Source of the DNA: Pseudobdellovibrionaceae bacterium | GTDB taxonomy: Bacteria; Bdellovibrionota; Bdellovibrionia; Bdellovibrionales; Bdellovibrionaceae | DNA: 10,620 nucleotides | Assembly (NCBI GenBank): GCA_041288045.1 | Contig: JBGGMM010000241.1 | Location: 1-10,620 of the forward strand | Reading direction: 5' to 3' | In this document: positions 1-10,620 of the stretch, piece by piece | Position numbering within the stretch: position 1 is the stretch's first letter | Layout: each line of letters starts with the position of its first letter | Made by a program: the position numbers and the translations under genes | The notes under the pieces: generated by a model | The model's database searches: none | Seen by the model: only the letters and a program-made list of their open reading frames with translations | What the model was told of the DNA's origin: nothing

Positions 1-182
1 TAGAAAAGTCGCTGCATTATTCATTGGAAACGAAGTTGTGTTTCCACGATTTCTTTCGTAAAAACAGGATGTTGCTTTAAGCGGCGTAACACTCTGCGGC
101 GGTTCTCAGATTCTCGCATTGAGTACGCCAAATACCGCCCAGGCAGATAATTTAAGAACTAGTTATTCATTTGAATTTCAAT

Positions 183-1229
183 TTATTCTAAGAAAAGCTG
201 TTCAATAAGTTTAGCCGTCGATCCAGTCCAAAGATCGCCAGTTCCAGTGCCACACCAAAGAGATAGAAAATCTGCGGAACCTTTAGCAGTCGATGCATTT
301 CGTATGTCCCGAGTAAAATTATTCTGAGCAGGAAACGGAAGAATTGCATTGGGTTTCAAATCCATTTCTTCCATAAAACGATTCACGAGTCCTCTCGCCA
401 ATCTACCTGAGAAAATACGGGTAAGTCTGGTCTTTCGCTCCTTTGACTCTAGAAGCTTGAATCGATAAGGTTCTGAAGTTCCAGCTTCTTGAACTGCTAA
501 AAACGCTGTCCCCATTTGGACGACATCAGCACCTGCTCGGAGAGCCATTGTCACATGATCTTTAGTCATGATCCCACCAGCAGCGATCAAGGGAACTTTG
601 ATTTTCCCTTTAACTTCTCTTAAGAGATCCAACATTGTGATATTGGGATCACTTGCTAACGGATCAAATATCCCTCTGTGCCCACCCGCTTCAACACCCT
701 GTAGGACAACGGCGTCGACACCAGAGTCTTCAAGAGCCAGCGCTTCCTCAGGAGTAGTAGCAGTTCCAATGGTGAACAAGCCCTGTTTATGTGCTTCTTT
801 AAGGTAATCATTCTGTAAAGTTCCAAATACGAAACTAAATGCATTCGGCCTGAGAGATAAAACAGCCTCAAACTGTTTGTTGAAATCTTCTTCATAAGGC
901 GGGCTCACCTTCGGCACAGGCAGACCCAGTTCACTTCTAAAATTTTTAGTCTGTTGGATTGCTTCCTGAAGGAGATCTTCTGAAACTTCAGGGATTCGGC
1001 TTGGAATAAACAAATTAATTAAAATAGGTTTTTTTGTTCGCACCCGAACCTGATTGGTCATTTCTTTGATTTTGTCAGGTGAAAGGTAGGCTGCACCGAT
1101 TGAGCCAAGGGCTCCAGATTCCGAAGCAGCAACAACTAAATCCACTGAAGAAGGGCCTCCAGCCATCGGGGCAACAATCAAGGGGACATTTAATTGGAGT
1201 GCATGCGTAAGCCGAGTATTGAAGTCCAT
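183..1229 (-). CDS. Nitronate monooxygenase (class I NMO / 2-nitropropane dioxygenase family, FMN-dependent), 348 aa
   Basis: Motifs APMAGG, QGVEAGGHRG (catalytic His), AAGGIM, QMGTAFL..EAG, TRIFSGRLARGLVNRF and DFLSLWCGTG. Start moved from the ORF-track 1325 to the ATG at 1229 (MDFNTRLTHALQLNVPLIVAPMAGG), which matches the usual family N-terminus. Confidence 0.9.
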   Translation of the reverse strand: MDFNTRLTHALQLNVPLIVAPMAGGPSSVDLVVAASESGALGSIGAAYLSPDKIKEMTNQVRVRTKKPILINLFIPSRIPEVSEDLLQEAIQQTKNFRSELGLPVPKVSPPYEEDFNKQFEAVLSLRPNAFSFVFGTLQNDYLKEAHKQGLFTIGTATTPEEALALEDSGVDAVVLQGVEAGGHRGIFDPLASDPNITMLDLLREVKGKIKVPLIAAGGIMTKDHVTMALRAGADVVQMGTAFLAVQEAGTSEPYRFKLLESKERKTRLTRIFSGRLARGLVNRFMEEMDLKPNAILPFPAQNNFTRDIRNASTAKGSADFLSLWCGTGTGDLWTGSTAKLIEQLFLE

Positions 1230-1475
1230 ATTGGTATGTTGAAGGCAGTTCACCTCTAAGTCATGGAGCAGCCTGTGAAACTTTCTGGTTCCCTGCAAAC
1301 TCGGGAACACAAAAATAAAAGGCATCGGGAACTACAACTTATTCTTTGATGATAGCAATCTGTTAATAAGCACAGCGACTTAGTTAGGCACCCATTCGGG
1401 AACAAGCATTCACGAAATCATCCACCAAGGAACGCCACTTCCTAATCTAGGATCCCGGATAAACCATTGGAGTAC

Positions 1476-2108
1476 CTATCCGCGAATCCAATCCATGACA
1501 TCACCCCCAAGCTTAATCGCCAGAACTAAAAGAATAACTCCCGAAATCAGCGAAACGAAACGCATAGCTGTCGGGCTCTTGAGAAGACGACTTCCCATTG
1601 AAGCAAGCAACGCAAGGCCGAAGAACCAGATGGTTGAAAACGCTGAGGCTCCTGCTCCAAAGTAAAATCGCTCAGTCATTTCTCCGAATTTGGCAGAATA
1701 GCCACCAACCAAGACAACTGTATCAAGATAAACGTGCGGATTGAGTAGACTAAATCCAAGAGTTGTCAGAACGGTTTGCTTCATAGTGGTCGCCTGTTTT
1801 GAATCGAGCGAAATCTGAATCCCATTCTTTGCTTCCTTTAGTTTCAGAAATCCATAGAAGAACAGAAATCCGACTCCAACTATGCCAAGTCCAATTTTCA
1901 AAAGAGGAACTTGAACAAAGAATGTTGCCACGCCTAGCACTCCGACAAAAATAAGAAGCGTGTCACAGACGGAAGAGACAAAGGCGACTAGCAAATGCCG
2001 TTGCCTCCTAAGACCCGAGTTAAGAACAAAGATATTTTGGGCACCTAAAGCCAGAATCAAACTTGCTTGAAGGAAAAAACCTTGAACGAAGAGACTAAGC
2101 GATGACAT
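1476..2108 (-). CDS. LysE/ArgO family amino-acid exporter (arginine/lysine/canavanine exporter-like), 210 aa
   Basis: Signatures LILALGAQNIFVLNSGLRRQ, CDTLLIFVGVLG, LLNPHVYLDTVVLVG and GASAFSTIWFFGL; about 6 hydrophobic segments; SD GAGGGGG at 2113-2119. Confidence 0.92.
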   Translation of the reverse strand: MSSLSLFVQGFFLQASLILALGAQNIFVLNSGLRRQRHLLVAFVSSVCDTLLIFVGVLGVATFFVQVPLLKIGLGIVGVGFLFFYGFLKLKEAKNGIQISLDSKQATTMKQTVLTTLGFSLLNPHVYLDTVVLVGGYSAKFGEMTERFYFGAGASAFSTIWFFGLALLASMGSRLLKSPTAMRFVSLISGVILLVLAIKLGGDVMDWIRG

Positions 2109-2120
2109 GCGACCCCCTCA

Positions 2121-2162
2121 AGAGCCGTCTTTGCGAATCCTGGTACGGTTCTCCTCGTCAGG
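2121..2162 (-). ncRNA. Guanidine-III (ykkC-III) riboswitch aptamer in the 5' UTR of the LysE/ArgO gene
   Basis: Transcript sequence CCUGACGAGGAGAACCGUACCAGGAUUCGCAAAGACGGCUCU. P1 is CCUG/CAGG; pseudoknot P2 is AGAACCGU/ACGGCUCU with one A-C mismatch. The core ACGAGG, CCGUAC and AAGACGG blocks are present. It ends 1 nt before the SD. Confidence 0.88.
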
Positions 2163-2199
2163 GACATTAGAAATGCCAAAATATTCGACTTGTTCGCCT

Positions 2200-2229
2200 A
2201 AGATAGCACGACACTAAACTTCATTTCAA
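2200..2229 (-). promoter_or_regulatory. Putative sigma70 promoter for the riboswitch-lysE transcript
   Basis: TTGAAA (2224-2229)-N18-TATCTT (2200-2205) with an extended -10 TG. The predicted start near 2193 would place the whole aptamer in an ~85-nt 5' UTR. Confidence 0.5.
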
Positions 2230-2306
2230 TCAGCAACATATCAAGCTGTGCGTACAAAATCTGTGGGACTCCGGAAGAACCATCATCCTAATTTACGTTA
2301 GTGGAA

Positions 2307-3482
2307 TCAGAGACACCGTCTTAGCACTTCCAAGCCCTCATCAACGGTGGCAAGGTCAATATTCAGGGCAGGAAACATCGTAAATCCTTGTTCACCCTCG
2401 GATAAAATAAGCCCCTCTTCTTTGGTTTTTTCAACGATGTGTTGGCCATAGTCTTCACTTTCGAAATTCACTCCGATGGCAAGACCAAGATAAGAAAAGC
2501 GAGGTTCTTCCTTGAAGTCCATTTGCGATATTTGGTCGACGAGATAGTGACCCATTTCTTGGGTATTGCTCTCAAGAAAATTCCGGTTTTCAGAGTAATA
2601 GGAAAGTGTCGCCAGCGCAGCTTCCACACTGCGCGGATGCCAACCATAGGTTGAGTAATAGCTACTTTCATATCGCATGGCCTGAGAAACCTCTTCACTC
2701 ATTAGGACCGCACCCATAGGAGCAAAACCTCCGGTGATAGCCTTCCCCAAACAAAGGATATCTGGTTGCAAATGGAAATGTTCACACGCAAAAATTTTCC
2801 CGGTTCGACCGAAGCCCGTGGCCACTTCGTCGATAATCAAAACAGTCCCGGATTTTTTGCAGGCATCTTGAATAACATCAAAAAATTCTTGGCTCGGAAC
2901 CATGGCGCCGCGGTTGCAAATTACTGGTTCCATAATCAGGGCCGCGATATCTCGTTGTTGAAGACGATGAGCGACCCGTTCTGCTGACTTTCCGTCAAGA
3001 GGAGGTCTGATTCGGTAAGCGCTGAAAGGATTTTTGTACCAATCGCCATATTCTGGCGAGCCGATACTGCGGGCCCCAATCGAATCGCCGTGGTAAGCTT
3101 CTTCTAAAGAGATAAATTTTTGTCTTTCCGTAAAAGACATCGCTGCCTGCAAAGCAATTTCAACAGACTCTGTTCCACCTGTTGAACGAAAGCTTTTCTT
3201 CAGTTTTCTTGGCGCCATACTTTCTAATTCACGGGCGTAATCGACCCAAGGTTTATACAGTTGGTGAGGAGCCACATAGTCCGGGCCACTAAAATTCTGA
3301 ACTTTCTTTTTGATATCTTCATTATCCCAGCCAAAATTTCCCACACACCAACCCATGACAAAGTCGATGTACTTTTTGCCCCGAGTTGTGTAGACGTAAC
3401 TCCCCTTTTGTTTGGCAATTTCGATTTCATCTGGTTCGCTATCTCTTCCAATATATTTTTGATCGGTCTCAAGTGTTTTCAT
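2307..3482 (-). CDS. Class III PLP-dependent aminotransferase (acetylornithine/ornithine/omega-amine aminotransferase family), 391 aa
   Basis: Motifs GKKYIDF, STGGTESVEIAL, AYHGDS, IMEPV, IIDEVATGFGRTG, PDILCLGKAITGG (PLP lysine) and STYGWHP. The substrate cannot be assigned from sequence. Confidence 0.9.
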   Translation of the reverse strand: MKTLETDQKYIGRDSEPDEIEIAKQKGSYVYTTRGKKYIDFVMGWCVGNFGWDNEDIKKKVQNFSGPDYVAPHQLYKPWVDYARELESMAPRKLKKSFRSTGGTESVEIALQAAMSFTERQKFISLEEAYHGDSIGARSIGSPEYGDWYKNPFSAYRIRPPLDGKSAERVAHRLQQRDIAALIMEPVICNRGAMVPSQEFFDVIQDACKKSGTVLIIDEVATGFGRTGKIFACEHFHLQPDILCLGKAITGGFAPMGAVLMSEEVSQAMRYESSYYSTYGWHPRSVEAALATLSYYSENRNFLESNTQEMGHYLVDQISQMDFKEEPRFSYLGLAIGVNFESEDYGQHIVEKTKEEGLILSEGEQGFTMFPALNIDLATVDEGLEVLRRCL

Positions 3483-3597
3483 ACCCCAAAAGAAGGCAAA
3501 GGCTGGGCCAACAAAACGGATTCGTGTTCTATTACAATCAATCTATTCAGTGGACGTTGCTGGAATTTTGTTGGCACCAAAAATGGGAAAAGCCCAA

Positions 3598-4566
3598 CTA
3601 AGCCGCCTTCTTAGAACTGGCAGGACCCTCCCCGTAAAGGTCAGGGCGGATAAATTCGGCGAAGGATTTTTTTCGCTGCTGGCGAAGCCATCCTGGTCCG
3701 ACGATGGCGTAGTGCTTGTTGTGGCCGTCATTCATGAGAAGATTGTGGGCTTTGGGCAGTTCATTCCATGGCAGGTCTGGAAACATATGGTGTTCGGCGT
3801 GAAAGTTGAAATTTAAGACGAGGTCTTCGATCCATTTGGGATAGCGGCCTGTGCGCGCAATTTCAAGTTGCTCCCAGGTTGGCTTCTTGTCGTAAAACTC
3901 TTCAAAGGTAATGCCGCCATGATGGGCCAAATTGATGTAATCAAAAAAGAGAGAGTAAACTAAAATCCCTCCCCCTAAAACCAGAAGCTGTTGGGAATTT
4001 AAAGCCCACAACACTCCTCCCCAAAACAGCAAGGGAGTGAAATAGCTCAGCCAAAAATCGCCGTCTTCGAATGATTTCAGCAAACGCTTGGTTGAATGGG
4101 CCCAGAACACCACATATTGAAACAGAGCCATCCAGGGAAATCTTGTTTTCCACATGACTTCAAAAATACTTTTGGTCAGAGCGGAATGGGAGGGATAGCG
4201 TTTGACCAATTCGAGAGCTGAATCTTGGCGAAAATTTCCTGCCCAGTAATGATGTTCGATATGAATGGACCGCCACAATTTGTAAGGTAAAAAGCAAAGG
4301 GCTCCCGAAACAAAGCCCAGGAACTCATTGATGAGCTTGTTTCCATGAGCCACACCGTGGACAGCCTCATGCATGAAAACGAGATTGCGAAACAAAAGCG
4401 CGGCAATCGGAAAAACCGCGAGCCAGGCCCAAGGCCAACTCTGTTGCATCAGAAAAACAACCGAGGACCAAAGAGCCAGATCTTTGGTCATATGCAACCA
4501 AAAAACTTGAGGCTGATAATTGAATTTCAATTGCTCTCTATACTTTTTATAAAGATCTCTCGTCAT
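3598..4566 (-). CDS. Membrane di-iron fatty-acid-desaturase/hydroxylase superfamily protein, 322 aa
   Basis: Three His boxes HEAVH, HIEHH and FHAEHH (followed by MFPDLPWNELP), an extra NLAHH motif, and several Trp-rich hydrophobic segments. Confidence 0.88.
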   Translation of the reverse strand: MTRDLYKKYREQLKFNYQPQVFWLHMTKDLALWSSVVFLMQQSWPWAWLAVFPIAALLFRNLVFMHEAVHGVAHGNKLINEFLGFVSGALCFLPYKLWRSIHIEHHYWAGNFRQDSALELVKRYPSHSALTKSIFEVMWKTRFPWMALFQYVVFWAHSTKRLLKSFEDGDFWLSYFTPLLFWGGVLWALNSQQLLVLGGGILVYSLFFDYINLAHHGGITFEEFYDKKPTWEQLEIARTGRYPKWIEDLVLNFNFHAEHHMFPDLPWNELPKAHNLLMNDGHNKHYAIVGPGWLRQQRKKSFAEFIRPDLYGEGPASSKKAA

Positions 4567-4680
4567 ATGGATACTTTTCGAACCGAGCCCTTGAAAACTT
4601 AAGTCTCGAATTAAAACATGTCATATTTATTTTATTTATTTACACAATCTTCCGATGACTGAGTCTGGACAGGGGAAAAG

Positions 4681-5643
4681 GTGGCTGATTTAAAGTCAAC
4701 AATCGATCAATTTAAATTGGATCCCGCGGTTCGAAAATGGGTGAAAGAGCATTCGGAGGCTCGTCCAGGATCGCATCTTTTGATGATGGCCTTCGATTGG
4801 CTTTGCATTGGCGTTACCTGTGCTCTATCTCTGCGATTTCCGCATCCAGCGCTGTTTACTTTGAGTGTCATGGTTATCGGCTGCCGCCAGCATGCCCTCT
4901 TGGTTCTTGCTCACGATGGGGCCCATAACCGCATCAGCAAAAACAGTAGAGCCAATGATCTGTTCAGCAACCTGTTTTGCGGGTATCCCACCCTGCTCTC
5001 GACCAAAGACTATCGCCGGCATCATTTGGCTCACCATCAGCACACGAACACCGATGCCGATCCGGATTGGGCTCGCAAAATTCAAATGCGCGAATGGCAG
5101 TACCCGCAAAACCGGGTTCTAATGTTCACAACGATGCTCAAGGTTTTCTTTGTTGGCGGTCCCCTATGGATCTATTTCATGAGCAAGATGACCCAAGATA
5201 ACGGGCCTAAAATGCTCTATTGGGCTTGCGTCTTGGGAGTTGTCACTTACCTCCAGGCATGGCCCCTCTTTTTGCTTTACTGGGCCCTGCCGCTGATGAC
5301 GGTGTTTCAGGTGATTCAGCGTATTCGGAGTATTGCAGAACACTTTGGCCTGCCTCGCGCTCACGAATTGAATGACACTCGAAATATATTGGCTGGACCT
5401 ATCGAAAAGTTTTTATTAAGCCCTCACAACGTCAATTACCATCTGACTCATCATCTCTTTCCCAGTGTTCCCTTTTCCAATTTGCCGGGCTTGCATCAAA
5501 AATTAAATGAGCATCCCATCTACCGCGCTTTGGCTCACAACAATGATTCCTTTTTGTTTGGAAAAAGATCGGTCCTCCATGATTTGCGAACCTGCTCGCA
5601 AACCGAGTCCAAAGAAACAGAAAAGATTCAGGCGGCGGCCTAA
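4681..5643 (+). CDS. Membrane di-iron desaturase-family protein resembling the rhizobitoxine-FADS-like (RtxC-like) subgroup, 320 aa
   Basis: His boxes HDGAH, HHLAHH and YHLTHH, plus subgroup-type motifs IGCRQHALLVLAHD, NTDADPD, RSIAEH and PHNVNYHLTHHLFPSVPF. GTG start preceded by AGGGG. Confidence 0.88.
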   Translation: MADLKSTIDQFKLDPAVRKWVKEHSEARPGSHLLMMAFDWLCIGVTCALSLRFPHPALFTLSVMVIGCRQHALLVLAHDGAHNRISKNSRANDLFSNLFCGYPTLLSTKDYRRHHLAHHQHTNTDADPDWARKIQMREWQYPQNRVLMFTTMLKVFFVGGPLWIYFMSKMTQDNGPKMLYWACVLGVVTYLQAWPLFLLYWALPLMTVFQVIQRIRSIAEHFGLPRAHELNDTRNILAGPIEKFLLSPHNVNYHLTHHLFPSVPFSNLPGLHQKLNEHPIYRALAHNNDSFLFGKRSVLHDLRTCSQTESKETEKIQAAA

Positions 5644-5780
5644 AATTTTTTCGATCGCTGCTTATGAACAATCAGACTGACCTTCAATACCCAATCTGGC
5701 ACTAGGCTCTCTTTTTCAGGATCTGAATATAGTCCAAATCGTTGCAGTCACCTTGCCGCAAACAAAAGACGATGCCACTT

Positions 5781-5800
5781 GCTTATAAATATTTATGAGC
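5781..5800. promoter_or_regulatory. 20-bp near-perfect palindrome, candidate operator upstream of the OmpA lipoprotein gene
   Basis: GCTTATAAAT|ATTTATGAGC, 9 of 10 positions symmetric with no spacer, ending 73 bp before the GTG at 5874. Confidence 0.35.
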
Positions 5801-5873
5801 GCTCTCTTGAAGACAGGAAAGCATTTAAAATTCTTTGAATGCCGACCAAAACTGAATTTACTAAAGGAACTGA

Positions 5874-7250
5874 GTGATTAAAATAAAACCGTTTTATGTC
5901 TCTGGTCTTGTTGCAATGATAAGTTTGCTCACCGCTTGCTCGGCGAATGTTAAAAAGGCTGACATCGCAAGCACTGCCGATCCCCAGCAAGAAATCTCAA
6001 AGTTAGATGTTGATCTCACTCTAGCGACGACGAAGAACATCGACGTTCTGGCTCCCCATGAATTCAAAGACAGCGCAAAATGGCTGGCCGAGGCGAAAGA
6101 AGACCAATCTAACAAAGAAGACCAAGAAGAAATTCTGAATGACGTTCGCACGAGCCGTGGTTTTTTAGAAAAAGCTTATGGAATTTCAGCCAATCGTGCC
6201 GAGAAAGCGCCCGGACTTTTTGAAGCTCGCCAAGCCGCTTTGAAGGCAGGCGCCTCAAGCCATTCAGAATTGAGGAGTGACCTAAAAAGTGTCGACAAAG
6301 ATGTCAGCTCCGAAGCCGGAAACTTTGCTCAATTGGATTCTAAAAAAATCTCGGCCTTGCAAGAGCGCTATGTGACTCTCGAGAGACAAGCGACAATTTT
6401 ATCCCGTTTAGGAAAAAGCCAGGCTATTTTCAATGGCCTAAAAAATGACGGTGCATCTCAACAGGCTCCTTTAAGTTATAAAAAAGCTGAGCTCTCACTG
6501 AAAAATGGCGAGTCCGTGATTTCTGCGAATGTCAGAAACCCAACGGGTTACAAAGTCGCGGTCGAAACTGCAATCAATGACACTGCCCTTTTGAATGATG
6601 TGATGAATGCCATCAAACAAACCGGCAAGAATTTGCCTGAGTCAGCGGCTTTGAAAATGGTTTCTCAGAACAGGCACATTGATGCTTTGAATACAGATCT
6701 GTCTGCTTCCAATGCTGAAAGTGCTGCAAACCAAAAAGAAATGACTGAAAAAAATAAGACACTGAAGGATGAGCTGACAGACAAAGAGCAGGATCTCAAC
6801 ACTGCAAACTCACGAGTCGAAACTCAACGGGCCATGGAAAATGCCCGCACACAGTTTTCTTCGAACGAAGCAGAAGCCTACCAACAAGGTGACAATCTTT
6901 TGATCCGCTTGAAGCAAATGAACTTTGCCAGCGGTCAGTCCGACCTTCCAGGCGCTTCTTTAGAAGTCCTCGCCAAAGTTTCAGCAGTCGCGAAGTCGAT
7001 GAATGCCACTGAACTGAAAGTCGAAGGCCATACGGATTCGACCGGAACCGATAGTCAAAACAAAATCATTTCTGAAAAACGAGCTTCCGCCGTCGCCTCG
7101 TATTTCAAATCGAATGGTTTTAGTGAAGTGACTTCGCAAGGCTACGGTTTTCAGAAACCGATTGCGACCAACAAATCTAAAATAGGCCGAGCCCAAAATC
7201 GCCGCGTGGATATCATTATCACACCGGATTATTCATTAGTGACCCAGTAA
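5874..7250 (+). CDS. OmpA-family lipoprotein with long helical/coiled-coil N-terminus (DUF4398-like repeats) and C-terminal peptidoglycan-binding domain, 458 aa
   Basis: Signal peptide with lipobox LTA-C22; OmpA_C motifs NFASGQSDL, VEGHTDSTG, SEKRASAV, GYGFQKPIATN and GRAQNRRVDI; SD AAAGGA before the GTG. Confidence 0.9.
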   Translation: MIKIKPFYVSGLVAMISLLTACSANVKKADIASTADPQQEISKLDVDLTLATTKNIDVLAPHEFKDSAKWLAEAKEDQSNKEDQEEILNDVRTSRGFLEKAYGISANRAEKAPGLFEARQAALKAGASSHSELRSDLKSVDKDVSSEAGNFAQLDSKKISALQERYVTLERQATILSRLGKSQAIFNGLKNDGASQQAPLSYKKAELSLKNGESVISANVRNPTGYKVAVETAINDTALLNDVMNAIKQTGKNLPESAALKMVSQNRHIDALNTDLSASNAESAANQKEMTEKNKTLKDELTDKEQDLNTANSRVETQRAMENARTQFSSNEAEAYQQGDNLLIRLKQMNFASGQSDLPGASLEVLAKVSAVAKSMNATELKVEGHTDSTGTDSQNKIISEKRASAVASYFKSNGFSEVTSQGYGFQKPIATNKSKIGRAQNRRVDIIITPDYSLVTQ

Positions 7251-7276
7251 ATCCAATCAACAAAAAAGGAGAATTT

Positions 7277-7531
7277 ATGGCAATCAATCAAGATATCGTG
7301 AACGGAAAATGGCTCGAACTCAAAGGCGAAATTCAAAAGGCCTGGGGCAAGCTGACTTCGGATGAACTCGAGCAAACAAAAGGCGACGTCAAATCGATCG
7401 CTGGGCTTGTGTTGCAAAAATACGGTGAAGGACAAGAAAAATTTCAGCAGAAATTTGCTGAAATACTGGAACCTCTGCAGGGCAAAAAAGAACAAACAGT
7501 TTCTGCAGTCAAAGAATCCTTAAAGTCCTAA
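7277..7531 (+). CDS. CsbD/YjbJ family general stress protein, 84 aa
   Basis: GKWLELKGEIQKAWGKLTSDEL...G...GLVLQKYG pattern; strong SD AAGGAG; 26 bp after the OmpA gene, so probably co-transcribed. Confidence 0.9.
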   Translation: MAINQDIVNGKWLELKGEIQKAWGKLTSDELEQTKGDVKSIAGLVLQKYGEGQEKFQQKFAEILEPLQGKKEQTVSAVKESLKS

Positions 7532-7538
7532 TCTGGAC

Positions 7539-7575
7539 GGCTGCTGGGCAAAGAGCCCGGCGGCCATTTCAATTT
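7539..7575 (+). terminator. Putative intrinsic terminator of the ompA-csbD unit
   Basis: 11-bp stem GGCTGCTGGGC/GCCCGGCGGCC with two G-U pairs that form only on the + transcript, loop AAAGA, followed by an imperfect U tract ATTTCAATTT. Confidence 0.6.
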
Positions 7576-7646
7576 GAATAGAACTCCATTCACAGCGATA
7601 TAAAGGCTGACCAATCTCGAGCAAAGGAAATCACAAACGCACCGGG

Positions 7647-8852
7647 CTAGATTGTGCGATCTGGACGGCGCGGAATCGTAAAGTTGAAAGTGCTTCCATG
7701 GCAGAGTTTTGAATGGACCCAAAGGCGTCCGCGATGGGCTTCGATGAGCATTTTAGATATATAAAGGCCCAAGCCCAATCCGACACGATCCCTGACCCCC
7801 AGCTGTGCGTAGCGCTCAAAAATTTGAAGTCTCTTTTCTTCAGGAATACCTGGCCCCGTATCACTCACAGAAACTTGAACCGCATCTTCATTGAAAACTG
7901 CGCCAAGAGTGATAGATCCGCCTTGAGGAGTAAACTTCAAAGCGTTTCCGATCAGATTAGACAGCACCTGCAGGACCCGATCTTTATCACAAAAAACTTC
8001 GCCTGACAGATCAGGCGAAATTGTTCGCAGTTCGACACTCTTCGCAAGTGCGGCTTGCGCAAAACCCTCAATGGCCTCTTGAAGGATTTGTCCGATATCG
8101 TACTTTTTCAGCGTGAGCTGAAGCTTCCCGCCCTCAATACGCTCCATATCCAGAAGATCGGCGATTAGGCGCAAAGAAGTATCAATATTCCTTTTGATGA
8201 GTTCGATCGAACTCCGCACTTCGGGTCCAAATTCTCGAAATGCAGGGTCACTTAAAAGCAATTCTGCGCACATGGAGGCCGCACCAATAGGGTTTTTGAG
8301 ATCATGACTGACGATCGCGAGAAACTCGTCTCTTGTTGTCAAATTCGCTTTCGTTTTAGAATGTTCAGAAATTTCATCAGAGAGAAGCCCCGTCGTGCGA
8401 TTCACCTCTGAGTCCGTTCTCGTCCGCTCCGTCGAGAGACTCTGATCGGTCAACTTTCGCTCCTGCTCGAGCAACTGACTTGCTAATTTATTTTTGAATT
8501 CACGTTCCTTATCAATTGCAAGATCAACTTGAGAACGCTCTTGTTCAATTGCTTGATCTGATCTATCTCTTTCGCTGAGCAGCTGATCATGACCGATTTT
8601 TTTCTCGTCTTCTGTGGCATAACCCGATGCTTCTCTTTTTTTGGCGGAATCGAAGTCCAATCGACGGCGCATTTCGGATGAGGCTTGATCTGCCTGACGT
8701 CGTTCACTCGAAATTTTCTTGTCAGCTTGACGTTCGGCGCTGGATTTTGATTTCGTAAGAGACTCATTCGTTTTGTCGCGCTCTGCAACCAAGCTTTCGT
8801 CAGTCTTTTGTCGCTCCTCTTTTAAAAACGGGGTCGACTGAGAATGTTCCAT
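7647..8852 (-). CDS. Cytoplasmic sensor histidine kinase (HisKA + HATPase_c) with a repetitive charged N-terminus, 401 aa
   Basis: H box VSHDLKNP, N box QVLSNLIGNALKFT, G1 DTGPGI, F box IFERY and G2 GLGLGL. No transmembrane segment. SD TAGGAG at 8858-8863. Confidence 0.93.
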   Translation of the reverse strand: MEHSQSTPFLKEERQKTDESLVAERDKTNESLTKSKSSAERQADKKISSERRQADQASSEMRRRLDFDSAKKREASGYATEDEKKIGHDQLLSERDRSDQAIEQERSQVDLAIDKEREFKNKLASQLLEQERKLTDQSLSTERTRTDSEVNRTTGLLSDEISEHSKTKANLTTRDEFLAIVSHDLKNPIGAASMCAELLLSDPAFREFGPEVRSSIELIKRNIDTSLRLIADLLDMERIEGGKLQLTLKKYDIGQILQEAIEGFAQAALAKSVELRTISPDLSGEVFCDKDRVLQVLSNLIGNALKFTPQGGSITLGAVFNEDAVQVSVSDTGPGIPEEKRLQIFERYAQLGVRDRVGLGLGLYISKMLIEAHRGRLWVHSKLCHGSTFNFTIPRRPDRTI

Positions 8853-8926
8853 AAAAGCTCCTACGCAATCGATCCGCAGAATAGGAGAGCTGATTCTAAA
8901 TCCGTTCTCCGGCGACTGCCGGGAGT

Positions 8927-8935
8927 ATTATACCA
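8927..8935 (-). promoter_or_regulatory. Extended -10 promoter element upstream of the histidine kinase
   Basis: TG-G-TATAAT, a perfect extended -10, about 75 nt upstream of the ATG; no convincing -35. Confidence 0.5.
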
Positions 8936-9053
8936 CGTTGAAAGTGCGATGAAATGCTTCTTTTCCAGGAATGACGAGCAACACATTGTTTGATTAAGTT
9001 CCATGACCCATTGAATGACCCGACTCGATGAGCGTTGTCTCAAATAATGAACG

Positions 9054-9710
9054 TTAACTGAGTTTTCCTTTTTGCAGCCAAAGAACATTCACGGCGACAT
9101 AAAGGCTGATCAGAGCCGCAAAAAAACACCAGACCGATGCGGTCGTCTGCCGACCGATGGCCTGAGCAAGGAACATGCTTCCCAAAACCAAAAGGCCCGC
9201 CTTCTTCACTGTTCGAAGGCTCGAGATGAAAAAGGGCACCACTGTCGGAGTGAAATATAAAAAAGCTTCAAGGTTTGGTGGCAAAATTTCTTTCAAGTTG
9301 AGGTAATCATACTCCAAACTGTGGCCAACGATATTGACTTTGATTTCTAAACCGTAAAGCATAAATACGGCCAGTAGGGAGACCCCTAAGCCCAACAGTC
9401 CAATCACCTTCAAGATCCTTTTCCGCTTTTCCTTGATCTCGATATGATACAAGGACCATGGCAGCCAACTGGGCCAGACCACAAAGGCAAAGGCCAAGAA
9501 CAGGAAGATTCCAAATTTATGCATCAAACTCGTCGTCCCTGCATCCATCGTCTGCCAAACGATCCCTTCAGCAACTTGCTGAAAACCGAACAAGAGGGGA
9601 ATCGCCGCAATCATTTTTTGCTGTTTTGAACTGCTTTTGAGAGTCGTCACCGCACCAGTCGCAATCAGAAGCCCCGCTGACCCAAAGCTCATATCCGCTG
9701 AAAAACACAT
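9054..9710 (-). CDS. DUF6629-like integral membrane protein of unknown function, 218 aa
   Basis: N-terminal MCFSA.MSF, PLLFGFQQVAEGIVW and C-terminal SVWCFFAA motifs; about 7 hydrophobic helices; SD AGGAG. Confidence 0.8.
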   Translation of the reverse strand: MCFSADMSFGSAGLLIATGAVTTLKSSSKQQKMIAAIPLLFGFQQVAEGIVWQTMDAGTTSLMHKFGIFLFLAFAFVVWPSWLPWSLYHIEIKEKRKRILKVIGLLGLGVSLLAVFMLYGLEIKVNIVGHSLEYDYLNLKEILPPNLEAFLYFTPTVVPFFISSLRTVKKAGLLVLGSMFLAQAIGRQTTASVWCFFAALISLYVAVNVLWLQKGKLS

Positions 9711-10055
9711 GCTCTTTCTCCTGCATCAATTTGGAAATTCAATTCATTGAAGGCGCTTATAATGCCCTTTCATCTTGCCGACGCCAATCTACAAATCTGG
9801 CATTTTCAATGCAAATTGCGAAGCTCTGGTTATAGGCTCAAAATTTTGGCACTCCCAAAAGTAATTTTGTTTATTGTATTGGCATTCGTAGGCCCCTTAT
9901 TTGGTTTAGCCAAGGGGAAGCTTTTCTGCTCTGCTGCGCGCAAAGGTCTGCGACTTCCGCGGTCAAACACTGATGTCAAATACCATTCATAAAAATCAAT
10001 CACCGGGACCGACTTCCAAGCGCCTGAATTGTAACCAGATCTTGCCGGGTTTCGA

Positions 10056-10083
10056 TTGAGATTCGTCAATTTGGTGATAGAAT
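10056..10083 (+). promoter_or_regulatory. Putative sigma70 promoter for the rnk leader
   Basis: TTGAGA (10056-10061)-N16-TAGAAT (10078-10083) with an extended -10 TG at 10075-10076. Confidence 0.5.
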
Positions 10084-10174
10084 CGAATTTGTGAAAACAA
10101 CGTGCATCTTAAACTTATTGAGAACATCGACACAGCTCCAGACCTGCGAACTGGTGCTTAAATTTATTTCTTCT

Positions 10175-10211
10175 GGCGGTTGAGGCTTTTTCACCTCGCA
10201 GCCTAACCGCC
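10175..10211 (+). promoter_or_regulatory. Strong stem-loop in the rnk leader
   Basis: GGCGGTT-G-AGGCT/AGCCT-AACCGCC, 12 Watson-Crick pairs with a 1-nt bulge and a 12-nt loop; no U tract on either strand. Confidence 0.55.
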
Positions 10212-10285
10212 CACCTACATTCTCAGAAAAAAATAAAAATTGAAAGAACTCCGACTTATTCACAATCGGGTGAAGGGATTTATTT

Positions 10286-10620
10286 ATGGAAAATAACAAT
10301 TTAATAATGACACAAACTGATTATCAAAAACTTTCATCGCTCATCGATTTCGCCGACCCCGTCACCGCAGAACTTCTTCAAGAAGAACTCGACAGAGCTG
10401 CCGTGGTGTTGACGGATCAACTGCCACAGGATGTGGTGACAATGAATTCAAAAGTCGAATTTAAGGACCTTGATTCGGGTGAGGACTTTGTCATGACCCT
10501 CGTTTTTCCAGAGAATGCGAATATCAAGGAAAACAAAGTTTCAATACTGGCCCCAGTCGGTGCTGCACTGATCGGTTTGCGAGTGGGTCAAACCATGAGT
10601 TGGCCGACTCCACGTGGTGG
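10286..10620 (+). CDS. rnk: Regulator of nucleoside diphosphate kinase (Rnk, GreA/GreB family), truncated by the window end; absent from the ORF track
   Basis: Manual translation MENNNLIMTQTDYQKLSSLIDFADPVTAELLQEELDRAAVVLTDQLPQDVVTMNSKVEFKDLDSGEDFVMTLVFPENANIKENKVSILAPVGAALIGLRVGQTMSWPTPRG. ELDRA, DVVTMNS, TLVFP and SILAPVGAALIGLRVG are Rnk hallmarks, with the short N-terminal coil typical of Rnk. SD GAAGGG. Confidence 0.93.
   Translation, partial: MENNNLIMTQTDYQKLSSLIDFADPVTAELLQEELDRAAVVLTDQLPQDVVTMNSKVEFKDLDSGEDFVMTLVFPENANIKENKVSILAPVGAALIGLRVGQTMSWPTPRG

Follow-up and report, generated by a model that had tools for sequence, protein, structure and literature searches.

The window analysed here, a stretch of 10,620 nt from a Pseudobdellovibrionaceae bacterium, raises the question whether a guanidine-III riboswitch controls a gene of the LysE/ArgO exporter family instead of an SMR (Gdx) transporter, and which compound such an exporter would then expel. 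The enzymes and exporters of the guanidine field were found via associations of riboswitches with genes; besides Gdx, examples are the carboxylase that acts on guanidine and candidate transporters of the MATE and PnuC-like kinds.

Identity and anatomy of the aptamer

When the whole window was compared with Rfam 15 by cmscan, RF01763 (Guanidine-III) was the sole family above its own gathering score. Its one match is located at positions 2182-2119 of the minus strand (E = 4.4e-06; 41.7 bits, with the gathering threshold at 36) and comprises the complete model (1-67). This bears out the class assignment of the earlier note. The string quoted there, which reads from 2162 to 2121 on the minus strand, is present in the window and has 42 letters, not the 41 that were counted. 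In the host assembly (2.89 Mb, 249 contigs, 83% complete) RF01763 occurs as a single copy.

The aptamer opens with the optional 5' hairpin of the Rfam model (GGCAU/AUGUC, 2177-2163, from the cmscan alignment). It is followed by the 5' strand of P1 (CCUG, 2162-2159), which forms four of four standard pairs with the 3' strand CAGG (2142-2139), as seen in the pairing check on natural cores. The invariant ACGA (2158-2155) contains C6 and G7, and the 5' strand of P2 (GAACCGU, 2151-2145) includes G17 at 2146 within CCGUACC; thus, all nucleotides described as the guanidine-III binding core in the accessible part of Lenkeit et al. (2020; PMC7736828) are present. The 3' strand of P2 (ACGGCUC, 2128-2122) doubles as the anti-Shine-Dalgarno strand according to the cmscan alignment and the folding. 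P2 forms six of its seven pairs and has one A.C mismatch (2149/2124).

As reference we used the Rfam model together with natural cores gathered in this analysis, 83 of them unique. Six of seven P2 pairs are also typical of natural cores (60/83), and three chance-like pattern matches among the collected cores, which provide an internal control, pair poorly. Both exchanges that had been proposed to be compensatory were found to be real: U3-A22 of P1 (2160/2141) lies at the third P1 pair, which covaries among 80 unique natural cores (G-C 47, C-G 22, U-A 11, the last being the state of the window), and A13-U40 of P2 (2150/2123) is a standard pair. The A.C at 2149/2124 occurs in seven unique cores including that of the window, and the other six are all SMR-linked. 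One SMR-linked copy (L156) is identical to the window aptamer at every conserved and paired position, and the SMR-linked core of genome G502 equals that of the window including the linker AUUCGC, with the last P2 pair (G-C versus G.U) as the sole difference. No LysE-specific signature was detected in the comparison with SMR-linked cores. We thus regard the element as a genuine member of guanidine-III, with an undamaged binding core and two complete pseudoknot stems. From its membership in the family guanidinium, the validated ligand of the class, is the expected ligand, and because of the likeness to L156 and G502 the same ligand would be expected as for these SMR-linked copies.

The LysE-type gene and its leader

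The aptamer is situated on the same strand as the downstream gene, in its 5' leader, and ends at 2119, 10 nt before the ATG at 2108. The corresponding open reading frame (1476-2108, minus strand) encodes a LysE/ArgO-family exporter of 210 amino acids, with a PF01810 match of 113 bits (cut-off 25.6) over residues 16-200; an SMR domain (PF00893) gave no match in it. The aptamer is therefore indeed placed to control a LysE gene, as had been claimed. Among the NCBIfam models, the protein scored highest with TIGR00948, the L-lysine exporter (163.8 bits, equivalog cut-off 213.65), followed by ArgO (NF006801, 143.4 bits, equivalog cut-off 298). Since both scores lie below the cut-offs and no solved structure was found by sequence among the homologues, the substrate is not readable from the sequence. 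In total, 3553 homologues were obtained, the top ones being 72-85% identical; those with a name belong mostly to Bdellovibrionota, Oligoflexia, Pseudobdellovibrio or Bdellovibrio. The protein starts with MSS, as do several riboswitch-linked SMR genes, and a junction inside the coding region was therefore considered. This was rejected because the closest LysE homologues also start with MS..S(I/L)F, so that the N-terminus is native.

A Shine-Dalgarno sequence (GAGGGGG, 2119-2113) precedes the ATG by 4 nt. Folding yielded an alternative hairpin (2127-2110), which would represent the OFF state and in which CGGCUCU (2127-2121) pairs with GGGGUCG (2116-2110) around the loop UGAG. It masks most of the Shine-Dalgarno run and accounts for 79% of the ensemble at -7.8 kcal/mol in a pseudoknot-free fold of a 29-nt segment, an energy that is unexceptional in comparison to shuffled sequences (z = -1.07). 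In the leader of a related LysE gene in genome G476, the hairpin is retained with another Shine-Dalgarno sequence (-9.9 kcal/mol, z = -2.66). Thus, both LysE leaders for which DNA is at hand keep the alternative pairing of the P2 3' strand, with GGGGG in the window and GGGAG in G476. In most SMR-linked leaders of the phylum, the P2 3' strand together with a few bases beyond it likewise folds back onto the Shine-Dalgarno sequence; at least five of the first nine bases are paired in 17 of 20 unique segments. This layout fits the mode of action given for guanidine-III in the accessible text of a review (PMC12186494), namely ligand-dependent release of the Shine-Dalgarno sequence and protection from RNase E. 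The minimum free energy of the whole leader is no better than that of shuffled sequences (z = 0.69), as expected for a pseudoknot.

Upstream of the aptamer, a consensus scan identified a promoter-like site (2229-2200; -35 TTGAAA at 2229-2224, an 18-nt spacer and a TG-extended -10 TATCTT at 2205-2200) with 9 of 12 consensus matches. Two such sites were found versus 1.1 expected by shuffling, so it gives a weak indication of a transcript whose start would precede the Rfam match by some 10-15 nt. Terminator-like sites were absent between 1350 and 2450 of the window.

Genes downstream of guanidine-III riboswitches

Among the 42 first genes in Additional file 8 of Weinberg et al. (2010), EmrE/SMR proteins make up a fraction of 0.925, the arginase family 0.05 and DUF839 0.025, and none has a LysE domain. 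In Table S4 of Lenkeit et al. (2020; PMC7736828, seen in part), SugE accounts for 82% of the guanidine-III cases. Our cross-phylum scan, carried out with the exact core pattern and one genome per species, returned at least 120 loci. Among the 120 loci listed, 109 have an SMR gene downstream, and the remaining ones comprise two confirmed members of the arginase family, two arginase-like leaders, three small membrane proteins of the CBU_0592 family and four chance-like matches; a LysE gene occurred in none of these 120.

Of the 401 genomes of the host phylum, 28 contain the core, and in all 27 besides that of the window it precedes an SMR gene. In the host family the core was found in 31 of 182 genomes, and its 32 copies are followed by SMR genes in 30 cases and by LysE genes in two. 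A composite pattern of the aptamer 3' half, the spacer and conserved N-terminal codons of LysE retrieved 2/384 genomes of the order. Guanidine-III before LysE is thus a rare pairing, and an atypical one, as the earlier note had supposed. In the literature covered, no paper was found in which a gene of the LysE family is preceded by a guanidine riboswitch. The nearest published statement is a remark on the co-evolution of SugE and ArgO in the accessible part of PMC12623156.

The host had been described as apparently non-actinobacterial. This is correct, as it is a Bdellovibrio-like soil bacterium of the Bdellovibrionota, yet it is no novelty for guanidine-III: delta-Proteobacteria were already among the ykkC-III carriers listed by Weinberg et al. 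(2010), and the copies within the phylum counted above say the same.

Recurrence of the pairing

The second LysE-linked aptamer was found in G476, a 99% complete genome of a different genus in the same family as the host. Here, the order is aptamer (45.1 bits), LysE, a PaiB-like FMN_bind_2 protein, a further aptamer (46.1 bits) and SugE. The LysE protein is 79% identical to that of the window, FMN_bind_2 starts 11 nt past its stop codon, and SugE was identified by NF008512 (126.9 bits, cut-off 126). The two aptamers share the linker CUACGA, and a gene for a phage-type integrase lies upstream of the unit.

Two more cases came from the best 120 LysE homologues, in which read-through translations of the aptamer appear as N-terminal extensions. 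In P0002 (85% identical), the extension contains LTRRTVPGFAKTA, of which 13/13 residues agree with frame 0 of the window aptamer. In P0075 (75% identical, on a 97.6-kb contig), PDEVNRTRLGKDGS stands versus PDEENRTRIRKDGS in frame 2 of the window aptamer. Both were seen at the protein level. Such cases show only where the leader has no in-frame stop, and there are at least two of these proteins; when the N-terminal 40 residues of P0002 were used as query, the only hit was P0002 itself. Altogether, four riboswitch-linked LysE genes are known (window, G476, P0002 and P0075), and the pairing is no accident. The resemblance of the LysE-linked aptamers to local SMR-linked ones (that of the window to that of G502, and the pair in G476) suggests that they arose by gene conversion or were copied from the leaders of gdx genes.

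Thirteen close LysE loci with proteins at least 62% identical were compared: the window, G045, G059, the metagenome locus L131, G208, G418, G503, G379, G400, G475, G477 and two in G476. An RF01763 match at E <= 1 was obtained only for the window and for contig C13 of G476, which leaves 11 of the 13 without the switch. L131, likewise without a riboswitch, was the one locus that the metagenome scan for LysE relatives provided. The conservation in homologue leaders, for which the earlier note had proposed to look, is therefore partial: most close relatives do not have it, and it recurs in G476 and in the two read-through proteins. Orthologues of 74-80% identity without a riboswitch are common in the phylum. 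As most close loci have no switch, the ancestral function of the clade is not guanidine-specific.

In a quick IQ-TREE analysis of 125 LysE proteins, the four genes with a riboswitch fell into two clades that are neighbours (of 16 and 8 rows), and all nine riboswitch-free close orthologues into a separate clade of 75 rows. One change of the riboswitch state suffices on this tree, which was equalled by 1 of 500 label shuffles; the branch separating the riboswitch-linked clades is weak (SH-aLRT 79). A single capture of the switch fits the tree, and several captures are compatible with this support as well. Only one alignment column sets the riboswitch-linked clades apart, with Asp at residue 102 of the window protein, in the central loop (13/16 and 7/8 rows versus 5/70 in the other clade). 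The regulation thus changed, and nothing in the alignment shows a re-tooled binding site or a changed transporter.

Host genome and gene neighbourhood

The only SMR gene of the window's genome (G000) is SugE-like, is located on contig C114 and encodes a protein 48% identical to the riboswitch-linked SMR protein of G005. No riboswitch was detected at this gene at E <= 1. That here the LysE gene has a switch and the SMR gene has none counts against the explanation proposed below.

Neighbours of the unit in the window are a class-III aminotransferase gene, a desaturase-like gene, a GntB-like gene and a gene of the NMO family; a LysR-type gene adjacent to LysE is absent from the window. The GntB-like protein scored 158 bits with NF041365, under the cut-off of 380, and its relatives are annotated solely as fatty acid desaturase family. 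A homologue (44%) is encoded in G005, where 9 kb of unrelated genes separate it from the unit of riboswitch and SMR gene. Orthologues of the aminotransferase occur in G388 (87%), G340 and G353, with none of the other genes of the window alongside, and the LysE unit of G476 has other neighbours than that of the window. Within the genus, hardly any DNA aligns; the exceptions are a multi-copy CsbD-like gene and, in G005, the 50 nt of the aptamer core. The neighbourhood of the window is thus a mosaic. A functional 'arginine-modifying island' was considered and is not supported by the comparative data, since no conserved link of the neighbours to the aptamer-LysE unit was found; it remains speculation only.

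A misassembly of the metagenome-assembled genome was rejected. A Logan contig of 789 nt from another assembler covers positions 1705-2493 across the junction with 0 differences; the underlying run probably stems from the source sample, so that this agreement is independent of the assembler only. A small share was recovered from sequencing run X2, which covers parts of 1673-1823 and 2620-2662. Among the sequencing runs listed as containing this DNA, none is of RNA.

Proposed regulation and substrate

What is observed is the aptamer with its structure and position, and the fact that it recurs before LysE; from this we infer for the window unit a ligand, an ON logic and a substrate, as follows. 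In the absence of ligand, the 3' strand of P2 (2127-2121) would pair with the Shine-Dalgarno run (2116-2110) and block the entry of the ribosome. Guanidinium bound at the core formed by ACGA and G17 would stabilise the pseudoknot (P1, 2162-2159/2142-2139; P2, 2151-2145/2128-2122), which would withdraw the P2 3' strand, free the Shine-Dalgarno sequence and permit translation from the ATG at 2108. Protection of the mRNA from RNase E may contribute as well, as reported for the guanidine-III class. A small LysE sub-lineage in Bdellovibrionaceae-like bacteria probably took the switch from local SMR/Gdx genes, and the exporter would form part of a guanidine detoxification response, most likely expelling guanidinium or a small guanidino compound.

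Very probably, the element works as an ON switch through which LysE responds to guanidine. Given such a switch, the chance that the cargo is guanidinium or a small guanidino compound is about even. The reading in its entirety, with a canonical guanidine-III riboswitch as translational ON switch, its capture from SMR/Gdx by a sub-lineage and a role of LysE in guanidine detoxification by export of guanidinium or a small guanidino compound, appears somewhat better than even. Guanidinium or a small guanidino compound is favoured as cargo because the other transporters found behind this aptamer are SMR/Gdx proteins or a small membrane protein, i.e. guanidine exporters or candidates for such, and because the LysE unit of G476 directly abuts a riboswitch-SugE unit.

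The same regulatory unit could also serve a LysE protein that keeps the classical function of its family and exports arginine, lysine or a related compound, for instance canavanine. Guanidine would in this case not be the cargo and would only indicate, by proxy, an overload or breakdown of guanidino compounds. The best NCBIfam matches (L-lysine exporter, 163.8 bits; ArgO, 143.4 bits) would suit this explanation, even if both scores are under the equivalog cut-offs. It would also agree with the common riboswitch-free orthologues of 74-80% identity, with the single loop residue that differs systematically and with the co-evolution of SugE and ArgO of E. coli in phylogenetic profiles, as stated in the accessible part of Danchin et al. 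(2025; PMC12623156). However, the tested exporters behind guanidine ON-switches export guanidinium itself, which is established for Gdx as far as the accessible text of PMC12186494 extends, and there is no known pathway that would make free guanidine a reliable read-out of an arginine excess. Classical export is the main rival and is considered rather unlikely.

Other explanations concern the aptamer. It might be a neutral by-product of a rearrangement or of the local duplication of an SMR leader, with no selected role or with merely leaky LysE expression as its effect. The rarity of the pairing (the 2/384 genomes of the order with the composite pattern), the likeness to local SMR-linked copies (that of the window to G502; CUACGA in both copies of G476), the phage-type integrase beside the G476 unit and the mosaic neighbourhood of the window are what such an origin would leave behind. 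Against it, four LysE genes that are 75-85% identical to one another have retained the aptamer, which must therefore have outlasted speciation. In addition, the aptamers are intact with scores above the gathering threshold, the anti-Shine-Dalgarno pairing was kept despite different Shine-Dalgarno sequences (GGGGG/GGGAG) and the start codon follows at the same distance as in functional SMR units; a by-product is thus quite improbable. Even less credible is a shift of the aptamer specificity towards a ligand that matches a LysE-type cargo, be it a guanidino amino acid or a guanidine with substituents. Precedents exist in other guanidine classes, among them a variant of guanidine-IV for which another ligand is indicated (accessible part of PMC9788692), but the conserved and paired positions of the window aptamer are those of the SMR-linked L156, the whole core and linker are those of G502 save for the change from G-C to G.U, and a LysE-specific signature is absent.

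Beyond the proposed guanidine-responsive switch of the window itself, the LysE/ArgO family may comprise a further, structurally unrelated class of exporters of guanidinium or a small guanidino compound, exposed by the capture of the switch from gdx in a sub-lineage of the Bdellovibrionaceae. The locus of G476 would then be a tandem guanidine-responsive locus with both exporter types and a PaiB-like FMN-binding protein. This extension is tentative, with a probability that we place slightly below even.

Comparison with known systems and implications

The closest counterparts are the guanidine-III-sugE/gdx units of Actinobacteria, Myxococcota and Bdellovibrio. They have the same aptamer subtype, pseudoknot and binding core as the window, the same place right before the Shine-Dalgarno sequence and start codon and the same pairing of the P2 3' strand with the Shine-Dalgarno sequence. 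They differ in the gene, which encodes a four-helix SMR protein (PF00893), whereas that of the window encodes a six-helix-type LysE/ArgO-family protein (PF01810). A known riboswitch class is recruited to a new effector family here.

Guanidine-IV (mepA) aptamers before MATE and PnuC-like genes likewise flag families unrelated to SugE as candidate exporters (accessible part of Lenkeit et al. 2020; PMC7736828). They differ from the window in the riboswitch class, in the mechanism, which is a transcription terminator in that case, and in the transporter families; LysE was not seen in the available portions of the main text and supplement of that study.

LysE of Corynebacterium and ArgO of E. coli are under the control of the LysR-type activators LysG and ArgP. 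These exporters belong to the same transporter family as the window protein, and in both systems, as in the proposed one, the exporter is induced by a small molecule that carries or resembles the basic group of the cargo. Unlike there, the sensor in the window would be the RNA of the 5' leader, and the signal would be guanidine and not an amino acid. The phylogenetic-profile link of SugE and ArgO in E. coli also joins a guanidine exporter to a LysE-family exporter; in the accessible part of PMC12623156 it is given as a statistical co-occurrence only, and a shared regulator or riboswitch is not described there.

These observations suggest that the response of bacteria to guanidine also involves LysE, a second transporter family unrelated to the first. 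The effect is limited, as four instances are known and both the riboswitch class and the host group were already described. Nevertheless, the pairing provides a predicted inducer and a testable cargo hypothesis for a clade of transporters of which thousands are uncharacterised, and if the riboswitch-free orthologues share guanidinium or a small guanidino compound as cargo, a transporter common across the Bdellovibrionota would gain a physiological substrate. It also presents a regulatory module of 60 nt that is re-usable for a new gene with its anti-Shine-Dalgarno logic kept. In G476, LysE and SugE stand under near-identical switches and form a natural pair for a direct comparison of the two exporters.

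Guanidine riboswitches and SMR genes in the host family

Beside LysE, the genome from which the window originates (G000) also possesses a SugE-like SMR gene (L006:1501-1821; G000:C114:5301-5576), the product of which shares 48% identity with the SMR protein encoded behind the riboswitch in the congener G005. Upstream of the G000 gene no riboswitch from any Rfam family was detected at E <= 1, and LysE is therefore the sole guanidine-switch gene in this assembly. A tRNA gene lies directly 5' of the riboswitch-SMR unit in G005 (L005:1620-1710, minus strand / L172), and another is located close to the riboswitch-free SMR gene of G000 (L006:695-783); these tRNA genes could mark an integration hot spot.

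The second genome of the host family with an aptamer-linked LysE, G476, showed the gene order aptamer, LysE, FMN_bind_2, aptamer, SugE on contig C13 (L184:8128-9887), which is a predicted tandem guanidine-responsive locus. The operon of the first riboswitch takes in the FMN-binding gene, which encodes a PaiB-like protein (PF04299, 190.6 bits) with, to our knowledge, no known role concerning guanidine. In the window, LysE is followed by a gene of the NMO family (183-1325) instead; both proteins are FMN-dependent, but they belong to unrelated fold families. A phage-type integrase (L184:6528-7496, minus strand) is encoded upstream of the G476 locus.

In-frame stops were found in two orthologues of window genes. 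In G340, the aminotransferase orthologue (L208/L206, G340:C38:1946-3119) is distributed over two frames with one TGA and one TAA, and the LysE orthologue of G503 (L189, G503:C4:477811-478431) contains an in-frame TAA. Each of them could be a pseudogene or result from a sequencing error.

Other genes in the window

When the window was aligned at the DNA level within the genus, only the aptamer core and a gene for a CsbD-like small stress protein (7277-7531, plus strand; PF05532) aligned, the latter matching several places per genome. Two divergently oriented genes (3598-4566, minus strand; 4681-5643, plus strand) encode members of the membrane di-iron 'fatty acid desaturase' family. For one of these proteins the closest model was that of GntB, the guanitoxin arginine gamma-hydroxylase, at 158 bits and thus below the cut-off of 380. 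This protein shares 53% identity with a protein of Bdellovibrio bacteriovorus and 38-44% with proteins from planctomycetes; for all of these relatives the annotation goes no further than desaturase family.

Further genes linked to guanidine-III aptamers

Among the matches listed in the wide scan, a gene for a CBU_0592-family membrane protein of 82-85 amino acids lies 3' of the aptamer in three genomes (L037:1010-1258 and L052:1018-1275, minus strand; L074:1356-1610, plus strand), all of them actinobacterial: Streptacidiphilus, a Nanopelagicales MAG and Dactylosporangium. The three proteins scored 37-45 bits with NF047864 (cut-off 25) and share 51-61% identical amino acids. A literature search on 'CBU_0592' retrieved no paper; this protein may be another small guanidine-related transporter. 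Two more guanidine-III aptamers, L110 and L111, for which the analysis covered 300 nt of downstream DNA, were also among the matches listed; their leaders and first codons resemble those of the arginase-family-linked loci L011 and L020.
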